A stretch of DNA of 64,000 nucleotides. Origin: an uncultured virus (IMG/VR IMGVR_UViG_3300044837_000188). Its lineage: Duplodnaviria > Heunggongvirae > Uroviricota > Caudoviricetes. The stretch lies in the IMG/VR virus record IMGVR_UViG_3300044837_000188. One strand, written 5' to 3'. This document shows positions 1 through 64,000 of this stretch, piece by piece (the first letter of the stretch is position 1; the number at the start of each line of letters is the position of its first letter). Under the pieces are notes generated by a model. The model did no database searches. It worked only from the letters and a program-made list of their open reading frames with translations, and was not told the DNA's origin. The position numbers and the translations under genes are program-made.

Positions 1-1
1 A

Positions 2-343
2 TCGGACCTGAGCATCTCGGCCCTCCAGATCCGTCCCTGGTTCGACTCAGTGATGATGGGCATGCCCGCGAAGTTCTCGATCCTCAAGGGGACCCCGAAC
101 CTCACACCCTTCGACCAGAACCCGGACGTCACCGACGACCCGATGTTCAAAGTCTGGCACCACGCGATCCCGCAGGACTGGTACTACATCTACCGCCAGT
201 GGCTGCGCCAGAACCTCTCGCCCACCCCGGTCATCCAGCGGTCCTACCTGCCGGACACCGTTCCCGAGGGCGTGGACGAGGGATCCCCGGCCGCGCCGGA
301 CACCTCGATCATGCCGTCCTCGTTCGTCTACACCGGCTCGTAA
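2..343 (+). CDS. 3' end of a probable virion/tail protein (partial, starts before window)
   Basis: Frame open from base 2 (SDLSISALQIRPWFDSV...) to TAA at 341-343; high-GC3 codons; directly upstream of tail-fibre genes. Confidence 0.6.
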   Translation, partial: SDLSISALQIRPWFDSVMMGMPAKFSILKGTPNLTPFDQNPDVTDDPMFKVWHHAIPQDWYYIYRQWLRQNLSPTPVIQRSYLPDTVPEGVDEGSPAAPDTSIMPSSFVYTGS

Positions 344-352
344 GGAGAGACC

Positions 353-1129
353 GTGCGCGCACACTTCACCCGGCCCGTCACCGACGAGCAGGGCGACCTT
401 CTGCCGAACGTGCAGATCTCCCTGTTCGACCCGGCGACCACCACCCTGATCAGCCAGGTCGTCTACTCCACCGACACGGGCAACAACATCCTGTCCAACC
501 CGTACGTGTCGTCCACGGGCATCATCGACGTCTACCTGGACCAGCCCACCCGGGTCCGGATCGGTGTCGTGCAGGGCAACCTGCCCATGCAGTTCTACGA
601 GGACGTGGACGTGCTCGCGGCGGGGTCGGACTCCGCCCACACGGGCAGCGGTCCGAACTCCGTCGTGATCGGCTCGGGAGCCTCCTCACTCGGGGACTCC
701 TCCGTGGCCCTCGGGCAGGCCGCTTCCGCCACCGGCAACAACGCCGTGGGCCTGGGATCGTCCACCAACGCCCTGGGTGACTACTCCACGGCCGTGGGAC
801 CGGCCGCGACGTCTCAGAACCCCTCCGGCACCGCCCTGGGCCGTCAGGCGGCCGTCACGGGCGACGCTGGTACGGCGGTGGGCAACGGGGCCTCGGTCTC
901 CGGAGCGTCCAGCACCGCCCTGGGTGACGGTGCCACGGCCGACTGGGCCCACGCCACGGCCATCGGCGCGGGAGCGGAGGCCGACGGGGACAACCGGATC
1001 GTGATCGGGACCTCGGCCGACCAGGTGGTCATCCCGGCCGGATCCGGCATCGTCCTCTTCGCCCCCGGCGGCCAGCAGTTCCTGGTGACGGTCAACGACG
1101 ACGGGAGCCTGAACACCGCCCTCGTCTGA
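353..1129 (+). CDS. Tail fibre/adhesin-like protein with YadA-head (Hep/Hag)-like repeats
   Basis: RBS AGGAG; ~14-aa repeats SVALGQAASA/STALGDGATA/ATAIGAGAEA; N-terminus RAHFTRPVTD..GDLLPN paralogous to the next two genes. Confidence 0.75.
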   Translation: MRAHFTRPVTDEQGDLLPNVQISLFDPATTTLISQVVYSTDTGNNILSNPYVSSTGIIDVYLDQPTRVRIGVVQGNLPMQFYEDVDVLAAGSDSAHTGSGPNSVVIGSGASSLGDSSVALGQAASATGNNAVGLGSSTNALGDYSTAVGPAATSQNPSGTALGRQAAVTGDAGTAVGNGASVSGASSTALGDGATADWAHATAIGAGAEADGDNRIVIGTSADQVVIPAGSGIVLFAPGGQQFLVTVNDDGSLNTALV

Positions 1130-1181
1130 TGTCGCGGTCCGGGGCAGCCCCCGGAAAGGGTGAAGACCGAGGAGGAGATCC

Positions 1182-3989
1182 GTGTCCCGAGCGCACCTGT
1201 TCCGCCCCATCACCGACCGCGAGGGCAACCTCCTGTACAACGCGTCCGTGACGGTCCGCGAGGTGAACTACTCGATCCCGATCGGACAGCCGCTGTACGC
1301 CGGACCGACGGGGGACACCGCCCTCGCGAACCCCTTCACGGCCGCCAACGGTGTGATCGACTTCTGGCTGGACGACCCTCAGCGGGTGTCCCTCCTCGTC
1401 GAGCACGAGACCGTGGACGACATCCTGGTGTACCTGGACGCGCCTCCTCCGCCGGAGGAGATCGTCTCCTCGTCGGCGCCCCTGGAGATCGTCAACACGC
1501 CCTCCACCTCGGGTCAGGTACTCCTGAGCACCGCGACGGCCGGAGAGGCGCAGTGGGGCAACCCTCCGGCCGGTACTGGGCTCACTCCGGTCGTCGTGGT
1601 TTCCAACCAGTCCTTCAACTCCGGTACGGACCCGGTGGGCTGGCCGTTCGTCCAGAGCAACGGTGGAGCGCACGTCTACGACGCGCTCACCATCCCGCCG
1701 GGGACGAACTACAACTACTCGCTGAAGATGACCCAGTCGGCGAACAACGGCTCCGTGGCCCTCACCGGCCCGACGTTCACCCTGCTGGAGTCCGGCCGTC
1801 TGTCCCTGTGGATCAAGTCGTCCTTCACCGGCGCGGAGACCTTCACGGTCAAGGTCATCGACCCCTCCGCCGTCCAGACCACTCTGGCCACGGTCAACGC
1901 CACCCGGGACTGGGGCTTCTACTCCTTCGACCTGGCGGCCGGTACCTGGACACCCCTCTTCACGTACACCGGACAGGCCTCATTCACCGCCGGGGACCAC
2001 TTCCTGTGGATGACGGGCTACGTCGCCCAGTACGGCGGGAACATCCCCCCGCACACCCACGCGGGCGCCGGAGCGAACTCCGTGGCCCTGGGAACCGGTG
2101 CCACGGCCACGGCGGCCACCACGACCGCCGTGGGCGCCTCTGCGGACGCCACGGCCACCGGCGCCACAGCCTTCGGGTACAACGCCAACGCGAACGGCCA
2201 GTACGCCCTGGCGGCCGGTATGAACTCCGTGGCGGGCACCGACTACTCCATGGCGATCGGGTACGGGGCCCTGGGCTCCATCTCCCAGACGGCCTGGGTC
2301 GCGATCGGGTACGGCGCTTCGGCCAACGGTCTGGAGGCGCTGGCCTTCGGCAAGTCGGCGTCCGCCGGATCCGACTACGCCGTGGCGATCGGCTCCACGG
2401 CCACGGTGGGGTCCTCCAGCAACTCGGCCGTCGCCATCGGCCAGCAGGCCCAGGCCCTGGCCCCCTCGGGGGTGGCCATCGGCCAGCAGGCCGTCGTGAA
2501 CTCCACGCACAACAACTCTGTGGCACTGGGTGCCTTCTCGGCGACCACGAGTGCCAACCAAGTGATGCTGGGGCACACCGGATCGATCACCACGATCACG
2601 GGATCGCTCCAGAACTACGGCATCGCGTCCCTGGGTTCCTCGGACAGCCGGATCGGTTTCTACGGGGTGGCGGGCAACACCCTCCAGACCGTCGCGGGAT
2701 CCGACGACGGCAATGCCACGCTGCGGTCCCTCGTCAAGGCCCTGGCGGCCTACGGCCTGATCGTGAACAACACGGTGGAGCAGCCGTTCGCCAGCCCCAA
2801 CCCAGTCGGGATCATCGACTACTTCTACCACCAGGACCCAGGAGACGGATCTCTCGGCAACGCCGACTTCGACTTCCTGCCGTACACCTACCGGCCGCTG
2901 CCGTTCTCCGACCAGTCCCCGTACCCCTCGGGCCCCCAGTGGTTCGTGGGAGCCGACCACAACGGCTACAAGGGCTACGCGGGCGGCCTGGGCGCGATGA
3001 AGAACTTCTACCAGCCCCGGCAGAGCTTCTACGTCTCCACGACCTTCACGGGCACCGGCAACAAGGTGGCCATCGCGATCCGCCACACGGGCGCCAGCGC
3101 CTCCGCTGCCGCTGCGGCCTACGTGATCCTCGACCAGGCCGCCGGTACGGTCGCGGTGGCCACCAAGGCCGCCGGGGACGCCTCGAACGTCTACACGATC
3201 GCGGGCGGCAACTCGGTCCTGCTCTCCACGGTCGGCTCGCTGCCCTTCGACGGCAACACCCACGCGATCATCATCTCGGTGTCCGGTTCCAACGTGATGT
3301 ACGTGGACTCGTTCTTCGGAACCCCGATCTTCTTCAGCGTTCCGGCGATCAACCTCACCGGCACGTACATGGGCCTCGACTTCGCACAGACCACGACGAA
3401 GTTCAACAACCTGGTGTTCATGGGCCCGAACATCTTCGACGGCTTCAAGACCACCGGCGCCCTGAGCAACACGGCCTCCGGTGAAGCCTGGTGGCCCGTC
3501 CAGTCCGGCGTGGGTGCCGGATCCACGGTGAGCGTCGCGGGCAACCTCCAGCTCACCGGCGCGGCTGCCGGGTACGCCCTGGCGTACGTCCTGACTCCGG
3601 CCACCTCGTCGATCAAGCAGGTCAACACCCGCTGGAACGCCTCCATCACCCCGACCACCGGCATGGGTGTCGTCGGCCGGTACGTCGACCCGAACAACTA
3701 CTACTTCTGCAACAACTCGCAGATCACGAGGGTCCTGGCGGGCACCCAGACCACCCTGGCCACCTACAGCTCCAACATGGCTGTCAGCGACCGCATGCTG
3801 GTCTCCTTCAGCGGCAGCGGACTGATCACCGTGACCCGCAACGGCACGGTGGTCGCCTCCACCACCGACACGACGGCAACCCTGCTCGCGTCCAACCGTT
3901 ACGGCCTGGGCATCCGGGGCGCCGGTACGGCGGGCTTCCAGTACTTCTGGGCCTACGACCAGATCAACGGAGGGGTGCTGTACAAGTGA
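1182..3989 (+). CDS. Large tail fibre/receptor-binding protein with YadA-like repeats and beta-rich C-terminal domains
   Basis: RBS GAGGAG; long run of xVA(I/L)GxxA repeats; Gly/Thr/Ser-rich; shared N-terminal module RAHLFRPITD..GNLLYN. Confidence 0.75.
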   Translation: MSRAHLFRPITDREGNLLYNASVTVREVNYSIPIGQPLYAGPTGDTALANPFTAANGVIDFWLDDPQRVSLLVEHETVDDILVYLDAPPPPEEIVSSSAPLEIVNTPSTSGQVLLSTATAGEAQWGNPPAGTGLTPVVVVSNQSFNSGTDPVGWPFVQSNGGAHVYDALTIPPGTNYNYSLKMTQSANNGSVALTGPTFTLLESGRLSLWIKSSFTGAETFTVKVIDPSAVQTTLATVNATRDWGFYSFDLAAGTWTPLFTYTGQASFTAGDHFLWMTGYVAQYGGNIPPHTHAGAGANSVALGTGATATAATTTAVGASADATATGATAFGYNANANGQYALAAGMNSVAGTDYSMAIGYGALGSISQTAWVAIGYGASANGLEALAFGKSASAGSDYAVAIGSTATVGSSSNSAVAIGQQAQALAPSGVAIGQQAVVNSTHNNSVALGAFSATTSANQVMLGHTGSITTITGSLQNYGIASLGSSDSRIGFYGVAGNTLQTVAGSDDGNATLRSLVKALAAYGLIVNNTVEQPFASPNPVGIIDYFYHQDPGDGSLGNADFDFLPYTYRPLPFSDQSPYPSGPQWFVGADHNGYKGYAGGLGAMKNFYQPRQSFYVSTTFTGTGNKVAIAIRHTGASASAAAAAYVILDQAAGTVAVATKAAGDASNVYTIAGGNSVLLSTVGSLPFDGNTHAIIISVSGSNVMYVDSFFGTPIFFSVPAINLTGTYMGLDFAQTTTKFNNLVFMGPNIFDGFKTTGALSNTASGEAWWPVQSGVGAGSTVSVAGNLQLTGAAAGYALAYVLTPATSSIKQVNTRWNASITPTTGMGVVGRYVDPNNYYFCNNSQITRVLAGTQTTLATYSSNMAVSDRMLVSFSGSGLITVTRNGTVVASTTDTTATLLASNRYGLGIRGAGTAGFQYFWAYDQINGGVLYK

Positions 3990-6373
3990 GCCGCTGCCAC
4001 ATCCACCTGCCGATCATCAACAGCGCGGGCGACGTCTTCCCGTACGCCTCCGTCACCCTGCTGGACGGGGAGACCGGGGGCGCCCTGGGGGTGGACGTCT
4101 TCGCGCAGGCGGACGGCGGCAACCCGATCTCGTTCCCGCTCTTCACCGACCCGGCGGTCATCGACCTGTGGACCGACGTGGCGGTCCGGGTCCAGATCGT
4201 CGCCGAGGTCTCGGACAACACGCGGCTGGTCCTCTACGGGATCGACATCCTGCCCCCGGCGGACAACATCGTCACGAGCCCCATCCCGATCGGGATCACG
4301 GGAGCGGACGCGATCGAGTCCACCGCCGTGCTCATGTCGGCCGAGCTGGGGCACGCGGTCTTCCGTACGACAGACCCCGTGGGCACCCACGAGCACGAGG
4401 GCGACTCTGCGGGCTCCGTGGTGCTCACGGCCGAGCCCCCGACGGACTTCAACCCCTACCAGAGCTGGATCGGGTACCACGCGGGCGAAAACGCCTCTCC
4501 GTCCTCGATCGGCTCCTCGGCCGTCGGCGGTCACGCCACGGTGTATGGCGCCTCCTCCACGGTCATGGGGATCGCGGAGATCGTCCTCCACGCCTCCACG
4601 GGCGTCTCCGGCGACATGGCCGTGATGCTCTCCTCGGAGGACGGCACCGCGTCCGCAGGATCCGTTGTGGCGGGCCCGGGGAACGTAACGGCCCTGGGGC
4701 GCGACATGTCCGTCCTGGGCTCCCTGAACACCGCCACAGGCGTTGCCACGGGCTCGGTCCTGGTCGGCCCCGGCAGCACCGTGGGAGCCACCAACACCGT
4801 CAAGATCGGCTCTGCCCATACGACGGCCACCGGCGCCGGAAGCAACCAGGTCGTCGTCGGGATCGGCAACTCCGCCCAGAACAACCAGCTTCCCTGGGCC
4901 GCCGTCCAGAGCCCGATCGCGCTGGGCCAGAACATCTCCCTGGCCGGAGACCCCTCGAACGTGGCCAGCTCCGACGACTGGTTCGGGGGAGTGGGTCCGC
5001 TCGCCATGGGCAAGGACGACCTGACTTTCACGCCCTCGCTCATGCTGGTCCAGGGCAACGCGGTCACCCAGATGGCCCTGAGGGCCCAGGGCGACGTGGT
5101 GGCCAACGGCCAGCGGACCTACTCCAACGCGAGCACGACCCTGGGCTTCTTCGGGGCCGTCGGCGACGTGCGCAAGAAGGTCTCGTACGACCCGAACGAC
5201 TACCCCCACCAGCTCATCACGGACGTGATGCAGGCCCTCTCGAAGATCGGCCTGATCTACACCAACGACGTTCCGCAGGTGTACCAGGGCGGCCATCAGG
5301 CCGACGGAACGGCCATGGAGTTCGCCGAGACCGGCCAGGCCCTCCAGTGGAAGCTGCCGCCGACCTCCCCGGCCTACCGGCCGCTGAACGACTTCACGAT
5401 CGCCTCCAGCAAGATCGTCCTGAACGCGGCCAGGGGACCGTTCCCGACCCGGGGCGTTCCGGCGATCTACTCGGCCGCCCTCTCCGACGTGATCGTGCAG
5501 GGGCAGTTCGTCTACAACCCGACCGGCACGAACCTGGTGACCAACCCCGGCTTCGAGACGGACACCACGGGCTGGGCCACCTGGGACGGCTCCACGATCG
5601 CTCGGGTGACCACCAAGGCGAAGTACGGGGACGCCTGCCTCCAGATCACCCCCTCAGGCACCGGCTGGGCCGCCAGGACCATGTACAAGGTCGCGGTGAC
5701 CCCGGGGCAGGCGGTGAACGTCTCGGCGTACGTGAATCCGGACTCCGCCGTGAACTGCCGGATCAGCCTGGAGTGGATGAACTCGGGAGGTACCTACCTC
5801 ACCGGCGTGCCGATCTACACCAACGACCAGATGCTTCCGCTGAACGCCTGGACCCGGGTGAGCGCCTCCGCCACGGCGGCTCCGGCGGGAGCGGCGTTCG
5901 CCCTGCTCGTGGTGGGCTACTACGGCTCCGTGAACACCCCGTCCTCGGACAAGGTCTACATCGACTCCGCCCAGATCGTCGTGGGCTCCTCCGCCTTGCC
6001 CCCGTACGTCGACAGCACGGGCTACCACCCGGACGACGCCCACACGGGCCTGATGATCCGGTGCCTGCACGAGAAGTCCGTCGTGAGCGGCCAGACTATC
6101 GCGACCACGAAGGGGTATCTCGTCGGCCGCCGGAATGTGTACGCCGTGGCGGGGAATGCCATTACCTCCACGGTGGCCACCCACTCCACGCCGGTGGCCA
6201 CCGGCCAGATGCTCCAGGCCGACTGCTCCGGGACCTCGATCATCATCCGGGCGAACGGGACTCAGATCTCGACCTTCACGGACTCCACGTGGACCACCCG
6301 GGTCAAGTTCGGGTACCGCGTGTGCGAGTCGACCCAGGCCTCCGACTTCCTGGTCCTCCCCTTCGGATTCTGA
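3986..6373 (+). CDS. Tail fibre protein with degenerate YadA-like repeats and a CBM4/9-like carbohydrate-binding domain
   Basis: GTG overlaps previous stop (GTGA), GGAGG upstream; N-terminus RCHIHLPIIN..GDVFPY; motif NLVTNPGFETDTTGW typical of CBM4/9-like modules in tail proteins. Confidence 0.7.
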   Translation: MSRCHIHLPIINSAGDVFPYASVTLLDGETGGALGVDVFAQADGGNPISFPLFTDPAVIDLWTDVAVRVQIVAEVSDNTRLVLYGIDILPPADNIVTSPIPIGITGADAIESTAVLMSAELGHAVFRTTDPVGTHEHEGDSAGSVVLTAEPPTDFNPYQSWIGYHAGENASPSSIGSSAVGGHATVYGASSTVMGIAEIVLHASTGVSGDMAVMLSSEDGTASAGSVVAGPGNVTALGRDMSVLGSLNTATGVATGSVLVGPGSTVGATNTVKIGSAHTTATGAGSNQVVVGIGNSAQNNQLPWAAVQSPIALGQNISLAGDPSNVASSDDWFGGVGPLAMGKDDLTFTPSLMLVQGNAVTQMALRAQGDVVANGQRTYSNASTTLGFFGAVGDVRKKVSYDPNDYPHQLITDVMQALSKIGLIYTNDVPQVYQGGHQADGTAMEFAETGQALQWKLPPTSPAYRPLNDFTIASSKIVLNAARGPFPTRGVPAIYSAALSDVIVQGQFVYNPTGTNLVTNPGFETDTTGWATWDGSTIARVTTKAKYGDACLQITPSGTGWAARTMYKVAVTPGQAVNVSAYVNPDSAVNCRISLEWMNSGGTYLTGVPIYTNDQMLPLNAWTRVSASATAAPAGAAFALLVVGYYGSVNTPSSDKVYIDSAQIVVGSSALPPYVDSTGYHPDDAHTGLMIRCLHEKSVVSGQTIATTKGYLVGRRNVYAVAGNAITSTVATHSTPVATGQMLQADCSGTSIIIRANGTQISTFTDSTWTTRVKFGYRVCESTQASDFLVLPFGF

Positions 6374-6452
6374 TCTTGTGGTAGACGCTCGTATGTCCGT
6401 CTGGCTAAACTTCTGCTAGGAACAATTCCTGGAGAAGGACGGAGGGACGGAC

Positions 6453-6764
6453 ATGAGCCTCGATCACGTGGCGGCACGCATGGTGATGCGGGCCCGGCAG
6501 CTCGAACGCGCTCTGCACGATCCCGGTCCCTGGAGCATCACCGTGGGCCCCCACTCCGACGAGTGGATGCTCCCCGCCCGCAAGGTGGTCGGCGAGGACC
6601 ACGTCACCTTCATCGCGGTGGTCCCGCTGCGGGGAGAGAGCCCGGTCATGGCCGAGCTGAACTCCGGCGAGGACATCGTGGCCGTCAAGATCCTGGAGCC
6701 GGTGGGCGGCTACGCCCAGGTCTCCTGGTCCTTCGAGGTCAACGAGGCCTCGGTGAGCGCATGA
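6453..6764 (+). CDS. Hypothetical protein
   Basis: GGAGG RBS, ATG, genome-typical codons, stop overlaps next start. Confidence 0.65.
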   Translation: MSLDHVAARMVMRARQLERALHDPGPWSITVGPHSDEWMLPARKVVGEDHVTFIAVVPLRGESPVMAELNSGEDIVAVKILEPVGGYAQVSWSFEVNEASVSA

Positions 6765-8314
6765 CCGAGCCGCAGACCCTGGAAGCCCCCTCGGAATGGC
6801 CCGAGGGGGCTCTCTACTACTCCCCGAAGGGCCTGTACCCCTTCCAGACGGAGCACGTCGCCAGGGCGTACCTGAGCATGCTGGACGGTACCCAGGCGGA
6901 GTGGATGTTCTCCTGGGACACCGGCCTGGGGAAGTCCCACGCGGCCATGCAGATCGCGGCCCTGGCCTTCGAGGACCACACGGCGGACTTCGTCCTGCTC
7001 GTGTGCGAGAAGAACAAGCTCCAGGAGTGGAAAGCCGACTTCGAGCGGTTCACGAAGCTCATTGTCCGGATCCACCACGGCCCCTCGCGCAAGGTCAAGC
7101 TGGACCGCGAGGCCCTCCCGGACGTCCTGATCACGACGTACGAGACCGGCAAGGCCGACCTGGTGGCCGTGGACAAGTCCGGCCGCCGGAAAGTCCTGAA
7201 GGACGGCGGTCTGCTGGAGCGGGTGCGCCAGACGCACCCCATGGTGTTCTTCGACGAGGCCGACAAGCTCAGCAGCCGGACCTCGGCGACCTACAAGGCG
7301 TACGACCACTCGCTGAAGGCCCTGAGGAAGGTTTTTAAAAACCTGCCGACGATCATGATGACGGCGACTTCGATCCGGAAGGACTACGAGAACGCCTTCA
7401 ACCAGCTCCGGTTGCTGAGACCGCAGTCCATGCCGCTGGTCAAGGAGTTCGAGTCGTACTTCGTGCGGGGCCGGGACATCTACGGCAAGGCTCGCTACTG
7501 GGACCACCGGACCGAGGAATTCGCGGCGATCTGCCAGCCCCTCATGCTCTCGAAGTCCAAGACCGACCCCGACGTGATCGACCAGTTCCCCACAATGACC
7601 GAAGAGGCCCTCTGGGTGGAGCTGGATGCCGATCAGCGCAAGCTCTACGACCTCGTGGCGGAGTTCGACGGGGTGGGTGGTCAGCTCCAGGCCCTGCGGC
7701 AGATCTGCGCCAACCCGAAGGCCATCATCCACAGCGCCCAGGAGGGCTCCTCCAAGCTCGCGAAGGGTCTCCTAGAGGAATTGGGCCACGACTACCTCTT
7801 CGGGCTCTCCAGCGCGAAGACAGACGCTCTGGGGAGCTATCTGGAGCCGGTCGTCCTCGACCAGGGGGACAAGGCGATGGTCTTCACCTTCTTCGGCCCC
7901 TCGGTGATCCCGTGGCTAAAGATCGACCTCATGGAGCGGGGACTCAAGACCTTCACCCTGGAGGAGCTGGCGGACTTCAAGGCCCACCGTGGGGGAGCGG
8001 TCCTGATCTCCTCGGACGCTGGAGCCCGGGGGATCAACGTGCCCGAGGCCAGCTACCTCGTGGAGTACGACATGGCGGTCACGTACGGGCTCCGTACGCA
8101 GCGGCTGAACCGGGTCTCCCGGATCGGCTCCGGAGGGCCCTCGGTGACCGTACGGTCGATGCTCGCGCGCAGGACCGTGGAGGTCGGGCTGATGTTCTCG
8201 ATGCTCCGGGGGAACGTGCAGTCGGACGAGCTGCTCGGGCGCGGGGTCACTGGCGAGGAGTACATGTCGGCCTCGATGCGCAAGCAGATGCTCACCGAGG
8301 GGATGGACGAATGA
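6761..8314 (+). CDS. SNF2-family (SF2) helicase/ATPase
   Basis: LYPFQ, WDTGLGKS (motif I), FFDEADK (II), MTAT (III), SSDAGARGINV (V), QRLNRVSRIG (VI); ATGA overlap. Confidence 0.85.
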   Translation: MTEPQTLEAPSEWPEGALYYSPKGLYPFQTEHVARAYLSMLDGTQAEWMFSWDTGLGKSHAAMQIAALAFEDHTADFVLLVCEKNKLQEWKADFERFTKLIVRIHHGPSRKVKLDREALPDVLITTYETGKADLVAVDKSGRRKVLKDGGLLERVRQTHPMVFFDEADKLSSRTSATYKAYDHSLKALRKVFKNLPTIMMTATSIRKDYENAFNQLRLLRPQSMPLVKEFESYFVRGRDIYGKARYWDHRTEEFAAICQPLMLSKSKTDPDVIDQFPTMTEEALWVELDADQRKLYDLVAEFDGVGGQLQALRQICANPKAIIHSAQEGSSKLAKGLLEELGHDYLFGLSSAKTDALGSYLEPVVLDQGDKAMVFTFFGPSVIPWLKIDLMERGLKTFTLEELADFKAHRGGAVLISSDAGARGINVPEASYLVEYDMAVTYGLRTQRLNRVSRIGSGGPSVTVRSMLARRTVEVGLMFSMLRGNVQSDELLGRGVTGEEYMSASMRKQMLTEGMDE

Positions 8315-8589
8315 CCCCGCTGGAGGATCCTTCCTACGATCCGGTCCACAAGCCCGTACAGGGCCGTGTGCCGGACGTGGTGGAGCGCTGGGCGCCCGCG
8401 AGCCAGCTCCGGTGGTTCCGGCGCTTCTGGCCCGCCCTGGTGCGTCCTCAGCGCCTCTCGAAGTACTGGTGCACCTCGGAGCACCACATCGGTCCCTGCT
8501 GCATCTCCTGCGACAGTGAACTCCGGGACGGATTCGGCGTCCAGGTGGATGGCTGGTGCTGCTGCAAGGACGGCCGTCTGCTGGCTTGA
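8311..8589 (+). CDS. Small Cys-rich hypothetical protein
   Basis: ATGA coupling to helicase; CTSEHH..CCISC..WCCC. Confidence 0.55.
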   Translation: MTPLEDPSYDPVHKPVQGRVPDVVERWAPASQLRWFRRFWPALVRPQRLSKYWCTSEHHIGPCCISCDSELRDGFGVQVDGWCCCKDGRLLA

Positions 8590-8615
8590 CGCCCCAGCAT
8601 TCGTTGGAGTAGCGT
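8586..8615 (+). promoter_or_regulatory. Principal-sigma-type promoter with spacer palindrome
   Basis: TTGACG-N18-TAGCGT with CCAGCATTCGTTGG in the spacer; member of a family of ~14 copies. Confidence 0.75.
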
Positions 8616-8621
8616 TTACAA

Positions 8622-9278
8622 CGTCAACCCCTTCCGGGGCTGTACAGCAAGACTGGGTCTCCGTACGGAACTGGACAGGTCGAGTGCCACGCCCCAGCTC
8701 CTTGTATTCGTTCTCCTCCCGCTATCCCAAGCTCTGGAGAGCAACCCCTGAGGGCCCCCTCTGCGGCCCGATGGATGCACAACGGTCCCGGGCGGGGCCC
8801 AGAACCCCTCCCGGGACCACTGAAGACTTCGTACGTGATCAGGCCGTGACCTCTTTCCTGACGTCGTAGGAAACGGCCCCCTGCGGGGAAGCGCGGTTGC
8901 GTACGAGAGTGTGGCCGTCGACACTGATCGCTCGGCGAACCAGTAGGGACTCCCCCGTCTCTGTCGGCGGCCACACATGAAGCCCCGGCGGGCGTGATTC
9001 GTCCCTCCGGTAGGGGCAAGGCGGCAATGCAGGCCGCTGCGCCATACGGGCTATGTCCTCCCGTAGCCCCGGAAAAGGTCACAGGGAGAAACTCGGGTTA
9101 AGTCCCCGTGAGATGAACCGGTTGTGCCTCATGGCCGGTGGACTCCGGGGACGGGCAAGGGCCCGAGGGCCTTTCAGCGGGAAAAGCGTTCGCCCGTTCC
9201 CGAAATGAAGCACGAAGGCCCCCTCAGGGTCCGTCCAACTTGTGGAGGACGGGGTTTTGGCACCTGAGGGGGCCTTTT
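8622..9278 (+). ncRNA. Candidate large structured non-coding RNA (~650 nt)
   Basis: Own promoter and terminator, no credible ORF; helices 8784-8792/8810-8818, 8829-8840/8895-8906, 8909-8923/8962-8976, 9048-9055/9062-9069, 9102-9108/9146-9152, several with G-U pairs. Confidence 0.65.
9215..9278 (+). terminator. Intrinsic terminator-like stem closing the ncRNA
   Basis: AAGGCCCCCTCAGG (9215-9228) / CCTGAGGGGGCCTT (9263-9276) followed by TTCGT. Confidence 0.6.
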
Positions 9279-9305
9279 CGTATGTCCGTACATCCCCAGG
9301 ACACA

Positions 9306-9343
9306 GCAGAGCCCCCTCTGACGACGAATCGAGGGGGCTCTGC
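9306..9343 (-). terminator. Hairpin, probable terminator of the minus-strand island
   Basis: Perfect 13-bp stem GCAGAGCCCCCTC/GAGGGGGCTCTGC just past the antirepressor stop. Confidence 0.55.
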
Positions 9344-9406
9344 CTGACAAACACCCTGCTCACCGGAAGACCAGTGGACCGGATATTGACCCTGATCCTA
9401 TCAGGG

Positions 9407-10366
9407 TCAGCGACGCATCAGGGCCGTACGGACGCTGTGGATGTCCACGACCTCACCCTCCCCGGCGTGCTCCATGGCGGGCGGCAGGGTGCTCGGGGGA
9501 GTGGGCACACGGGCCCCGATGCCCAGGAGGTCCGGACGGCCCTCGTCGCGCATCCGCTGCTGGATCCACTCCAGGCCCTTGACGGTCACCCGGAGTTGGC
9601 TGTGGGCCTCCTTGAAGCCCCCGGACTCGTGGTCCGGCCGGGACCTCGGAGCGAGCCGCAGGTGGTCGCTGTGGGCCGCGTAGGGCACGTACTGGCCGTC
9701 CGCCTTGCGCTGGGCCATGCCCCGGTCCACGATCCAGTCGAACAGGCGCCGGGGACCGACCCGGTCCGAGATCGCCGCGTCCCGCTTGAGGATGTAGGCC
9801 GCCTCGCGGACCGAGTAGTCCTGGCCGGTGTCGGCGAGGGTCTGCCAGGCCTCCGCCGGGGGCTTCAGCTCGTCCCTCTCGGCCTCCGCCTGGGCCTGGA
9901 GGAGTTCGGCCTTCTCCCGGGCCTCCACCTCGTCCGCGTGGGCCCTGAGGGCCTGGGCGTAGGTCTGGGGGATGGCCAGGACCTGCTGCTCGATGACCTC
10001 CATCTGGCGCGTCTTGACGGCGAAGTAGTTCTGGGCCGCCGCGATGGCGGCCTTCTTCGGGTCCCCGTTCATGAAGACGAGGTAGCAGGCCCTGCGGGAC
10101 AGCCGGTAGTCGTGGCCCTGGGGGCGTCCACGACCACGTTCTCCCTGGTCAGAGGTTTTCGGTACGGCCACCGAAAAATGCCCACGGGTGTCCTCGCCCA
10201 GTCCTCGGAAGGCGGTCTGGGCCCGGTTGATCGCGTCGTTGAAGTTCCGCCAGTCGCGGTAGTCGACGATCGGCATCAGCTCGCGGGCCGACCAGTACTC
10301 GCCCTGGTCATCGACATGCCGGAGCCGCTCGAACTCGCTCTCGTACGCCTTGATCTCGCTCGTCAT
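9407..10366 (-). CDS. Phage antirepressor: DinD/BRO-like N-terminus plus ANT/KilAC C-terminus
   Basis: AGGAGAG RBS; YWSARELMPIVDYRDWRNF, DYRLSRRACYLVFMNGDPKK..AQNYFA; PQTYAQALR..YSVREAA..RLFDW. Confidence 0.85.
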   Translation of the reverse strand: MTSEIKAYESEFERLRHVDDQGEYWSARELMPIVDYRDWRNFNDAINRAQTAFRGLGEDTRGHFSVAVPKTSDQGERGRGRPQGHDYRLSRRACYLVFMNGDPKKAAIAAAQNYFAVKTRQMEVIEQQVLAIPQTYAQALRAHADEVEAREKAELLQAQAEAERDELKPPAEAWQTLADTGQDYSVREAAYILKRDAAISDRVGPRRLFDWIVDRGMAQRKADGQYVPYAAHSDHLRLAPRSRPDHESGGFKEAHSQLRVTVKGLEWIQQRMRDEGRPDLLGIGARVPTPPSTLPPAMEHAGEGEVVDIHSVRTALMRR

Positions 10367-10445
10367 GTACTCTCCTGGTTGTTGTTTAGTCGTAGTCGGC
10401 CCCCTTCCTTGGAGGGGGCCTTCTGCATGTCCGGATCCTAGGCCC

Positions 10446-11366
10446 TCACACCGACAGGGGGTCAGCCCATCGGGCCCAGTCCTCGGCCGTGGAAGTCCGC
10501 CACAGCTCGGCCAGGCGCTCGATCCCCTCTCGGTGCTCTGCCGACTCAGTCCCGTCCAGCTCGGCCATGAGGGCGTCGGCCAGCGCCGGTCCGGGGTTCG
10601 GCCTCTGCGGCTGGGTGATCCGGATCTGCTCCTCGGCATGCTGCCGCAGGAGGTTCCCCTCGCGGATCCGCAGGTTCAGCGGGTCGAAGCGGTCGTCCAG
10701 GAACCAGGTCCAGTCCAGCCGGTACCGGGTCGCCCTGGCCTTCCCGGTCCGCAGGAGGATCCCGCAGCCGAAACTCTCGAACTTCTTGGCCAGGCGCTTG
10801 GCCCTGTCGGCCCCTCCGGCCAGCTCGGCCCACTCCTTCGCCGACATCTCCACGGGCTCCAGGCCGGTCAGGACCGCGACCCTCCAGCCCTCCGGCCCCA
10901 GTTCGGTCTTCTTCCTGCTCCAGATGTCCAGGGCCGGGTCCAGCACCGCCAATCGGTGCGCGAGTGAGTCACCATCTACATAGGGGTTCCAGCCCTTCAG
11001 ACCTACAGAGCTGGAAGGGCTCTTATAGGTATATGAGCTGGTGACTTGTTCCCGCACCGATTCGCCGAGACGGTAGATCGAGATCTCGCGGCCCTCGGAG
11101 TCCCAGGACTTGCCGCGCTCGACCGTCTGGACGAGACCGTGGGCGGAGTGGCCCCAGGCGACGGGGGAGAGGGTCTCCAGGACGGAGTTGAAGGCGACCC
11201 CGGCGGAGCGCTCCAGGGAGCGCATGCCCTGCTGGTCGGGGTCGAGGTACAGGGCGAACGCGATGCGGCACTCCACGATCGCGTCAGGGTGGTCGTGCAA
11301 CACGGACCGGATGTCACCAAGGTCAACGTGCAATGTGTTAGGCGCTGCGGTAGCTTTGTCGGACAC
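10446..11366 (-). CDS. Putative winged-helix DNA-binding / replication-initiator-like protein (start uncertain)
   Basis: Long ORF with two HTH-like segments (GMRSLERSAGVAFNSVLETL; MSAKEWAELAGGADRAKRLAKK..TRYRL); inference only. Confidence 0.5.
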   Translation of the reverse strand: MSDKATAAPNTLHVDLGDIRSVLHDHPDAIVECRIAFALYLDPDQQGMRSLERSAGVAFNSVLETLSPVAWGHSAHGLVQTVERGKSWDSEGREISIYRLGESVREQVTSSYTYKSPSSSVGLKGWNPYVDGDSLAHRLAVLDPALDIWSRKKTELGPEGWRVAVLTGLEPVEMSAKEWAELAGGADRAKRLAKKFESFGCGILLRTGKARATRYRLDWTWFLDDRFDPLNLRIREGNLLRQHAEEQIRITQPQRPNPGPALADALMAELDGTESAEHREGIERLAELWRTSTAEDWARWADPLSV

Positions 11367-11477
11367 GTGAATATGGGCCTGTCTGTCGTTGGTAGCGAGG
11401 CGGGTCCGAACGTCGGGGCTGGCAGGCCCTAGGCGTTCAACACATGACGATCGTACCTCGCGAAGGGTCGGTCGCAA

Positions 11478-11513
11478 GAGGGGCCCCAGGGAAACCTGGG
11501 GCCCCTCGTTTTT
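11478..11513 (+). terminator. Intrinsic terminator
   Basis: GAGGGGCCCCAGG-GAAA-CCTGGGGCCCCTC then GTTTTT. Confidence 0.7.
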
Positions 11514-11526
11514 AAAATCCTAAGGG

Positions 11527-11556
11527 GTGGCGCCCCAACAATCCTTGGGGTAGTCT
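11527..11556 (+). promoter_or_regulatory. Promoter-family copy
   Basis: GTGGCG-N18-TAGTCT with CCAACAATCCTTGG in the spacer. Confidence 0.65.
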
Positions 11557-11592
11557 CTGAGGTGCCAGAGACGATCCCGCCAGGAGGCGCCC

Positions 11593-13602
11593 ATGACCAC
11601 CTTCCCCGAAACCTTCACCGCCGGGCCCCGTACGTGGGACGACGTGGAGGTCAACCTCGCCAAGGAGCTGCCAGGCTACGAGCCCCGCGTGCCCCAGCAG
11701 ATCCTGGCCCTGGGCATTCAGGAGGCCATGACCGAGGGTGCCCACCTCCTGGCCCAGGCGGGCTGCGGCACCGGCAAGTCCATCGGCGGAACGGTCCCGA
11801 TGATCCTGGCCGCCAAGGCCGCCGGAACCCGCGTGGTCGTCGCCACCGCCACCAAGGCCCTTCAGGAGCAGTACGCGGTCAAGGACCTGCCGTTCCTCCA
11901 GGAGAAGAGCGGCATCGACTTCACCTGGGCGCTCGTCAAGGGCCGCTCCAACTACGCCTGCGCGGCCAAGCTCGCCGGGGAGGACATGGAGCGCCACCCG
12001 GTCGCCATGGCCGTCCGCGAGGAGCTGGAGACCGATCCCGAGCACGACGGCGACCGCGAGCACTTCGCGACCGAGATCGACGACATGAGCTGGATGAAGC
12101 TCTCCTCGTCCTCGAACGAGTGCCCTGGCAAGTCCGAGTGCCCCTTCGGTGCCATCTGCTACGCGGAGGCGGTCAAGGAGCGCGGCCAGCAGGTCGACGT
12201 GGTGATCACCAACCAGGCCATGCTGATGACGGACGTCGCGATCCGCGAGAAGACCCGCGACCGCGAGCAGGGCCCCGTGGCCATGCTGGGCGATTACGGC
12301 ATGGTGCTCTTCGACGAGGGCCACGAGTTGCCCGAGTACGCGATGAACGCGCTCGGCAACGACATCACCGGCACCGGCATCTCGCTGGCCGTCCGGGACG
12401 TCGTCAGCTTCGCGGCCCTGCACGGCACCGACCTCTCCTACCGCGCCGAGGACATGGCCCGGATCATGGAGCGCCTCAACGGACTCCTCCTGCCGCTCGG
12501 CGGGGAGGCCGTCACCCTCGCCTGGTTCGCCGAGAACTTCGAGCCCTTCACCGACGTCCTGGAGCTTTTCAAGCTCCTGCGCCTGGACCTCCAGTCCCTG
12601 GGGATCCGCAGCGAGGCCGACAAGGAGAACGCCCGCCGGAAGATCCTCCTGACCCGCCTGAGCAACGCCATGGCGACCCTGGAGGAGCTGCTCGTCTCCG
12701 AGGACGCCGACCGCGTCCGCTGGATCGAGACCTACGACGTGCGCGGCGAGACCCGCTGGCGGATGAAGGTCGCGCCGGTCCAGGTCGGCCCGTGGCTGGC
12801 CCGGAACCTCTGGCCGTTCGTGTACGCCGTGATCATGTCCGCCACCCTGTCGGCCGGTCGCAACAGCGACGGCTCGAAGGACTTCTCCTACATCCAGCGC
12901 ACCCTGGGCTTGCACGGCGCCCGCTCGGTGGACGTCGGTACGCCCTTCGACTTCGGCCAGCAGGCCCTGATGTACGTGCCGGACCGCAACGTCCCGAACC
13001 CCAAGGACCGGGGCGCCTGGATGGCCCGCACGATGGCCGACACGCTTCAGCTCATCGACATGGCCAAGGGTGGCGCGCTGCTGCTCTTCACGAGCCGCAC
13101 CGCCATGAAGGAGTCCTTCGAGAACCTCTCGGAGGGCCTGGAGAACCGGGGCCTGACCGCGCTCATGCAGGGCGACGGCCAGACCAACAAGGAGCTGGCC
13201 CGGATCTTCAAGGAGGACACCCACTCGGTCCTCTTCGCCCTGAAGTCCTTCTTCGTCGGCGTGGACATCCCGGGTGAGGCCTGCCGCTTGGTGATCATCG
13301 ACAAGATGCCCTTCCCGGTCCCGTCGGACCCGATTTTCGCGGCCCGGTCCCTGGCCGAGGAGCGCGCGGGCCGCAGGTCCTTCTCCACCCTGTCCATCCC
13401 GATGATGACCCTGACCCTGGAGCAGGGCGTGGGCCGTCTGATCCGGACCAAGGAGGACCGGGGTGTCGTGGCGATCATGGACTCCCGGCTCAGCTCCACC
13501 CCGTACGGCCGCTCGATCGTCAGCGCGCTGCCGGACTTCCCGACCACCACGAAGCTCTCGGACGTCCGGGACTTCTACGCCGGGAAGAGCTTCGGCCGGT
13601 GA
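11593..13602 (+). CDS. dinG: DinG/YoaA-family ATP-dependent DNA helicase
   Basis: YEPRVPQ, AGCGTGKS, ATKALQEQ, KGRSNYAC and Fe-S cysteines, FDEGHEL, MSATL, GVDIPG, QGVGRLIR. Confidence 0.92.
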   Translation: MTTFPETFTAGPRTWDDVEVNLAKELPGYEPRVPQQILALGIQEAMTEGAHLLAQAGCGTGKSIGGTVPMILAAKAAGTRVVVATATKALQEQYAVKDLPFLQEKSGIDFTWALVKGRSNYACAAKLAGEDMERHPVAMAVREELETDPEHDGDREHFATEIDDMSWMKLSSSSNECPGKSECPFGAICYAEAVKERGQQVDVVITNQAMLMTDVAIREKTRDREQGPVAMLGDYGMVLFDEGHELPEYAMNALGNDITGTGISLAVRDVVSFAALHGTDLSYRAEDMARIMERLNGLLLPLGGEAVTLAWFAENFEPFTDVLELFKLLRLDLQSLGIRSEADKENARRKILLTRLSNAMATLEELLVSEDADRVRWIETYDVRGETRWRMKVAPVQVGPWLARNLWPFVYAVIMSATLSAGRNSDGSKDFSYIQRTLGLHGARSVDVGTPFDFGQQALMYVPDRNVPNPKDRGAWMARTMADTLQLIDMAKGGALLLFTSRTAMKESFENLSEGLENRGLTALMQGDGQTNKELARIFKEDTHSVLFALKSFFVGVDIPGEACRLVIIDKMPFPVPSDPIFAARSLAEERAGRRSFSTLSIPMMTLTLEQGVGRLIRTKEDRGVVAIMDSRLSSTPYGRSIVSALPDFPTTTKLSDVRDFYAGKSFGR

Positions 13603-13880
13603 TCACGGCCGTCCTGTCGGGCTCCCTGCTCCAGTTCAAAAACTGGTGCAGGGAGAATGGAGCCGACCCACGGGACCGGAACATCGTGTACGTCCGGCAC
13701 GTCTCGGACCTGAGGGGGCTCGGGAAGCCGGTCGAGGTCATCGTCTACGGGACCTTCTTCGCTGACCGGAAGAACGCCGAGCAGCTCCACTGGGAGGTCC
13801 TCATGATCCAGCGCCAGAACAAGGACCTTCCGGACCCGGATCCGCCGCGCCCCTGGTCATGGAGCATCACCACCCCATGA
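13599..13880 (+). CDS. Hypothetical protein
   Basis: GTGA overlap with dinG, followed by terminator. Confidence 0.6.
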   Translation: MITAVLSGSLLQFKNWCRENGADPRDRNIVYVRHVSDLRGLGKPVEVIVYGTFFADRKNAEQLHWEVLMIQRQNKDLPDPDPPRPWSWSITTP

Positions 13881-13882
13881 GC

Positions 13883-13926
13883 GAAGCACCCCTCCCGGCC
13901 AGCATTCGGGAGGGGTGCTTCCTTTT
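13883..13926 (+). terminator. Intrinsic terminator
   Basis: GAAGCACCCCTCCCG / CGGGAGGGGTGCTTC then CTTTT. Confidence 0.7.
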
Positions 13927-13947
13927 CTACAGGAATTCCTGTAGTCT
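13927..13947 (+). promoter_or_regulatory. Operator palindrome overlapping a -10 element
   Basis: Perfect 18-bp palindrome CTACAGGAATTCCTGTAG overlapping TAGTCT; -35 poor. Confidence 0.55.
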
Positions 13948-13989
13948 TTCATCAACGCCAGAGACACCAACCGCCGCAGGAGGCGCCCT

Positions 13990-14727
13990 ATGACCACGCT
14001 CGTTCCGCTCACCCGCAGTCAGAAGCTCGCCCTGGCCGACAAGCCCCTCAAGGACGTCGCCACGGAGCTGCTGGGCGAGATCCCCCAGGAAGAGGCCGGA
14101 ACGGACTTCCCGGGTCTGCCGAAGGCCCTGACGGCCACGGCGGAGATCCGCAGTGCCCTGAAGGTGCTGTCGAGCACTTTCAACAAGGTCACCGTCGCCG
14201 AGCGGCGCACGATGAAGCCCGAGGAGATCGGCTCGATCGGCGTCGAGATGGAGGCGATCAAGGCCGTCGGCAAGCTGCTCGGCGAGCGCGAGGAGGCGCT
14301 CAAGGAGTACGTCAAGACCCACCAGGACGTGGAGGCCGAGGAGCAGGGCCGCGCGTTCCCCAAGGACGTCGTCCGGGGTGGCAAGACCATCGCGGAGGCG
14401 ACCTCTCGCGACAAGGACGGCCACTACATCCTGGCGGCCAAGGGCGAGGCGGTCGACACCGAGATCCCGGGCACCACGCTCCGCTTCTCGATGCAGCTCT
14501 CCTCGGGCCGGACCACGGAGAACCTCGGTGCCATCGCCGAGATGTTCGAGAACGGCGAGATCGACGAGGCGGCCTACAAGGCCATGACCGTCGTCCGCCG
14601 GGTCCCCACCGCCGAGAAGGTCCGCGCCTACGTCCTCAAGACGGGCCGTACGGACATCCTCGGCAAGATCGTCAAGAAGGGCCGTGACGGCTCTGCCCTG
14701 TACCTCCGCGCCCTGAAGAAGCGCTGA
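13990..14727 (+). CDS. Hypothetical protein
   Basis: AGGAGG RBS, strong codon bias; hairpin 14741-14773 downstream. Confidence 0.75.
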   Translation: MTTLVPLTRSQKLALADKPLKDVATELLGEIPQEEAGTDFPGLPKALTATAEIRSALKVLSSTFNKVTVAERRTMKPEEIGSIGVEMEAIKAVGKLLGEREEALKEYVKTHQDVEAEEQGRAFPKDVVRGGKTIAEATSRDKDGHYILAAKGEAVDTEIPGTTLRFSMQLSSGRTTENLGAIAEMFENGEIDEAAYKAMTVVRRVPTAEKVRAYVLKTGRTDILGKIVKKGRDGSALYLRALKKR

Positions 14728-14791
14728 ACCCCGAGATACCGGCCGGAGAAGCTCCCCCAGAGCTTCTCCGGCCCCGTTGTAGGAGGAACCC

Positions 14792-15280
14792 ATGACAGAG
14801 ACCCAGGAGACCGCTGGCGGCCAGGAGGAAGCCCACGAGGCCGCCGAGGGCCTCGCCGTCGTGCCGTTCTCCGAACTGACCGCGAAGTACGACATCCGAT
14901 CCCAGAAGGACTCCGGCAGCGACCGGGAGTTCTTCATGTGGGACAACATGTTCACGCTGAACGAGAACGGCCAGCCGCTCCCCGCGTACACCGTGCAGGA
15001 GACGGCCAAGCTGTTCTTCGGCAAGGGGCCGGACTGGCTCCGCTGGAGGTACCGCCCGGCGAACCACTACCCCAAGGGCTACTTCGTCCTGGACGACGTG
15101 GTGCTGGAGCCCAAGCGGACCGAGACCGGCAACCGCTACTACACGCTGGCCGACATCGAGCGGATGGCCCACGCCCTCGTGGAGAACGGGGCGATCGACG
15201 GAGCGAAGTTCTCGATCGTCCTTCAGCTCGTCCTGCTCCAGGCCGTGATGCACCGAGTGATCGAGGAGCCCGTTCCGTGA
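14792..15280 (+). CDS. MerR-like helix-turn-helix protein
   Basis: YTVQETAKLFFGKGPDWLRW...PKRTETGNRYYTLADIERM matches MerR HTH-wing pattern. Confidence 0.7.
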   Translation: MTETQETAGGQEEAHEAAEGLAVVPFSELTAKYDIRSQKDSGSDREFFMWDNMFTLNENGQPLPAYTVQETAKLFFGKGPDWLRWRYRPANHYPKGYFVLDDVVLEPKRTETGNRYYTLADIERMAHALVENGAIDGAKFSIVLQLVLLQAVMHRVIEEPVP

Positions 15281-16314
15281 CCCTTCCCGCCAGGACCGCG
15301 AAGTACAACAAGCCCGTGCGCCACGAGGACGTGGTGCTGAATCCTCTGGAGAACCCGAGCAGGATCCTCCTCTCCGGTGACACGCACGGAGACGGCGGCC
15401 ATGTCGCCTGGGTGATCCAGCACGCCAAGAAGATCGACGCCGGAGCCGTGTTCGTCCTCGGTGACTTCGGTATCTGGGACCACCTGGACGGCGGCCGGTT
15501 CACCGACACCGTCTCCCGGGAGTCCCGGCGCCATGGCGTCCCGGTGTTCTTCCTGCCGGGCAACCACGACAACTACGACCTCCTGTTCGAGTGGGAGGCG
15601 ACGAAGCCCCGGACAGCCGATGGCTTCTTCGAGATCAAGCCGGGGCTCTACTACTCGCCCCGGGGTCACCGGTGGAGCTGGCACGGCACCCGCTTCATGT
15701 CCCTGGGCGGCGCGTACAGCGTCGACAAGCAGGGCCGGGTCCTCCAGGACCAGATAGCGCTGCGAAGGGCACAGGCGGCCGAGGAGAAGGGCTCCAAGCT
15801 CACTGCGAAGGACCGGTACATGCTCCGGCTGGGCCAGTGGTCGTGGTGGGGCCAGGAGGAGATCTCCCAGGAGGAGCTGGACCACGCGCTGCGGGACGGC
15901 GAGATCGACATCCTGCTGACCCACGACAAGCCGCGTCTGTCCTCGCCGGGCTGGAACCGCAAGGACCTGGAGGAGTGCTGGACCAACCAGGAGGCGATCC
16001 AGGACGTCGTGGACGAGAAGAAGCCCAAGCTCCTCGTCCATGGGCACCTCCACTGGCCGTACGACCAGCGGCTCAAGAACGGAACCGTGGTCAAGGGGCT
16101 CGACTGCGATCCGGAGGCCTCCCGGTACTCCGGCGGCACCGGCATGAAGAACGCTTCGATCGCGATCCTGGAACTCGGCAAGACCTGGGACGACGGCAAG
16201 GAGAGCTTCACTCTCATCTGGGAGGGCAAGACCTTCGAGGGCTGGTCGAACGAGATCCGCCGGGACTTCGAGCTGCGTCAGGACGCCACTGCTGAGCTGG
16301 AGGGCTCGGAGTGA
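15277..16314 (+). CDS. Calcineurin-like metallophosphoesterase
   Basis: GDTHG, LGDFG, GNHD, THD, HGHLH motifs. Confidence 0.88.
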   Translation: MTLPARTAKYNKPVRHEDVVLNPLENPSRILLSGDTHGDGGHVAWVIQHAKKIDAGAVFVLGDFGIWDHLDGGRFTDTVSRESRRHGVPVFFLPGNHDNYDLLFEWEATKPRTADGFFEIKPGLYYSPRGHRWSWHGTRFMSLGGAYSVDKQGRVLQDQIALRRAQAAEEKGSKLTAKDRYMLRLGQWSWWGQEEISQEELDHALRDGEIDILLTHDKPRLSSPGWNRKDLEECWTNQEAIQDVVDEKKPKLLVHGHLHWPYDQRLKNGTVVKGLDCDPEASRYSGGTGMKNASIAILELGKTWDDGKESFTLIWEGKTFEGWSNEIRRDFELRQDATAELEGSE

Positions 16315-16472
16315 CGCAGCGCACCTGGTTTGCGCCGTTTATGGATGCGGCGAGAGAAGAGTTGCCGGAAGCTGACGAGAATGAGGTGGCGAAGCTGGCT
16401 CTGAGAAAACTCGGAGAGGCGTTTAAGGAAGCTGCCGCAGAACTCGGCTCGGATGAAGAGTATGGAGGATAA
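16311..16472 (+). CDS. Small acidic hypothetical protein (53 aa, below ORF-track cutoff)
   Basis: GTGA overlap; MTQRTWFAPFMDAAREELPE...; low-GC codons like the adjacent endonuclease. Confidence 0.45.
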   Translation: MTQRTWFAPFMDAAREELPEADENEVAKLALRKLGEAFKEAAAELGSDEEYGG

Positions 16473-16944
16473 GACCTGCATCGGCTGTGGAGAAGTCAAG
16501 CCGCTGAAGGACTTTCCTATTGCTCGTCAGTATAAGGATGGGCATCTTGGTCGGTGCTTCATCTGTCGCAATAAGCAGCGGCGAGATAGCCGAGCGAGGA
16601 ACACTGAGTCCCAGAGGACGACTGAGCGGGCGAGGTACGAGCGCACGAAAGAGCAGGTGCGCTCGTACAACCGTAGGCGGACATATGGAGTGACTCAGGA
16701 ACAGTTTGATCAGATGGTGGAGAACCAGAACGGACTTTGCCTGATATGCGGCAAGCCTCCTTCGGGTAAAGGTAAGAGCGCAATTCTCCATGTGGATCAC
16801 TGTCATGACACCGGGAAGGTCCGTGGCCTTCTCTGCACCAATTGCAATTGCGGGATTGGCTTCTTCAAGGACGATCCTGAATTGGTGAAGAAGGCATTGG
16901 CTTATCTTGAGGATGGTGGTTCTAGTGACGTTGCTCCTGATTGA
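16453..16944 (+). CDS. Endonuclease VII-family (HNH-type) probable homing endonuclease
   Basis: KTCIGCGEVKPL..F, CFIC, YGVT..QNGLCLICG, LHVDHCHDTGKVRGLLCTNCN; AT-richer than neighbours. Confidence 0.88.
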   Translation: MKSMEDKTCIGCGEVKPLKDFPIARQYKDGHLGRCFICRNKQRRDSRARNTESQRTTERARYERTKEQVRSYNRRRTYGVTQEQFDQMVENQNGLCLICGKPPSGKGKSAILHVDHCHDTGKVRGLLCTNCNCGIGFFKDDPELVKKALAYLEDGGSSDVAPD

Positions 16945-17791
16945 TGGAAACAACCTCTTCGCGAGGGCGTGGCACGCCACCCGCAACGAGGCCATGACGG
17001 CGGACGGGGAGTCGACGGCGGCCCTGGTGGTCTTCACCAACATCCTGCTGCGGCACATCCGCGAGGAGGACCCCGATCGTGTGGCGGTCTGCTGGGACGG
17101 GGGAGGGTCGCGCTACCGCACGGCCCTCCTGTCGACCTACAAGGCCAACCGGCGCACGGCGACCTCCATGCGCAGCAGCCGGGAGCGGTTCCTCGTGAAG
17201 GAGTTCCTCTCGCTGGCCGGGGTGTTCCACACGGAGCGCCCCGGCGTGGAGGCGGACGACCTGATCGCCAAGTACTGGTACGAGGCCGAGGAGAAGATCG
17301 TCCTGGTCTCCGAGGACAAGGACTTCCTCCAGCTCGTGGGGTGGAACCCGCTCGGCTACGACTGCGAGGTCCTGCGGTCGACCGGCGAGCGGTGGAACCG
17401 GTTCACGGTCCAGGACAAGTTCGGGATCCCGCCGGAGTGGCTGACGACGTGGATGGCCCTCGTCGGCGACACCTCGGACAACATCCCCGGCGTGACCGGC
17501 ATCGGACCTGTGCGGGCCACACAGCTCGTTCAGGAGGCCAGGGGCGACCTGGAGGCCATCGAGGACGAGAAGGTCCGGGAGAACCTCCCTCAGGCCCGTC
17601 TCAGCCGTGTCCTGGTGAACCTCCGGCTCCCCCTGCCGGGCCTGGAGGCTCCTCGGCCCCCGCTCTTCCACCCGACCCACCGCGACAGCTCCACGTACGA
17701 CGGGCTGATCGAGTTTCTCGGGCGCTATGAGATGAAGCAGCTCCTGGCACGCACCATGTCGGGCACGCTGTGGATGCAAGATCACACCTGA
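16925..17791 (+). CDS. 5'-3' exonuclease / flap endonuclease (PolI N-terminal-like)
   Basis: LLIDGNN, YKANR, EADDLI, SEDKDFLQL, LVGDTSDNIPGVTGIG. Confidence 0.9.
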   Translation: MTLLLIDGNNLFARAWHATRNEAMTADGESTAALVVFTNILLRHIREEDPDRVAVCWDGGGSRYRTALLSTYKANRRTATSMRSSRERFLVKEFLSLAGVFHTERPGVEADDLIAKYWYEAEEKIVLVSEDKDFLQLVGWNPLGYDCEVLRSTGERWNRFTVQDKFGIPPEWLTTWMALVGDTSDNIPGVTGIGPVRATQLVQEARGDLEAIEDEKVRENLPQARLSRVLVNLRLPLPGLEAPRPPLFHPTHRDSSTYDGLIEFLGRYEMKQLLARTMSGTLWMQDHT

Positions 17792-17951
17792 TCAGACCCT
17801 GTCGTCCATGACCATCGCTTGATACGATCGGGAACCGTCCCTTCCCCTCGCTCGGTCCGCCAGACGAAGAGGCGCGAGGCGCATAATGCGACCCGCCCCC
17901 GCCTGCTCCGACCGCAGATGGGGGCGGGATTTTAAAATCCGGGAGGGGACC

Positions 17952-18299
17952 ATGGACGAGGCAAAGAAGCAGCCGGACCGCCAGGGTGCGGCCATGTCGT
18001 CCAAGCAGATCGGACGCGCCGCCCATGCTGGCATCAAGATCGCCTTCCATACCGGGGTGCTCGACATCTCCGGGTACGTCGTGGGATCCGACGACTTCCA
18101 CTGGCTGGTGACGTCGGTCCACCCCACCTATGGGGTCTATACGGCCCTGGTGCACAAGACCTGTCCCGTGGTGGTCTTCACCTCCGACCTTCTGGAGCAC
18201 GAGCCCGAGGACGATCGCGCTGCGATCGAGGCCATCGGTGCGGGCTTCTGGGAGTGGTGCGGCAAGACCTACCTCGGCCTGTCCAAGAAGGAGCAGTGA
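17952..18299 (+). CDS. Hypothetical protein
   Basis: GGAGG RBS; alternative start at MSSKQ. Confidence 0.6.
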   Translation: MDEAKKQPDRQGAAMSSKQIGRAAHAGIKIAFHTGVLDISGYVVGSDDFHWLVTSVHPTYGVYTALVHKTCPVVVFTSDLLEHEPEDDRAAIEAIGAGFWEWCGKTYLGLSKKEQ

Positions 18300-18306
18300 A
18301 GCGCGT

Positions 18307-18705
18307 ATGAGCAACGCACAGCAGGAGGCTTTCCGCCGTCTCCTGGCCCGCCAGAGCACGACGTCCGAAGAGACCGTCCCCGTGGTGGCCGAGCGCGTCA
18401 CCGTGACGGCGGTCGCCGGGGCCACCTACCTCATGAAGCCGGACGCCCAGTGGACCTGGGAGGACCTCCGCGACTACGTGACCGGCCAGATCGAGCAGTA
18501 TCACGGGCCTCAGGTCCGCAACGCCATGAAGGAGGCCTCGGTCTTCAAGTCCTTCCTGGCCCGCCACGGCGAGAAGGCTGTGGGTATCGCACGGTTCGCC
18601 TTCGAGGTGCAGCGCGGCATGTGGCAGCGCGCCCCGATCTCGGTGAACCGCTTCTGCAAGGGGAGCGATCCCTTCTTCGCGGACCCGATCAAGGACCGTC
18701 TGTAG
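18307..18705 (+). CDS. Hypothetical protein (replication module)
   Basis: Strong codon bias; upstream of helicase loader. Confidence 0.65.
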   Translation: MSNAQQEAFRRLLARQSTTSEETVPVVAERVTVTAVAGATYLMKPDAQWTWEDLRDYVTGQIEQYHGPQVRNAMKEASVFKSFLARHGEKAVGIARFAFEVQRGMWQRAPISVNRFCKGSDPFFADPIKDRL

Positions 18706-18752
18706 ACCCCGTCCGACCCGCCACGGACGTGAAGAGATCCGAAGGAGCCACC

Positions 18753-19601
18753 TTGCCCCGACTGCCTGATGTACCTCTGAGGTGGATGCTGGAGGAGCCG
18801 GATTCCGACCGGCTCCGCCAGCAGTACCCCGAGCTGTGGGCCAGCCCTCAGACCTCCTGCATCACCTGCCAGTTCCACCGCGCCCCCGGTGAGGACAGGA
18901 CCTTCCTGTGGTGGAACGAGGCGCGTACGGAGCCCGTCACCTGGGAGTGCAACTGCACCGCCCAGTGGATTCTGCACCGGTACCTGCTCGTCCACGGCGT
19001 CGGCAAGAACTACCAGCGCCTGGCGTGGCCCGACGCCGAGGCCGTCCCCGAGGTGACCCAGTACGAGATCCTCACGTACCTGGACAACGCCGCGACGTAC
19101 GTGGAACGCGGGGTCAACATGATCCTGCACTCGCCGGACGCCGGTACCGGCAAGACCCTCATGCTCATGCTCGCGGCCAAGAAGCTGCTGAAGCAGGGCT
19201 ACGACGTCTTCGTGGCCCAGATGAACACCATCGTGGAGATGTACACCTCCGGGTGGCGTGAGAAGGCCGACAAGGACTACTTCGAGCGCCGGATCATGAA
19301 CTGCGGGGTCCTTGTGATCGACGACCTCGGCAAGGAGACCGGCCAGAACCACATCGACTTCATCGACCGTCTGCTGGACCGCGTGATCCGCCACAGGACC
19401 GCTGCCAGCCTGCCGACGCTCGCCAGCACCAATCTGACCCCGGACCAGCTCGACAGCGGCTATGGGCGGTACGTGGCCTCTCTGCTGACGGAGACCTGCG
19501 TCTTCGTGGAGACCTCCGGCGCCGACTGGCGCCCGCAGGCCCGTGAGCGTATGCAGGAGGAGATCCGGCTCGGTCTCGTCCGGCCGCTGGTGATTGCCTG
19601 A
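18753..19601 (+). CDS. DnaC/IstB-like AAA+ helicase loader
   Basis: AAGGAG plus TTG; CITC..CNC zinc motif, DAGTGKT, VLVIDDLGKE, STNL. Confidence 0.85.
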   Translation: MPRLPDVPLRWMLEEPDSDRLRQQYPELWASPQTSCITCQFHRAPGEDRTFLWWNEARTEPVTWECNCTAQWILHRYLLVHGVGKNYQRLAWPDAEAVPEVTQYEILTYLDNAATYVERGVNMILHSPDAGTGKTLMLMLAAKKLLKQGYDVFVAQMNTIVEMYTSGWREKADKDYFERRIMNCGVLVIDDLGKETGQNHIDFIDRLLDRVIRHRTAASLPTLASTNLTPDQLDSGYGRYVASLLTETCVFVETSGADWRPQARERMQEEIRLGLVRPLVIA

Positions 19602-20914
19602 TGACAACTTCCCATGCGGAGGACGTCCTCTACTCGTCGCTGACCGATGTGGACGCCCTGGAGCAGATCGTCCGTATAGGCCTGGCCGAGGAGTGCATCC
19701 CCACTCAGGCCATGCGCAAGGTGGTCGCCTGGGCCATCGAGTACTTCGACAAGAACGGCATGACCAAGGCCCCCTCCAGGGCCGCTCTGCTGGAGACCTG
19801 GCGCGACACGATCGATGACGCCGAGGTCGTGATCGAGGAGACGGACGTCCAGCTCGACGACGTCTCCTGGGCCATCGGAGCCCTGAAGGCCCGGCGGGCT
19901 GACTACCTCTTCCAGACCTGGCAGAAGGAGGCCGCGTCGGCCATGTCGGCCGTCGCCTCCACGGAGAAGCTCGTCACCATGGGCGAGCAGATCCAGGCCC
20001 TCAACGTCATGTATCTGGCCCTGCGGGACAAGACCCAGGAGGTCGAGGGGATCGAGGGCTTCCAGCGCTCGTTCGCCGACTACCAGAACCGGGCCCAGAC
20101 GGCCATGCAGCACCAGGGCATGACCTTCGGGATCCCGGAGATCGACGACTACACCTTCGGCATCCACGGGGGAGAGCTGGCCGTCCTCGCGGCCGGGCCC
20201 AAGACGGGGAAGTCCGTCACCCTCGCGTACATCCTGCTCAAGGAGTGGAAGCGGCGTCGGCACACGACGTACTACACCCTGGAGAACTCGGTCAAGATGA
20301 CCTATGACCGGCTCGTGTGCATCCACCTGCACATCGACCACGACCGGTACCGCAGAGGCGAGTGCGGCGAGGACGAGGTGGCCCGCGTCCAGCTCTTCCT
20401 GGAGGAGTTCGGCGACGACCTCAAGGACTACATCCGAGTCGTCCAGCCGCAGCGCGGGGAGCGTACGGTCCAGTGGATCACCCGTCACGCACGGGCGGTG
20501 GGGACCGAGTCCCTCCTGATCGACCAGCTCACCTTCATGGAGCCGAGCGACCGGCGCCTGAGGGGGCCGGACAAGATCACCGACATCATGCACGACCTCA
20601 AGGACTCCATCGGCGGCAACCTGCCGATCCCCTGCCTGCTGGCCCACCAGATCAACCGCGAGGGCATGCGGGAGGCCAAGAAGAACGGCTGGCTGGAGCT
20701 GTACATGCTGGCCGAGGGATCCGAGGTCGAGAGGACCTGCGACTGGGCCTTCGGCCTGTACGCGAGCCCTGACGAGCGGGCTGCCCAGATGGTCAAGTGG
20801 CAGACCATGGCGACCCGCCGGGGCTCCACCAACATGAACTGGCGCGTGGGCGTCTGGCGGCCGTACCTCGGCCAGATCGATGCCCTGGAAGAGATCACGG
20901 AGCTGCGCGGATGA
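19601..20914 (+). CDS. dnaB: DnaB-like replicative helicase
   Basis: GELAVLAAGPKTGKS, YTLE, LLIDQL, HQINREG, EVERTCD. Confidence 0.85.
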   Translation: MTTSHAEDVLYSSLTDVDALEQIVRIGLAEECIPTQAMRKVVAWAIEYFDKNGMTKAPSRAALLETWRDTIDDAEVVIEETDVQLDDVSWAIGALKARRADYLFQTWQKEAASAMSAVASTEKLVTMGEQIQALNVMYLALRDKTQEVEGIEGFQRSFADYQNRAQTAMQHQGMTFGIPEIDDYTFGIHGGELAVLAAGPKTGKSVTLAYILLKEWKRRRHTTYYTLENSVKMTYDRLVCIHLHIDHDRYRRGECGEDEVARVQLFLEEFGDDLKDYIRVVQPQRGERTVQWITRHARAVGTESLLIDQLTFMEPSDRRLRGPDKITDIMHDLKDSIGGNLPIPCLLAHQINREGMREAKKNGWLELYMLAEGSEVERTCDWAFGLYASPDERAAQMVKWQTMATRRGSTNMNWRVGVWRPYLGQIDALEEITELRG

Positions 20915-21279
20915 GCGGGATCGACTGCACCAATCCTGATCACGAGAAGTGCGAGAGCTGCGGCGGTTGTGTGGTGGACGGGTGTGTCTGCCATCTCGCC
21001 GGAGGAGACGAGCCCGAGGAGCCCCTCACCCTGGATTCCATGGGTCTGCGGGACTACGACCTCAACTCCGAGGAGCGGGCCTGCCCGAAGTGCGGGGCCA
21101 ACCACATGCAGGTGGTCTACCACTCCCAGGTGGTCCTCACTATGGGCGAGGGCCAGGGGTTCCCCTGCGGGGCCTGGGTGCTCTCCGGGATCCTCTCGGA
21201 GAGCACGACCCAGCACCTGTGCCTGCGGTGCCTGCGGTGCGGCTACGGCTACCCCACGAAGACGGCGGACACGACGTGA
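20911..21279 (+). CDS. Zinc-finger protein
   Basis: CESCGGC, CPKCG, CLRCLRCG; overlapping start/stop on both sides. Confidence 0.65.
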   Translation: MSGIDCTNPDHEKCESCGGCVVDGCVCHLAGGDEPEEPLTLDSMGLRDYDLNSEERACPKCGANHMQVVYHSQVVLTMGEGQGFPCGAWVLSGILSESTTQHLCLRCLRCGYGYPTKTADTT

Positions 21280-22439
21280 GTTTCTTCGAGGCCGCCCTCC
21301 TGCCGGACCCCTCGAAGAAGGCGCTCTGCGAGGAGCTGCTGACCGAGTTCGGGGTGCGTGCGTCCCGCGTCAACGACAAGACCGGCGAGATGGTCCACGC
21401 CTGTCTCGTGTCCCCTGGCCTGCACCGCGACCAGGACAAGAATCCGACGGCGTCCCTCAACTACAAGAAGCTCACCTACAACTGCCTCGGTTGTGGTTCT
21501 AGCGGCGGTCTGCTGTGGTTCATCGCCACCTGCCGTGGCGAGACCTCCGAGGGCGCCCGCCAGTGGCTGGAGAAGACAGCCGGGCTCGGGGGACAGGTCC
21601 TGGAGCTGGACGCCATGCTCCGCTTCCTGGATGCGGTGTACGCCAAGGCCGAGACCCAGCCGATCCCGAAGTACTCCGACCGGATCCTCCAGGGGTGGGC
21701 GTACGAGCACCCCTACCTCGTGGACGCCCGGGGGATCTCCGAGGAGCTGTACCGCAAGTTCCGGCTCGGCTGGGACCCCCACTGGGACCGGGTCGTCATC
21801 CCGCACTTCTGGGACGGCTCCCTGGTCGGCTGGCAGTCCCGCAAGCTCCCGCCGGAGTGGAGGTCCGAACAGTGGGTCCCGAAGCCCCCACGGGCCGACG
21901 GGGAAGCCCAGATGGACATCCACTCCGGCAACCCCGGCTCGCCGAAGTACTTCTCCAGCGCCGACTTCCCCAAAGAGACAACCGTTTTCAACTACGACCC
22001 CCGCCAGCGGGAGGCCGTGGTCATGGAGGCCATGCTGTCGGCGATCACGCACGACGAGTACTTCCACTCGGAGGCCCTGTTCGGAGCGAAGTTCACCGAC
22101 ATGCAGGTCCGGCGGCTGGTGAAGCACGAGCGCGTCATCCTGTGGATGGACAACGACGATGCGGGCTGGAAGGCGATCGAGGGGCGCCCAGAGGTCCGGC
22201 CGACCAAGGCCAGGCCGGACGGACAGGCGGCGATTCCGGGTCTCTGCGAGCTGCTGGCCCCGTACACAGAGGTCCTCGTGGTGGACTCCCCGTGGTCCCA
22301 GGACGCCCAGGAGCTGCCCACCAAGGAGGCGGTGGCCCTCAAGGACGCCGCGCTCCCCTGGGGCGTCTGGAGGCGCCCTGAGACCCTGTACTGCTACCCC
22401 TGCAAGAGCCGGGCCCACGAGGGCCCCTGTACCCCCTAG
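21276..22439 (+). CDS. dnaG: DNA primase (zinc finger plus Toprim)
   Basis: C..H.DKNPTAS..YNCLGCG, RVVIP, PKY, VVME, WMDNDDAG. Confidence 0.82.
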   Translation: MSFFEAALLPDPSKKALCEELLTEFGVRASRVNDKTGEMVHACLVSPGLHRDQDKNPTASLNYKKLTYNCLGCGSSGGLLWFIATCRGETSEGARQWLEKTAGLGGQVLELDAMLRFLDAVYAKAETQPIPKYSDRILQGWAYEHPYLVDARGISEELYRKFRLGWDPHWDRVVIPHFWDGSLVGWQSRKLPPEWRSEQWVPKPPRADGEAQMDIHSGNPGSPKYFSSADFPKETTVFNYDPRQREAVVMEAMLSAITHDEYFHSEALFGAKFTDMQVRRLVKHERVILWMDNDDAGWKAIEGRPEVRPTKARPDGQAAIPGLCELLAPYTEVLVVDSPWSQDAQELPTKEAVALKDAALPWGVWRRPETLYCYPCKSRAHEGPCTP

Positions 22440-22448
22440 GAGGGCGCC

Positions 22449-22583
22449 ATGGCGCTTCAGAAGACAGGCTCCGGCCAGGTCATCACCGAGGACGGCGACA
22501 CCGTCCGCAAGACGGCCGCAGCACGTCCGCTCACCCGGCAGGACGTGCGGGACATCGAGGACGAGGACACCCCGGAGGACTGA
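22449..22583 (+). CDS. Small hypothetical protein (44 aa)
   Basis: AGGAGG RBS, MALQKTGSGQVITEDG..., TGATG overlap with next gene. Confidence 0.6.
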   Translation: MALQKTGSGQVITEDGDTVRKTAAARPLTRQDVRDIEDEDTPED

Positions 22584-23428
22584 TGGGCGCCCGACCCGAC
22601 CTGGACCTGACCGGCATCCTGGGTTCCTACACCGACGTTCTCCCGACGTCGGAAACCGTGGATGCCATGCGCAAGGCGGAGCGGCAGGACAGCGCCCTCT
22701 GCTACGAACGACCGGCCCGTCTGGGCTGGGGGCCGGACCGTTGGTCCACCAGCATGGCCCTGGTGCCGGTGGAGCGCGTGTGCCACGACGTGAACGGCTA
22801 CTACCGGGAGCTAGGGGTGGGCTGGCAGGCCACCAAGAAGGAGCTGCGGGAGGCGTACCAGGCCCTGGACGGCCAGTCGTCCACCCGGCTGACGTACGTC
22901 TTCAAGCAGCTCCTGGACCCGGTCACCCGAGAGGCGTACGACCGTGCGCCGAAGGGTGAGATCTTCCTCGACGACTACACCGAGGAGGACCTGAAACGGC
23001 GTGCCCACCGGGAGGCGGCCGAGCGATCTCAGCGCCTCGGCCAGCCGGTGACCTCGGACGAGGTCCTGGACGAATGGGGGTACGTCGACCTCGACGAAGA
23101 AGAGGTTGACAGCGTCAAGGCCGTGCGGCAAGATCGGACACGTCGCAGGGCACAGGAGTGGAACTACAGCTACTACGCCTGGAGGACGAAGAGCTTCGTC
23201 CAGGACGAGGCCCGGCTCCAGGAATGGCAGCTCCTCCTCTCCGCAGAAGCCTCGCGACAGGGCTCCCACCCGGAGATGGGCATCGGCGTCACGTCGATGT
23301 CAGACCAGCCGTACATGATGGACTACGTCCACAATCGGCCGGTGCTGTTCTTCTCCACGGAGACCGAGCCCGACCAGGGGATCGCCAGCCAGGCGTTCGC
23401 TGAATTCCTCAATTCCCTCAGTTCCTGA
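22583..23428 (+). CDS. Protein with degenerate J-domain-like segment
   Basis: YYRELGV..ATKKELREAY...LLDPVTREAYD; HPD motif absent. Confidence 0.6.
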   Translation: MGARPDLDLTGILGSYTDVLPTSETVDAMRKAERQDSALCYERPARLGWGPDRWSTSMALVPVERVCHDVNGYYRELGVGWQATKKELREAYQALDGQSSTRLTYVFKQLLDPVTREAYDRAPKGEIFLDDYTEEDLKRRAHREAAERSQRLGQPVTSDEVLDEWGYVDLDEEEVDSVKAVRQDRTRRRAQEWNYSYYAWRTKSFVQDEARLQEWQLLLSAEASRQGSHPEMGIGVTSMSDQPYMMDYVHNRPVLFFSTETEPDQGIASQAFAEFLNSLSS

Positions 23429-23456
23429 TCATTCCCATGTCTCAGAGGAGACGAAG

Positions 23457-24398
23457 TTGACGATCAACGACACGTTCGACCCGGAGGCCGCTCTCCGTCG
23501 CGGTGACGAAGAGGACGAGAACCAGGGCAGGGGCGGATTCCGCAAGGAGCCCCACTGGGACCTCAAGGAGGGCGAGGAGGCCGTCCTGCGGTTCCTCCAG
23601 GAGTCCAAGGACTGGTACCGCGCCCGTACCCACCGCTTCTTCCCGACCAAGGCGAAGCCCGCCGACTTCGAGGGCAACTTCCCGAGCGCCATGCCCGCGA
23701 CGTGCCGCATGGAGCAGGCCTTCGCGCAGCTCTACCCGAACGGCTGCCCCATCTGCCAGTCCGGGTACAAGAACAAGTTCGGCAAGGAGAACAAGGGCGA
23801 CGACCTGCGGTACACGCTGGCCGTCGAGCGTGAGCAGTACCTGGACGCGGAGACCGGCAAGAAGGCCTACCGCGACAAGATGGTGGAGATCCCGATCCTC
23901 GGCGAGGACGGCAAGCCCACCGAGGAGAAGCTCTCCGTCCCCTCCATCGTGATCGTCTCGAACACGATGTACATGCTCATGAACGCGCTCAAGTCCTGCG
24001 GCGAGTCGTACGACACCCTGCTGGACCGTGACTACCGGATCAAGCGGGTGAAGAACCCCTCCGGCACCGGCACGATCTACCAGGTCTTCCCTCTCGACAA
24101 GATCGAGGGCATCGCCCCGGGCACCGAGCACTGGGAGTACTACCAGCTCGCCGTGGACGCGTTCGGCATCAAGCTGCCGACGATGATCTACTCGAAGACC
24201 ACGGAGGAGTACTACAAGAAGTTCTTCCTGGAGGAGGACGGCTTCACGTCGGTCGACGTGCGTCGTGAGTCCGGCGAGCTGGCCCCGGCGGTCAAGGAGG
24301 CGGGCAAGTCCGGCGGCTCGACTCCGTCCGGTGCGGCCACGCCGACTCCGAACGCGGACGCTCTCGCGGCCATGAAGGCGCGGATCAGCAAGCAGTAG
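23457..24398 (+). CDS. Single-stranded DNA-binding protein (T4 gp32-like)
   Basis: VLRFL, H..F, C..CPIC, DYRIKR..GTGTIY pattern; lies between primase and polymerase. Confidence 0.65.
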   Translation: MTINDTFDPEAALRRGDEEDENQGRGGFRKEPHWDLKEGEEAVLRFLQESKDWYRARTHRFFPTKAKPADFEGNFPSAMPATCRMEQAFAQLYPNGCPICQSGYKNKFGKENKGDDLRYTLAVEREQYLDAETGKKAYRDKMVEIPILGEDGKPTEEKLSVPSIVIVSNTMYMLMNALKSCGESYDTLLDRDYRIKRVKNPSGTGTIYQVFPLDKIEGIAPGTEHWEYYQLAVDAFGIKLPTMIYSKTTEEYYKKFFLEEDGFTSVDVRRESGELAPAVKEAGKSGGSTPSGAATPTPNADALAAMKARISKQ

Positions 24399-24496
24399 GG
24401 CCTGTCCCTACCCTTAGACGACGGCCACCCGAGCGGGTCTGCGGACCCTCAGCCGTGTGAGGCTCGGGTGGCCGTCCTGATCCCGCCAGGAGAGCC

Positions 24497-27400
24497 ATGC
24501 AACTGATCGAGTCGTACACCACCGATCGCTCTGCGACAGACGTGTTCGATCGCACCTACCCCTCGACCTGCCTCGTGGAAGACGACGAGGACGGCATCCG
24601 CTGGATGCTGACGCCGAGTGACACCTTGATCCACGCTCCGACGTGGGCGCGGGCCAGTGCCGCCGGGGCTGCTGGTCTGCTGGTGTCTGAGGATTTTAAA
24701 ATCCGTGCGATGACGGCCGAGCGCTTCGCGGAGGACCGCGAGGAGCGTCGGCCCAACTACGTCGTCCCCCGGAACTCGTGGTCGCTCTTCGACCACGTTC
24801 CCAGCTACACCGAGGTCTTCCAGGCCCCTCGCGGCGGCCTGATCATCCCGAAGCCCACCTTGAGCCGTACGGGCTTCGTGCACGGCCACACGCACGCCGA
24901 GTACTCCCCGCTGGACGGCCTCTCCACGATCTCCGAGATCGTCGACCAGGCCGTGGCCGACGGACAGCCCGGCGTGGCCCTCACGGACCACGGCCGCGTC
25001 TCCGGCCACCCCGAACTCCAGGCCGTCTGCGACAAGGCCGGGATCAAGCCGATCTTCGGCATCGAGGCGTACTTCCAGGACGACCGCTTCGCCCGCTCCG
25101 ACCCCGAGAACACCAAGGAGCAGAACCACGCGATCCGGTATGGGTACCACCACCTGATCCTGTGGGCCATGAACGACGAGGGGCTCCACAACCTCTGGGC
25201 CATGTCCACGGAGTCCTTCCGCGACGGCATGTACGACAAGAAGCCCCGGATGGACTGGGACACCCTCCGGCGCCACTCCACGGGCATCATGGCCGCCTCC
25301 GGCTGCCTGCGGGGTCCGCTGGCCGTTCCCGTGCTCGCCGACGACGAGACGCTGGCCCGGACCAATCTGGGCCGTCTGCTGGAGATCTTCGGGGACCGCT
25401 TCTACCTGGAGGTGCAGCCCAATGCGCTCGCAGAACAGCGCAAGGTCAATGAGGCAATGGTCCGTCTGGGGAGGGAGTTCGGTGTGCCCCTCATGGCCAC
25501 CGTCGACTCCCACTACCCGAAACAGACTGACCACGATGCACACCAGGCATGGATTGCCGTCCAGACGGACAAGGACGTCGCAGACGAGGGCGACCTCTTC
25601 TCGGTCAACCTTGATCTCTACATGCAGACGGAGGCAGACGTTCGGCGCGGGCTGGCCTACCTCGGTGCTGAAGCGGTCGACGAGGCGGTACGCAACACGC
25701 TCGATCTGACCGAGCGCACCAACGCCCGGATCGGCGGGAAGCCGGAGCCCCCGGTCTTCTCCAAGAAGGGCGGCCACGAGCGCGACGCGGAACGTCTGCT
25801 GGACGTCTGCATCGCGAACTGGGCCAAGGTCGCGGGCAAGGACGCCGACCAGAGCGTCTACGAGCAGCGCTTCGAGCGCGAGTTCCGCCTGATCAAGCAG
25901 AAGGAGTTCTGTGGGTACTTCCTCATGGTCTCCGACTACTGCCGGTGGGCGAAGAGCGAAGGCATCCTCGTGGGCCCCGGACGCGGCTCCGGCGGTGGCT
26001 CCCTGGTGGCCTACCTCTGCGAGATCACGGAGATCGACCCGGTGGAGGGCGACCTGCCCTTCGAGCGGTTCATGACCGAGGGCCGGACCTCCCTGCCGGA
26101 CTTCGACGTCGACTTCCCGGCGTCCATGAAGGACCGCATCCTCCAGTACCTGGCCGACACCTACGGTGCCGACTTCGTGGTCCAGATCGGGACGCACCTG
26201 CGGCTGAAGTCCAAGGGCATCGTCAAGGACCTCACGCGGTCGATGATGTCCGTGATGGTGACCCAGGAGCAGAAGGCTCTGGACGCCGCTCTGGAGGCTC
26301 AGGACGAGTACGCGGTGGGCCGGGCCCGGGAAGCCCTTCAGGAGCGCCGTACGGCCGTCCACAAGGACATGGCGAAGGTCGCTGACATCGTGAAGCTCGC
26401 CGAGTCCGACAAGGCCGGTCTCGGCATGGCCTGGGAGGACCTCTGGGCCCAGTGGGGCGACGACCTCCAGCCGTACCGCGAGAAGTACCCCGAGCTGTTC
26501 GGGATGGCCGACCGGCTCCAGGGGCGGCTGAAGTCGTACGGCAAGCACGCGGCCGGAGTCGTGATCTCTACGGACCGGGCGCTGACCGGCTGGCTCCCCC
26601 TCCAGAGCGGAGAGGACGGCCGGATGGTCACCCAGTTCGACATGGGCACTCTGGAGTCCATGGGCCTGGTGAAGTTCGACATCCTCACCATTCGAACTCT
26701 GGACACAGTCCAATGGGCCGTCGACCTCGTCAAGGAGATCCGGGACGTCTCGGTGGACGTCTACGACTGGAAGGAGGAGTACCGCGACCCGCAGGTCTGG
26801 GAGGAGGTCGCGGCGGCCAAGACGCTCGGGATCTTCCAGATCGAGACGCACGCCGGTACCCGCCTGTGCCAGCGCATGAAGCCGATGAACCTGGCCGAGA
26901 TGAGCGACATGATCACCCTCGTGAGGCCTGGTCCCATGCGCTCGGGCCTGACGGAGCTGTATCTCCGGCGCAAGGACGGCCTGGAGCCGGTGAGCTACCC
27001 GGACCCCCGCATGGAGGAGATCCTCGGTCCCACCTGGGGCTGCATGATCTACCAGGAGCAGATCATGCAGGCCTGCATCGTCCTGGGCGGCTACACCTCC
27101 GACGAGGCCGACGAGGTCCGCAAGATCCTCGGCAAGAAGAAGATCGAGAAGATCGGACCGGCCGGTCAGGAGTTCGTCTCCCGCGCGGTGGACAACGGCA
27201 TGCAGCGGGACGCCGCCCAGCATCTGTGGGACCAGATGGCGGAGTTCGCCAAGTACTCCTTCGGCAAGGCCCACGCGTACGCCTACGCGGTCCTGGCGTA
27301 CTGGACGGCCTGGCTGAAGTTCCACTACCCGGTGGAGTTCTTCACGGGCGCCCTGAGCACGATCGACCAGAAGCGGATCCCGGAGTTCATCAAGGAGGTG

Positions 27401-28294
27401 CGCCGGGGTGGCTACACCGTGCTCCCGCCGGACGTCAATGCCTCCACGAAGGGCTTCACGGCCGAGCCCCTGGCGATCCGCTACGGGCTGGACGCGATCA
27501 AGGGGATCGGCGAGATCGCCGTGGACTACCTGATCGAAGGGCAGCGCTACGACTCGCTGGAGGCGTTCGACTCCTACGTCACGGAGAAGGGCTCCAAGGC
27601 CAACGCGGCCGTCCAGATGCTGCTGGCCAAGATCGGTGCCCTGGACTCCCTGGAGCCCCACCGCGCTGGCCTGGTGCAGATGCTGGAGATGCGTAAGACC
27701 AAGGAGGACGCCAAGTGCGTCTTCCAGATCGGGACGGCCACTCCGGCCGAGGGGGCGCCTGCGGGCTGTGCCTTCGACTGGCCCGGTGAGGATCCGCCGG
27801 TCAACCCCAAGACCCTGAAGATCCTCCCGAAGAAGCCTCCGCCCAAGCGGTGCACGAAGGCCTGCCGTCAGTACCAGCCGGTACCTCCGCTGGACCTGGC
27901 CACGGTGCCGGACTTCGACGACGAGGCGGTCCGCGCGATCGAGCACGAGCTGCTGGGCGTGTTCCTCTCGTCGACCCCCTTCGACCGGCTGGCCAAGGAG
28001 GACCGCGAGCGGCTCTTCGGGGACGCCGAGCAGATGGCCGACGGGGAGGCGGGCCGGATGTACACGGTCGCCGCGATCCTCATGGGCATCCGCAAGACCA
28101 AGACCCGCTCCAACGGGGACGAGATGGCCTTTCTCAACCTGGACACCGAGCTGTCCACCGTGGAGGCCGTCTGCTTCCCCCGGAAGTGGACCGAGATCAA
28201 GACCGGTATGCACGAGGGCCAGCTCTGCCTGGTCGTCCTGGAGAAGCAGGACGGCGACAAGGGCTTCATCGTGCAGGAATACCTTCCCGTTTAG
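24497..28294 (+). CDS. dnaE: DNA polymerase III alpha subunit
   Basis: PHP HTHAEYSPLDG, ALTDHG, GPGRGSGGGSLVAY, PDFDVDF, GKHAAGVVI, KFDIL, YQEQIM, YSFGKAHA. Confidence 0.96.
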   Translation: MQLIESYTTDRSATDVFDRTYPSTCLVEDDEDGIRWMLTPSDTLIHAPTWARASAAGAAGLLVSEDFKIRAMTAERFAEDREERRPNYVVPRNSWSLFDHVPSYTEVFQAPRGGLIIPKPTLSRTGFVHGHTHAEYSPLDGLSTISEIVDQAVADGQPGVALTDHGRVSGHPELQAVCDKAGIKPIFGIEAYFQDDRFARSDPENTKEQNHAIRYGYHHLILWAMNDEGLHNLWAMSTESFRDGMYDKKPRMDWDTLRRHSTGIMAASGCLRGPLAVPVLADDETLARTNLGRLLEIFGDRFYLEVQPNALAEQRKVNEAMVRLGREFGVPLMATVDSHYPKQTDHDAHQAWIAVQTDKDVADEGDLFSVNLDLYMQTEADVRRGLAYLGAEAVDEAVRNTLDLTERTNARIGGKPEPPVFSKKGGHERDAERLLDVCIANWAKVAGKDADQSVYEQRFEREFRLIKQKEFCGYFLMVSDYCRWAKSEGILVGPGRGSGGGSLVAYLCEITEIDPVEGDLPFERFMTEGRTSLPDFDVDFPASMKDRILQYLADTYGADFVVQIGTHLRLKSKGIVKDLTRSMMSVMVTQEQKALDAALEAQDEYAVGRAREALQERRTAVHKDMAKVADIVKLAESDKAGLGMAWEDLWAQWGDDLQPYREKYPELFGMADRLQGRLKSYGKHAAGVVISTDRALTGWLPLQSGEDGRMVTQFDMGTLESMGLVKFDILTIRTLDTVQWAVDLVKEIRDVSVDVYDWKEEYRDPQVWEEVAAAKTLGIFQIETHAGTRLCQRMKPMNLAEMSDMITLVRPGPMRSGLTELYLRRKDGLEPVSYPDPRMEEILGPTWGCMIYQEQIMQACIVLGGYTSDEADEVRKILGKKKIEKIGPAGQEFVSRAVDNGMQRDAAQHLWDQMAEFAKYSFGKAHAYAYAVLAYWTAWLKFHYPVEFFTGALSTIDQKRIPEFIKEVRRGGYTVLPPDVNASTKGFTAEPLAIRYGLDAIKGIGEIAVDYLIEGQRYDSLEAFDSYVTEKGSKANAAVQMLLAKIGALDSLEPHRAGLVQMLEMRKTKEDAKCVFQIGTATPAEGAPAGCAFDWPGEDPPVNPKTLKILPKKPPPKRCTKACRQYQPVPPLDLATVPDFDDEAVRAIEHELLGVFLSSTPFDRLAKEDRERLFGDAEQMADGEAGRMYTVAAILMGIRKTKTRSNGDEMAFLNLDTELSTVEAVCFPRKWTEIKTGMHEGQLCLVVLEKQDGDKGFIVQEYLPV

Positions 28295-28305
28295 GAGATC
28301 CCGCC

Positions 28306-28698
28306 ATGCGAATCGAACACCTCCCTCCCATCCCCCGCGAGATGCGCACCTTCCTGATGGAGCGCACCAACGTGGAGCCCACGCTGCACCTGCGGGGAAA
28401 GCGGCTCGTTCTGGAGCACAAGAACGACCGCGTCCGCATGACGATCACGTACGCCTTCGGTGCCCCCGGAGGCCAGCCGAGCTGGCACCAGACCGGATCC
28501 ACCCTGGAGATCCTCGGCCAGCCGGTGAACCTCGCTCAGGACGAGGAGGAGTACGTGCGGATCTTCAACGACGGGGCCGAGCCCACGGGCCCCGGCTGGG
28601 TCGAGGGCGGCCCGCAGTCCCGTCCGACCCCGCACCACATGGGCCATCACGTCGTGAAGGCCGTTCAGTCCGGCCCTTCCCGCTCACGTCGCCGCTAG
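28306..28698 (+). CDS. Hypothetical protein flanked by 12-bp direct repeats
   Basis: AGGAG RBS; TAGGAGATCCCG at 28292 and 28696. Confidence 0.6.
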   Translation: MRIEHLPPIPREMRTFLMERTNVEPTLHLRGKRLVLEHKNDRVRMTITYAFGAPGGQPSWHQTGSTLEILGQPVNLAQDEEEYVRIFNDGAEPTGPGWVEGGPQSRPTPHHMGHHVVKAVQSGPSRSRRR

Positions 28699-28706
28699 GA
28701 GATCCC

Positions 28707-29798
28707 GTGCCACCGAAGGCCAAAAAGGTCTACACCCCGCCGAAGAATCTGGCCTCCTTCCGTGAGGCCCAGGAGAAGAAGTACGGGACCAGGATCGTCC
28801 GCCAGAAGGAGGACATCGTCCTGGACTTCATCCCGACCGGCGTCACGTCCCTGAACGCGGCTCTGGGAGGCGGCTGGCTGCGAGGCCGGAACCACCAGGT
28901 GATCGGGCAGGCCAACAACTGCAAGACGGCCATGATGCTGATCGCGATGAAGAACGCACTGGAGACGTATCCGGAGCTGGGTGTCTCGTACATCGACATC
29001 GAGAACACCGTGACCGAGGAGCGCTTCCTCTCGCACGGCATCGACCCCGACGACCCCCGGGTCTTCTGGCGCAAGCCGGACTCCGCCGAGGAGGTCTCGG
29101 ACATGCTCCGGGACGACATGCGCTCGGGTCTGTTCTCCATGGTCGTCCTGGACTCCGTGGGCGCCATGGAGCGCGAGGACGCGCTGTACGAGAAGACCGC
29201 GTCCGAGGTCGTCATGGGCAAGGCCGCCCAGCTCCTGACCCGCATGGCGAAGCAGATCGCCACGATCTCCCGGCAGACCAACACCGCCGTGATGCAGGTC
29301 AACCAGTACCGCAAGAACTTCGACGGCGGCATGGACCAGGCGGCCGGTCCGATGATCATGGGCTACATGACCACGGACTCCGTGGTCCTGCGGCGCCAGT
29401 TCGGCGCGGAGAACGTCCTCACGGTCAAGCAGGACGGCGAGGACATCGAGGTCGCCCACAAGGTCGTCGCCCGCGTGGAGCGCTCCAAGCTCACGGCCCA
29501 GGGCAAGAAGGCCGAGTTCTGGTACCACAAGGTCGACTCCGAGCTGGGTGAGACCGGCATCGACGTCGTCATGGAGACCTACGACCTGGCCACGAAGTGC
29601 GGGGCGCTCTACAAGGAGAAGGAGACCAGCCCCTACTGGTACTTCCCGGACGGCTCCAAGGAGAACGGCCAGAAGGCCACGCTGGCCCGCCTGCGGTCCG
29701 ACGAGAAGGCTCTCGCCGAGGTCAGCGCGGCCGTCCTGGAGCGCATGGCCAGCGTGGAGCTGGAGCCCGAGGCGTCGATCGAGTTCCGGCGCGGGTGA
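28707..29798 (+). CDS. recA: RecA/UvsX-like recombinase
   Basis: IPTG..LNAALGGGW.RG, GQANNCKT, YIDIE, VVLDSV, VNQYR. Confidence 0.88.
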   Translation: MPPKAKKVYTPPKNLASFREAQEKKYGTRIVRQKEDIVLDFIPTGVTSLNAALGGGWLRGRNHQVIGQANNCKTAMMLIAMKNALETYPELGVSYIDIENTVTEERFLSHGIDPDDPRVFWRKPDSAEEVSDMLRDDMRSGLFSMVVLDSVGAMEREDALYEKTASEVVMGKAAQLLTRMAKQIATISRQTNTAVMQVNQYRKNFDGGMDQAAGPMIMGYMTTDSVVLRRQFGAENVLTVKQDGEDIEVAHKVVARVERSKLTAQGKKAEFWYHKVDSELGETGIDVVMETYDLATKCGALYKEKETSPYWYFPDGSKENGQKATLARLRSDEKALAEVSAAVLERMASVELEPEASIEFRRG

Positions 29799-29837
29799 TA
29801 GGAGTGACACACACCACAGCAGACCCCGGGGACCCCC

Positions 29838-30236
29838 ATGGATGACTTCTTCATCTTCATCGCAATTCTGACCTGGATCTTCCGGGTCACCTCCTTCGCC
29901 TTCGGCGTCCTGATCGGCCTCCTGGCCGCCGGTGCGACCGCCGGGGGCTGGAGGACCTACCGCCGGAGGGTCCTGCGCCGCAACTGGCGCCTGGACCGCC
30001 CCCGGCACGTCTGGGAGGGGCTCGTCCCCGAGTGGCGCGACTACGACGCGGAGATCCCCGAGATCGCCAGGCGCTGTGTCTGCCACGGCCGGGTCATTCA
30101 TCCCGGGGAGCGCGTACTCGTCTGGCCGGAGGCCGGTCCGGCCGGGCTGCTGCACATGGCGGTCTACTGCGAGACCGTCAAGGACAAGCTGTGGAGGGAC
30201 GAACGTGTCGAGGACGCTGAATCAGCGGATGGGTGA
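29838..30236 (+). CDS. Hypothetical membrane-anchored protein
   Basis: Hydrophobic N-terminus; CVCH motif. Confidence 0.55.
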   Translation: MDDFFIFIAILTWIFRVTSFAFGVLIGLLAAGATAGGWRTYRRRVLRRNWRLDRPRHVWEGLVPEWRDYDAEIPEIARRCVCHGRVIHPGERVLVWPEAGPAGLLHMAVYCETVKDKLWRDERVEDAESADG

Positions 30237-30765
30237 CGCCCACGAGGCGGACATCGCCGAGTGGACCGGAGGGCGCCAGCAGAAGGCGTCTGGTTCGCAG
30301 TGGCAGAACCAGGGGGATACGAAGAACGGCGAGTTCCTCGTGCCGTTCCCGATCACGTCGGACGGCAAGTCCACCCTGGCGCGGTCCGTCTCCGTGACGC
30401 GGTCCATGTGGCAGAAGATCGTCAACCAGACCTTCAACCAGATCCCCGCGATCTTCCTGCGGTTCTACAAGGACGACACCCTCCGGCAGTCCGATCTGGA
30501 CCTGGTGGTCCTGGAGGCCCAGACGTTCGCGGAGATCCTGGAGGCCGCCAGGAAGTGGCGGGAGCACGAGGAGCACCCTCAGTTCATCGTGGACGGGAAG
30601 CACCTCTATCTCTCCACGGGGTGCCTCCACGACAATCATGAGTACTGCCAGGGCAAGGACGGCCAGGCCGGTCCCAAGGTGCCGGGGAAGTGCAAGTTCT
30701 GCTCGGCCGAGTGCATCTGTTCCTGCCACGGTGGCGAGACGACCGGCTGCGAGTGCTGCCGGTGA
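30205..30765 (+). CDS. PD-(D/E)xK nuclease, Holliday-junction-resolvase-like, with Cys-rich tail
   Basis: GGAGG plus GTG; G.AHE..IA, SGS..QGD, DGKST. Confidence 0.6.
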   Translation: MSRTLNQRMGDAHEADIAEWTGGRQQKASGSQWQNQGDTKNGEFLVPFPITSDGKSTLARSVSVTRSMWQKIVNQTFNQIPAIFLRFYKDDTLRQSDLDLVVLEAQTFAEILEAARKWREHEEHPQFIVDGKHLYLSTGCLHDNHEYCQGKDGQAGPKVPGKCKFCSAECICSCHGGETTGCECCR

Positions 30766-31607
30766 GCTTCGATCCCGAGGCGGCGATCCGGCGCGAGGGG
30801 GTCTCGGCTGCGGCCGGGGCCGTCCTCGCGCCCCTCGTGCGTCTGTACGTCGCCGAGGGCCGGTTCCCGAAGAACACCATGATCCGGATCGACGGCGGAG
30901 AGCCCGACAGGACGCCCAACGAGTGGTTCTCCCCCTCCACGCACCCGACGATGGACGACCGCAAGCTCTACCTGTACCTCACCGAGCCGGAGCGCTGGGA
31001 GGGGGAGCCGTGGGGCTACGAGGGCCGTATGTCGGTCACCGTGGGCACGATCGAGCACAGCATCATCCAGATGGCCCTGGACGACCTGGGGATCCTCCAG
31101 AGGCCCACAGGGACCTGTCCTGTGTGCCGGGTCCCCTGCGGGCTCGGGCCGGGACAGTGCTCGGAGCCCGGGGTGATCGACTACGAGCTGAAGCGCCGGG
31201 GCCACATGGACGGCGTGGTGCTCACCCCGTCCCTCGGCATGACCGCGATGGACATCAAGACCATCAACCACTTCTCGGCCGCCAAGATCCCCGACGGCCC
31301 CACGTCGGCCAAGGCCTTGGAGTGGCTGAAGGAGAAGCACCCGTACTACTACGGCCAGATGCAGGAGTACCTGGCGCTCTCCGGCCTACGGATGATGATC
31401 ATGCTGTTCGTCGGCATCGGATTCCCGTGGGTCATGAAGGAGATCCACGTCGAGTACGACCCCGCGTACGTGCTGGCCCTGGAGTCCAAGTACCGGCGCG
31501 TACGGAAGGCCGTCGAGTCGGGCAGCATCCCGGAGCCCTGCTGCGCTGTACGGAGCAAGGAGGCGGCCTCCTGCACCGCCAAGGGCTGCACCATCCGCGC
31601 CATCTGA
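30762..31607 (+). CDS. Cas4/RecB-like PD-(D/E)xK exonuclease
   Basis: FSPS, GTIEH, GHMDG, DIKT, QMQEYL, C-terminal cysteines. Confidence 0.75.
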   Translation: MSFDPEAAIRREGVSAAAGAVLAPLVRLYVAEGRFPKNTMIRIDGGEPDRTPNEWFSPSTHPTMDDRKLYLYLTEPERWEGEPWGYEGRMSVTVGTIEHSIIQMALDDLGILQRPTGTCPVCRVPCGLGPGQCSEPGVIDYELKRRGHMDGVVLTPSLGMTAMDIKTINHFSAAKIPDGPTSAKALEWLKEKHPYYYGQMQEYLALSGLRMMIMLFVGIGFPWVMKEIHVEYDPAYVLALESKYRRVRKAVESGSIPEPCCAVRSKEAASCTAKGCTIRAI

Positions 31608-31630
31608 TCCCGCCAGAGAAGGAGAGACCC

Positions 31631-32272
31631 ATGAGCACGAGCATGCTTCCCGAGGACATTCTCGCCCGTATCCGCGAGGAGGCCCAGCGGGCCAAGAGCG
31701 TCCAGAGCCCGAGGTCCTGGAGGCCTCAGTCCGCCGGTGACTTCACCTCGTGGCAGCAGATCCTGTGCTTCGACCAGGCCCTGAACAACTGCGGCTGGGC
31801 CCTTCTGAACACCGACCCCGAGGTGGCCGCGATCGGCGCCAAACCGTACCCCTGCGTGGTGGACTCGGGGACGATTCGATCCCCCTCGGTCGGCAAGGGA
31901 TTCGAGGGCACCTTCACCAAGGCCGTCCTGCTCGCGCAGTCCCTGCGGAAGCTCATGGCCGGACTGCACGGACGTCACCAGAACGGGGTGGTCCTGGAAC
32001 TGCCGTCCGTGGTCGGGTACCGCACGGAGTCCTCTCTCGTGGCCGCCGTGACGATCTGCATCACCCTGGACGAGATGGGGCTCGACTTCCCGAAGTTCAT
32101 CTCCCGCCCCTCGGCCGCCGCCACCCTCTGCGGGAACCGGTCGGCCTCCAAGAAGGACTCCTCCGACATGGTGGACGGCCTGATCCAGGAGCACCCCACT
32201 GGGACCGGCCAGTGGACGGAGCACGTCCGCGACGCGGTCTTCGTGGGCCTCAAGGCGGTCCACGGTGGATGA
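31631..32272 (+). CDS. RuvC-like Holliday junction resolvase
   Basis: LCFDQALNNCGWA, VVLE, ASKK, HVRDAV. Confidence 0.72.
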   Translation: MSTSMLPEDILARIREEAQRAKSVQSPRSWRPQSAGDFTSWQQILCFDQALNNCGWALLNTDPEVAAIGAKPYPCVVDSGTIRSPSVGKGFEGTFTKAVLLAQSLRKLMAGLHGRHQNGVVLELPSVVGYRTESSLVAAVTICITLDEMGLDFPKFISRPSAAATLCGNRSASKKDSSDMVDGLIQEHPTGTGQWTEHVRDAVFVGLKAVHGG

Positions 32273-32939
32273 CCGCACCGAGGAGGAGTTCGTCCGCGAG
32301 GAGGCCCAGGCGGCCGAGCAGCCGATGGAGGTCGAGCCCCACGACGACCGGACCCACGAGTTCACCCCGCGCCGGGAGGGCCGTATGCGGCACGACCTCC
32401 GGCCGGACGATCAGGATGCCGTGGACGGCCTGCGGGGGATCGCCGACCGGATCATGCTGGAGCGCTTCGGTGACGCCTTCGTGATCATCAACGACCTCTA
32501 CGAGATCGTCCGGGAGCCCATGGTGGACCCGGTGACCCAGGAGATCCTGGGCGACGAGCACGGCTTCACCATGTGGGTCCGTACGGAGAGCGGCGGCTTC
32601 GTCGAGGACTACTCCCGCCTCTCCTCTCGGGACGTGAAGGACTTCCTCTTCCGGATCACGACCCGGCTCTTCGCCTGGGAGCAGGAGGCGGCCTCGATCC
32701 GGGGCGACGCCATGTACGCGAAGGCCATCTGGGAGCAGGCTCTCGCCCAGGGGTACCAGGACGCCCGCTCGCTCCCCGGAGGGCGCACGGTGGAGGACCG
32801 GACCCAGCACGCCCGGCGCCACGCCCGGGAGGACCGCTTCGCCGGGATCTTCCAGACCACCCTGAGCTGGAGGGCGGATGCCCTGGTCAAGAGCCTGAGC
32901 CTGTTGAGCCAGCGTCTGAAGGACGTGCTGGCCGCGTAA
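32265..32939 (+). CDS. Hypothetical protein
   Basis: Strong codon bias, overlaps previous gene. Confidence 0.7.
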   Translation: MDDRTEEEFVREEAQAAEQPMEVEPHDDRTHEFTPRREGRMRHDLRPDDQDAVDGLRGIADRIMLERFGDAFVIINDLYEIVREPMVDPVTQEILGDEHGFTMWVRTESGGFVEDYSRLSSRDVKDFLFRITTRLFAWEQEAASIRGDAMYAKAIWEQALAQGYQDARSLPGGRTVEDRTQHARRHAREDRFAGIFQTTLSWRADALVKSLSLLSQRLKDVLAA

Positions 32940-33116
32940 CCAGGAGTCACACTCCGCGATAGATAGTTGCAGATCAGCCACAAACCCTCGGGTTCTACCC
33001 CAGGGTTTGTTGGCAGTTCTACAGAGATCGCTTACGCTGCGTGCAGACGGGCATATTCCGTCCGCTCCGACTACAGGAGCTGCTGCTTCAGGTCGGGGAG
33101 AGGACAGCGTGGATCT

Positions 33117-33767
33117 TTGTCGCTGACGGTGGGCGTGCTTCGGTCTCTCCTGAAGAACCTGGAAGCCTTTCGTTCGCTGTACGAGTCGGACGGTATCGAC
33201 ACGATCACCGGACCCGACGGGGTCATGTACTCGCTGCATGACATCGAATACCTCTACGACGCACGGGTTCACCTGAGCCCCCGGCAGCAGCAGGCCATCG
33301 ACCTGTTCCTGGTGCAGAACATCCGAGAGAAGGACGTCGCCCGGCGCATGGGCGTCTCCGTCTCCAACCCTGTGGCGTCGTATGCGACCCACGGCCTCGA
33401 AAAGATTCTGGAGATGATCGCGAGCGGACGACTGCCTCGCTATCGCGTTGAGAAGGCGGGCGGCAATGGGGCAGCTTCACTCGGGGGTTCATCAGCAACT
33501 GGACGACGCCGCGACGGAGATGATCCGCAAGTCCTTGGAGGGCGTGACCTCCATGGCGGCGAAGTCGGACATCCTGACCCCCTGGAAGGATCAGGACCGC
33601 AAGAGGCGCGAGGTCTACAGCTCGGAGGGGGCGCCGGATGGCGCTCTGCGACGTGGCATGTTCCACCGGGCGTGGAATTCGACCCACCGGCACCTGAACA
33701 GCGTGGACGGGAAGGTGCCGCTACCCGCCGACCTCCGCACTGGCGGCGACCCGCGCTTTCACCGTGA
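33117..33767 (+). CDS. Sigma-70 region-4-like HTH protein (start and C-terminus uncertain)
   Basis: LSPRQQQAIDLFLVQNIREKDVARRMGVS; last ~100 codons overlap next gene. Confidence 0.6.
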   Translation: MSLTVGVLRSLLKNLEAFRSLYESDGIDTITGPDGVMYSLHDIEYLYDARVHLSPRQQQAIDLFLVQNIREKDVARRMGVSVSNPVASYATHGLEKILEMIASGRLPRYRVEKAGGNGAASLGGSSATGRRRDGDDPQVLGGRDLHGGEVGHPDPLEGSGPQEARGLQLGGGAGWRSATWHVPPGVEFDPPAPEQRGREGAATRRPPHWRRPALSP

Positions 33768-33963
33768 CGAGGACGCCATCGAGATGGGGGAGGTCTACGA
33801 CCTCCGCATCTACTGGGGCTCCCAGATCCGTATCAAGTGTCCCATCTGCTCGAAGTACATGAGGGGCGACACACTGGAGGTCGTCTGCCGGTGTGGCTCC
33901 GTGTTCAGCAAGGTCCCTGAAGAGGGGCACTACCAGGTGGTGAGGATCGATGACGGACGCTAG
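33466..33963 (+). CDS. Hypothetical protein with C-terminal zinc ribbon
   Basis: CPIC..CRCG; genome-typical codons. Confidence 0.6.
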   Translation: MGQLHSGVHQQLDDAATEMIRKSLEGVTSMAAKSDILTPWKDQDRKRREVYSSEGAPDGALRRGMFHRAWNSTHRHLNSVDGKVPLPADLRTGGDPRFHRDEDAIEMGEVYDLRIYWGSQIRIKCPICSKYMRGDTLEVVCRCGSVFSKVPEEGHYQVVRIDDGR

Positions 33964-34612
33964 AGCGCTCCCCGAGGGCCGTCCCGGCTCCGTTCTGATG
34001 GTCGAGGTCAACGGCCGCCGGTACCCCATGAAGCGGGTGTCCCAGTGCCGGACCTGCATGAGTCCGTACCGCATGGAGATCGAGCAGGCGGTGCTGGAGC
34101 AGCACTCCTACAAGAAGATCGCTGCGGCCGTGGAGGACCGGGAGCCAGGTCAGCTCCCGAACCCCTCGTACCAGTCCATTCGCGACCACGTGAACAAGGG
34201 CCACATGCCGATCGGCCCGACGGCCGAACGTGCCCTGGTGGAGTCGCGGGCCCAGCAGATCGGCCGGGACATCGAGGATCACGTCTCCTCGCTGGCCGAC
34301 TACGCCACCGTCAACGAGATCATCATCCAGCGCGGTATGGAGCGGCTGGCCAAGGGTGAGCTGCGGCCGTCCATGTCCGAGCTGCTGACCGCGATCCGCA
34401 TGCAGCACTCGATCGAGTCCACCTCGGAGGAGGGTCTCGACTCGGCCGCCTGGCAGCAGGCTCTCGTGGCGTACATGGAGGTGGCCCAGCAGTTCATCCC
34501 GCCGGAACTCCTCCAGCCGTACGGCGCGGCCCTGGCTCAGCACCCGGTTCTGCGGGCGCTCATGACGGGCGGAGCCCCCAAGGCACTTGAAACGGCTCCT
34601 GAGAACACCTAG
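33950..34612 (+). CDS. Zn-binding HTH protein, possible terminase small subunit
   Basis: CRTC...SYKKIA...SIRDHVNKGH then helical region; lies ~2.5 kb upstream of terL; function inferred. Confidence 0.5.
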   Translation: MTDARALPEGRPGSVLMVEVNGRRYPMKRVSQCRTCMSPYRMEIEQAVLEQHSYKKIAAAVEDREPGQLPNPSYQSIRDHVNKGHMPIGPTAERALVESRAQQIGRDIEDHVSSLADYATVNEIIIQRGMERLAKGELRPSMSELLTAIRMQHSIESTSEEGLDSAAWQQALVAYMEVAQQFIPPELLQPYGAALAQHPVLRALMTGGAPKALETAPENT

Positions 34613-34667
34613 GATCCTGGTACCGGTTTTTAAAAACGGTCCCGCCAAGAGAGCCCCTGGAGGCCCC

Positions 34668-35693
34668 ATGTACATGCGATCCCTTCCCGGTACCACGCTG
34701 GAAGAGCTGGAGAACCAGTTCAACCAGCGCCTGATCACCTGGGGCGGCGTGTCCCAGCAGATCACTCCCATGCTGGAGGACGAGACCCCGCACATCCGCT
34801 TCGGCGGCGAGCAGTCCCACGAGGTCTTCGTGGGCACTGAGGGATTGGCCTCCGTCGCCACGTTCTTCGACATCCCGCCGAAGTTCTTCGCGCGCCTCGG
34901 ACGTGACCAGCAGCAGTACCTCCTGCGTACGCAGATCGAGCGCGCCGACAAGGAGGTCACGGTGTCCTTCAACGACACCGTAGGGGTCTCGGAGATCCGC
35001 AAGGCCGGGGAGATCCGTACGCGCCCCCACAAGCTCGTGGAGGGCCTGCTGAACGTCTTCCCGGGGCACTCCCCGATCGTCGACTCCTGGAACAACCAGA
35101 ACGAGCTGCGGATCGACGTGATCTTCCCCGAGGACTTCGAGCGCGGCACCGGCGGAGACCCCGGCGTCGGCGACATCTCCCGGGGCGGTGTCCGGGTGGT
35201 CCAGGACCGCAAGAACAACCGCGCCCCGGAGATCGAGAAGCTCGTCTACCGGCTCGTGTGCACCAACGGCATGGAGATCGCCGACGCCTCTCTGCGTGTG
35301 TCCTCCACCGGCGCCTCCGAGGAGGAGATCTACGCCCTCTTCAACGCGGAGATCCGCCGGGCCGTGGACACGCTGGAGGAGGAGATCCAGCACTTCTACG
35401 CCCTGCGCAACGAGCGGCTGGGCGACGACCCGACCGGCACCCTCCGGCGTTTCGCGCTGGAGCAGGGGCTCCCCAACCGTACGGTCGGCAACCTGGAGGA
35501 CCTCGTCCCCTCCCTGGGCGAGGACACCACCAACGCGACCGTCTTCGACCTGGTCAACCTCATGACCAACCAGGCGAACAACCCGGAGATCGACTACCGC
35601 AGCTCCACGCACCGCAACCTTCAGCGGGCCGGGGGCGGAGTCGTCACCGACCACGCGGAGCGGTGCGGTACGTGCCACTCCCGTCTCATGTAG
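34668..35693 (+). CDS. DUF932/DUF945-like phage protein
   Basis: GGAGG RBS; YRLVCTNGM motif, TVFDLVN..T. Confidence 0.6.
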   Translation: MYMRSLPGTTLEELENQFNQRLITWGGVSQQITPMLEDETPHIRFGGEQSHEVFVGTEGLASVATFFDIPPKFFARLGRDQQQYLLRTQIERADKEVTVSFNDTVGVSEIRKAGEIRTRPHKLVEGLLNVFPGHSPIVDSWNNQNELRIDVIFPEDFERGTGGDPGVGDISRGGVRVVQDRKNNRAPEIEKLVYRLVCTNGMEIADASLRVSSTGASEEEIYALFNAEIRRAVDTLEEEIQHFYALRNERLGDDPTGTLRRFALEQGLPNRTVGNLEDLVPSLGEDTTNATVFDLVNLMTNQANNPEIDYRSSTHRNLQRAGGGVVTDHAERCGTCHSRLM

Positions 35694-35709
35694 TACGACA
35701 AGGAGGGCC

Positions 35710-36219
35710 GTGCCCGACAACGCCTACGACCGCTACGTCACCTGGGCCATGGAGGTCCCGGAGGGCGTAGCGGTCCCTTCGCTCAACCAGTGGGGAATGC
35801 CGGTCTGGTTCCCCGACCCGAACACGTACTTCCCGACGAACGTCGTCGCGATGTACGCGATCCGCAACCCTGCGGACGGCAACGCCCTCACCACCGCCGG
35901 ACAGATGATCCCGGCACCGGCGGGGGCGTGGTTCACGTACACCGACGGTTCCGGGTACGGCATGGTCGCCGACGCCTACTTCACCGGCGGTACCCCCGAC
36001 CTCTCCGGGGGTACCCAGTACCCGCCGGACGAGATCAGGGTCATCGACCCCGATCCGCCCCCGTGGGTGGGCGACCCCACCCCGCCGGGAGACGACGGGG
36101 ACCCCAGCACCCCGGACGCGGTGGACGACACCGACATGACCGAGGACCAGATCGACCAGGCCATGGCCGACGGCGAGCCCGTCGACCTCGCGGCCCCACC
36201 CCAGGAGGAGCAGACGTGA
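35710..36219 (+). CDS. Hypothetical Pro/Asp-rich protein
   Basis: AAGGAGG RBS, GTG start. Confidence 0.65.
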   Translation: MPDNAYDRYVTWAMEVPEGVAVPSLNQWGMPVWFPDPNTYFPTNVVAMYAIRNPADGNALTTAGQMIPAPAGAWFTYTDGSGYGMVADAYFTGGTPDLSGGTQYPPDEIRVIDPDPPPWVGDPTPPGDDGDPSTPDAVDDTDMTEDQIDQAMADGEPVDLAAPPQEEQT

Positions 36220-36662
36220 CCGCGCAGACCCAGGAAGCCGGGGGAGTCACCACCACCCTGAGCCTCTACGACTCCGAGATCATCAAGGTCGAAGGGGTCC
36301 TGGAGAAACTCAACGAGCGCCGGGCCAGGACGGCGCGCATGAGCTACGAGGCCTTCACCGACGAGGCGAAGAACCGCTTCCTGGAGATCGGCCTCGTGGT
36401 CTCCGTGCGCTGGTACTCCGCCGGGGTGGAGCAGGCCGACGGCTCGATGAAGGAGGTCGAGGGGACCCTGATCCCCGAGATCGTCATCACGGGCCGTACG
36501 GAGAATGCCTTCGCCTTCGACCACGACCAGATGAGCCACGAGGTCCAGTCGGATCTGCTCCAGCTCGGCACCGGCGGCAAGCTGAAGCTGACGGCCGAGG
36601 ACGCCCGCAAGATCCTGGAGATCAAGCAGGGCCACAAGCACGGCAAGGGCTGTGGGCACTGA
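36216..36662 (+). CDS. Hypothetical protein
   Basis: AGGAGGAG RBS, GTGA overlap. Confidence 0.65.
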   Translation: MTAQTQEAGGVTTTLSLYDSEIIKVEGVLEKLNERRARTARMSYEAFTDEAKNRFLEIGLVVSVRWYSAGVEQADGSMKEVEGTLIPEIVITGRTENAFAFDHDQMSHEVQSDLLQLGTGGKLKLTAEDARKILEIKQGHKHGKGCGH

Positions 36663-37071
36663 TCTGTGGCGCCACTACAAGGGTGGTCTCTACGAGATCG
36701 TCTGTGGCGCCTTGCACACCGAGACCGGTGAGGCTCTCGTGGTCTACCGGGGCGAGGACGGCAAGGTCTGGGCTCGCCCCTCGGACAGCTTCCACGACAC
36801 CGTGGAAGTGAACGGCCAGGTACGTATGCGATTCGAGAAGGTGGGTGGGACCGGAGTGTCCGACGAGGAGATCCAGGGCGAGACCGAGTCCGAGGAGCCG
36901 GAGGAGAAGATCCGCGAGCACGTGAAGTGCTCGTACGCGGACTGTAAGTCCGTCTTCTGGAGGCCTCAGGACGCCTCTGCGGCGCTCAGTACGGCCGATC
37001 TGGCCCAGTTCCACGGCTGGACGATCCTGGACCGCGAGAGGGGCCTCCTGCACTGCGCATGGGGCCACTAG
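36652..37071 (+). CDS. DUF1653-family protein
   Basis: WRHYKGGLYEIV..A.HTETGE.LVVYR..WARP..F..RF. Confidence 0.75.
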   Translation: MGTDLWRHYKGGLYEIVCGALHTETGEALVVYRGEDGKVWARPSDSFHDTVEVNGQVRMRFEKVGGTGVSDEEIQGETESEEPEEKIREHVKCSYADCKSVFWRPQDASAALSTADLAQFHGWTILDRERGLLHCAWGH

Positions 37072-37080
37072 GAGTGACGC

Positions 37081-39150
37081 ATGGCCGCACCCACGGCAGT
37101 CCGGTCCAAGCCTCGGCCGTCACTGCTGCCCAAGAGCTTCGGTCCTGACAAGCTCTTCCAGCTCTTCACCGGTCTGCCGGTACCCGACCCGATCACCTTC
37201 GTGATGTCGCCGGACTACCTGGACCGGCCGAACATGTACCCGCGACAGGCCACGCTGCTGAAGATCATTTTCCTGCGGCACGACCTGCTGACGCCGTACG
37301 ACCACGCGGTGATCGACGAGTGGGAACAGAGCTTCTCCGAGACCGGGAACAACGGCATCGTGCCCGGGGTGCGGGAGCGCATGGTCCAGCTCCGCGAGGA
37401 GGGCCGGAAGTGGTTCCGGGAGACCCTCCTCGTGATGGGCCGCCGTGCGGGCAAGGGGCACATCTCCGGCCTGTCCATGACCTACGTCCTGTGGAACTAC
37501 ATGGCCAAGGGCGACCCCCAGAAGTTCTACGGGGTCGACCGGGACAAGAAGCTCCAGGCCATGGTCTTCGCCGGGAAGCGGGATCAGGCCAAGGCCACGG
37601 TGTGGCAGGACGCGGTGAACTACATCACCGGTGCGGCCTGCTTCGCTCCGTACATCCGCGCGCCTCTCCAGGCGGAGAAGCTCTCGGTGTACGCGCCGAA
37701 CGACTTCCTCCGCATGAGGAAGCGCGCGGAGCAGGGGATGAACCCCGAGGACATCAACATGGCCACCTTCGAGATCGTCCCGAAGGAGTCCACCCTGATG
37801 GCCGGACGAGGGCCGACCTCGTTCATGCAGGCGTACGACGAGATGGCCCACGTGGTCGCCTCAGGCGCCAACAGGTCGGCCGAGGAGGTCTACGGGGCTG
37901 CTACTCCGTCCCTGGACCAGTTCGGCTTCGACGGCTTCATCATCGAGCCCTCCAGCCCCTGGCAGATGCTCGGGCAGTTCTATGTGAACTACCAGAACGC
38001 GCTGCTGGTGGACGAGGAGGGCGAGCCGGTCTACCCCGAGATGCTGATGATCCAGCTCGCGAGCTGGGACATCTACAAGGACTGGGAGATCGCCCACACG
38101 ATCGACGTCTTCCCTGAGGGGTACCAGGGCGACCTGGGGGAGTACATCGACCGTCCTCCGCCGAAGTTCGATTCCCTCCGGGGAGCCATCCAGGCGTACG
38201 ACGACCAGATGGCCCGCCTGGAGCAGTCCAACCCGGAGACCTTCAAGGTCGAGCGCCGGAGCCACTTCGCCGTGGCCATGGACGCCTACCTCAACGAACA
38301 GAAGGTCAAGGAGATCTTCCACCCCTGGCACGCCCGCCAGGAGTTCTACGGGTCGCCGGAGCTGGGGATGCAGATCCGGGGCCGACTCGACATGGACTAC
38401 AAGGCCCACGGTGACCCCTCGAAGTCCAACGCGAACTTCGGTCTGGCCTGTGCTCACGCCGAGGTGGGGCCGGACAACCGGCTGCACGTGGTCTTCGACA
38501 AGATCTACCACTTCCAGCCCGGCGACTTCTCGGACCACATCATCGACTACGACCTGGTGGAGGAGTGGATCTGGGACAACATCATGGCGCCGTTCATGCC
38601 GACCGAGATGACCTTCGACCAGTTCAACTCGGCCCAGGTCATCCAGCGCCTCGCCAAGCGCTCTCGGCAGGCCCAGCTCCCCAAGGTCACCCAGGTCTAC
38701 GAGAAGACCGCGACCAAGCAGCACAACTGGACGCGGGCCGAGATCTTCAAGACCGCCGTGAACATGGGATGGGTCCACGCGCCGTACTACGAGCAGGCCG
38801 AGCTGGAGCTGAGGTTCCTCCAGGAGAAGAACGGCGTGGTCGACCACCCCGAGTCCGGACCGGTCCAGACGAAGGACGTCGCCGACGCGATGATGGAGTG
38901 CGTCATGTCCCTGATCGGGGACCAGATCATCTCCATGCGGGCAGAGCTGGGATCGATGCGGCCCCAGGGCGCCATGCAGAGCGGCATCCACCCGTTCCCG
39001 AACATGTCCCGGGGCAGTGAGTTCTCCGGCGGACCCCGCACTGACCAGGACGTATTCCGTCAGCTCGGGGGATTCGGCCGGGCCCGTGGAGCCCGTGCCG
39101 ACACCTTCCACGAGAGCGCCCGTTCCCGTGGGCGGCGTAATCGCATGTGA
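37081..39150 (+). CDS. terL: Terminase large subunit
   Basis: YPRQ, LVMGRRAGKG (Walker A), AYDEMAH (Walker B), SSP, nuclease HGDPS..FDQFNS..KDVADA. Confidence 0.85.
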   Translation: MAAPTAVRSKPRPSLLPKSFGPDKLFQLFTGLPVPDPITFVMSPDYLDRPNMYPRQATLLKIIFLRHDLLTPYDHAVIDEWEQSFSETGNNGIVPGVRERMVQLREEGRKWFRETLLVMGRRAGKGHISGLSMTYVLWNYMAKGDPQKFYGVDRDKKLQAMVFAGKRDQAKATVWQDAVNYITGAACFAPYIRAPLQAEKLSVYAPNDFLRMRKRAEQGMNPEDINMATFEIVPKESTLMAGRGPTSFMQAYDEMAHVVASGANRSAEEVYGAATPSLDQFGFDGFIIEPSSPWQMLGQFYVNYQNALLVDEEGEPVYPEMLMIQLASWDIYKDWEIAHTIDVFPEGYQGDLGEYIDRPPPKFDSLRGAIQAYDDQMARLEQSNPETFKVERRSHFAVAMDAYLNEQKVKEIFHPWHARQEFYGSPELGMQIRGRLDMDYKAHGDPSKSNANFGLACAHAEVGPDNRLHVVFDKIYHFQPGDFSDHIIDYDLVEEWIWDNIMAPFMPTEMTFDQFNSAQVIQRLAKRSRQAQLPKVTQVYEKTATKQHNWTRAEIFKTAVNMGWVHAPYYEQAELELRFLQEKNGVVDHPESGPVQTKDVADAMMECVMSLIGDQIISMRAELGSMRPQGAMQSGIHPFPNMSRGSEFSGGPRTDQDVFRQLGGFGRARGARADTFHESARSRGRRNRM

Positions 39151-39276
39151 CGGGTCTTGCCGAAGCACTTGCGATCATGTAATCCTTGGGATATCTCCGC
39201 ATCGCGGACACACGGTGACAAGCCCTTACGGGCCTCTTGAGTCGGATCTCTGGCGGGATCTCGCTTCACTGTGCTG

Positions 39277-39304
39277 GAAGGCCCCCGTTCACCCGGGGGC
39301 CTTC
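39277..39304. terminator. Terminator-like hairpin
   Basis: GAAGGCCCCCG-TTCACC-CGGGGGCCTTC. Confidence 0.5.
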
Positions 39305-39349
39305 TGCTGTCCCAGGACCCTGAACGGGCACGAAGGGGTGGAGGTGGCC

Positions 39350-42300
39350 ATGTCCAAGACCCTGACCGAGCTGTTCACCACGGCGGCCGAGCACTCGCCC
39401 GAGTGGATCGCCGAGTGGGGCGGTGGACCGTCCAAGCCGTGCCCCTGTTGCAAGGGCACCGGCGAGCACGACGAGGGCGAGTGCCAGCTCTGCGACGGCG
39501 GGATGACCGTGAGCGCCAAGACCCCCGAGGACGCCAAGGGCCGCGACTGCTTCCGGACGGCATCTCAGGAGGGCTCCGTACGGATGGCGGCCCCGGAGGA
39601 GTACCGGAAGTTCCACTACCCGGACTACCCGCAGGTGAAGGGTGGCCTGGGTGGCCTGGTGCGGCACTTCAAGAAGACCGACCCCGACTACTACGACAAG
39701 GTCAAGAACGACGTTCAGTCGAACGGCATCAAGACCCCGATCCTGGTCAAGTACAAGGACCCTCGCGGCAATGACCTGAAGCGGCCCCAGGTGATGGAAG
39801 GCCACCACCGTGCCGCCGTGGCGCACGAGCTGGGGATCCACCTGCCCGTCGGCGACTACGACAACGAGCACGACTTCGGCCGGTCCCGTGCGGGTAACGC
39901 CGACTGGTTCCAGAACAACCAGCGGACCCCGAAGGGGATCTCCTGGGAGGCCTCCCGCAAGACGGCTCTGCCGGGCGAGGAAAGCCAGCACACCCCGGGC
40001 CCCGTCGGTCTGCCGGACGAGAAGTCTTACACGCACGACCAGGGTGTCCACCGGGGCGTCTCGATCGTTCTCTCGCCGGAGAAGCACAAGTTCGTCCACG
40101 ATCCCGCTCAGCCCGCACCGGCCAAGGCTCACCTGCTGCTCTCTGAGTTGAGGAAGCAGAACGCCAAGAACGAGGGCCCCGAGGGCGAGGAGGGGTCCAC
40201 CGGCGGCCTGGGGAACTACTGGAGCCCCTCGCCGGACAAGGGCGCGGAGTACGCGGCCCAGGGCGGTTTCAAGGCGTACCACGACCACGAGCGGGCCCAT
40301 AACTGCGGCGACGAGGACACGGGCCACGGCGGATGCCCCACGACCCAGGTCGTTGTGCACGCCGACACCCCGCCGGAGAAGAACCACTGGCACGAGCGCT
40401 TCCGCCAGGGCGAGAAGTACGACCCCGCGATCTCCTGGCGTCTGCCTGTGCGCCCCGGGGCCAAGATGAACGTCCAGGGCGTCTCCTGGCGCGAAGGCAA
40501 CGACCACAAGTCCTCGGACGAGAAGTACAGCGAGGAGGGGATGCAGCACCACACCAAGACCCCCTTCAGCCGGTACGACTTCGCGGCCCCCGTGCACAAG
40601 GAGGCCGGGGTGAGCTTCGGCCCCGGCGGCAAGATGGGCGAGGACAGCTATGAGGAGGGCGACGGCTACAGCAAGGGGCGCTGGGACGAATGGCACCCCA
40701 AGCTCCAGCCGGAGATCCACCGGCACATGGCCCTGGACCTCCCCGCGAGCCACCCGGCGCACAACGACAAGCTGCCCCTGGAGGAGCGCGCTCGCTCCGT
40801 GCTCCAGGACACTCTGACCAAGGGCAACGTCGGCGTGCACTGGACGGACGACCAGAACTACAAGCACCTCACCGGCCCCCGCCTGGAGGCCGGTCAGACC
40901 CCGGTGATCCTGCACGCCAAGACGCCGCCCCGGGACCACGTCGAGGACAACGACTACGTCCTGGAGGACCGCGCTGTACGGGACTGGGACACCGAGGAGC
41001 GGGAGGTCCCGCTCAAGCGCAACGCGCCCGTGCACGTCACCGGCATCACCTGGCACACCCCCAGGGGCGGCGCCGTCCGGCACAACTTTGAGCAGCCCTT
41101 CCGTGTTCACGCGGCGCTGAAGGACCCGGACGAGGTGGAGTGCAACCAGGGCCACACCCACTGGGGGCAGCGCGGGGCGGCCGGTCTCCTGGTGCGCCAC
41201 ACGGACCTGGAGGGAACTCACCACTACCTCCTCCAGCAGCGCTCGAAGCAGGTCGACCACCCCGGTACGTGGTCGACCCCGGGCGGTGCCATCGAGCAGG
41301 GCGAGAGCCCGTTCGCGGCCGGTACCAGGGAGGGCACGGAGGAACTGGGGGACCTGCCTCCGCTGGGACACGTCGGCACGCACTCCAACGACCACGGCGG
41401 CTGGTCGTACCACACCGTGATCGCCGACAGCCCGACCAAGTTCACCCCCGACGGCGAGGGGTCGCACGCGCACGAGACGGCCGGACACGGCTGGTTCACC
41501 GCGCCGCAGATCGACGGCATGGGGGAGTCCGGCGAGCTGCACCCCGGCTTCGCCGAGTCCTGGCCCGAGGTCCGTCACCGCGCGGAGACCGAGGTCCCGC
41601 ACCAGCAGATGCGCCTGTTCGCCTCCAGCAAGCACGCACCGGCGGGAACCTTCGGGAAGGACAACGAGGGTCACCGCGTCCAGATGACCCCGATGGACGG
41701 GTGGGCCCACGACGACGGCTCCCACGGCCACGAGGACAACACGAACATCGGGGACCACCCGGTCTACACCGACACGCACACTTGGCTGCCGTCCGGCCGG
41801 TACTGGGGTCCCAATAGCGCTCAGAACGACCAGCGGCTGTTCGAGGGCGACCACCTGCGCCCGGAGATCCGCAGTGACGTCCTGGACCGCGTGGGAGGCG
41901 TTCTGCGGCCCCACTACAAGGACTGGGCCAAGTGGGCCAAGGTCTACTTCGCCGGGTCGGAGGCGGCCCGCTGGCAGCCTTTCAACGGGGATTTCGACAT
42001 CCTGATCGGGATCGACTGGTCTGCGTTCCACAAGGCCAATCCCGACTGGGAGGAGTACCCGGACGCCGGGATCGCGGCGGGCATGACGGACCACTTCTGG
42101 ATGGAGCCCGGCGGCAACGTCAAGGACTACTGGTTCACCCTCCAGGACGGCCGCAAGGTGGGGCCCTTCGACCGAACCTTCTTCGTGAACCCGAAGGCCT
42201 GGGACATCAGGGAGCTGCACCCGTACGCGGCCTACAACGTCACGGACGACGACTGGGCCGTGCACCCCCTGGAGGTCCCCGCCGACTGGGACGCCACCCA

Positions 42301-43102
42301 CCTGCCGGAGTCCTACTGGACGTACGCGGAGTCCCTGCTCCACGAGATCCGCGCGATCGGTCAGCTCCCCGAGGAGGAGCGCCACCGCATGGCGTCCAAC
42401 CTCTGGGACCAGATCCACACCCACCGCTCCGACGCCTTCACCGACGGCGGCAAGGGCCTCTTCGACCTGTCCAACGTCGTGGAGAAGTACCTCGACCAGC
42501 ACCCGGACAAGCCCTGGGCCCAGCTCACCCAGTGGAAGAACGAGGCGCCGGACCAGCCGATGGCCCCGGTCCGCGCGACCCTCAGCGGCCTCTTCTCGGA
42601 GGGAGCGGCCAAGGGCGCCGACGGCAGCGGCATCATGATCGCGATCGTGCCGCCAGAGAAGGTGGGCAAGAAGCTCCTCGTGGAGGACGGAGAGCCCCTG
42701 GAGGCCCTCCACATGACCCTGTGCTACCTCGGGAGCCGTAAGGAGCACCCGAAGGGCAAGGTGGAGTCCCTGCCGTCCCTGGTGCGCGCCTGGGCCCGTA
42801 CGCAGAAGCCCTTCGAGGCGAACATCGGGGGAGCGGGCACCTTCACCAACCCGGGGAGCCACGTCCTGTGGGCCGCCGTGGACATCCCCGGCGGAGGGGA
42901 GATCCGGCAGAGCCTGAGCGACCTCCTGGAGGAGCACGGGTACAAGGTCCGCAATGACCACGGCTGGACTCCGCACATCACGCTGAAGTACCACAACAGC
43001 CATGTGCGGTTCCTGCCCAAGGTCGAGTCTGCGACCTGGAAGGTCGGGGAGGTCATGCTCTGCATCGGGGGCGACTGGGAGCCGATCGAACTCGGGGCTT
43101 GA
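39350..43102 (+). CDS. Polyvalent multi-enzyme protein: Zn finger, ParB/Srx, two ART-like domains, NUDIX, nucleotidyltransferase, 2H phosphoesterase
   Basis: GGAGG plus ATG 39350; CPCCKGTG; GIKTPILV..EGHHR; VHRG/IHRH..W[ST]..HA.TP..ExEV; GGAIEQGESPFAAGTREGTEELG; FAGS..GDFDIL; HMTL and HITL. Confidence 0.8.
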   Translation: MSKTLTELFTTAAEHSPEWIAEWGGGPSKPCPCCKGTGEHDEGECQLCDGGMTVSAKTPEDAKGRDCFRTASQEGSVRMAAPEEYRKFHYPDYPQVKGGLGGLVRHFKKTDPDYYDKVKNDVQSNGIKTPILVKYKDPRGNDLKRPQVMEGHHRAAVAHELGIHLPVGDYDNEHDFGRSRAGNADWFQNNQRTPKGISWEASRKTALPGEESQHTPGPVGLPDEKSYTHDQGVHRGVSIVLSPEKHKFVHDPAQPAPAKAHLLLSELRKQNAKNEGPEGEEGSTGGLGNYWSPSPDKGAEYAAQGGFKAYHDHERAHNCGDEDTGHGGCPTTQVVVHADTPPEKNHWHERFRQGEKYDPAISWRLPVRPGAKMNVQGVSWREGNDHKSSDEKYSEEGMQHHTKTPFSRYDFAAPVHKEAGVSFGPGGKMGEDSYEEGDGYSKGRWDEWHPKLQPEIHRHMALDLPASHPAHNDKLPLEERARSVLQDTLTKGNVGVHWTDDQNYKHLTGPRLEAGQTPVILHAKTPPRDHVEDNDYVLEDRAVRDWDTEEREVPLKRNAPVHVTGITWHTPRGGAVRHNFEQPFRVHAALKDPDEVECNQGHTHWGQRGAAGLLVRHTDLEGTHHYLLQQRSKQVDHPGTWSTPGGAIEQGESPFAAGTREGTEELGDLPPLGHVGTHSNDHGGWSYHTVIADSPTKFTPDGEGSHAHETAGHGWFTAPQIDGMGESGELHPGFAESWPEVRHRAETEVPHQQMRLFASSKHAPAGTFGKDNEGHRVQMTPMDGWAHDDGSHGHEDNTNIGDHPVYTDTHTWLPSGRYWGPNSAQNDQRLFEGDHLRPEIRSDVLDRVGGVLRPHYKDWAKWAKVYFAGSEAARWQPFNGDFDILIGIDWSAFHKANPDWEEYPDAGIAAGMTDHFWMEPGGNVKDYWFTLQDGRKVGPFDRTFFVNPKAWDIRELHPYAAYNVTDDDWAVHPLEVPADWDATHLPESYWTYAESLLHEIRAIGQLPEEERHRMASNLWDQIHTHRSDAFTDGGKGLFDLSNVVEKYLDQHPDKPWAQLTQWKNEAPDQPMAPVRATLSGLFSEGAAKGADGSGIMIAIVPPEKVGKKLLVEDGEPLEALHMTLCYLGSRKEHPKGKVESLPSLVRAWARTQKPFEANIGGAGTFTNPGSHVLWAAVDIPGGGEIRQSLSDLLEEHGYKVRNDHGWTPHITLKYHNSHVRFLPKVESATWKVGEVMLCIGGDWEPIELGA

Positions 43103-43127
43103 CTCCAGGAATCCTTGGTAGTAGGTT
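43099..43127 (+). promoter_or_regulatory. Promoter-family copy
   Basis: TTGACT-N17-TAGGTT with CCAGGAATCCTTGG. Confidence 0.7.
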
Positions 43128-43167
43128 CTGTCTTGCCAGAGAGAACCGACCCTCCCGAGGAGGCCCC

Positions 43168-44253
43168 GTGAGCGGAACCAAGCGAGTCCCCGCCGAAGTC
43201 CAGACCGCCATCGACATCGCGAAGCAGGCGGACTGGGACGTCTCGATCCGGAACGGGAAGATCGTGATCACCGCGTCGGACGGCGTGGCGATCACGATCG
43301 GGATGAACCCGAACGACGAGTCGATGAAGACCTTCCGGTCCAGTGCCCGCCGGTACAACCTGATCGGTGACGGGCCAGCCCGTACGCCTGAAGAGGCCGA
43401 GGCGCTGGTTGCCGAACTCGAAAAGGACTCCGAGAAGAAGGCGAAGGCGGCCAACGCCCAGCGCAAGGCGTTCGAGGCGGCTCAGCAGAAGAAGCAGACC
43501 GAGGCCGCAGCGGCTGCGGAGAAGGCCCAGGCGGCCACCCAGGCCGGTCTGGTGAGCGAGGAGCCGGAGGCCGCTCCGGTGCCCGAGGAGACCCTTCCGG
43601 TGTTCGAGATCCCCGTGGGGATCCCGGTCTTCGACGAGACCCTCCTCGGCAAGACGCAATCCGACCTCTTCCTGGTGCTGAACGCGGCCGGGCTGCGGGA
43701 GTACTACTGCGTCGAGTGCTGGGGCGAGGGCAAGAAGTTCACCTCGAAGCGTCAGCAAGGTCTCGCTATGCACCGGGGCATCCGCCACGGCCTCTACACC
43801 CTTCCCGCAGCCACCCAGGAGACCTCTTCCGTGAACCCCGCCCTTCCCTCCGACGTCAACGCCGCGCTGGAGCTGCTGGTCTCGGTGCTCGGTGAGAACT
43901 TCTCGGGGTCGGCCAACACGGCCGAGCTGGAGGCCCTTCAGAAGCAGGCGGCCGACCTGGAGAAGCAGCTCGCCGAAGTGCGGGCCCAGGCGGCACGGGA
44001 TCTCGGTCTCTCGGACAAGCAGTACACGGACGCCAAGGCCGCTTTCAAGAAGGCCTCCGAGGCGGACAAGGCGAAGATCCACAGTCTGTCCGAGGAGCTG
44101 GCTGGTAAGGACGGCAAGCACGCCGCCGAGGTCGAGCAGCTCATGAAGTCCTTCCGGATGCTGCTCAACAAGGTCCAGGAGGCGCTGAACACCAAGGCGC
44201 CGATCCAGGCGGTCGGCGAGATCGACAGTCTGATCAAGCCCTACATGGACTGA
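43168..44253 (+). CDS. Protein with HicA-like N-terminus, C2H2 finger and coiled coil
   Basis: GAGGAGG RBS; AKQADWDVSIRNGKIVIT..NPND; YYCVEC..AMHRGIRH. Confidence 0.6.
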   Translation: MSGTKRVPAEVQTAIDIAKQADWDVSIRNGKIVITASDGVAITIGMNPNDESMKTFRSSARRYNLIGDGPARTPEEAEALVAELEKDSEKKAKAANAQRKAFEAAQQKKQTEAAAAAEKAQAATQAGLVSEEPEAAPVPEETLPVFEIPVGIPVFDETLLGKTQSDLFLVLNAAGLREYYCVECWGEGKKFTSKRQQGLAMHRGIRHGLYTLPAATQETSSVNPALPSDVNAALELLVSVLGENFSGSANTAELEALQKQAADLEKQLAEVRAQAARDLGLSDKQYTDAKAAFKKASEADKAKIHSLSEELAGKDGKHAAEVEQLMKSFRMLLNKVQEALNTKAPIQAVGEIDSLIKPYMD

Positions 44254-44294
44254 GGCCTATCCGGTGACGGGAGAGGGTCTCGCGCCCTCTCCCG

Positions 44295-44324
44295 TTGTGG
44301 CCCCAAGGATTCCAGGAGTAATCT
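44295..44324 (+). promoter_or_regulatory. Promoter-family copy
   Basis: TTGTGG-N18-TAATCT with CCAAGGATTCCAGG. Confidence 0.6.
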
Positions 44325-44353
44325 GGAGACCGCTGAAAACCGGGAGGAATTGC

Positions 44354-44839
44354 ATGAAGCGCAGTGAGCTGGAGATCGACGGCCGGTACGTGGGTCCTGG
44401 CGGCAGGTGCTACGAGATCGTGGACCTGGCGCCTGGATGGCGCATCAGCGGCTCCGGCGAGTGGGCGGAGGACCCCTCCACCCGCACGCGCCACATGCCG
44501 GGCAAGGGCGAGACGCAGTACCGGTCGAACCTGGCCGTGAAGGCCTACCTGATCGCCTGCCCCGGGGAGCCGGAGGAGGTCCGTACGCGGGCCGCCGTGG
44601 ACCCCCGCAAACTCACCGGCCCCTGGGCCGACTACGAGCGCGAGAAGACCTCTGAGGAGGTGGAGCGGCTGCACGCACAGCGGTTGCTCACCCTCTTGCG
44701 GAGGAACATGAGGAGTTACCCGGGTTATACGCCGGGACCGATGACCAAGTACGACGTCTCCAAGGACGGACGCACTGTGACGATTCCGCTGGAAGACCTG
44801 TCCGGCCTGATGGACGTGGCCTTCGGAGGAGGAAGCTAG
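44354..44839 (+). CDS. Hypothetical protein
   Basis: GGAGG RBS, ATG. Confidence 0.65.
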   Translation: MKRSELEIDGRYVGPGGRCYEIVDLAPGWRISGSGEWAEDPSTRTRHMPGKGETQYRSNLAVKAYLIACPGEPEEVRTRAAVDPRKLTGPWADYEREKTSEEVERLHAQRLLTLLRRNMRSYPGYTPGPMTKYDVSKDGRTVTIPLEDLSGLMDVAFGGGS

Positions 44840-44847
44840 GAGAAGCC

Positions 44848-45207
44848 ATGAACAGGGTAGTCAGAGCGATGTTGGTGACCGTGCCTCTCGGGGGCTCCTT
44901 CTGGGGCGCCATGGCGTGGTGGGCGACTTTCGCCCCGGATCCGATCGTCCCCAAGGTGCTGTCCCTGGGCGCGGTGCCGGTGTTCCTGATCCTTTTCGCT
45001 CTGATCGCACTGCCCCGGACCATGGTCGCCGTCTCGCCCGAGGAGCTGGAGTACGAGCGGTACATCGACTCCTGGACCCCTCCGCCCCCGCAGGTGATCT
45101 ACGTCAACAACCAGCGGGATTCGCACCAGGAGCACCTGGCGGAGCAGGCCCGCATGTTCTACCTGTTCGGCCGGGACACTCCGCCGACCGACTGGTACCC
45201 GAGGTAG
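44848..45207 (+). CDS. Hypothetical membrane protein
   Basis: AGGAG RBS; two hydrophobic segments. Confidence 0.65.
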   Translation: MNRVVRAMLVTVPLGGSFWGAMAWWATFAPDPIVPKVLSLGAVPVFLILFALIALPRTMVAVSPEELEYERYIDSWTPPPPQVIYVNNQRDSHQEHLAEQARMFYLFGRDTPPTDWYPR

Positions 45208-45243
45208 CTCGGGAGCGTTTTTAAAATCCCGCCAGGGAGGGGC

Positions 45244-45308
45244 TTGCCTCTCCAATGATCCTTGGAGTAACCTTGACATCGTCAAGGCGACACCGACTCC
45301 TCAGGAGG
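45244..45308 (+). promoter_or_regulatory. Full promoter cassette
   Basis: TTGCCT-N18-TAACCT with CCAATGATCCTTGG; CCTTGACATCGTCAAGG; GACTCCTCAGGAGG. Confidence 0.72.
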
Positions 45309-45313
45309 CTCTC

Positions 45314-46243
45314 GTGACCTACGAATTCCCCGGCTCCGGCAAGCTCGACCCCTTCACCCTCGGCATGATGCGGGACGTCCTGAAGGACCACCTCACGGTG
45401 AAGAAGAACGAGCACGGCTCGGGCTACTGCTGCCAGGTCGCCGCGTCGTACGAGCGCAAGGTGGCCCTGCACGAGAGCGTCGTCTCGGGCCGCAAGGCGG
45501 CCGAGGAGGTCGGAGAGCCGGTCTTCAACCCGCTCTCCGACCGCCAGGGCAACTACATCCGTTCCCTGGCCCGCCGGACCCCGGTCTCCCTGCTGGCCCC
45601 CGAGACGCGGGGCTGGGTGGAGATGGTCCAGGCCCAGAACGAGATCACCCGGGAACAGGCCAAGAAGGCGATCGACGAGCTGCTCTCGGTCCAGAAGGTC
45701 GCCATCCCCTCGGACGACCAGGCCCGCGCGACCCGGCTGATCACTCCGGCGCAGCTCGGCTTCCTGAAGAAGCTGCTGGCCGAGCGCCAGCACGACCTGG
45801 AGCTGGACCTCGCCAATCTGGGCGACCTGCCCTTCTCGGTCGCGTCCAAGCACATCACGGACCTGAAGGACGCCCCCTTCAAGGGTGAGGCCAAGAAGGG
45901 CAACCCGGTCCAGGCCGGTCCGCTGGAGGGTGCCTACCAGGTCGGGGACGACGTCTACAAGGTCAAGAAGGCCGTCCACGGCTCCGGCAACCTTTACGCG
46001 TCCAAGTGGCTGCCGGAGGACAAGAAATGGACCTACGTCGGCCAGCGCGTCTTCTCGCTGCTGACCGCCGAGACCAAGATGACGGCCGAGCAGGCCAAGG
46101 CGTGGGGCAAGCTCTACGGGCGCTGCGTCCGCTGCCACCTCCCGCTGACCGACGAGATCTCCCAGGCTCACGGCTACGGCAAGACCTGCGCCAAGAACGA
46201 GGGCTGGCCGTACGACCTGAAGATCGCTCTCAATCACGGCTGA
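45314..46243 (+). CDS. Hypothetical protein with C-terminal DUF6011-like zinc finger
   Basis: GRCVRCHLPLTD..S..GYGKTC; repeated (S/T)xxQxx(Y/F)(I/L)xxL helices. Confidence 0.65.
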   Translation: MTYEFPGSGKLDPFTLGMMRDVLKDHLTVKKNEHGSGYCCQVAASYERKVALHESVVSGRKAAEEVGEPVFNPLSDRQGNYIRSLARRTPVSLLAPETRGWVEMVQAQNEITREQAKKAIDELLSVQKVAIPSDDQARATRLITPAQLGFLKKLLAERQHDLELDLANLGDLPFSVASKHITDLKDAPFKGEAKKGNPVQAGPLEGAYQVGDDVYKVKKAVHGSGNLYASKWLPEDKKWTYVGQRVFSLLTAETKMTAEQAKAWGKLYGRCVRCHLPLTDEISQAHGYGKTCAKNEGWPYDLKIALNHG

Positions 46244-46252
46244 CTGAACCTC

Positions 46253-46274
46253 GCGGGGGCCTTCGGGCCCCCGC
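46253..46274 (+). terminator. cUUCGg-capped hairpin
   Basis: GCGGGGGCC-TTCG-GGCCCCCGC; no U tract. Confidence 0.45.
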
Positions 46275-46311
46275 CCGCCAGAGAACACCACCTACCGCCC
46301 AGGAGGGCTTC

Positions 46312-47016
46312 ATGGACCTGTACACCCTGACCAAGGACGACGGACAGAACCCGCTGTACGGCACGGACGACGGCGGCAATGTCACCTCCACCGTGGAGGA
46401 GCTGGCGCTCGGCCTCGGCTGGGAGCGCAAGGCCGACATCGGCGAGGGGACCGGCATCGGCAAGGCGAAGGGGTGGCTGGCCCGCAAGCAGCGGGAGGCC
46501 AAGGGCCAGACCGACCCGGCCGACCTGGACGCCGGAGCGCTCTTCTTCGTCGGCGACAAGCCCACCAAGTACCTGGGCTTCGACAACTTCGAGCCCTTCA
46601 AGGATGAGCCCACCACGCTGGAGAAGCAGTCCGCGACCCACTCCGGCGACTCGGTGCGCGGTGAGGGCGACGGAGACGACGAGAAGATCATCCTGAAGCT
46701 GCACAACATTCCCCAGCGCTTCACGAAGGTCCTGCTGGTCGTTGGTGCCTTCAAGCCCGGTTCGGACATCAAGGCGGCCCACGACATCAAGGCCACCGTC
46801 TACGACCGTACCGGCGGCAACGAGTCGGCCATGGCCCAGATTGAACCCTCCCTCCTGGAGGACAAGGACATCCTGGCCATCGCGTCCGTCATCCGCGAGA
46901 AGGACACCCAGGGGCGTCCGACGGGTCTGTGGCTGCTGGAGGTCGCCGACGCGTCCTTCAACATCCAGAAGGGCGACATCCGCTCCCTTCTCCGCAACTC
47001 CCTCACGGTCTTCTAG
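46312..47016 (+). CDS. TerD-family protein
   Basis: LGLGW, DLDAGALF, HSGDS..GEGDGDDE.I.L.L..IP. Confidence 0.8.
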   Translation: MDLYTLTKDDGQNPLYGTDDGGNVTSTVEELALGLGWERKADIGEGTGIGKAKGWLARKQREAKGQTDPADLDAGALFFVGDKPTKYLGFDNFEPFKDEPTTLEKQSATHSGDSVRGEGDGDDEKIILKLHNIPQRFTKVLLVVGAFKPGSDIKAAHDIKATVYDRTGGNESAMAQIEPSLLEDKDILAIASVIREKDTQGRPTGLWLLEVADASFNIQKGDIRSLLRNSLTVF

Positions 47017-47083
47017 GACCGCCGCAGTACCGCCGGGGTCCGAGAAGGCCCCGGCTCCCGCCAGAGACCATCAGGAGGGCCGT

Positions 47084-47806
47084 ATGGCCAACAAGATCAG
47101 GATCACCGGAAAGACCAGTGCGTCTGCGGTGTCCAAACAGCTCCGCCGACTCGGGTACAGCCCGTACGGCGCTCACGAGACGCGTCACGGCGGCTACATC
47201 GTCAAGGACTGGCCCTTCGAGGTCGACACCCAGTTCGGCAGGGTCGTCCAGGTCTACTACGACGGAGTCCACCGAGAGCTGAAGGCGCCCGCGAGCCGCA
47301 ACGAGCGGGAGCGCGAGAAGGCACGCCTGGAGCGCATGAAGGACATCATCGAGGACCTGCGGACCGTCGGGTACTTCGTGGTGTGGGGCTGGGACCGCGT
47401 ATCCGGCAAGGTCGACAACTCCTTCCTGGCCGTCTCCGGGGCGCCCGCGCGTCCGACGGACGTTCCCAAGGGGGAGGAGGTGGTCGTGCCCCAGGAGCCC
47501 GCTCCGGAGCCCACGAAGGACCCTCAGCCCGAGCCCGTGGTCCAGGATGCCCCTCCGACGACCGTTCCGGCGGAGTCGGTGTTCCCCAAGGGCGCGTTCC
47601 CCCTCGTGCCCCTGGTGACGCCGGAGGACGCCGAGGACGGAGTGAGGACGATCCAGGAGACGGCCAGGACGAACCCCGAGGCCGCTCGCAGGATGGAGGC
47701 CCACCTGTACTACCTGGCGCTCGTCGCCGTGGTCAGCGGATCCGAGGACGCGGTGGACGTGGCCGCGACCGTCCTCCAGACCCAGGCCATCCTGCTTCCC
47801 CGCTGA
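47084..47806 (+). CDS. Hypothetical protein
   Basis: AGGAGG RBS; Pro-rich linker. Confidence 0.65.
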   Translation: MANKIRITGKTSASAVSKQLRRLGYSPYGAHETRHGGYIVKDWPFEVDTQFGRVVQVYYDGVHRELKAPASRNEREREKARLERMKDIIEDLRTVGYFVVWGWDRVSGKVDNSFLAVSGAPARPTDVPKGEEVVVPQEPAPEPTKDPQPEPVVQDAPPTTVPAESVFPKGAFPLVPLVTPEDAEDGVRTIQETARTNPEAARRMEAHLYYLALVAVVSGSEDAVDVAATVLQTQAILLPR

Positions 47807-47887
47807 CGGCCCCTCTGCGGGCGCCTGGGACCCCGCCCCAGGCGCCCCCTGTCCGGCCGTCGGACCCGAGACTCCCCAGGAGGAGAC

Positions 47888-48289
47888 ATGGCCAAGACCT
47901 TCGAGTCGTACGAGCGACTGCGCGACGAGAACGCGGCGACCCACCGGAAACTGGACGACCGTATCGAGGGCGCGGTGGAGCTGACCGAGCTGCTCCAGGA
48001 CGTCCGGCGCCGGGTACAGGCCTTCGTGGACGCGTACGAGGAGCTGAACGAGGACTACCTCAAGAGCGCTCAGGCGCTCCGTGACCGTCCGGAGAAGACG
48101 GATCGCCAGGAGATCATGGCGGCCAACATCGAGCGGGACTATCAGGAGATCTACACCCAGAGGCATCCTGGCGTGGCGGACGTCACGGCCATCGCCCTGG
48201 ACGACCTGAAGATCCTCCTGGACAAGTTCCCCCCAGCAGGTCTTCTGACCTCCCCTGTCCCATCCCGCCAGCACTTGGAGCACCGATGA
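47888..48289 (+). CDS. Hypothetical coiled-coil protein
   Basis: GACTCCCCAGGAGG leader. Confidence 0.7.
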   Translation: MAKTFESYERLRDENAATHRKLDDRIEGAVELTELLQDVRRRVQAFVDAYEELNEDYLKSAQALRDRPEKTDRQEIMAANIERDYQEIYTQRHPGVADVTAIALDDLKILLDKFPPAGLLTSPVPSRQHLEHR

Positions 48290-48762
48290 ACTACACCGGC
48301 GAACTCACGATCGAGCCGCCCCTCAACGACGCCGAGAAGAAGGCTCTCGGGATCTTCTTCGAGGTGCGTCACCCCAGGACCGTCAACGGCCCTCTGGACA
48401 TCCGCAAGAGCCTCACCGCGAACCACCCCGACGTCACCGGCTGGAACACCCCGGCGCAGGACATGCCGGGCCTCCACTGCGACCTGGAGGTGTCCGACAC
48501 TGGCACCCTCAAGTGGAACGGCCATGACGACGCCGGAGACCTGACGCCTTGGGTGAAGTACGTCGTCGACTACTTCCTGCGGCCCAGCGGGGTCTTCTCG
48601 GAGAAGGCGAAGCTCGTCGCCGAGGACGATCTCCTGTACAGCTTCACCTTCGACCACACGGTCAACGGTGTGATCCAGGGAGTGGACGGCCCCGAGATCT
48701 GGCGGATCCACGTCAAGGCCAACGAGGTCGTCCGCGAGGTCATGAAGACCGAGGGATCCTGA
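48286..48762 (+). CDS. Hypothetical protein
   Basis: ATGA overlap; YTGELTIEPPL resembles the 50593 protein. Confidence 0.7.
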   Translation: MNYTGELTIEPPLNDAEKKALGIFFEVRHPRTVNGPLDIRKSLTANHPDVTGWNTPAQDMPGLHCDLEVSDTGTLKWNGHDDAGDLTPWVKYVVDYFLRPSGVFSEKAKLVAEDDLLYSFTFDHTVNGVIQGVDGPEIWRIHVKANEVVREVMKTEGS

Positions 48763-49163
48763 TGGGCACGGCGCTGGAGAGCCGCCCCCGAGAGGGGGAG
48801 ACCTGGATGGAGTTCCAGTCCCGTATGCGCCTGGAGGCCATCGAGGCCCGCAAGAGGCGTACGCAGAGGGAGCTGTTCCGGCTCGCCCTGGTGGGGCTGA
48901 ACCTGGGGCGCTACGTCTTCGGCGTGGAGCACGGGATGGCCGACGAGGGTGGTCCCTGGAGGGTCCACGCGTACGTGGCCTGCAAGGAGTGCTACCAGAA
49001 CCGCGCCGGGCTCGTGGATCCCCGCACCCTGGTGGCCAACTCCGCGATCCGTGAGGAGCTGGACCCCTCCAACGAGACCCTGTCCGTGGGCGCCAACATG
49101 AGCAACGTCATCGCCTCGATGATGGACCACGAGCAGAGGTTCCACGGAGGTCGTCCCCGCTAG
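48762..49163 (+). CDS. Hypothetical protein
   Basis: TGATG overlap; CKEC..H. Confidence 0.6.
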   Translation: MGTALESRPREGETWMEFQSRMRLEAIEARKRRTQRELFRLALVGLNLGRYVFGVEHGMADEGGPWRVHAYVACKECYQNRAGLVDPRTLVANSAIREELDPSNETLSVGANMSNVIASMMDHEQRFHGGRPR

Positions 49164-49166
49164 GGG

Positions 49167-49251
49167 GTATCGCTACAAGGATTCCTGGGGTAGCCTTGAC
49201 GGTGTCAGGTCGTTACCCCAGGAGGTCCGCCTCAGAAGACTCCTCAGGAGG
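49167..49251 (+). promoter_or_regulatory. Promoter cassette (weak -35)
   Basis: ACAAGGATTCCTGG, TAGCCT, TTGACGGTGTCAG, GACTCCTCAGGAGG. Confidence 0.6.
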
Positions 49252-49255
49252 GCAT

Positions 49256-49747
49256 ATGAAGATCTACGTGTTCATGGTCGAGGGACAGCCCCGCATCCGT
49301 ACGGACTGGCGACAGGCGCAGGGGGCGCTGGAGGACCACCTCCGCGACCAGCGGGACGTCTCCGACGTCCACTGGGCCGACGAGGGCGACGAGCGCTGGA
49401 GGGCCACCGTGTACCTCTACGGGTGCTCGCACTCGGACATCTCCGCCAACCCCGAGGACGACCCGTACCAGGGTATGAACTTCGAGACCACGGACCAGCT
49501 CATCTGGGAGTTCGACATCGGTGGGGTCACGGAGATGCCCGTCCCCCAGGACGGTCTGATCGAGGGCATGGGCGCCCTGCTGGAGCTTCGGATCACCACG
49601 GAGACGGGCGTCGAGTCCGTCACCCGTGCCGTCCCGAAGCCCGAATGGGAGGGTCCGCACTGGATGAGGGGTCACGCCCTGTGGCGTTTCGCTTCGGAGA
49701 CCGCACTGAACCTGGGCATCCGCTGGTCGCAGGGCGGCAGCAAGTGA
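49256..49747 (+). CDS. Hypothetical protein
   Basis: RBS motif plus ATG. Confidence 0.65.
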   Translation: MKIYVFMVEGQPRIRTDWRQAQGALEDHLRDQRDVSDVHWADEGDERWRATVYLYGCSHSDISANPEDDPYQGMNFETTDQLIWEFDIGGVTEMPVPQDGLIEGMGALLELRITTETGVESVTRAVPKPEWEGPHWMRGHALWRFASETALNLGIRWSQGGSK

Positions 49748-50106
49748 ACGGCGCCGAACTGCGCGAGGCGCTCAAGGCCAAAGGGATCACCAACGGCCGA
49801 CGGCTCGCCGAGCACCTGGGCTCCCCGGTCGTGATCTTCTTCGTCACCAGTCAGAAGAACAACTTCGTGCGGGCCGAGCTGCTGTACGACCAGTACGGCG
49901 AGTCGAAGTCCCTGGTGCGCTCTCCCGGCGCCGGAACGAGCGGCCTGAGCCAGAAGCGTGCCAGCGCCGTGGAGCGGGCCCGTGTGGCCGCTGAGGGGCT
50001 GTGCAAGTACAGCCGGGACGACTGGAGCCGGGCTCCGTTTTCGAACTGCTGGTTGCCCACCGAGATGATCTCGAAGCTTCACGAGGAGTTCGACGAGAGG
50101 GCTTGA
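49744..50106 (+). CDS. Hypothetical protein
   Basis: GTGA overlap. Confidence 0.6.
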   Translation: MNGAELREALKAKGITNGRRLAEHLGSPVVIFFVTSQKNNFVRAELLYDQYGESKSLVRSPGAGTSGLSQKRASAVERARVAAEGLCKYSRDDWSRAPFSNCWLPTEMISKLHEEFDERA

Positions 50107-50177
50107 CGCCCCAGGAATCCTTGTAGTAGTCTTCACTTTGTCAGGGGGAAGCACCTCGGCACCGACTCCTCAGGAGG
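50103..50177 (+). promoter_or_regulatory. Promoter cassette
   Basis: TTGACG-N18-TAGTCT with CCAGGAATCCTTGT; GACTCCTCAGGAGG. Confidence 0.75.
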
Positions 50178-50182
50178 CCCAC

Positions 50183-50560
50183 ATGAAGAACTTCGCCCAC
50201 TCGGACGCCGACCGCCTCGACTTCGTCAAGGAGATGCTGGCGGAAGCCGCCGGGAACACGAAGGCTTCTCGGGCCCAGCTCCTCGCGATCGAGGACCTCC
50301 GCTCCTGGTACGCCAACGGCGAGCAGGGGCCGGAGCCGGAGATCGACGACATCGAGGGCCTCTCCTGGGAGATGGCCTGCCGGATCTCCTCCGACCTGTG
50401 CCACATCTTCCGCGCCGAGCGCCCCGAGGGCGTCTACGGCTCGGAGTACGAGCGGACCTTCATCAAGGCCCGTCGGCAGCAGAAGGCCAAGACCGCCCGC
50501 CGTCAGGCGGTGCGCAACGCCACGGGCCTGGACCAGCTCCGGGCTGCTCTCACCATCTGA
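50183..50560 (+). CDS. Hypothetical protein
   Basis: RBS motif plus ATG. Confidence 0.7.
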   Translation: MKNFAHSDADRLDFVKEMLAEAAGNTKASRAQLLAIEDLRSWYANGEQGPEPEIDDIEGLSWEMACRISSDLCHIFRAERPEGVYGSEYERTFIKARRQQKAKTARRQAVRNATGLDQLRAALTI

Positions 50561-50592
50561 TCTTCTCCACCCCGACTCCTCAGGAGGTGCCC

Positions 50593-51075
50593 GTGGGCAC
50601 GAGCTACAGCATGCAGGGCGCGATCAGCATCACGCCGCTCCTCTCCTTCGCCGAGATCAAGAAGGCGCAGAGGGTCGCGATGAACCTCCTCCGCAATCAC
50701 GACAACCAGCGGGCGACGGAGGCCACGGTCTTCGAGAACTACATGCCGCTCAAGGTCATGACGGACGAGTTCGACAAGGAGACCGAGGACGGCACGCTCC
50801 ACGTCGTCCGGGGTATCGCCCTTGTCCCGCCGTACTCCCAGGGGTCCATGTCGTACAACATGGACGACCTCGTCCAGGCCCTCCAGGAGGCCCTGCCGGG
50901 CCACAACTGGGACGGGGAGGTCACCGCCGTCCGGGAGGACGTCACGATGGCGTACAAGCTCGTCTGCAAGACCGAGGACGGTTCCGACAAGTCCACGATC
51001 AGGCAGATCGAGGGCAAGACCTACGTCCGGTGGGAGGACGGCTCCCAGGACGAGCAGATCGTCGACCTCGCCTAG
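50593..51075 (+). CDS. Hypothetical protein
   Basis: GACTCCTCAGGAGG at 50574, GTG start. Confidence 0.7.
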   Translation: MGTSYSMQGAISITPLLSFAEIKKAQRVAMNLLRNHDNQRATEATVFENYMPLKVMTDEFDKETEDGTLHVVRGIALVPPYSQGSMSYNMDDLVQALQEALPGHNWDGEVTAVREDVTMAYKLVCKTEDGSDKSTIRQIEGKTYVRWEDGSQDEQIVDLA

Positions 51076-51134
51076 TTGAGCAACCAAGGATCCTTCGAGT
51101 AGGGTGTACCCTCATCCGCCCTAAGGATCCTTGG
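51076..51134 (+). promoter_or_regulatory. Promoter with two operator copies
   Basis: TTGAGC-N18-TAGGGT with CCAAGGATCCTTCG; second copy CTAAGGATCCTTGG at 51121-51134. Confidence 0.65.
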
Positions 51135-51390
51135 AGCCCAGCTTGGAAGAGTGGACAACCGCCGCCGAGTTCGAATCCGTGGTCACCAAGGCCATGGGGG
51201 ATCGGTGGGTCACGACCCAGGACAGCGTCACGTCGATGTCCTCCGGGTCTCGTCTCACCGACATGGTCATCCACACCACAGCGTCAGTGCCTCCGGGCAA
51301 GATGTATGTGGACCGGACGTCCAACCAGATCTTCGTCGGCACAGACACCGCCAGCCAGATCCGATTCACAGCGGGCATTACGCCCGAGAA
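51112..51390 (+). ncRNA. Candidate structured sRNA or long 5' leader
   Basis: Nested helices 51190-51196/51262-51268, 51202-51209/51254-51261, 51219-51224/51237-51242; the outer two contain G-U pairs. Confidence 0.4.
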
Positions 51391-51403
51391 GCAGGAGAAG
51401 CCC

Positions 51404-51874
51404 ATGAGCACGAACAACAAGACGTTCGAGGTCACCTACGAGGACGGCAAGGTCGAGCTGATCCCGGCGCAGGCCTCCAATGAGGTGGAGGGCCGTCTGG
51501 TCTTCACCGGCTACGTCGAGGGTGTCGACGAGAGCTACGGCAACACCGTGATCAAGTCGGTCAAGGCCGACGACGTCAAGACCTACCGCGTCGTCCCGAA
51601 GCCCGAGGCCGACCAGAAGCTCGTCGGCAAGAGCACCTACCGCGTCAACCTGACCGACGGCACCTTCAAGGACGTCAAGGCGGACCAGGTCCTCTTCCAG
51701 GCGGGCGGGAACGACCGTCCGGGCCGTTACTCCCTGGTGACCGGCGTGCGCGGTGCGGACTCCCGCTCCGAGTACATCGTCTCGGAGGACAAGGTCAGCT
51801 CCGTGGAGCGCGTCGAGAACGACGGTGCCTCGACCACCCTGCCGAAGCCCTCCGACGTCGCCGACAACGTCTGA
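51404..51874 (+). CDS. Hypothetical protein with two-fold internal repeat
   Basis: AGGAG RBS; TFEVTYEDG..IPA / TYRVNLTDG..VKA. Confidence 0.7.
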   Translation: MSTNNKTFEVTYEDGKVELIPAQASNEVEGRLVFTGYVEGVDESYGNTVIKSVKADDVKTYRVVPKPEADQKLVGKSTYRVNLTDGTFKDVKADQVLFQAGGNDRPGRYSLVTGVRGADSRSEYIVSEDKVSSVERVENDGASTTLPKPSDVADNV

Positions 51875-51945
51875 TCGACCGACTGCCGTACAGGGCCGGG
51901 TCTTCCTCTAGAGGATCCGGCCCTGTGCCATATCCGGAGGTCCTG

Positions 51946-52179
51946 ATGGACAGTTACGACCGTCTGGAGACCACGACCGTCACCGTGGCCTACTCGATGG
52001 ACAACGGAGCCCCCTGGGCCGAGCTGTGCAAGTTGTTCAACCTGGCCCGCAACGAGCTGATGGAGGGCAAGAAGCCCGGTGCCGACCTCTACGACAACGA
52101 GATTCGCGTCTTCGGCGACGGGGAGAGGATCAATCTGCTTTTTAAAAAGCGAGAGGAGACGTCCCGTGACAAGTCGTAG
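51946..52179 (+). CDS. Hypothetical protein
   Basis: GGAGG RBS plus ATG. Confidence 0.6.
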   Translation: MDSYDRLETTTVTVAYSMDNGAPWAELCKLFNLARNELMEGKKPGADLYDNEIRVFGDGERINLLFKKREETSRDKS

Positions 52180-52525
52180 GTTTGGGCCGATCACCGAGGA
52201 TTACTGGGGCTGTAGGCGATCCTGCTGGGACGCCGGAGGCCACACGGAGAAGGACGGGTGCGCGAAATACGTGCCGCCCTGCCTCCACCCCCTGGAGTCC
52301 ATCGGGTACGACTCGGAGGGCGAGGGACGGGCAGTCGAGTGCCAGGACTGCCGGGCGCCCCTGAGCGTCCAGAAGCTGGCCGAGGAGGCCCGTGTGGGCC
52401 TGTCGATCGGTGGCTGCCTCTGCGCGGGCGCCTGCGTGCTGTGGTGCCCTCCTGCTGTCCCGACGGCCTGGTCCCTGGACCCGGCGAAGGTGCTGAGGAT
52501 CCTGGAGCTGGAGAGCCACCTGTGA
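52166..52525 (+). CDS. Cys-rich hypothetical protein
   Basis: GAGGAG RBS plus GTG. Confidence 0.55.
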   Translation: MTSRRFGPITEDYWGCRRSCWDAGGHTEKDGCAKYVPPCLHPLESIGYDSEGEGRAVECQDCRAPLSVQKLAEEARVGLSIGGCLCAGACVLWCPPAVPTAWSLDPAKVLRILELESHL

Positions 52526-52605
52526 GCCTCCGTGGGCTGATCGCGGCGATCCTGCTGTCCCTGGTCATCTGGGTTCCGATCGCAGCGCTCATACATTTCC
52601 TGTAG
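52522..52605 (+). CDS. 27-aa single-TM microprotein
   Basis: GGAG RBS, GTGA overlap, MSLRGLIAAILLSLVIWVPIAALIHFL. Confidence 0.5.
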   Translation: MSLRGLIAAILLSLVIWVPIAALIHFL

Positions 52606-52611
52606 CGGGGC

Positions 52612-52676
52612 TTGACGCCCCAACAATTCCTGGGGTATTCTTCTTCTTGTCAGCAGGAAACGGACTCCTCAGGAGG
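52612..52676 (+). promoter_or_regulatory. Promoter cassette
   Basis: TTGACG-N18-TATTCT with CCAACAATTCCTGG; GACTCCTCAGGAGG. Confidence 0.75.
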
Positions 52677-52681
52677 CGCTC

Positions 52682-53653
52682 ATGACCCAGAACCTCGCGA
52701 ACCTCACCCCGGTCGAGATCGACACCCTCCTCGCCCCCATCTGGGAGCGCGAGATGAAGATCCGGGCGACGATCTCGAACTACAAGCGCCGCGAGTCCGA
52801 GATCTTCACGACGATCGAGAAGATCAAGAAGGGCGTGAGGGTCTCCCAGGTCACCACCGCCCTGGACGGCATCGAGGTCATGGAGGACCTGGCTCGCCTC
52901 GGCCGCTTCATCGTCGCCGAGGGGAACAAGCTGGCCGCCGTTGAGGCCGAAGCCGCCCCCTACGAGGCCGAGTACACCCGCCGGGGCGGCTGGAACCGGG
53001 TCTTCCTGGCCACCAGCACCGGCGGTCACGCTCACAACGGCACCGAGTGCTCCACCTGCCACAACGGCGTCTACCGGACCGGCTTCTCCTGGCTGATCCA
53101 GTACTCCGGCAAGACGGAGGGCGAGATCGTGGCCGACGCCGGAGAGCGTGCCTGCACCGCCTGCTACCCCTCCGCCCCGGTCAACGCCAAGGGCACGAAG
53201 ATGTTCACGCCGGACGAGGAGGAGGCCGCCAAGGCCCGCCAGGCCCGAGAGGAGGCCAAGGCGGCCAAGGCCCGCGAGGCGGCCGACAAGAGCATCACCA
53301 CCCCCGAGGGCGAGACGCTCTACGCCGACGCGGACAACTCCTCCTACAACAAGATCAAGAACATTCGCACCGCCGAGATCGCCGCGACGGACGCCCTCCT
53401 TGACCTGATGACCATCCAGCACCAGGCCAAGGACCCCGAGTTCGAGTGGTACTTCCAGAACGGCCGCACCGAGGCCAAGCGCACCATGGAGGCCGCGCGT
53501 CACGCCTGGTGCCTGATCCGCTCGATCGCCGCCAAGAAGGGCCAGACCTTCGAGGAGACCTTCCGGGTCCACGAGAAGAAGGCCCAGGCGAAGTTCCGCA
53601 AGAACGCCCGCGAGTGGGCGAAGGCCCCGCAGAACCCGAACCGCACCAAGTAG
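52682..53653 (+). CDS. Hypothetical protein (H..C..CxxC metal-binding motif)
   Basis: GHAH..ECSTC..ACTACYPSAP; strong codon bias. Confidence 0.75.
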   Translation: MTQNLANLTPVEIDTLLAPIWEREMKIRATISNYKRRESEIFTTIEKIKKGVRVSQVTTALDGIEVMEDLARLGRFIVAEGNKLAAVEAEAAPYEAEYTRRGGWNRVFLATSTGGHAHNGTECSTCHNGVYRTGFSWLIQYSGKTEGEIVADAGERACTACYPSAPVNAKGTKMFTPDEEEAAKARQAREEAKAAKAREAADKSITTPEGETLYADADNSSYNKIKNIRTAEIAATDALLDLMTIQHQAKDPEFEWYFQNGRTEAKRTMEAARHAWCLIRSIAAKKGQTFEETFRVHEKKAQAKFRKNAREWAKAPQNPNRTK

Positions 53654-53707
53654 TCCCGATCACCGCAGGGGCCCGAGAGGGCCCCTGCCTCGTCCCTGGG
53701 AGGCCCC

Positions 53708-53947
53708 GTGGCGAAGAAGACTCCCCGCCCTGTCCCCGAGCTGTGCGAGAGCACCAAGGACCACTCCAAGCACCTCTGGAAGCCCTCCTGGGCCACCAAC
53801 TGGCCCGAGGGGGCCATGTACCACTGCCGGGGCCGCGACAACGCGGAGGTCCACGAGGGCTGGAAGGCCACCTGCCGGGCGATCAAGAGGGCCAACAAGA
53901 CCGGCCCCCGCAAGAAGGTCACCCGTCGGATGTCCTGGAAGGCTTGA
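53708..53947 (+). CDS. Hypothetical basic protein
   Basis: GGAGG RBS plus GTG. Confidence 0.6.
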   Translation: MAKKTPRPVPELCESTKDHSKHLWKPSWATNWPEGAMYHCRGRDNAEVHEGWKATCRAIKRANKTGPRKKVTRRMSWKA

Positions 53948-54004
53948 CGCCCCAGGAATTCCTGGAGTACCCTGACGGAGTCAAGACCATGACTCCTCAG
54001 GAGG
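53944..54004 (+). promoter_or_regulatory. Full promoter cassette
   Basis: TTGACG-N18-TACCCT with perfect CCAGGAATTCCTGG; TGACGGAGTCA; GACTCCTCAGGAGG. Confidence 0.75.
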
Positions 54005-54009
54005 CCACC

Positions 54010-54228
54010 ATGAGCTACCTCTCCTCGAACCCCACCACGATCGCCGTCGCCGCAGAGCTGACGGCCCGGAACTTCAGCACCGCCGGGGATTTCGAGGACG
54101 AGGCCGAGTGCGAGACCTGCGACTACGCGGGTCTGATGGAGTTCTACGAGAACGGCGTCGAGGAGGCCGTGGCGGAGTGCCCCAAGTGCGGTGACCGGGT
54201 CGAGAAGTACACCGGCCCGGATGCCTGA
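54010..54228 (+). CDS. Small zinc-ribbon protein
   Basis: CETC..CPKC. Confidence 0.65.
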   Translation: MSYLSSNPTTIAVAAELTARNFSTAGDFEDEAECETCDYAGLMEFYENGVEEAVAECPKCGDRVEKYTGPDA

Positions 54229-54256
54229 TTTTAAAAACCGACCCCTGGAGAGGCCT

Positions 54257-54643
54257 ATGACCGACTACCGCCGCGCATGGATCGATCTTGCCGAGAACAT
54301 CAGGACGTTCGGGACCTCGGAAGAGGACCTGAGGAAGATCCTGGTGGGGATCCTGAACCTGCCTCTCGACAAAGAGCTGGTGCACGCGGCTCTGGACACC
54401 GTGGCCGACGCCCTCCTGGATGTGGTGTATCAGCCCGGGAGTGCTCGGGAGAACTGGGCCCGCCGGATCGCTCTGATCCTGGAAGGTCTTCCCGACTTCG
54501 ACGTCCCCCGCTTCATGCACCACGCCACCTCGGACGACCCGGAGGGCAAGTGGTCGTTCCAGGTGGCCAACCCCGAGGGGGAGTGGTCCAGGGACCCTGA
54601 TAACCCCGAGGACTGCCTCAAGATCGATGTCGAGACCGAGTGA
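54257..54643 (+). CDS. Hypothetical protein
   Basis: GGAGAGG RBS plus ATG. Confidence 0.6.
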   Translation: MTDYRRAWIDLAENIRTFGTSEEDLRKILVGILNLPLDKELVHAALDTVADALLDVVYQPGSARENWARRIALILEGLPDFDVPRFMHHATSDDPEGKWSFQVANPEGEWSRDPDNPEDCLKIDVETE

Positions 54644-54713
54644 GCTTCCCCTCACGCTGTCAGGGCCCGTACTCTCACCGGTACGGGCCTTGTGCCGTTT
54701 CATGAGGAGGACC

Positions 54714-54935
54714 ATGCAGATCCAGAAGGCCGTCTGGCCGGAGCGCTCGTGCCGTGAGCCCGTGTGGGGCCGGTACATGTCGTACGCCTGTGAGCTGCCG
54801 GACCTCCACCGGGGTCCGTGCGTGTCCCTCTCCGTCCAGGACTCGGTACAGCGCCGGGAGGTCTGGGAAGACCAGGAGAACCCGCAGGAGGCCCCCAGCG
54901 GGCCTGAGACGCCCCAGGAGGCAACAGCACCATGA
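54714..54935 (+). CDS. Hypothetical protein
   Basis: GAGGAGG RBS; C..CELP..H.GPC. Confidence 0.55.
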   Translation: MQIQKAVWPERSCREPVWGRYMSYACELPDLHRGPCVSLSVQDSVQRREVWEDQENPQEAPSGPETPQEATAP

Positions 54936-55291
54936 CGACCACCGCAGACGGCTCCCAGGTGCCTACACAGGTCACCAGCGGCTACGTACAGGACACCTCG
55001 GAGGAGGTGCCGACCCAGCCGCACGGAGCGCCCATCTCCGACCCGGGTGAGGCGATCCGCAACCCGTTCGCCGGGGAAGTGAACAAGCTCAACAACTTCC
55101 TGATGACGGCGTTCCCCAACGAGATGAACCGATCGAACCTCACTACGCCGGAGACGCCGGTCGACGTGGCGATCCGGCTCCTCAAGGGGCTCAGCGTGGT
55201 CGGCGGGGGCACCCGGTGCCCCGTGGAGTACTGCAACCTGCCGGTCAACCACGACGGCGACCACGGCTTCATCTCCTACACGCCCCGGTAG
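54932..55291 (+). CDS. Hypothetical protein
   Basis: AGGAGG RBS; C..CNLP..HDGDH. Confidence 0.65.
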   Translation: MTTTADGSQVPTQVTSGYVQDTSEEVPTQPHGAPISDPGEAIRNPFAGEVNKLNNFLMTAFPNEMNRSNLTTPETPVDVAIRLLKGLSVVGGGTRCPVEYCNLPVNHDGDHGFISYTPR

Positions 55292-55349
55292 TCCAGGGGT
55301 ACTGTGCGAGCCCCCGGCGCCTGCTGGGGGCTTTCGCATTGGAGGAACC

Positions 55350-55706
55350 ATGGTGGTCCGCGTGAACCAGGATGGCCTGCTCGAAGCCGACTTCTTTGGC
55401 CTGAAGGCCAGGACCACCCGGCAGGGCGCCCTGCGAGGATTCGCCGTGGAAGAGGGCGACTTCGACTACCCGGCGGCCGAGGGCGAACCCCGCATGTGGA
55501 CCGCGCTGGTCTTCGACGACACGGAGACGGCCCTTCTGCGCAAGGCGGCCCTGGCGGCCACGGCGCTGGCCGAGGACCAGGACACCGTGAACCTCGCGAT
55601 CAAGCTCGTGGAGTTCCTCGACACCCTGGAGAATTACGCTCCTCCGGCTGAGGGCAAGGCTCTCACCGAGGACGACATTCGGGAGTTGTCGGCCGCTGGG
55701 TCTTGA
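55350..55706 (+). CDS. Hypothetical protein
   Basis: GGAGG RBS after hairpin 55305-55338. Confidence 0.65.
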   Translation: MVVRVNQDGLLEADFFGLKARTTRQGALRGFAVEEGDFDYPAAEGEPRMWTALVFDDTETALLRKAALAATALAEDQDTVNLAIKLVEFLDTLENYAPPAEGKALTEDDIRELSAAGS

Positions 55707-55732
55707 CGCCCCAACAATCGTTGGAGTACTTT
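55703..55732 (+). promoter_or_regulatory. Promoter-family copy
   Basis: TTGACG-N18-TACTTT with CCAACAATCGTTGG. Confidence 0.72.
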
Positions 55733-55771
55733 CAGTGACGTTCCGCCAGAGACAGTCACCGGAGGTGCTCT

Positions 55772-56134
55772 ATGACCGCTCGATACGGTCTGCCCGACCG
55801 CCTGTTCAACCCGATCGCGTTCGCCGTACGCATCGCGTGGGAGACCTCATCGCCCAACGAGGCGTTCTACAACGGCACCGACGTACAGACCATCACGGCC
55901 CTGTGGAAGATCCGCGTCAGCAAGGACCGCCACACGGACCTGCTGGCCCCCTGGGAGGCCGGAGAGTTGCTCCGGGTCGTCCAGGACGGCATCGAGGCCA
56001 ACGCCGCCTGGCTGTCCGTGGGGGACCGGTACTTCGAGGACGACTTCCAGGATGCCCTGGACCTTGAGCTGTACGGCGAGGAGATCGTGGCGTCCCTGAC
56101 CGAGATCACCGTTTCCGAGAGTCTGGTCGTATGA
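55772..56134 (+). CDS. Hypothetical protein
   Basis: GGAGG RBS. Confidence 0.65.
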   Translation: MTARYGLPDRLFNPIAFAVRIAWETSSPNEAFYNGTDVQTITALWKIRVSKDRHTDLLAPWEAGELLRVVQDGIEANAAWLSVGDRYFEDDFQDALDLELYGEEIVASLTEITVSESLVV

Positions 56135-56349
56135 GGATCCGTATCCGCCGGTGGCGCCAGGAGCGCCGGGACCGGAAGAAGAACGCCGCGTACAACCGTC
56201 TCCACGGCGTGGGGGCCGTCGCTCCGGCCCGGCGCAGCAGCGGGGGTTCCACGTTCGACGGGGACGACGTCGGCGAGCTGATCGTGGACGTGGCCCTGTT
56301 GATTCCCCGTGGGGTCGCGTGGGTGATCGGCCAGATCTTCAGCGACTGA
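56131..56349 (+). CDS. Hypothetical protein
   Basis: ATGA overlap. Confidence 0.55.
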   Translation: MRIRIRRWRQERRDRKKNAAYNRLHGVGAVAPARRSSGGSTFDGDDVGELIVDVALLIPRGVAWVIGQIFSD

Positions 56350-56352
56350 GGG

Positions 56353-56416
56353 TTGACGCCCCAGGAATCCTTGTAGTAGCCTTGACGACGTCAAGGTCAA
56401 CCGACTCCCCAGGAGG
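56353..56416 (+). promoter_or_regulatory. Full promoter cassette
   Basis: TTGACG-N18-TAGCCT with CCAGGAATCCTTGT; CCTTGACGACGTCAAGG; GACTCCCCAGGAGG. Confidence 0.78.
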
Positions 56417-56420
56417 ACCC

Positions 56421-57185
56421 ATGAAGCTCACCGAACTCGCCGACAAGGCCATGTACGCGTACCGGCCCAGCACGTCCGACAACCGGGCGACGCCCGCCCA
56501 GGTCGTGGAGGCCAGGCTGTGGCGCCGGGACGAGAAGTGGGACACCTGGGACGGGGAGCCGAAGCGGACGAAGCAGACGGTCGTCCACCGCGCCGTCAAG
56601 GGTGACCGCGCGGGCCGTTCGGACGGCTGGAGCGCGACCTCGTGGGCCATCGGAGTGCCGGTCCTCGTGCTGGACGCCAGGGACTACATGTGGACCACGG
56701 CTCAGGTGAAGATCGCGGAGCTTCCGTACTTGATCTTCGCCAAGGCCTGGCACCAGATGAACCCCGACCGGCTGGTGGAGGAGGGTCACGACGGCCGCTT
56801 CACCCAGGAGTTCCCGGCCAGGACCGACGCCGAGGTCCGGATGAGCGATGGCAGCACGCAGACCTTCGCCGTGTGGCTGGAGTTCGTCCGCCCGCAGACG
56901 CTGATCCAGGAGTGGAACTCCTACATGGCGGACAAGAAGACCGCCATCGAGCGCAGTGCCGCCTTCGAGGCCGAGCGGGCCGAGAAGCAGCGGAGGGAGA
57001 ACCTCAGGGCGTCCATGATCCGCAACCAGGTCGACGCCCTCCTGGGGGCGCCGGACAGCTACGACGAGAACGTTGAGCGTCCCGACCTGCACCGCAAGAG
57101 CGGTTCCACCGGTAACACCTATGAGGTCAGCGAGGAGACGCTCCGGCGGCTCATCGCGCTGGCCGAGAAGGGCAGTAGCCAGTGA
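56421..57185 (+). CDS. Hypothetical protein
   Basis: RBS motif plus ATG. Confidence 0.7.
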   Translation: MKLTELADKAMYAYRPSTSDNRATPAQVVEARLWRRDEKWDTWDGEPKRTKQTVVHRAVKGDRAGRSDGWSATSWAIGVPVLVLDARDYMWTTAQVKIAELPYLIFAKAWHQMNPDRLVEEGHDGRFTQEFPARTDAEVRMSDGSTQTFAVWLEFVRPQTLIQEWNSYMADKKTAIERSAAFEAERAEKQRRENLRASMIRNQVDALLGAPDSYDENVERPDLHRKSGSTGNTYEVSEETLRRLIALAEKGSSQ

Positions 57186-57907
57186 CGACAGCTATTTCGC
57201 GAGCCTCGGTCCCTGTGACCGGGGCTCGCCCCGTGAAGGGCCCCTCCCGCGCGGAGCGGGCCAAGGCGAGGTCCCAGAACGCCTTCCGGAAGATCGGCTC
57301 CTACGTCCGCGTACGGATGGAGTCCGTCCAGGAGGGCGACATCATCTCCACTCCGGAGGGCACCTTCTGCATCGTGCGGAAGGAGCACTCCTTCCGGGGC
57401 TCGATGATGTCCGTTCGCGACGTGGTCAGCCGCAACGTCCACCGCATGCGCTTCGAGCCCAAGGGATGGGCCCTGCGCGTCAAGATCGAGGACGTCAAGG
57501 ACCAGGGGCGCAATTGGACGATCTCTCCCGGGGACGTCGTGATGCTCATGGCCGACCGGCCCAAGAACGCGATCATCCTGATCCGGCACACGAGGGTCTG
57601 GATGCCCAGCAAGGCGCCCTGGCTCCCTATGGGGGACGCGGAAGTCCTCCTGGAGCTGAGGGAGGGCCGTGCGAGGGTCCTGCGCAACTCCTGGCACCCG
57701 CCCGAGCCCAAGGTGCCCGAGAGCCTGCCTCTGGGCACCGTGGTGGCCACGAAGGACCGCAAGGACCGCGAGCCCTCGGTGTACCTGCATTCCGGACCTG
57801 ACCTGTGGGTCAGTAATTCCCGGGGCGCCAACCTCTCCACCGCCATGATCCGTTACGGACTGGCCCGCCGGACCTACGAGGTCCTCAAGTCTCCGGAGAT
57901 TGGATGA
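57182..57907 (+). CDS. Hypothetical protein
   Basis: GTGA overlap. Confidence 0.6.
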   Translation: MTTAISRASVPVTGARPVKGPSRAERAKARSQNAFRKIGSYVRVRMESVQEGDIISTPEGTFCIVRKEHSFRGSMMSVRDVVSRNVHRMRFEPKGWALRVKIEDVKDQGRNWTISPGDVVMLMADRPKNAIILIRHTRVWMPSKAPWLPMGDAEVLLELREGRARVLRNSWHPPEPKVPESLPLGTVVATKDRKDREPSVYLHSGPDLWVSNSRGANLSTAMIRYGLARRTYEVLKSPEIG

Positions 57908-58431
57908 GCTACTACACCAAGCAGGGGGAGAGGGAGAACCGACTCCCTCACCTCCTGGTGGCGACGATCGACACCCACTGGAACTCCGGCATCAAGTGGG
58001 TGATCCAGTGCCCCTACGAGGCCGACGGCAAGGCCGAGGGGTGCGGGATCGTCGAGGAGTGCAACGGCACCCCGGACGACGTGGTCAAGTGGGACTGCCT
58101 GCTCTTCCCGGAGTCGCCGAGCGACCGGGCCGCCTTCGCCGGGCTGAGCGACGAGGACCGCGCGGCGGCCTGGTCGGAGTTCGAGGCCAAGCGCGAGGTC
58201 TGGGACGAGGTCCACGACTGGAACCGCTGGCACCGCACCACCAAGTGCTGGTACGCCCACGTCGCCATTCCGAACTCCGACTTCGATCCGGAGTACTTCC
58301 TCGCGGACATCCCGCGAGACACACCGATCAACGGACCGCTGAAGGTCCTGGTCGGCTACGAGGGGTCCGACGAGGACACCGAGCCCAAGTTCCGACTGTG
58401 GGAGGAGCCCGATGGCGCCCAGACGAGTTGA
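57904..58431 (+). CDS. Hypothetical protein
   Basis: GGAG RBS, ATGA overlap. Confidence 0.65.
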   Translation: MSYYTKQGERENRLPHLLVATIDTHWNSGIKWVIQCPYEADGKAEGCGIVEECNGTPDDVVKWDCLLFPESPSDRAAFAGLSDEDRAAAWSEFEAKREVWDEVHDWNRWHRTTKCWYAHVAIPNSDFDPEYFLADIPRDTPINGPLKVLVGYEGSDEDTEPKFRLWEEPDGAQTS

Positions 58432-58729
58432 ACCGCACCTGTACTCCGACACCCCCGTCTTCCGGGCGATGCTCTACGAGCGGGATGGCCGCTACCCGGG
58501 CACCCCTGAGGGCGAGGAGGAGCTTCCGGAGGTCATCCTGACCCAGGAGGTCCCCGAGGACGTCCAGGACGTCCAGGCGCCCGCTGAGGGCCTTCTGAAC
58601 CGCGTGGTCCCCGTGGCCCTGATGAACCTCCCGGCGGTCATGCCGGTCTTCCCCGAGCCCGAGCGGTCCGCCGAGAAGACCCAGGCCATGCCGCTTCCGC
58701 TCTTCGTCGACCACGACGACGAGGCCTAG
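58412..58729 (+). CDS. Hypothetical acidic protein
   Basis: GGAGGAG RBS. Confidence 0.55.
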   Translation: MAPRRVEPHLYSDTPVFRAMLYERDGRYPGTPEGEEELPEVILTQEVPEDVQDVQAPAEGLLNRVVPVALMNLPAVMPVFPEPERSAEKTQAMPLPLFVDHDDEA

Positions 58730-58788
58730 GCACCCTGTAGTACAGGGTGCTACAGTCCAGAGAGATCCCGCCGACCTCGGAGTTTCCC

Positions 58789-59151
58789 GTGTTCGACCTG
58801 AACTCGTACGAGAAGAACATCGCTCAGTTCTCGTTCCCCTTCATCAACACGGAGCATGAATACCGGGACATCAAGGTGGTCCGGCGGGGACGGCTCAGCG
58901 ACGACTCCTGGGCGATCGTGGACGAGCCCTGGTGTTACCAGCCCAGGGGCCGCAGGTGGGCCTACGAGCGGCTCCCGAGCAGCCGGACGGACAAGTTCCT
59001 GAAGGCTTCCCGGATGCCGCTCGCCGAGGCCCTCCCGCTGGCCGAGAAGCTCGCCAGGAGCAAGGCCCGCCAGTGGGAGAAGCGCCTTGTCCGGATGATC
59101 GCCCGCCAGGAGGCCGTAGCCGCTGCGAAGGCCAAGGAGGCCAGCGAGTGA
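58789..59151 (+). CDS. Hypothetical protein
   Basis: GGAG RBS plus GTG. Confidence 0.6.
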   Translation: MFDLNSYEKNIAQFSFPFINTEHEYRDIKVVRRGRLSDDSWAIVDEPWCYQPRGRRWAYERLPSSRTDKFLKASRMPLAEALPLAEKLARSKARQWEKRLVRMIARQEAVAAAKAKEASE

Positions 59152-59834
59152 ACGAAGTGCTGTTGAAGGGGATCGTGGGGAGCACCGCCTACGGTCTCGC
59201 CCATGAGGGGTCCGACGTGGATTACCTGGGCGTGTTCGCGGCTCCCACGCGAGAGGTTCTTGGTCTGCATCCCGGCAAGGAGTCGGTGGTCCACAAGGAC
59301 CCGGACACGACCCTCCACGAGGCGAAGAAGTTCGTCCAGCTCGTCCTGAACGGCAACCCCTCGGTCTCCGAGCTGCTGTGGCTGGACACCTACGAGCAGC
59401 GCACGTACCTGGGCGCCCATCTGGTCGAAATCCGCAAGGCGTTCCTGTCGGCCCCGCGTGTGCGGGATGCCTACATGGGCTACGCCACGTCCCAGTTCGG
59501 CCGCCTGATCGCGCGGGGAGACGGATCCTTCTCCGCCGACACCAGGAAGCGCACCGAGAAGCACGCGCGGCACCTGGTGCGACTGGTGGAGCAGGGCTTC
59601 CACCTGTACATCTCGGGTGAACTACTGGTGAACGTGACCGGCTTCCTGGAGCCCGAGTGGGTCTTCCAGATGGGCCGCAACATCGCCGACGACCCCAAGA
59701 GGGGCGCCGAGTACATGGTGAATGCCCAGCAGAAGTTCGATGGCGCGCGGAGCTGTCTGCCGGGGTATCCCGACGAGGAGCCCGTCGAGAAGTGGCTCAT
59801 GGAGGTCCGGGAGAAGTACTGGACCGCGAAGTAA
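59148..59834 (+). CDS. Pol-beta-superfamily nucleotidyltransferase (YcgL/RlaP-like)
   Basis: IVGSTAYGL..SDVDYLGVF, HE..KF..L..GNP..ELLW, KHARHLVRL. Confidence 0.82.
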   Translation: MNEVLLKGIVGSTAYGLAHEGSDVDYLGVFAAPTREVLGLHPGKESVVHKDPDTTLHEAKKFVQLVLNGNPSVSELLWLDTYEQRTYLGAHLVEIRKAFLSAPRVRDAYMGYATSQFGRLIARGDGSFSADTRKRTEKHARHLVRLVEQGFHLYISGELLVNVTGFLEPEWVFQMGRNIADDPKRGAEYMVNAQQKFDGARSCLPGYPDEEPVEKWLMEVREKYWTAK

Positions 59835-59866
59835 AGATCATCCCGCCAGAGATCAAGGAGGCCGCA

Positions 59867-60163
59867 ATGGCCGAAGCACTGACCGACCTGGAGCGCCGGG
59901 TCTTCTCCCGGTTCGCCAACTTCCGGCGGGCCAGCGGAGAGCCGATCGACCAGCAGGACCTGATCGATCTCGCCAAGCTGGCCGTGGACACCCTCACGAC
60001 CGGCTCCGCGTCCGGCCGCCGTCTGCGGGCCATGGACCGCCGCGAGCGGTCCCCGGGCTGCACGCCGGACAAGATTCGGTTGCTCGCCCGTACGATCGAG
60101 GACACCTTCACGGACATGCCGAACGGCTGGGTCCGGGCGGAGCCGGGGAAGACGTATGACTGA
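59867..60163 (+). CDS. Hypothetical protein
   Basis: AAGGAGG RBS. Confidence 0.6.
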   Translation: MAEALTDLERRVFSRFANFRRASGEPIDQQDLIDLAKLAVDTLTTGSASGRRLRAMDRRERSPGCTPDKIRLLARTIEDTFTDMPNGWVRAEPGKTYD

Positions 60164-60686
60164 GCTGCGGAAGCCCATCACGTGGCCGGAGATCCCTCGT
60201 GACGGGCAGACCTCGGGGATCCTGGGATGGCCGACGCTCTACCGGGATCTCGCCGTGATGCGGGAGGACCGGTGGACCAAGTGGTGCCGCCAGTACGAGG
60301 CCGACCCCGAGGACTTCTACGTCGCCTGGTACTGGGTCGAGCACCACCCCGTCTTCTGGTACCACGGCCGTCACGGTCCGCACGAGTCCACCCTCTGTTC
60401 CGACCGAGGAGTGGACGAGGGGCTGGAGTTCCGTCCGGCCAAGGTCAATCCGAAGAATCTGAAGATCTCGAAAACAAAGGCGAAGAACACCCTGCTCCAG
60501 ATCTGGGTCGAGGTGTTTCCCACGTCCATGAGTCCGGGATCGCTGAACACGAACCGGCTCCACGACATCGACTGCGACACCGGCGCCGGTACGTACGAAG
60601 AGGCCGTCATCGCGGTCGCCAAGGAGATCTACGAGCACCACGGGAACGACCGTGTGGCCCTGGAGGCGAAGTGGAAGAGCGCGTAG
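60156..60686 (+). CDS. Hypothetical protein
   Basis: Overlapping start, typical codons. Confidence 0.65.
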   Translation: MTELRKPITWPEIPRDGQTSGILGWPTLYRDLAVMREDRWTKWCRQYEADPEDFYVAWYWVEHHPVFWYHGRHGPHESTLCSDRGVDEGLEFRPAKVNPKNLKISKTKAKNTLLQIWVEVFPTSMSPGSLNTNRLHDIDCDTGAGTYEEAVIAVAKEIYEHHGNDRVALEAKWKSA

Positions 60687-60982
60687 GGGAAGGGCCTCCG
60701 GAGGCGTGGCCCGATTACGCCAAGGTGGCCTGGGACCTCGGCTACAACCAGGGCCACAAAGAGGCTGAGCTGGCTGTCCCGCCCGTCATCCTGCGCCGGT
60801 TGTTCTGGTGGTCCAAGGACTCTCTGTCGTTCCCCTGGAAGCCCGTGTACTGGAGCTTCGACGAGTACTGCAATCGCGTTCTGGGCCTGAGGGTCTGGAA
60901 CGGTGTCCTCTTCGTTCGAACCGGCCGCCGCGTTCGGCTCCTGCCCCATTCCGCCTGTGAGACCTGCAAGGAGTCGCGATGA
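60671..60982 (+). CDS. Hypothetical protein (start uncertain)
   Basis: Fills the gap between genes; stop overlaps next ATG. Confidence 0.45.
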   Translation: MEERVGEGPPEAWPDYAKVAWDLGYNQGHKEAELAVPPVILRRLFWWSKDSLSFPWKPVYWSFDEYCNRVLGLRVWNGVLFVRTGRRVRLLPHSACETCKESR

Positions 60983-61263
60983 CCAACCGCGTCAGCATCG
61001 AACTGTCCCTGGACCAGCTCGCCGAGGAACTGGCCGACTGGTCCATGGACGACCTGATGGAGCTGCTCAAGACGGTCGACGAGAAGAAGTCCGAGTGGGA
61101 CTTCGTCGTGAAGATCAAGGGCTGGGCCGACATCGAGCACAAGAAGATGGCGGCCGAGGAGCTGGAGGACAAGGCCCTCCGCGAAGAGCGGTGCCAGACC
61201 TCCGCCGAATACCCTGATCTCCACTTCCACGTGGACCCGCACCGGAACTGCATTCTGCGGTGA
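60979..61263 (+). CDS. Hypothetical protein
   Basis: AAGGAG RBS. Confidence 0.65.
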   Translation: MTNRVSIELSLDQLAEELADWSMDDLMELLKTVDEKKSEWDFVVKIKGWADIEHKKMAAEELEDKALREERCQTSAEYPDLHFHVDPHRNCILR

Positions 61264-61334
61264 CCTACCTGCCCGCCCCGACAGCCCGTCCCTTCCTGGG
61301 GCGGGCCTTCGGCCGTCTCCTGAGAGGGAACTTC

Positions 61335-61613
61335 ATGAGCACCGTCGATGACCGCCACGTCATCACTCCCGCCGGACGGACGGAGGAGACCCTCGCCTGG
61401 CTGGAGGGGAGAGGGTACAGAGCAGGGCTCATCGGGCCCTCGTACGAGGCTGCCGAGTACTCCATGACCGGGAGCCCCCAGGGTCCGTTCATGGGCGGCA
61501 CGAAGCTCGTGGGGAAGGCCGGGGTCGTCTTCGGCAGGAAGAACGAGCCGATGATCATTGCCCAGATCGGTGACGTGTTGATCTACGACGGCGTGGATGT
61601 GGAGATCGAATGA
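61335..61613 (+). CDS. Hypothetical protein, paralog of next gene
   Basis: WLEGRGYR..GVVFGRKNEP..GDVLIYDG. Confidence 0.6.
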   Translation: MSTVDDRHVITPAGRTEETLAWLEGRGYRAGLIGPSYEAAEYSMTGSPQGPFMGGTKLVGKAGVVFGRKNEPMIIAQIGDVLIYDGVDVEIE

Positions 61614-61831
61614 ACATCTCTCCCGACCGCCACCACATCAGCCTGGACTCCCACATCCACCAGACCACCGAGTGGCTCAGGTCGCGTGGGTACCGGGGTG
61701 CTCCCGCCATGGCTGCGGGCTCCGGCGTGCAGGGCGGCATCGTCTTCTGCCGGAAGAACGAGCCCGTCACGCTGGCCCTGCCGGGGGACACCCTGCGCTA
61801 CGACGGCAGCAACATCACGATCGAGGAGTAG
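61610..61831 (+). CDS. Hypothetical protein, paralog of previous gene
   Basis: WLRSRGYR..GIVFCRKNEP..GDTLRYDG. Confidence 0.65.
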   Translation: MNISPDRHHISLDSHIHQTTEWLRSRGYRGAPAMAAGSGVQGGIVFCRKNEPVTLALPGDTLRYDGSNITIEE

Positions 61832-61834
61832 GCC

Positions 61835-62407
61835 ATGCCGTCCCAGAACGTCAGCTTCAGGACCAGCCCCGAGTTGCTGGAGAAGATCCGCCGACGCGAT
61901 CCCGACGCCAGCAAGTACCCCGGTGCCACCGCCAAGAGGGAGGTGGAGCGCTGGTACGCGATGCTGGAGGACCACCTCGCGGACCTGGAGAAGTTCTCTC
62001 CGGACGAGTGCGTGGTGCTGATCTACTACGTCGGCACGTACGGTGGCCGACCGAGCCACGAGGCCGTCCTGCGGGCCGGAGACGTTCTACAGGGGTCGGC
62101 CGTCGGATTCCTGGACGAGTTCTACGACCGCGCACAGATCAGCGTGGGGGCCAAACTCCGACTCATGAACCCCATGAGCCGCTACGCCCTCTGGGACGCC
62201 GCAGAGCGCTACGAGGCCCTTGCTCTGACCCGCGCCAAGGACGGGGACACCACCCTCACGTTCGGTATGGCGCTGCACGAGATCGGCCTGCACACCTACG
62301 ACCTGCCGAGCCACATCCTCCAGCGGGTGGAGGCGACCAGGGCAGTGGAGTCCGATCTCCTGCCCGGCGCCTACCTGCGAGCAGCGAAGGAGCACCCCTT
62401 TGAGTAG
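61835..62407 (+). CDS. Hypothetical protein, possible ribbon-helix-helix N-terminus
   Basis: GAGGAG RBS; NVSFRTSPELLEKI. Confidence 0.6.
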   Translation: MPSQNVSFRTSPELLEKIRRRDPDASKYPGATAKREVERWYAMLEDHLADLEKFSPDECVVLIYYVGTYGGRPSHEAVLRAGDVLQGSAVGFLDEFYDRAQISVGAKLRLMNPMSRYALWDAAERYEALALTRAKDGDTTLTFGMALHEIGLHTYDLPSHILQRVEATRAVESDLLPGAYLRAAKEHPFE

Positions 62408-63206
62408 GCACGAGTACGACTACGAAGACGAGCTGGACGATGGTCTCGGTATCGCCAGCCGGACCCATATCAGCAAGAAGGCCTGGATCGACTCCATGGA
62501 GCGCGAGACGGAGCGGAAGAAGAATCAAATGATCACGCGAGACCTCTTCTCCGGTATCCGCAAGTACATCTGGCGGGCTTCGTTGCCCGGGGGAGCGGCG
62601 GTCGAGGGCCAGATCATGATCCCGGAGACCGGGTCCCACGCCGACGTGGTCACCATGAAGGCCTTCGACATCGTCTTCAGCGCGGTCAAGTTGCAGTACG
62701 AGGGCCTGGGCCAGTTCGAGGCCACGATCGAGGGCCGTCTCCTGGGCCGTTTCCGGGTGCCGGAGCCGCGTATCGAGGTGGACGCTTTCGGCCGTCCGAG
62801 GAGGTACTACGGGGACCGGGTGATCGAGAAGGAGGGGATGGACTGGCTCCGCAACAACATGGAGTTCCGCCTCTCTGACGGCAGGGAGACGTTCCCTCCG
62901 TACGAGCCCGCGCTCCCGGGGAAGTCGAAGGGCGTGCCGGTCACCCAGGCCGCTCAGAACTGGTCCCAGAAGCTGGCCACGGCGAAGCCCAAGGTCAAGC
63001 CCGAGGACGTCTGGACGCCCCTCAACGAGGGGCAGAACATGGCCGCGATCGGCGTGAACCTCTCGGCGACCTCTGGGAGCGGTGCGACCAACCTGGCCTT
63101 CGCCACCCAGTTGGAGCAGACCCGCAGCGCCGGTCAGAGCGCCACCGCGAAGGACAGGGCGGCCAAGGTCGTGCAGATGCACCTGGAGGGGAAGGTCATC
63201 GGGTGA
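62400..63206 (+). CDS. Hypothetical protein
   Basis: AAGGAG RBS plus TTG. Confidence 0.65.
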   Translation: MSRHEYDYEDELDDGLGIASRTHISKKAWIDSMERETERKKNQMITRDLFSGIRKYIWRASLPGGAAVEGQIMIPETGSHADVVTMKAFDIVFSAVKLQYEGLGQFEATIEGRLLGRFRVPEPRIEVDAFGRPRRYYGDRVIEKEGMDWLRNNMEFRLSDGRETFPPYEPALPGKSKGVPVTQAAQNWSQKLATAKPKVKPEDVWTPLNEGQNMAAIGVNLSATSGSGATNLAFATQLEQTRSAGQSATAKDRAAKVVQMHLEGKVIG

Positions 63207-63400
63207 GCCCCGAGGAGATCGAGGCCATGATGCGGGACGCCCAGCACAAGAACCCGGTGATCATCAGGAGCTTCACGGCCGACTATGAGTCCGCCTGCTC
63301 CTGCGGGGAGGTGATCCTGCCCGGCGACGAGGCTGGATACATCGACGGGGACACCGTGGCATCCTGCTCGGACTGCTGTGACGACGCGGTAAGTACTTGA
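63203..63400 (+). CDS. Small Cys-rich protein
   Basis: CSCGE.I.PGD..CSDC. Confidence 0.6.
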   Translation: MSPEEIEAMMRDAQHKNPVIIRSFTADYESACSCGEVILPGDEAGYIDGDTVASCSDCCDDAVST

Positions 63401-63411
63401 TCTGCACAAAC

Positions 63412-63506
63412 AGAGCCCCTCCAGGATTCCTTGGAGGGGCTCTTGCGCTCCAACAATCCTGTGTGTAACCTTGACGTTGTCAGGGCAACACAGACTCCAC
63501 AGGAGG
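63412..63506 (+). promoter_or_regulatory. Hairpin containing an operator copy, followed by full promoter cassette
   Basis: AGAGCCCCTCCAGGATTCCTTGGAGGGGCTCT; TTGCGC-N17-TAACCT; TTGACGTTGTCAG; GACTCCACAGGAGG. Confidence 0.68.
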
Positions 63507-63510
63507 CGCC

Positions 63511-64000
63511 ATGCGACCGAACATCTCCGCCGCAGCGATCAGCCGGATCATCTCCGCGAACAGCAACGTGGCGAAGGCGTCCACCCGCAACATCTGGAGC
63601 CGTGGCTTCGTCGTCACCGGCTTCGGCCCCGAGGTCCACGTCACCTTCCAGGACACCGACCTCGGCTGTGCCGAGCGCAATCTCGACGCCATTGCCGAGC
63701 TGCTCAACGGCCGCAGCGACCGCAAGTACTACGCGGTGAAGATGCAGGACGAGAACGACAGCCTCTTCATCAAGGTCGAGGCCTTCATCGGCCAGTCGCC
63801 CGAGGACGAGACGGCCGACGTGGAGGACATGGCGGCCGAGTCCGAGCACGCCGTCACCGTCGCGGAGGTCAACAAGGTCCTGGAGGGCCCCTGCTACCCC
63901 TACAGCGAGGGAGCGGCCGGATACGTCATCGAGCGCCTGGAGACCCCTCGCGCCGGGCTCGTACGGGTCTCGTACAAGGACCACCCCTTCACCGGTTACG
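63511..64000 (+). CDS. Hypothetical protein (partial, runs off window)
   Basis: AGGAGG RBS plus ATG, MRPNISAAAISRIISAN..., open to the end. Confidence 0.65.
   Translation, partial: MRPNISAAAISRIISANSNVAKASTRNIWSRGFVVTGFGPEVHVTFQDTDLGCAERNLDAIAELLNGRSDRKYYAVKMQDENDSLFIKVEAFIGQSPEDETADVEDMAAESEHAVTVAEVNKVLEGPCYPYSEGAAGYVIERLETPRAGLVRVSYKDHPFTGY

Follow-up and report, generated by a model that had tools for sequence, protein, structure and literature searches.

A probable new family of large structured non-coding RNA in a clade of ~150-kb soil actinobacterial phages

To our knowledge, large ornate RNAs of bacteria and phages are few, and GOLLD, ROOL, OLE and raiA are still without functions. 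GOLLD and ROOL reportedly form RNA-only cages in recent cryo-EM work, and ROOL has been described from rumen samples and Firmicutes. In the accessible parts of two reports, GOLLD has conserved domains and a linker that sometimes holds tRNAs, and ROOL is an RNA of ~580 nt with many helices and a disordered or variable middle linker; both occur in phages (10.1101/2024.12.08.627333; PMC6582537). The RNA described here lies in a 64,000-nt stretch of DNA from an uncultured virus, the whole of which is called the window. It is predicted to occupy 8621..9279 of the plus strand (~650–660 nt between a promoter and a terminator, both ends being predicted). Four other distinct versions (L015, L007, L019 and L008) were found among the matches listed, all of them in syntenic soil viral contigs, one of which is a complete 156-kb genome (G300). 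A genuine plus-strand gene for a structured RNA is likely here. Judged from comparative sequence analysis, the locus is probably the gene for a ~650-nt structured non-coding RNA of a new and rare family, carried by a clade of ~150-kb soil actinobacterial phages. An earlier note on this DNA had proposed a plus-strand, independently transcribed large structured RNA of no known class, and this prediction is supported by the four relatives and by the negative Rfam searches.

The RNA shares with GOLLD and ROOL an arrangement in which conserved domains flank a variable linker, and the resemblance is one of layout only. Like GOLLD, it is a large phage-borne structured RNA whose variable linker is able to hold a tRNA or tRNA-like element; like ROOL, it is phage-borne, has many helices and a variable middle, and is of similar size (~650 nt versus ~580 nt). 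However, its conserved blocks differ from those of GOLLD, and both its 5′ and 3′ domains are conserved. It also does not lie beside tRNA arrays as GOLLD does: the 64-kb window contains 0 tRNAs, and the complete 156-kb relative has 1 tRNA (tRNA-Met), ~76 kb from the RNA. Unlike ROOL, it gives no match to the ROOL model and comes from soil phage contigs of 66% GC.

Comparison with Rfam covariance models, a check proposed in the earlier note, assigned the RNA to no family: Rfam 15 gave no match at E ≤10 over positions 8400–9600 of the window and no match at E ≤1 over the four homologous loci. With the GOLLD model (RF02032, gathering score 150 bits), no match at E ≤10 was obtained in window positions 8400–9600 and the four related viral records. 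The ROOL model (RF03087, gathering score 99.1 bits) likewise gave no match at E ≤10 in window positions 8400–9600 and the four related records, the search of the records being a weak one because no control genome matched either. The YrlA model (RF02553) matched neither window positions 8400–9600 (E ≤10) nor the four homologous loci (E ≤1). ARAGORN found no tRNA or tmRNA in the window, L007, L008, L019 or L015, and the Rfam tRNA and tmRNA models had no match in the window or the homologous loci. The earlier note had likewise seen no hallmark of tmRNA, RNase P or group I/II introns. A very divergent member of GOLLD, ROOL, Y RNA/YrlA, tmRNA or RNase P RNA could go unrecognised by such models, and some features fit this explanation: the GOLLD/ROOL-like layout, a tRNA-like element in three of the five sequences, the tRNAs sometimes held in GOLLD linkers and the presence of GOLLD and ROOL in phages, as given in the accessible parts of the reports (10.1101/2024.12.08.627333; PMC6582537). 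Against the lack of any match in Rfam 15, in the GOLLD and ROOL searches (weak for ROOL on the records) and in ARAGORN, it is considered very unlikely.

The locus falls in the largest non-coding gap of the phage replication module (8590–9406 of the window), which is surrounded by replication genes for SNF2 and DinG-like helicases, DnaB, DnaC, primase and Pol III alpha. The claim that this is the largest stretch without a credible gene was upheld. Two larger gaps remained after filtering by codon-position GC, and both contain long ORFs that match protein families (metallophosphoesterase, endonuclease VII and TerD). In the RNA region, GC3 was 0.59–0.67 in every ORF versus 0.84–0.90 in the flanking genes, and the codon-position GC bias seen in neighbouring genes was absent. 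Compared with the closest relative, L015, 11 of the 12 indels were not multiples of 3, and across the five homologs the longest open frame lay on differing strands and in differing frames. Because of the low GC3, the non-triplet indels and the shifting longest frame, a protein-coding reading of 8621..9279 was dropped.

The predicted promoter of the RNA (8586..8615, plus strand) has a −35 element TTGACG (8586–8591), a conserved 18-nt spacer and a −10 element TAGCGT (8610–8615), with the −35 overlapping the stop codon of an upstream 92-aa ORF. The pattern TTGnnn-N17/18-TAnnnT, with the spacer core GCATTCGTTGGAGTA or a near variant of it, is kept in all five homologs. This motif family has 11 matches in the 64-kb window versus 0.43 expected from 100 shuffles. 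The promoter of the RNA is one of seven plus-strand copies sharing a common −35, spacer, −10 and start region; the other six resemble it, and at four of these (45244, 50103, 53944 and 56353) an AGGAGG-type ribosome-binding site and an ATG are present within a 60-nt leader. Sigma-70-type housekeeping promoters of actinobacteria have the consensus −35 TTGACN, a spacer of 16–18 nt and −10 TAnnnT, and TTGACG-N18-TAGCGT fits this layout as a sequence match. A generic E. coli-type scan using TATAAT as the −10 consensus gave 0 matches at the RNA locus because TAGCGT agrees with TATAAT at only three of six positions. Conservation in five of five sequences and membership in a recurring phage motif family bear out, as a prediction, the proposal that the RNA starts right after a consensus promoter.

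The RNA locus has a plus-strand operon on one side and a convergent antirepressor gene on the other, and two hairpins and an inverted repeat lie between the RNA and the antirepressor gene. Such an arrangement would also suit a cis-acting untranslated region. It could belong to the upstream operon as a processing region or long 3′ UTR, or it could buffer convergent transcription and so control the antirepressor. We give this explanation little probability, since the RNA has its own promoter of the phage's motif family, and L015 keeps both promoter and RNA without the upstream 92-aa ORF. Moreover, its invariant blocks and covarying helices extend over 650 nt, far beyond what a terminator region needs, and the 3′ end of the RNA stops ~130 nt short of the antirepressor stop codon with no overlap with the gene. 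A separate perfect 13-bp hairpin (9306..9343, no strand assigned) between the RNA and the convergent antirepressor gene was excluded from the RNA; it may be the terminator of the antirepressor gene.

The proposed independently transcribed structured RNA is supported by the relatives. In all related contigs the locus is flanked by the SNF2 helicase on one side and the convergent antirepressor on the other, and each record has one copy of the RNA (at 132.5 kb in G300). The identity of the window's RNA to the distant relatives is 0.57 (L007), 0.54 (L019) and 0.52 (L008). For the neighbouring helicase, identity at third codon positions is 0.77 (L003, L007 contig) and 0.67 (L002, L008 contig). The RNA background drifts faster than synonymous sites, yet an 18-nt block and several blocks of 7–10 nt are still invariant.

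The family appears to be narrowly distributed. When the RNA was compared by blastn with 50,697 GenBank phage records, no match was found. Motif-pattern scans were run five times over IMG/VR, once over metagenomes (94 stretches) and once over genome contigs (75 stretches), and flanking DNA was examined for 80 loci each in the metagenome scan and two IMG/VR scans. Among the matches listed, these scans gave the same four relatives or identical copies, and the other loci were chance matches. Four soil DNA runs contained only short, low-depth contigs near-identical to the window and no new variants, and a search for sequencing runs containing the stretch listed no RNA run. A covariance model of the 3′ domain (R1) assigns scores of 106–192 bits to the five sequences. 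Over 151 genomes from the genus of G001 (Streptomyces), it found two partial hits (24 and 22 bits) that were read as chance, and it found none over 151 genomes of the class of G001. Because the family was not found in those GenBank phages and 151 + 151 genomes, the RNA could be a clade-specific oddity.

In folding calculations, the plus strand reached −322.6 kcal/mol versus −285.2 ± 7.4 kcal/mol for 20 dinucleotide shuffles (z = −5.1). The minus strand was as stable (z = −5.5), so energy alone does not tell the strand. RNAalifold predicted 54 pairs in the 3′ domain, 16 of them with changes on both sides. Because refitting the relatives to model R1 left MAFFT misalignments unrepaired, helices were curated by coordinates. 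In nine such helices with 41 pair columns, 204 of 205 cells were standard pairs and 17 columns had changed on both sides, although these helices were picked by hand and trimmed, which inflates the share of paired cells and the ratio of G-U to A-C. With slid partners as the control, 70–112 of 205 cells were standard pairs and 1–4 columns had both-side changes, and 0 of 1000 permutations reached the observed values. The check for covariation among homologs thus found helices kept by both-side changes in five sequences that amount to about three independent lineages; with only five sequences a formal test such as R-scape has no power.

The plus strand is indicated by the imperfect pairs, which the earlier note had taken to be G-U on this strand. 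G-U cells are far more frequent than A-C cells (21 versus 3 in a hand count over untrimmed helix lists), and the 12-bp helix of the middle adds three G-U pairs. This excess points to a plus-strand RNA. The same strand is indicated by the promoter and the U-tract and, in the relatives, by how the T-loop of the tRNA-like domain is oriented. A whole-length pairwise test on raw minimum-energy structures gave 6 both-side pairs versus 1–3 with slid partners for the plus strand and 5 versus 0–3 for the minus strand, a weak test that does not separate the strands.

These data also bear on whether the gap is a non-functional spacer, with its apparent structure arising from GC-rich composition and shared ancestry. 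High-GC sequence does fold stably by chance, and among only five related sequences relatedness alone can mimic covariation. This explanation is nevertheless very improbable given z = −5 against dinucleotide shuffles, invariant blocks amid drift faster than at synonymous sites, both-side changes concentrated in helices, and a gap at the same place in all relatives.

The structured RNA would then consist of two conserved domains and a variable middle, all on the plus strand. The 5′ domain begins with H1, a CCCC-UUCC-GGGG hairpin read from the sequence (8628..8639), which is identical in L007, whereas L008 has another GC hairpin in its place. H2 (8653–8657/8693–8697), with three pair types at one position, encloses an inner 4-bp helix and the 18-nt block GGACAGGTCGAGYGCCAC (8673–8690), invariant in five of five sequences. 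The sole variable base of this block (U/C) covaries with an upstream A/G (AU in two, GC in two and AC in one). A conserved TGCACAACGG-like block and the H3 hairpin follow (8776..8818). H3 is 35 nt long in all five sequences, and 4 of its 13 predicted pairs have changes on both sides; the helix first noted at 8784–8792/8810–8818 is present here and extends to 14 nt (8784–8797/8805–8818).

The middle of the RNA is swapped between lineages. The window and L015 have a three-way junction (8829..8906) closed by a helix at 8829–8840/8895–8906, which has 12 bp and three G-U pairs as originally described. The second part of the middle (8909..8976) is a 15-bp helix around small hairpins. This previously noted helix (8909–8923/8962–8976) is present and, as DNA, 93% complementary with one G-T; relative to L015 it has four both-side changes and one U-G to C-G change, and L007 has an analogous helix. 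L007, L019 and L008 carry instead of the three-way junction an unrelated tRNA-like cloverleaf. In this module the acceptor stem has 7 bp and the T-stem 5 bp, the 7-nt T-loop reads UUCGAAU or UGCGAAU, and a discriminator A is present. The acceptor stem covaries (GCGGGAC/GUCCCGC versus GCAGGAC/GUCCUGC), has both strands present and not merely the 3′ half, and joins the module to the remainder of the RNA. No anticodon arm of normal form, encoded CCA or YrlA-type D-arm was seen in the module, which was not called by ARAGORN and had no match to the Rfam tRNA model at E ≤1.

A tRNA-mimicking module inside a larger non-coding RNA is also the feature shared with YrlA, and the complete relative G300 encodes a Ro60/TROVE protein, which would favour membership in this known class. 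However, the window's own copy is without the tRNA-like module, and the module of the relatives has no YrlA-type D-arm and is attached by its acceptor stem, whereas that of YrlA is joined through the anticodon-stem side. The RNA is not adjacent to the TROVE gene of G300 but ~85 kb from it, and that gene has its own two YrlA-like elements directly upstream of the ORF (37.7 and 36.3 bits, short of the 69-bit gathering score). A role of the RNA as the Ro60 partner was rejected because these YrlA-like RNAs adjoin the TROVE gene.

Phage attachment sites often overlap tRNA genes. The tRNA-like piece of three relatives, the setting among replication genes, the many inverted repeats and a minus strand that folds equally well would all be compatible with an element acting as DNA, for example an origin of replication, a site of recombination or attachment, or a set of protein-binding palindromes. 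We regard such an element as highly unlikely. The GC of the RNA region is 0.66–0.68, the same as elsewhere, with no AT-rich stretch, and there are no iterons but only short repeats in 2–3 copies at irregular spacing; a replication origin and an attachment site were rejected on these grounds. The tRNA-like piece has both acceptor strands, and no integrase is adjacent. In addition, G-U at 21 versus A-C at 3 is not favoured by DNA hairpins or duplex palindromes, and the promoter and U-tract give the element a direction.

In the RNA reading, the 3′ domain starts with the H6 hairpin (CCGGCGGG / CCCUCCGG, 8985..9010), where a hairpin is possible in all five sequences although the sequences differ. 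It is followed by a three-way junction (9013..9070) made of Pa (9013–9017/9066–9070), H7 (9021–9025/9033–9037) and H8 (9045–9050/9060–9065), with an invariant CCTCCCG at 9057–9063. Three sequences have GGGGC/GCCCC as Pa and two have GCAGC/GCUGC, giving two compensated positions, and three positions of H8 show 3 to 4 pair types. The 8-bp helix proposed at 9048–9055/9062–9069 can form in the window but is not conserved in the relatives, and it is not supported because covariation favours the Pa/H7/H8 junction. An invariant single-stranded block of the GGAAAAGG type (9071..9078) comes next. H10 (9102–9108/9146–9152) and H11 (9118–9121/9135–9138) then surround an internal loop (9102..9152). The 7 bp of H10, already noted, can form in the window, and the sequence of H10 differs in all lineages with the pairing kept. 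The 3′ side of the loop falls in the invariant GGTGGACTCC (9137–9146), and its 5′ side has two versions, one in the window, L019 and L008 and the other in L015 and L007. The segment 9157..9207 contains H12 (9157–9163/9168–9174), H13 (9177–9181/9193–9197) and the invariant CCCGAAATG (9199–9207), the stem of H13 being GCGGG/CCCGU, CUGGG/CCCGG, CGGGG/CCCCG or GGAGG/CCUCU.

The terminal long hairpin (9215..9279) is a probable intrinsic terminator. It has a perfect 14-bp stem (9215–9228/9263–9276) and a TTTT at 9275–9278, consistent with the claim that the RNA ends in a terminator. Its inner stem has 3 pair types at two positions, and its apical loop AACTYGTGG (9237–9246) is conserved. The U-tract after the hairpin is found in three of five sequences (window, L015 and L007) and is absent from L019 and L008. 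A generic terminator scan with a loop limit of 3–8 made no call at the RNA locus because the loop of the terminal hairpin exceeds this limit.

Pseudoknots or alternative folds had been suggested from long-range complements, and this suggestion was not sustained. The complements 8846–8858/9071–9082, 8777–8783/9121–9127 and 8717–8723/9176–9182 do exist in the window but are not kept in the relatives, and the three pairings were rejected because one partner of each sits in a part that the relatives lack or replace. Other contacts were tried and also dropped. A 15-nt complement between the 5′ hairpin and 9065–9079 is not kept in L008, and kissing dimers through palindromic H7 loops have palindromes in only three of five sequences. 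The ACAAC block could pair with the terminal loop in four of five sequences but not in L015; the terminal loop is better explained by a purine-rich internal loop with a UYGU apex.

As for mechanism, host RNA polymerase would make the RNA together with the protein genes of the promoter family, and the two conserved domains would fold into a compact core, the stable RNA then acting in trans. Its invariant single-stranded blocks may make tertiary contacts or offer surfaces for binding, and its variable middle may be an insert that is tolerated or a cargo that is carried, in the manner of the GOLLD and ROOL linkers. By analogy with these RNAs, a scaffold with a variable insert is a possible but tentative mode of action. 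The clade has other RNA-centred genes, namely Ro60 with YrlA-like RNAs, an RlaP nucleotidyltransferase and a 2H/LigT phosphoesterase domain. It is a speculative and rather unlikely extension that the RNA is a third GOLLD/ROOL-like RNA, a self-assembling RNA-only scaffold or cage of two conserved domains with the middle as cargo (a tRNA mimic in three relatives), acting with these genes in a tRNA- or RNA-damage conflict with the host.

The family now comprises five known copies in a rare phage clade and is missing from the Rfam library searched. Its five naturally occurring versions, with two kinds of middle module and two forms of one internal loop among them, make it a conveniently small system for testing. 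If one more family, unrelated to GOLLD and ROOL, has their layout, that layout would be a recurring design and not a quirk of two families.

The region 8590–9406 around the RNA locus is not coding. GC3 is 0.59–0.67 in the open reading frames crossing it versus 0.84–0.90 in the flanking genes, 11 of the 12 indels separating it from its closest relative have lengths not divisible by three, and the longest open frame differs in strand and frame among the five homologs. Filtering by codon position yielded two larger "gaps", both of which contain real genes with family matches. Therefore 8590–9406 is the largest non-coding stretch, in agreement with the earlier note. Its fold is more stable than that of shuffled sequences on the plus strand (z = −5.1) and on the minus strand (z = −5.5; 20 shuffles each), and all the helices named by the earlier note are present in the sequence where it placed them.

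Relatives were found through the neighbouring helicase and antirepressor, which led to four IMG/VR contigs, and through an invariant 18-nt block, which led to a fifth. After removal of duplicates, the homolog collection called for in the earlier note held four other distinct versions, L015, L007 (identical to L017), L019 and L008 (identical to L052 and L094), whose identities to the window's RNA are 88%, 0.57, 0.54 and 0.52, respectively. The gene order around the RNA is the same in all relatives, and each record carries one copy; the L007 record (155,979 bases) is rated 100% complete. R1, a covariance model of the 3' domain, scores 106–192 bits on the five sequences. With this model, no credible match turned up in 151 genomes of the genus of G001 (a Streptomyces), which gave two partial matches of 24 and 22 bits, nor in 151 genomes from the same class. 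Among the matches listed, further motif scans of IMG/VR, metagenome contigs and 185,579 species genomes gave only known versions or chance matches. The RNA family is thus a real one, though rare in the collections searched.

Although the RNA sequence diverges more quickly than synonymous sites in the adjacent helicase gene, it contains several invariant blocks: GGACAGGTCGAGYGCCAC (8673–8690), CCTCCCG (9057–9063), GGAAAAGG (9071–9078), GGTGGACTCC (9137–9146) and CCCGAAATG (9199–9207). A TGCACAACGG-like block (8776–8785) is conserved, and so is the apical loop AACTYGTGG (9237–9246). The helices around the invariant blocks are kept by compensation. H2 surrounds the 18-nt block, in which the one variable base changes in concert with a base upstream of it. 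H3 is a hairpin with a constant length of 35 nt, and 4 of its 13 pairs are changed on both sides. A three-way junction follows H3 and the middle, with Pa beside H7 and H8; Pa is GGGGC/GCCCC in three of the five sequences and GCAGC/GCUGC in two. The 3' domain continues with H10 and H11 around an internal loop, then H13, then the terminal stem. The 41 pair columns of the curated helices contain standard pairs in 204 of their 205 cells, and 17 of the columns are changed on both sides, versus 70–112 paired cells and 1–4 such columns in the slid-partner control; none of 1000 permutations reached the observed pairing values. The helices were picked and trimmed by hand, and the five sequences represent about three lineages; these figures are supportive but not a formal test.

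Some pairings of the earlier note did not survive the comparison. Helix 9048/9062, though possible in the window, is not preserved in L019 or L008, whereas H8 and Pa together are kept in every one of the five sequences. The three long-range complements are present as sequence, but each uses a segment that relatives lack or replace. The proposed pseudoknots found no conserved counterpart among the five sequences; two candidates were rejected, each failing in one sequence.

The middle of the RNA is replaceable. In the window and L015, it is a predicted three-way junction with a 12-bp closing helix, and then a 15-bp helix in which, between these two close relatives, four pairs differ on both sides and one pair goes from U-G to C-G. 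In L007, L019 and L008, its first part is a tRNA-like cloverleaf instead, with a covarying 7-bp acceptor stem (GCGGGAC/GUCCCGC versus GCAGGAC/GUCCUGC), a 5-bp T-stem, a 7-nt loop (UUCGAAU or UGCGAAU) and a discriminator A, but without a normal anticodon arm or encoded CCA. The cloverleaf was not called by ARAGORN, and the Rfam tRNA model gave no match at E ≤1. The H10/H11 internal loop exists in two versions. At 9102–9175 (H10–H12) the window is like the distant L019 and L008, whereas the 88%-identical L015 carries the L007 type. The RNA gene is mosaic, which suggests module exchange or recombination within it.

The predicted RNA starts after a putative promoter at 8586–8615 (plus strand, TTGACG-N18-TAGCGT), and all five homologs carry a TTGnnn-N17/18-TAnnnT site whose spacer is almost the same. 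The promoter motif has 11 matches in the window (≤3 mismatches) versus 0.43 expected. The seven plus-strand copies (8586, 45244, 50103, 51076, 53944, 55703 and 56353) form a family of phage promoters; common to them are the -35 TTGACG, a spacer resembling CCCCAGGAATCCTTGGAG, the -10 TAGnCTT and even the first transcribed bases (conserved start region, gACnnCGTCAAgg). A phage regulator may bind at the conserved spacer. Four of the six other copies (45244, 50103, 53944 and 56353) are followed within 60 nt by an AGGAGG-type ribosome-binding site and ATG, whereas the copy at 8586 leads into the structured region without either. The 3' end has a perfect 14-bp stem, an inner covarying stem and TTTT; the U-tract after the terminal stem is present in three of the five homologs. 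Both signals had been proposed in the earlier note, as had a plus-strand RNA on the basis of G-U pairs. G-U pairs outnumber A-C pairs by 21 to 3 (hand count in untrimmed helix lists), the 12-bp helix adds three more G-U, and the T-arm of the relatives' tRNA-like domain is legible on the plus strand only. Neither folding energy nor the raw pairwise tests tell the two strands apart. The strand was taken as plus because of the promoter and terminator direction, the G-U excess and the T-arm orientation.

The RNA matched no known class, as the earlier note had expected: Rfam 15 gave nothing relevant at E ≤10, and its best match, at 22.7 bits, was to the model of a small RNA and covered the terminator hairpins. 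On four related records, neither the GOLLD model nor the ROOL model matched, the latter being also silent in all controls. GOLLD and ROOL are described as phage RNAs near tRNA islands, with a variable linker, sometimes with tRNAs, inside an RNA-only cage (10.1101/2024.12.08.627333), and a mycobacterial tRNA cluster is reported to contain a GOLLD gene with an internal pseudo-tRNA (PMC6582537). The layout of the window's RNA family is alike. However, this RNA is not near tRNAs (none in 64 kb, one in the complete 156-kb relative) and has no detectable common sequence or structure profile with them. We file it as a putative new family of the same broad kind as GOLLD and ROOL, but a member of neither. 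A full-text literature search turned up no account of an RNA like this one from actinobacterial phages.

The window has 66% GC throughout and reads as a portion of a large phage genome. Upstream of the RNA it encodes proteins that carry YadA-head repeats and a carbohydrate-binding domain. A replication module surrounds the RNA and extends downstream (SNF2 helicase, DinG-like helicase, metallophosphoesterase, 5'-3' exonuclease, DnaC-like loader, DnaB-like helicase, primase, Pol III alpha polymerase, RecA/UvsX-like recombinase and resolvase), and a weak terminase match lies further downstream. No match to the window was found among 50,697 GenBank phage records; soil metagenome runs from several studies contain low-depth fragments almost identical to it. 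A 92-aa cysteine-rich ORF upstream of the RNA (8311–8589, plus strand) is missing in the closest relative (L001/L015), where the RNA promoter comes directly after the helicase gene. A perfect 13-bp hairpin (9306–9343) lies between the RNA and the antirepressor gene, and a perfect 10-bp inverted repeat TGACCCTGAT/ATCAGGGTCA (9387–9409) overlaps the antirepressor stop codon; they may be a terminator and an operator. At 11438–11514 (plus strand), in the divergent intergenic region between a 343-aa ORF and the DinG-like helicase, the Bradyrhizobiaceae small RNA BjrC68 matches in Rfam with 39.6 bits (gathering score 39); the match could be fortuitous or mark a small structured element. A low-GC island at 16405–16941 (plus strand, 0.58 versus 0.66) carries an endonuclease VII gene without the phage codon bias, probably a recently acquired homing-type nuclease.

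RNA-related genes also occur in the clade. In the complete relative G300, ORF L420:6429–8147 encodes a Ro60/TROVE protein (68.7 bits), directly preceded by two YrlA-like tRNA-mimic elements (L420:5849–5914 and 6282–6349), which score 37.7 and 36.3 bits and so fall short of the gathering score, 69. Together they resemble a module of Ro60 and Y RNAs carried by a phage. The window encodes an RlaP-family RNA-repair nucleotidyltransferase (58860–59831, plus strand; Pfam PF10127, 65.5 bits) and a 1395-aa ORF with NUDIX and 2H/LigT phosphoesterase domains (38915–43099, plus strand), which are RNA-repair-type functions within one phage. Because of these genes, a role of the RNA in RNA-centred conflict is conceivable, but the Ro60, RlaP and 2H genes are 30–85 kb away and nothing ties them to it directly.

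Sequence comparison establishes the locus as a non-coding, conserved unit that preserves its predicted helices and carries a predicted promoter and terminator. Its product would be a stable RNA that acts in trans and is expressed along with the protein genes of the promoter family. The two conserved domains would form its core and the invariant single strands its contact surfaces, and the middle may be a tolerated insert or cargo.
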